Of a stretch of DNA of 6,503 nt, positions 1 to 6,503 are shown in pieces (position 1 is the first letter of the stretch; every line of letters starts with the position of its first letter). This DNA is from a virus. The stretch spans positions 1-6,503 of the IMG/VR virus record IMGVR_UViG_3300045988_043366. The stretch is one strand, 5' to 3'. The notes under the pieces were generated by a model that made no database searches, was not told the origin of the DNA, and worked only from the letters and a program-made list of their open reading frames with translations. The translations under genes were made by a program, and so were the position numbers.

Positions 1-55
1 TATTGAGCCATATGAGAATCAGAAGCAGGAACATTAACACCGAAATGAGCCTTAA
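1..55. repeat. Terminal redundancy, left copy. It is identical to 6449-6503, so the contig is a closed circle of 6448 nt.
   Basis: Read directly: tattgagccatatgagaatcagaagcaggaacattaacaccgaaatgagccttaa occurs at 1-55 and again at 6449-6503 (55/55 identical). The capsid reading frame is continuous across the junction. Confidence 0.97.
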
Positions 56-1232
56 TCTGGTCACGATAATTGGTATCAACAGATTGAGTAATTTCACGAT
101 ATTTCTGCAAAGCTTCTGCTTGACGAAGAGCAAGAATATTAAATGAAGCAGATAACGAAGCATTACCAGCAATCAAGTTAGTACCAACAGGAATAGAAGA
201 AGAAGGAGTGGAAGAAGGCTTCACTAAAAAAGAAGAATTCGTTTTAATCTCCGTAAAATTTTGAACAGTTAAACCAGAAGAACCAATACGAACATCAGAA
301 TAACCAGTATTACCAGGAACATCTACAACAGCAATATCACCAAACTGGGAATTAGGAAGAATTCCCATAAACATATCCTTATTCCAATTGCAATAGCGAA
401 GAGAAAACAAATTGTCTCGTTTCCAATAATCGGAGTTAGCAGGAAGAGAAGTATCAATAGTACCACCAAATAAATTTCCAGAACCTTGATACCAGTCAAA
501 GTTATAAGAAGTAGGATCAGCATTTTCCCATTGAGACCAACGGAAGAAATCTTGGTAGATCTTCTGATAAGCAGCAAGAGGAAAAACATTAACATTCATG
601 TTAAAATTATACATCTGGCTGTAAACAATACCAGAATCGGAAGCAAGAGGGACTTGTCGATTCCACCAACGATAGTTAGAATTACCGATACCTAAAGAAG
701 GAATATTATTAGGAATAATATTCCCATAATTCAACATGTGAAGAAGCTTATAATTTACATCTCCACGAACATAACCAAAAATATTAGCATAAGCATTATT
801 TGCTTGCCAAGATTTCAAAGCGGGAACAGACAGAGAGCCAGAAGCAAAGAAACAAGAGAAACCTAAATCCGAAAGAGAACAGTAAGGCAAATCTCCGGAA
901 ACAGTCAACGCAGTTAAAATATCCTTAGATTGAACAGGAGCTACTTCACCCATCTGAATAACAGAGGCGTCAAAAGATTTCCAAATCAAATCAAGAGGAA
1001 CAGCATAAAAATCAAAATACTCACGAATACGAGTATAAGCAGCAGTCTGAACGGGACGAGTACGTGTGAAATACTGAATGTCAATATCATACGTACAACC
1101 AGGGATACCTAAATCCCAAAATACAGGAAGAAGCTCACCACATTTCGCAGAAAAAACATTTTTAGAACCAATATCAAAACCAGAACGATGAGGATGGTTC
1201 TGGAGCTGTTTAAGACCAGTAAAATGAGCCAT
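1..1232 (-). CDS. VP1: Major capsid protein VP1 (Microviridae F/VP1 family), N-terminal about 410 codons. The ORF runs off the left edge and continues at 6448 on the circular genome. It is missing from the ORF track because it has no stop codon inside the window.
   Basis: Hand translation from ATG at 1232-1230 gives MAHFTGLKQLQNHPHRSGFDIGSKNVFSAKCGELLPVFWDLGIPGCTYDIDIQYFTRTRPVQTAAYTRIREYFDFYAVPLDLIWK...NILALRQAEALQKYREITQSVDTNYRDQIKAHFGVNVPASDSHMAQY with no stop down to position 1. The N-terminus (HFTGL..RSGFD...GELLPVFW) and the ALRxAxALQKY...Y..QI.AHFGV block are typical of microvirus VP1. The frame (top codon positions equal 2 mod 3) matches ORF 5806..6459 after the 6448-nt wrap. Confidence 0.93.
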   Translation of the reverse strand, partial: MAHFTGLKQLQNHPHRSGFDIGSKNVFSAKCGELLPVFWDLGIPGCTYDIDIQYFTRTRPVQTAAYTRIREYFDFYAVPLDLIWKSFDASVIQMGEVAPVQSKDILTALTVSGDLPYCSLSDLGFSCFFASGSLSVPALKSWQANNAYANIFGYVRGDVNYKLLHMLNYGNIIPNNIPSLGIGNSNYRWWNRQVPLASDSGIVYSQMYNFNMNVNVFPLAAYQKIYQDFFRWSQWENADPTSYNFDWYQGSGNLFGGTIDTSLPANSDYWKRDNLFSLRYCNWNKDMFMGILPNSQFGDIAVVDVPGNTGYSDVRIGSSGLTVQNFTEIKTNSSFLVKPSSTPSSSIPVGTNLIAGNASLSASFNILALRQAEALQKYREITQSVDTNYRDQIKAHFGVNVPASDSHMAQ

Positions 1233-1234
1233 AA

Positions 1235-2905
1235 CTAAAAATTTAAATTAAACAATAAGCCAGATACATCATTGTAATTCTTATGTTTAACTTTCTGAAA
1301 AATCTTCTGTTTAACAGATTTTTTCAAAGAGGACAAGACAAAGTTTAACTCATTCCAAAAAGATTCATCATCTTTAGAAGGTAAACAATAACCAACAGTC
1401 CTAGACTTTAAAAAAGAATCTGATTCAGGATGAACAGAGAGATAATCATAAAAGTCATTGATGAATCTCAATTCTTTTCTAGACCAATAATCAAAAGAAG
1501 AAACAAATAATTTAAATAAGAACCTCTTCAAATCCTCGGGTAAAACATGCCTATCAAGACGCCAAAAACGCAAAGTACGATTAACAGAAGAAAAAAATCT
1601 ATAAATCTTACCTACAACAGAATCAAAATCAAGTTGAACGGTTTCAAGACGAATATAATCAAAAATAAGAAAATCATAACGAGAGGCAGTACAATAACCA
1701 GACTTTACATCATAATAAAAACGAGCATAACATTTAGCAAGCGAGAATGTAGAAAGATTTTCATCTATTGATATATATCCGTCACGTATGAGCCTGTTGG
1801 ATGCTGTGAACGCACCGAAAAATAAGTCAGTACAGCTGTATGGATCCGCAAAAACAGGGTCAGAGATTCGGGGAAATAATGTATGTTCATACGACCGTGA
1901 AGGCTTGACTGTGACATACTCACCATTAATCGGGACACTGAATCCATCAAAACACGAAGCGGCAACTTCTTGTATCTCTGAAATGTCGGACGATTGACGA
2001 AAGAGACTATTAACCGAAAGTCCTTTGGAATGGTAGGATCTAGGTCTAATTTCTTTGTGTCGGTTAAAAAAGTCTGGTAAATCGACAAAACTATTAATAT
2101 ATGACGCAACATAGCCAGCTGCGGAACCTCTCGATAATGAACAATCCGTACGACCGTAGCTCCAGCTCTTAGATACCAACTCACATATAGACGAGGTGAG
2201 TGCGTCCGAGTTAAAGAATAATATACCATGCCAATGCGGACGATACGTCCGTCCACCATACTCTGATACAAGGTAGTAACATATTTTTTCATCGTATTTC
2301 TCTGCAATCAATTTACGTAAACGTTTAAAAAACAAATTCTGGTCATAAGGGTTTAAAACCAAAACCTCATTACGACATTCATCAATAGAAGGGGAAACAA
2401 CACATTTGCGTGCAAAATCATAACGACTGTTAGAAGCTACCAACAAATCACGAACTTCCTTACCGGAAAAGGTATGAAGAAACTGATAAGATTCCTCTGT
2501 TTCTGAAAAATCGCGAACACGACCGGAGTCGTGAACGCGAAAACAGCCAGAACGGGGTAAATAAGTAGCTGCTATTTGATACCTAGAATCATCGTAGGGC
2601 AAATGCCTAGGGTCAGAATCGGACATATAAGCATCAATCTCACTTTCAGCATCACACCTTTCTACAACTTCAAGAGACACACGAGGGACAAACTCGTCAG
2701 AATAAGTAAGCGTAAAAAAGTAGGCATACTTAAAATGAGATGACATATTAGATATTAAAGCACATTGGATATTAGAACGATGAACAAGACATGACGGACA
2801 TGTACCACAACGAACAAACAGAGTTTCATGAGTGTATTTATTAGTCACCTTCCGAGGGTGAAAACACTCTGTAGCTAAATATTTTTCCCGTTCTTTTTCT
2901 GTCAT
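1235..2905 (-). CDS. VP4: Replication initiation protein VP4 (HUH rolling-circle endonuclease, phiX174 gpA-like), 556 aa
   Basis: Motif I is FFTLTY (aa 63-68, nt 2702-2719). Motif II is the HUH element RPHWHGILF (HWHGILF at nt 2216-2236). Motif III is GYVASYI with two Tyr (nt 2096-2113). All three were verified by hand translation. There is an N-terminal Cys cluster, RCGTCPSC. The TAG stop at 1235-1237 lies 2 nt before the VP1 ATG. Confidence 0.92.
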   Translation of the reverse strand: MTEKEREKYLATECFHPRKVTNKYTHETLFVRCGTCPSCLVHRSNIQCALISNMSSHFKYAYFFTLTYSDEFVPRVSLEVVERCDAESEIDAYMSDSDPRHLPYDDSRYQIAATYLPRSGCFRVHDSGRVRDFSETEESYQFLHTFSGKEVRDLLVASNSRYDFARKCVVSPSIDECRNEVLVLNPYDQNLFFKRLRKLIAEKYDEKICYYLVSEYGGRTYRPHWHGILFFNSDALTSSICELVSKSWSYGRTDCSLSRGSAAGYVASYINSFVDLPDFFNRHKEIRPRSYHSKGLSVNSLFRQSSDISEIQEVAASCFDGFSVPINGEYVTVKPSRSYEHTLFPRISDPVFADPYSCTDLFFGAFTASNRLIRDGYISIDENLSTFSLAKCYARFYYDVKSGYCTASRYDFLIFDYIRLETVQLDFDSVVGKIYRFFSSVNRTLRFWRLDRHVLPEDLKRFLFKLFVSSFDYWSRKELRFINDFYDYLSVHPESDSFLKSRTVGYCLPSKDDESFWNELNFVLSSLKKSVKQKIFQKVKHKNYNDVSGLLFNLNF

Positions 2906-2907
2906 AA

Positions 2908-3066
2908 TTACAATACTTTAATAGTCTTAGCAGAAGAAACCAACACCGGAGAACCTTCAGACTCTTTCAAAGCCTGGTTAACAGTAATCATAAGAGATTC
3001 TTCACTAGCAACATACACAACAGGTGCAGAGCCTTGTTTCTGATAAGAAATCAAATACATTTCCAT
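2908..3066 (-). CDS. Hypothetical small protein, 52 aa (MEMYLISYQKQGSAPVVYVASEESLMITVNQALKESEGSPVLVSSAKTIKVL). It falls below the ORF-track length cutoff.
   Basis: Hand translation: ATG at 3066-3064 (alternative ATG at 3060) and TAA at 2908-2910, 2 nt before the VP4 ATG. It fills an otherwise unexplained gap with the same tight spacing as the other genes. I recognise no similarity. Confidence 0.3.
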   Translation of the reverse strand: MEMYLISYQKQGSAPVVYVASEESLMITVNQALKESEGSPVLVSSAKTIKVL

Positions 3067-3077
3067 AATTTAAAAAT

Positions 3078-3275
3078 TTAACGATTAATATTAATTTTAG
3101 TACTATCAACACTAGACGTAGAAGTTTGTTCAGTTTTCTGCGTCGAGTTTTGATTGTTCTTTGAAATAGACATAGAAATAGTACAAGACTGTACAAACAA
3201 AGTAGTAATAACACCAACTATAAAAGTTGAAATTAACTTTACAATTTCAATCCATTGTTGAGGAGTAACCTTCAT
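3078..3275 (-). CDS. Small membrane or lipoprotein-like protein, 65 aa from the MKV start (the track ORF extends to 3308)
   Basis: Sequence is MKVTPQQWIEIVKLISTFIVGVITTLFVQSCTISMSISKNNQNSTQKTEQTSTSSVDSTKININR. It has a charged N-terminus, a hydrophobic segment of about 16 residues, a Cys after VQS (weak lipobox-like) and a polar S/T/N/Q-rich tail. The ATG at 3273-3275 was verified. The function is an inference. Confidence 0.45.
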   Translation of the reverse strand: MKVTPQQWIEIVKLISTFIVGVITTLFVQSCTISMSISKNNQNSTQKTEQTSTSSVDSTKININR

Positions 3276-3394
3276 AATAAAACAGATTTTAATTAAATAA
3301 CACTGCAATGATAGAAATAAAAATCATAATAAGCGAATAAAATAGTATTTTTTTTTAGAGTCTGTGTAATTTTTCAAAAGAAAGACAAGGGATG

Positions 3395-3510
3395 AGAGCT
3401 TTGAATAAGGTAAATCCAAAGCCCTTCGGGAAAAATTAGATAGGCTTCGCCAATAAAATGAACTAGGGGGCAACGATGCCGAACCGTTCCGCCCTTTCGG
3501 GCGCAGGTAT
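3395..3510 (-). other. Second structured non-coding block of about 48% GC, made of several short GC-clamped hairpins
   Basis: Helices read from the sequence: 3398-3403/3417-3422 (gctttg/caaagc, 6 bp); 3422-3424/3428-3430 (ccc ttc ggg); 3443-3445/3449-3451 (ggc ttc gcc); 3472-3475/3485-3488 (aacg/cgtt); 3490-3494/3499-3503 (cgccc tttc gggcg, 5 bp, GAAA loop in minus sense). No credible ORF is present. Confidence 0.35.
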
Positions 3511-3565
3511 GTGCTATAATAATATAAAATAGTAAAAAGAATATACAAATAATAAATATAGCACA
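3510..3565. repeat. Inverted repeat (9 bp, tgtgctata / tatagcaca) enclosing a 38-nt very AT-rich loop. It forms the spacer between the two structured blocks.
   Basis: Positions 3510-3518 pair with 3557-3565. The segment 3511-3580 has 11 G+C in 70 nt (16%, hand counted). Confidence 0.5.
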
Positions 3566-3572
3566 ACACTTT

Positions 3573-3631
3573 AATAAAAACGAGGAGCACATCTCCTATG
3601 CAGCTACGCCTGCATAGGGCTGTGCTCCTCG
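3573..3631 (-). terminator. Rho-independent terminator candidate on the minus strand, at the 3' end of the GC-rich island
   Basis: The hairpin is composite: 3581-3590/3622-3631 (cgaggagcac/gtgctcctcg, 10 bp) plus 3595-3603/3610-3618 (cctatgcag/ctgcatagg, 9 bp) with a 6-nt loop. In minus sense it is followed immediately by TTTTTATTAA (reverse complement of 3571-3580). In plus sense it is followed by G8, so it is not a terminator on that strand. Confidence 0.6.
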
Positions 3632-3905
3632 TGGGGGGGGCTGCGCACTGACACGTCCAGCGGCTGGACAGTGTTTGCATCATACGGGATTGTATTTACC
3701 ACCTCAAACGCCGGGGGGCTTCGGTGTATAACGGGAGGGTGAGGTATGCCTTTATCCGAGAGGCGGCTACCTTAAAACCAGGATAAGGAGTGACGTGCAC
3801 CCGGCCGGAGGCCGTGGTGTGCGGCTTCGCCGATACTAAGGTGCTAGACGCTAAGGAGGGCTATGCGCCCTCTATTGCTCCATCAGCGTTCAAACGCCAC
3901 GCAGG
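3581..3905 (-). ncRNA. Unclassified GC-rich, hairpin-dense non-coding island. It may be a structured RNA or an ssDNA structural element. The strand is assigned tentatively.
   Basis: G+C is 189/320 (59%, hand counted over 3581-3900), while flanking coding DNA is much more AT-rich by eye. Helices: the terminator hairpin above; 3655-3660/3664-3669 (gtccag/ctggac) extended by 3652-3654/3671-3673; 3743-3746/3768-3771 plus 3748-3750/3765-3767 enclosing c(gaga)g at 3757-3762; 3802-3806/3810-3814 (cggcc/ggccg) extended by 3795-3800/3817-3822; 3822-3825/3829-3832 (cggc ttc gccg); 3856-3860/3868-3872 (gaggg/ccctc); 3886-3889/3894-3897. There is a G8 run at 3633-3640. The only ORFs here translate to implausible protein. 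Confidence 0.4.
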
Positions 3906-3923
3906 CTTAAAGATACTAATCGA

Positions 3924-4136
3924 CTATAGAAACTTGTAGCTACCAACAGGGTTTTCAGAGTTAAGCATATCATGCAGAGACAAATAGCGATAGACGGTAA
4001 AATCACAATCCTGATAATAAGGAAGATTTTTTCGAGCCCACCTCTTAAAATAAGCCTTGGCATTAGAACGAGAACCAATATAAGTATTAACAACAAACGA
4101 ACCATAATATAATGTGAAATAAAATTTCTCTTTCAT
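3924..4136 (-). CDS. 70-aa protein whose N-terminus resembles the first half of a GIY-YIG (URI) nuclease domain. It may be a minimal or truncated homing-endonuclease-like gene.
   Basis: Sequence is MKEKFYFTLYYGSFVVNTYIGSRSNAKAYFKRWARKNLPYYQDCDFTVYRYLSLHDMLNSENPVGSYKFL. FYF is followed by 11 residues and then YIGS.SN (YIG at nt 4074-4082), then KRW (nt 4038-4046) and ..N. This matches the spacing and order of the GIY-X10-11-YIG ... R ... (H)N pattern, compare I-TevI GIYQIKNTLNNKVYVGSAKDFEKRWKRH. The His is replaced by Lys and the protein is too short for a full domain. I prefer the start at 4136 over 4163 because 4163 lies inside the promoter-like motif. Confidence 0.5.
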   Translation of the reverse strand: MKEKFYFTLYYGSFVVNTYIGSRSNAKAYFKRWARKNLPYYQDCDFTVYRYLSLHDMLNSENPVGSYKFL

Positions 4137-4160
4137 AATAATAACTGTTTGAATAGTTAA

Positions 4161-4168
4161 CAAATATA
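4161..4168 (-). promoter_or_regulatory. Bacteroides-type -7 promoter element TAnnTTTG (TATATTTG in minus sense)
   Basis: The reverse complement of caaatata (4161-4168) is TATATTTG, an exact match to the Bacteroidota sigma-A -7 consensus TAnnTTTG. It lies about 25 nt upstream of the ATG at 4136 and just downstream of the VP2 terminator. The only upstream TTTG is 13 nt away, so the -33 spacing is poor. It was the only exact TAnnTTTG I found on the minus strand in my scan of the intergenic and start-proximal regions. Confidence 0.35.
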
Positions 4169-4182
4169 AAAAGCTTCAGGAC

Positions 4183-4210
4183 AAAAAAACTCCCCCGGTC
4201 GACGGGGGAG
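4183..4210 (-). terminator. Strong rho-independent terminator directly after VP2
   Basis: An 8-bp G/C-rich stem, 4190-4197 (ctcccccg) paired with 4203-4210 (cgggggag), has a 5-nt loop. In minus sense it is followed by seven T (reverse complement of A7 at 4183-4189). It starts 5 nt after the VP2 TAA stop (4216-4218). Confidence 0.75.
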
Positions 4211-4215
4211 CACCA

Positions 4216-5295
4216 TTAACGACGAATAGCACCTATAGCGTTTCCAATAACACCAATAGTATTAAGTCCTTCTTCATAATACCGTTTATTATAATTCCAA
4301 CGGTCAATAAGAGATTTAAAGGACTTAGATTCAGCATCACGCACTCCGGCTTCCTGGGCTTTCTGTATAAAACCCATATTGTAAGACGTTTGCGATTCAT
4401 ATCCGGTACTCATAGCTGCAATAAAATCATCAGCAAGAGCAAGAGCTTTTTTATAATCAAGATTATTCTTATCAGACATAGAATCATACCAAGTACCTTG
4501 CTTAGCATATAAAAGCTGCTTAGCAATAGATTCTTTACATTGTTGATATTTCAAATGTCCTGACGCCATCAGATCATAATACTGGGAAGCCATTACATTC
4601 AAACGCAGTTGCTCGGATTGGTCAAGATATTTATTCAAAATACGCTTAGATTGATTAGATAATAATAAATCGACACGCTGTGCACGCTGTATTTTATTAG
4701 TCCAGCGCAAATTTTGAAGATTCTGCTCGTTAGTATCATAATCAAGTTGCGCACGCTGTAAACCAGTCTCACGCATCCATTTCTTATACTCTGGGGAAAG
4801 CTTTCCCCAGTCAATATTAGAAAAAACCTGCATAGCTTGAGCTCGTGCTACATCCGCTTCTCCTTGCAAAACCTTAGTATGAGCATTAGATTCTCGTTCC
4901 TGATAGAGCATTTGTCCGGCTCGTCCAAGCTGTGAGCCAAGCTCTGAATAAACTTCAGGATTCACGGAAAGAGGAGGAGCAGCACTAGCTTGAGAAGTAC
5001 TACCAGTAGAACCTGCAACACCAGTATTCGAATCATATCCCAAATAAGGATTATACCCGGCTTCAGCACGTAATCTACGCTGATTGGCCGGAGAATTGTA
5101 CTCATTCTGTTTATTCCACATCTCAAGCTGAAAATCACGAGCTTTCTGGGCTTCACGAGCATTAAACTCGTTATTCATTTGATTCTGTGAAATATTCTTA
5201 TTGTTGGAAGCGGCACCAAGAGCAGCGCCACCAATAGTACCAATAGCACCAATAAGAGCAGGAACGATGGCTATATCATAACCATTACTGGGCAT
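4216..5295 (-). CDS. VP2: Minor capsid / DNA pilot protein VP2 (phiX174 gpH analogue), 359 aa from the MPSNGYD start (the track ORF extends to 5361)
   Basis: Gly/Ala-rich hydrophobic N-terminus (IVPALIGAIGTIGGAALGAA). Conserved microvirus VP2-type block MWNKQNEYNSPANQRRLRAEAGYNPYL. Long Q/K/R-rich helical middle and a Gly-zipper-like C-terminus (GLNTIGVIGNAIGAIRR). The ATG at 5293-5295 overlaps the upstream ORF stop (5285-5287) by 11 nt. The extra 22 codons up to 5361 are Leu-rich and lie inside the upstream ORF. Confidence 0.85.
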   Translation of the reverse strand: MPSNGYDIAIVPALIGAIGTIGGAALGAASNNKNISQNQMNNEFNAREAQKARDFQLEMWNKQNEYNSPANQRRLRAEAGYNPYLGYDSNTGVAGSTGSTSQASAAPPLSVNPEVYSELGSQLGRAGQMLYQERESNAHTKVLQGEADVARAQAMQVFSNIDWGKLSPEYKKWMRETGLQRAQLDYDTNEQNLQNLRWTNKIQRAQRVDLLLSNQSKRILNKYLDQSEQLRLNVMASQYYDLMASGHLKYQQCKESIAKQLLYAKQGTWYDSMSDKNNLDYKKALALADDFIAAMSTGYESQTSYNMGFIQKAQEAGVRDAESKSFKSLIDRWNYNKRYYEEGLNTIGVIGNAIGAIRR

Positions 5296-5800
5296 CAGCT
5301 GATCCAGAGCTATCGACACCAGAATCAGCAGCAGAAGTTTCAGCAGCTTCATTTTCAGCAAGTTGTCTTAAAGCATCAGATTCCATATCCTCTGCCAGTT
5401 CATTAATAGATTCAACCCAAGCAAGAATTTCGCTAGGGTGCTGCAAATGACGAGATTTAACCATAGATAAAAGCTCATCATCTGAAGGATTCAACTTATC
5501 CAATTGTTCTTGCAAAGAAGAAGAACGAGGACGCTTAGAATCCAAAAACCGTTGAACGGTAGAAACACCAGTACGCTTGGCAAGATCAGCGGCATGAAGT
5601 AACATACTCACATCAGAGCGAAGACGATAAGAAACAGAATCGCCAAAAGTCTCCGTTTCAAAACGAAATTGCTCAATAGGGTCAACTTCAAGAGAAATCT
5701 CACCAACACGAGTAGAGGGGAAAGTAGAAACCTCACGAGTAGGGGTAAATTTACGAAAACCACATCCAAAACAAAGTTCTTTTTTCTCTTTCATAATCAT
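5285..5800 (-). CDS. Putative internal scaffolding protein (VP3-like), 171 aa
   Basis: It sits between VP1 and VP2 and starts 5 nt after the VP1 TAA stop. The C-terminus is acidic (EDMESDALRQLAENEAAETSAADSGVDSSGSADAQ). The block PSDDELLSMVKSRHLQHPSEI resembles the motif I associate with microvirus scaffold proteins. The assignment rests on position plus remembered motif, not on a search. Confidence 0.55.
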   Translation of the reverse strand: MIMKEKKELCFGCGFRKFTPTREVSTFPSTRVGEISLEVDPIEQFRFETETFGDSVSYRLRSDVSMLLHAADLAKRTGVSTVQRFLDSKRPRSSSLQEQLDKLNPSDDELLSMVKSRHLQHPSEILAWVESINELAEDMESDALRQLAENEAAETSAADSGVDSSGSADAQ

Positions 5801-5805
5801 ACAAA

Positions 5806-6503
5806 TTAATAAGGAACACCATCACGAGACAAAGGACGAACAACCTTACATCCAACATAAGAATTAACCAAAAATTGGTCAGTCTCCCAAGTAGAATCAG
5901 CCTTAACAGCAAAAATATTATCCAAAGTATTAGGATTAACCTTGAAGAAAGGCCAAGTAGCAAAAGAATTAGCAGGAGTAGTGGCAAACGTACTATACAG
6001 GAAAGAATCATCAACAGGGGCAACCCAATCCTGAAGAGTCGTAGTAAATGCACCATGAATACGGTCTATATTGGACTTCCAAGCATAATAACGAGGATTA
6101 TAACCTAGAATAGAATCAACCTTTATAGAACCATTAGTCTTATACAGATTAGAATTAAGTAACTGAACAAGAGGAACACCTTCCATACCAATATTATCAA
6201 ATTCAGGAATAGGAAGTTCATCTACAGAAGTCGCCAAAAGTTGAGGATGCTGGCCGGAAATATCATAATCAAGAACAGGCATACAATGGTAAATACACAT
6301 CAAAATACAATATTTAGAACCTGTAGTATAACGCATAGAACCAGTTCCAGTACCGACACCTTTACCATAAATGACAGCTTCTCCATCACCTTGCAAGTTG
6401 TTATTTACAACCTCGGAAATATCAAGATTACGAGCAATACCTCCGATATATTGAGCCATATGAGAATCAGAAGCAGGAACATTAACACCGAAATGAGCCT
6501 TAA
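5806..6503 (-). CDS. VP1: Major capsid protein VP1, C-terminal part (5806-6448 is unique sequence; 6449-6503 duplicates 1-55)
   Basis: The track ORF 5806..6459 (MAQYIGGIARNLDISEV...VRPLSRDGVPY) is in frame with, and overlaps, the end of the 1..1232 translation (...SDSHMAQY). The joined ORF is 1232 + 643 = 1875 nt, giving 624 aa, with TAA at 5806-5808. Confidence 0.93.
   Translation of the reverse strand, partial: KAHFGVNVPASDSHMAQYIGGIARNLDISEVVNNNLQGDGEAVIYGKGVGTGTGSMRYTTGSKYCILMCIYHCMPVLDYDISGQHPQLLATSVDELPIPEFDNIGMEGVPLVQLLNSNLYKTNGSIKVDSILGYNPRYYAWKSNIDRIHGAFTTTLQDWVAPVDDSFLYSTFATTPANSFATWPFFKVNPNTLDNIFAVKADSTWETDQFLVNSYVGCKVVRPLSRDGVPY
6449..6503. repeat. Terminal redundancy, right copy (identical to 1-55)
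   Basis: See the left copy. Confidence 0.97.

Follow-up and report, generated by a model that had tools for sequence, protein, structure and literature searches.

The only large non-coding region of the microvirus genome analyzed here carries a conserved structured element (positions 3638-3918), which covariation decisively identifies as a selected single-strand fold and which is not a protein-coding gene. Several lineages of vertebrate-gut microviruses regularly carry the element, which occurs in more than 130 genomes and was previously unannotated; a search of the literature found no description of it. We tentatively read it as a modular, exchangeable single-strand replication origin that would be read on the viral single-stranded DNA, an interpretation that we hold with a little less than even confidence. 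That the fold forms in DNA and not in RNA, that the folding strand is the minus strand of the genome as analyzed (unproven) and that the function is priming are three separate points, each of which we infer.

The window, by which we mean the whole stretch of DNA that was analyzed (6,503 nt), is the genome of a microvirus, circular and 6,448 nt long, with ends that overlap by 55 nt and an overall GC content of 38%. Its credible genes are all on the minus strand: a capsid gene with a Phage_F domain (1232 to 1, continuing across the junction to 5806), a scaffold-like ORF (5285-5800), a pilot-like ORF (the pilot-protein gene, 4216-5361), a gene for a 556-aa Rep with a PF23343 domain (1235-2905), ORF79, encoding a small protein (3924-4163), and two further small ORFs. 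ORF79 has no Pfam match and is known only from close relatives of the window; it is convergent with the plus sense of the element, and stops 6-18 nt away from it. Directly 3' of the pilot-protein gene is an intrinsic-terminator-like hairpin (4189-4211, minus strand) with nine pairs, seven of them GC, followed by TTTTTTT. The sole large non-coding stretch is 3276-3923, and its description in the initial annotation as 648 nt without a credible gene holds up: a 119-aa ORF at 3324-3683 (minus strand) had no match in a Pfam search, ORFs homologous to it vary between 51 and 133 aa in close relatives, and no frame is conserved. In the 3' domain that copies of the element have in common, any one reading frame runs open throughout in at most 2 of 83 copies.

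Within this stretch, a GC-rich, hairpin-dense island had been delimited at 3581-3905. The underlying composition was confirmed, with 59.1% GC in the 320 nt from 3581 to 3900 and 15.9% in the spacer at 3511-3579, and the hairpins read by hand all exist, with conservation seen for some of them only. The limits of the island were not upheld. In its place there are two features, a terminator-like hairpin at 3580-3632 and the conserved element at 3638-3918, and the limits also miss a further conserved module at 3366-3456. The first feature is the composite hairpin that had been noticed by eye, with 21 bp in two blocks of 12 and 9 bp (3580-3591/3621-3632 and 3595-3603/3610-3618), followed on the minus strand by TTTTTATT, with the T-run tail CGTTTTTATT. 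It thus has what defines an intrinsic terminator, a GC-rich hairpin and a T-run on the transcribed strand, and would end the ORF79 transcription unit after read-through of the element. It is outside the conserved element: it is kept with compensatory changes in the window's own lineage only (L009, L025, and L027), and is missing from PV067927, the closest homologue in the lineage with the opposite orientation. The second feature, which belongs to what we call the A-type, was delimited by its identity with PV067927.

The initial annotation had proposed covariation analysis, and this was run on 81 distinct copies, with strong support for the fold. Standard pairs account for 97.2% of the cells (81.3% in shuffled alignments), and 19 of the 32 pairs have changed on both sides, including the two pseudoknot contacts, each of which occurs as three or four Watson-Crick pair types. 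Covariation scores 0.402, as compared with 0.121 for shuffled alignments (none of 500 shuffles reached 0.402) and 0.03-0.09 for controls in which the partners were slid. The covariation is almost purely Watson-Crick, with one-sided changes from G-C to G-U in 4 of about 2,480 cells. The earlier suggestion of a functional RNA or single-stranded DNA fold is therefore borne out by covariation as far as a folded single strand is concerned. Dense folding as such had also been taken as a signal, and here the result was different: the minimum free energy of 3636-3920 gives z-scores of -1.6 (plus strand) and -1.1 (minus strand) with RNA parameters and of -0.8 (plus) and -1.3 (minus) with DNA parameters, and the z-score of about -4 found for 3575-3910 is due to the terminator-like hairpin at 3580-3632. 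Once that hairpin is left out, the thermodynamic stability of the core is within chance, and conservation and covariation are what exceed chance. Thermodynamic z-scores, with either parameter set and on both strands, discriminated neither strand nor chemistry.

The element consists of a variable 5' and middle domain (3638-3795) and a conserved 3' core (3796-3906). The core begins with helix A (3796-3801/3816-3821), which encloses an inner hairpin (3803-3806/3810-3813). A helix had been claimed here at 3795-3822; it is present at 3796-3821 and is backed by covariation, as alignment pairs 9-34 (CG/UA) and 10-33 (AU/UA/GC) covary and pairs 15-27 and 16-26 of the inner hairpin each occur as four Watson-Crick types. 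On the plus strand, helix A also includes a near-invariant T.G at 3796/3821 (77 of 81 copies) and an invariant G.T at 3797/3820 (81 of 81). Pairs of this kind, possible in plus sense only, had been offered as strand evidence; being invariant or nearly so, they are uninformative on pairing. Hairpin B (3822-3832, pairing 3822-3825 with 3829-3832) reads CGGC-TTC-GCCG, which on the minus strand contains the GAA mini-hairpin GCGAAGC, and its alignment pair 39-46 is GC in 52 copies, AU in 16, CG in 11, and UA in one. There follows a highly conserved, mostly unpaired segment (3833-3855, ATACTAAGGTGCTAGACGCTAAG; majority form ATATCAAGGTGCTAGACGCTAAG) with a 2-bp mini-helix (3843-3844/3850-3851) that covaries, GC being replaced by AU in six copies and CG by UA in one. 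The invariance of this unpaired core is partly a matter of ascertainment, because core strings served as search patterns.

Hairpin C (3856-3872, pairing 3856-3861 with 3867-3872) has six pairs in the window and seven in the alignment, four of which have changed on both sides. Its loop (3864-3865) pairs with 3884-3885 to form a pseudoknot contact, in which alignment pair 81-104 is UA in 25 copies, CG in 20, GC in 8, and AU in 3, and pair 82-103 is GC in 49, CG in 21, and UA in 10. An H-type pseudoknot (3886-3906) closes the core, with stems S1 (3886-3889/3899-3902) and S2 (3896-3898/3904-3906); here alignment pair 105-121 is CG in 44 copies and GC in 35, pair 108-118 is UA in 58 and CG in 21, and pair 116-124 is CG in 68 and GC in 12. 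A helix closing the 5' and 3' ends, as drawn by RNAalifold, was rejected, being contradicted by the covariation of 3886/3902. For 3740-3795, in the middle domain, MAFFT alignments contain competing pairing alternatives.

No known family accounts for this fold, in agreement with what had been concluded by eye. Searches with cmscan against Rfam 15, for the whole window at E <= 1 and for the isolated element at E <= 10 (two families), returned weak and unrelated matches only, which are far under the gathering scores; none is credible, and this negative result covers group I introns, RNase P, SRP, riboswitches, self-cleaving ribozymes, HEARO, ROOL, and GOLLD. ARAGORN found zero tRNA or tmRNA genes. 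A group I intron was considered on the basis of motifs resembling the R and S elements, and was rejected: there is no model match, the sequence is intergenic and occurs in both orientations, and in genomes where it has the same sense as the genes it comes after the Rep stop codon, with no continuation of the ORF.

The homologue search that had likewise been proposed found the element in many microvirus contigs and deposited genomes. PV067927 is 86% identical to the window over exactly 3638-3918, and nowhere outside this interval do the two genomes have nucleotide similarity. In a distant BLAST search against deposited phages, 21 microvirus records, from the gut of humans, rats, and lemurs, contained the 3' part of the island, and the remainder of the window is almost without nucleotide-level relatives among these phages. 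When D-type and F-type queries were used, the number of deposited records with the element came to about 30, none of which is annotated at that place. Scans for exact patterns of conserved core strings picked out 23, 45, and 71 contigs in IMG/VR and 42 in metagenomes, and an nhmmer profile of the 3' domain (~185 nt) gave 133 loci on microvirus-sized contigs. Genuine copies are on contigs of microvirus size or smaller, save for six assembly concatemers or chimeras. These six do not represent a prophage context: one is a chimera of 62% and 35% GC parts (L050), another a mirrored assembly (L036), and the other four are concatemers or joins (L047, L048, L058, and L066). Pattern matches on larger viral contigs (L119, L133, and L144) and on three metagenome contigs (L040, L055, and L071) lack a profile match, and are attributed to chance. 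A host-derived sequence or attP site was rejected as well, as one exact-pattern scan of 185,579 species genomes for the core string returned four matches, with dissimilar flanks and a count below chance expectation, and a collection of 72,556 plasmids gave zero element matches. Contigs that come from numerous independent studies have the element at one and the same place in the genome, and the segment is therefore not a chimeric insert, which had been raised as an alternative.

The copies fall into families A-F, defined by their 5' domains, and have the ~185-nt 3' domain in common. A-type and C-type elements are found in deeply different capsid lineages, 5' domains have been swapped between elements, and one element type can accompany two very different Rep lineages (~340 and 556 aa), the Reps of all element-bearing phages compared having a PF23343 domain in common. 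The slot is constant: each genome unit has a single copy, never elsewhere than in the main intergenic region, where in viral sense direction it immediately precedes the block of small ORFs. Dulem virus 218, which at first appeared to be element-free, has a divergent F-type copy at the same place. Among the ORFs beside the element, none common to both orientations was found, and a protein partner or cassette was rejected; the apparent convergent ORFs of genomes with a sense element are low-complexity artefacts. Horizontal acquisition, which the initial annotation had read from the composition, is thus supported in one respect, the exchange of the element among unrelated microviruses as exemplified by the window and PV067927; a recent origin from outside is improbable for a regular, family-wide intergenic component of several gut microvirus lineages.

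The orientation of the element relative to genes varies, while its orientation relative to strand composition does not. It is antisense to the genes in 44 genomes (the window and 43 others) and sense in 73, and there are zero exceptions among these 117 genomes to a constant orientation with respect to third-codon-position skew. In the antisense genomes the coding strand is T-rich, with G over C (AT3 -0.51, GC3 +0.21), and the sense genomes are the mirror image (AT3 +0.47, GC3 -0.23), so that the polarity corresponding to the window's minus strand is always on the T-rich strand. By capsid clustering this rule comes from about four deep lineages, for which chance alone would give p = 0.125 or so (1 in 8), and a polarized spectrum of singleton substitutions did not show a mirrored mutation bias. 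phiX174, which packages its coding strand, has an AT3 of -0.50 and a GC3 of +0.09, and to our knowledge all studied microviruses package the coding strand. phiMH2K has a sense-type, A-rich skew, yet has a G4-like GAAA hairpin on the coding strand of an intergenic region, because of which skew is unvalidated as a proxy for the packaged strand. If the element does mark the packaged strand, the DNA packaged by the large Alpavirinae-like lineage would be antisense to its genes, which would make these the first negative-sense microviruses. An orientation that flips relative to genes and is fixed relative to asymmetry in this way puts in question the assumption, made at family level, that the coding strand is packaged.

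The evidence on strand and chemistry had been described as conflicting, which is accurate, and from the sequence alone the conflict stands. At variable positions the plus strand has about 17 A.C cells and 4 G.U cells, or about 16 and 3 independent events, an excess that mutation bias could also produce; on the minus strand wobble pairs make up less than 1% of cells. As a strand test, the comparison of G.U with A.C is confounded by the invariant tandem G.U as well as by mutation bias. Mini-hairpins of the form C-GNA/GNRA-G in the element have mostly minus polarity, with 91 minus vs 9 plus in antisense genomes and 54 vs 5 in sense genomes, and there are five on the minus strand of the window's non-coding region. 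The viral strand of the annotated G4 origin, which according to the G4 record sits in an intergenic region, has the same motif (GGACGGC-GAAA-GCCGCCGTCC), and so does the viral strand of the F-G intergenic region of phiX174 (GCGAAGC). The conserved unpaired segments are purine-rich on the plus strand, as are unpaired conserved segments in many RNAs.

If the element is a single-strand origin, it would be a cis-acting DNA in the phage's only large intergenic region, active while the genome is single-stranded. The viral circle needs priming by host enzymes for synthesis of the complementary strand, both after infection and after each rolling-circle round. On the minus strand of the window, its T-rich coding strand, 3638-3918 would fold into compact short helices, and hairpins A, B, and C together with the 3' pseudoknot would present the ~23-nt unpaired core beside the GAA mini-hairpin. 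This fold may then be the start site for host primase, RNA polymerase, or a primosome, that is, an SSO or ori-c, and the module may be a cassette exchanged between unrelated microviruses in the manner of plasmid SSOs. In microviruses, complementary-strand origins are generally placed in intergenic hairpins (PMC9865509), and an SSO functions in a fixed orientation with respect to the displaced strand (PMC4595007). We favor an origin because the single-strand fold is under selection and lies within the main non-coding part of a single-stranded DNA replicon of the rolling-circle kind, because covariation is almost purely Watson-Crick and the minus strand has mini-hairpins as in G4 and phiX174, because orientation follows strand asymmetry and not gene direction and the distribution is cassette-like, and because no promoter or terminator frames the element as an RNA gene and no credible Rfam match was found.

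Several observations weaken the origin reading. The helices are short (2-7 bp), and two covarying pseudoknot contacts are typical of RNA tertiary folds; we know of no precedent for DNA origins with such contacts. With DNA parameters the stability of the fold does not exceed that of shuffled sequence (z = -1.3 and -0.8), there is no significant similarity to known origins, and the unpaired segments of the plus strand are purine-rich. The skew is an unsafe proxy, the orientation rule derives from about four lineages, and the A.C excess is possibly a product of mutation bias. In addition, 73 of the 117 genomes have the element inverted with respect to their genes, and if those 73 package the coding strand, the proposed strand would at no time be single-stranded in them. 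For the origin reading to hold, either the non-coding strand must be the one packaged in the large sense lineage, or the element must also act in another way in that lineage.

The main alternative, a gene for a new class of structured non-coding RNA of about 190-280 nt with several pseudoknots, is possible, though we regard it as rather unlikely. Such an RNA, which would be specific to vertebrate-gut microviruses, would be transcribed from the replicative form apart from the viral mRNAs and would act in trans on host or phage, as a decoy, for example, or as a scaffold or ribozyme; if the plus strand is the RNA, it would be antisense to every gene in the window's lineage. The compact fold with its short helices and two strongly covarying pseudoknot contacts speaks for RNA, as do the highly conserved unpaired core that is purine-rich on the plus strand and the tandem U.G/G.U within helix A on that strand (77 and 81 of 81 copies), and placement in either orientation relative to genes is expected of an autonomous transcription unit. 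Absence from Rfam would make it new, and a complex structured RNA would be rare in a 6-kb single-stranded DNA phage with scant spare non-coding DNA. The near absence of G.U at variable positions (4 cells vs ~17 A.C) fits poorly with this, since scarcity of such pairs is unusual among RNA families, and stability with RNA parameters is at chance. Neither strand has a Bacteroidota-type or sigma-70-type consensus promoter and terminator that bracket the element; in L001, the sole nearby Bacteroidota-type promoter faces away from it, toward the small ORFs. In sense genomes the element starts 0-130 nt from the Rep stop codon, and an RNA gene does not predict an orientation that tracks skew without exception.

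The distribution described above is also what a selfish or hitch-hiking mobile cassette might produce, moving via single-stranded intermediates with a structure that serves its own mobility, for example by template switching in rolling-circle synthesis or by HUH-type transposition, and keeping its polarity to the displaced strand. The same element type in unrelated capsid lineages with dissimilar flanks, the shuffling of modules (the window combines a D-type 5' module with a whole A-type element) and the constant polarity relative to strand asymmetry are all in keeping with this, which we nevertheless consider improbable, as the element is always in the same intergenic slot with one copy per genome unit, the one apparently element-free genome (Dulem virus 218) carries a copy after all, and neither the scan of bacterial genomes nor the plasmid collection yielded a copy.

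It is very unlikely that the conserved core is instead a viral-strand origin with the nicking site of Rep: its reverse complement (CACCTTGATATCGGCGAAGCCGCACACCAC) has the layout and spacing of the phiX174 viral-strand origin and following hairpin as confirmed in NC_001422 (CACCTTGATATC...ACACCAC plus a GC hairpin on the minus strand, next to CAACTTG/ATATT...GACCAC plus CCCC-GAA-GGGG), with 18 of 30 identities in two blocks, and the Reps of all these phages share PF23343, but 18 of 30 equals the best match in shuffled sequences (mode 18-19), CTTGATA is found on that strand outside the element as well, about 1.5 times per genome, the copies differ in their putative nick position (CTTGATATC, CTTAGTATC in the window, CATAGTATC, and CTTAGCATC) and one element type goes with two very different Rep lineages.

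Comparison with described origin types gave no significant similarity, G4 and phiX174 sharing the mini-hairpin motif only and plasmids nothing. The origins of Bullavirinae (G4 ori-c and the phiX174 primosome assembly site) are nonetheless alike in lying in a microvirus non-coding region, in having viral-strand hairpins that include C-GAA(A)-G and in being the presumed entry point for host priming; the element differs from them in sequence, in its greater length, in its short pseudoknotted helices and highly conserved unpaired core, in being common to deep lineages and in its inversion relative to the genes in one large lineage. The sso modules of plasmids and ICEs (pBAA1-type, ssoA/T/U/W; ICEBs1 sso1, PMC4595007) are likewise structured non-coding rolling-circle modules, of ~200-340 nt, in which fold counts over sequence, and are orientation-specific (for the element, as we infer) and exchangeable between replicons. 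In contrast to these, the element has no match in the 72,556 plasmids, and pseudoknot contacts are not a described sso feature. On the minus strand there is a TAGCGT, which we take to be the ssoA CS-6 motif, a 6-mer too short to count. The M13/f1 intergenic region is similar in being the single hairpin-dense non-coding region, about 8-10% of a small single-stranded DNA genome, with combined replication signals, but belongs to an unrelated virus family and is not known to be similar to the element. Orphan RNAs (ROOL, GOLLD, and raiA) and Rfam motifs suspected of acting as single-stranded DNA (GEBRO, PAGEV, and ARRPOF) are also GC-rich, intergenic and recognized by covariation, with action as RNA or single-stranded DNA left open as it is here, whereas the element has no credible Rfam match, is smaller than ROOL and GOLLD and is found on microvirus-sized contigs only. 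Being conserved and backed by covariation, the element makes a specific candidate for the complementary-strand origin of the abundant gut microviruses, whose deposited genomes leave this region blank, and it can serve as a marker for genome annotation and for tracing recombination between lineages.

The remainder of the window's intergenic region has structure of its own. The second conserved module (3366-3456) is homologous to a D-type 5' domain, shows compensatory changes even in the divergent L027 and matches the architecture of L004 2385-2455. Its hairpins (3395-3406/3414-3425; CCC-TTCG-GGG at 3422-3431; GGC-TTC-GCC at 3443-3451) have loops that read GAA on the minus strand. Next to it, in the region 3491-3565, are a GC hairpin, CGCCC-TTTC-GGGCG (3491-3506), whose loop reads GAAA on the minus strand, and an AT-rich spacer with an inverted repeat (3510-3523/3552-3565). 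If the element is an origin, the module and the GAAA hairpin may be accessory hairpins of the same origin region. The order in the window is thus D-type 5' module, GC hairpin, AT-rich inverted repeat, terminator-like hairpin, and complete A-type element, a layout that looks like one cassette replaced by, or inserted beside, the remnant of another.

The conserved, folded non-coding element is built of modules that appear to have been exchanged. Natural variants were found in the F-type contigs L005, L077, L096, L102 and L148, as well as in L006 and L059. In one variant form, the sequence 3′ of GGTGCTA is exchanged for another hairpin, CTAGGGC-AAC-GCCCTAG, while in another the element is reduced to its 3′ third, which shows that the modules can be separated. 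The window has a further conserved, structured module at positions 3366-3456, a homologue of the 5′ domain found in D-type elements (at 2385-2455 in L004); compensatory changes are present in its L027 copy. Because this D-type-like module sits approximately 180 nt upstream of the window's A-type element, cassette replacement is suggested to have occurred in the intergenic region.

On its other side the element adjoins ORF79 (3924-4163, minus strand), encoding a conserved small protein (MKEKFYFTLYYGSF...) that has no Pfam match and is confined to close relatives of the window, where it lies beside A-type elements. ORF79 and the antisense of the element form a short unit flanked by terminator-like hairpins on the minus strand, at 3580-3632 and 4189-4211. 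Given this bracketing, the minus strand of the element should be carried as a 3′ UTR on viral transcripts in the window's lineage.

In sense-lineage genomes, where the element lies in gene direction, a Bacteroidota-type promoter occurs approximately 35 nt downstream of it, with a perfect example, TTTG-N20-TATATTTG, on the plus strand of L001 (3821-3852). The same consensus has zero matches across the entire window, a hint that the host group or the type of promoter may differ. Rep also differs: the window's protein (1235-2905, minus strand) has 556 aa, compared with approximately 340 aa in the sense lineage. The longer window protein has extra N-terminal and C-terminal regions, and its sole Pfam match is PF23343 (residues 184-271).

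Across the whole genomes of 117 loci, third-codon-position skews are mirror images between two gut microvirus groups, with AT3 -0.51 and GC3 +0.21 in one (e.g., the window and L004) and AT3 +0.47 and GC3 -0.23 in the other (e.g., L001 and L008). The cultured phage phiMH2K (L111) has a skew of the A-rich type. Its VP3/ORF5 intergenic region (2960-3030), which carries no origin annotation in the phage record, contains the coding-strand hairpins GGCGTC-GAAA-GACGC and GGGCAAACGTTGCCC, and is a plausible candidate complementary-strand origin.

Several of the public contigs arose from faulty assembly: L050 joins bacterial DNA (62% GC, 1-6300) to microvirus DNA (35% GC, 6300-10093) in a chimera, L036 is a palindromic, mirrored assembly, and L048, L058 and L066 are concatemers.
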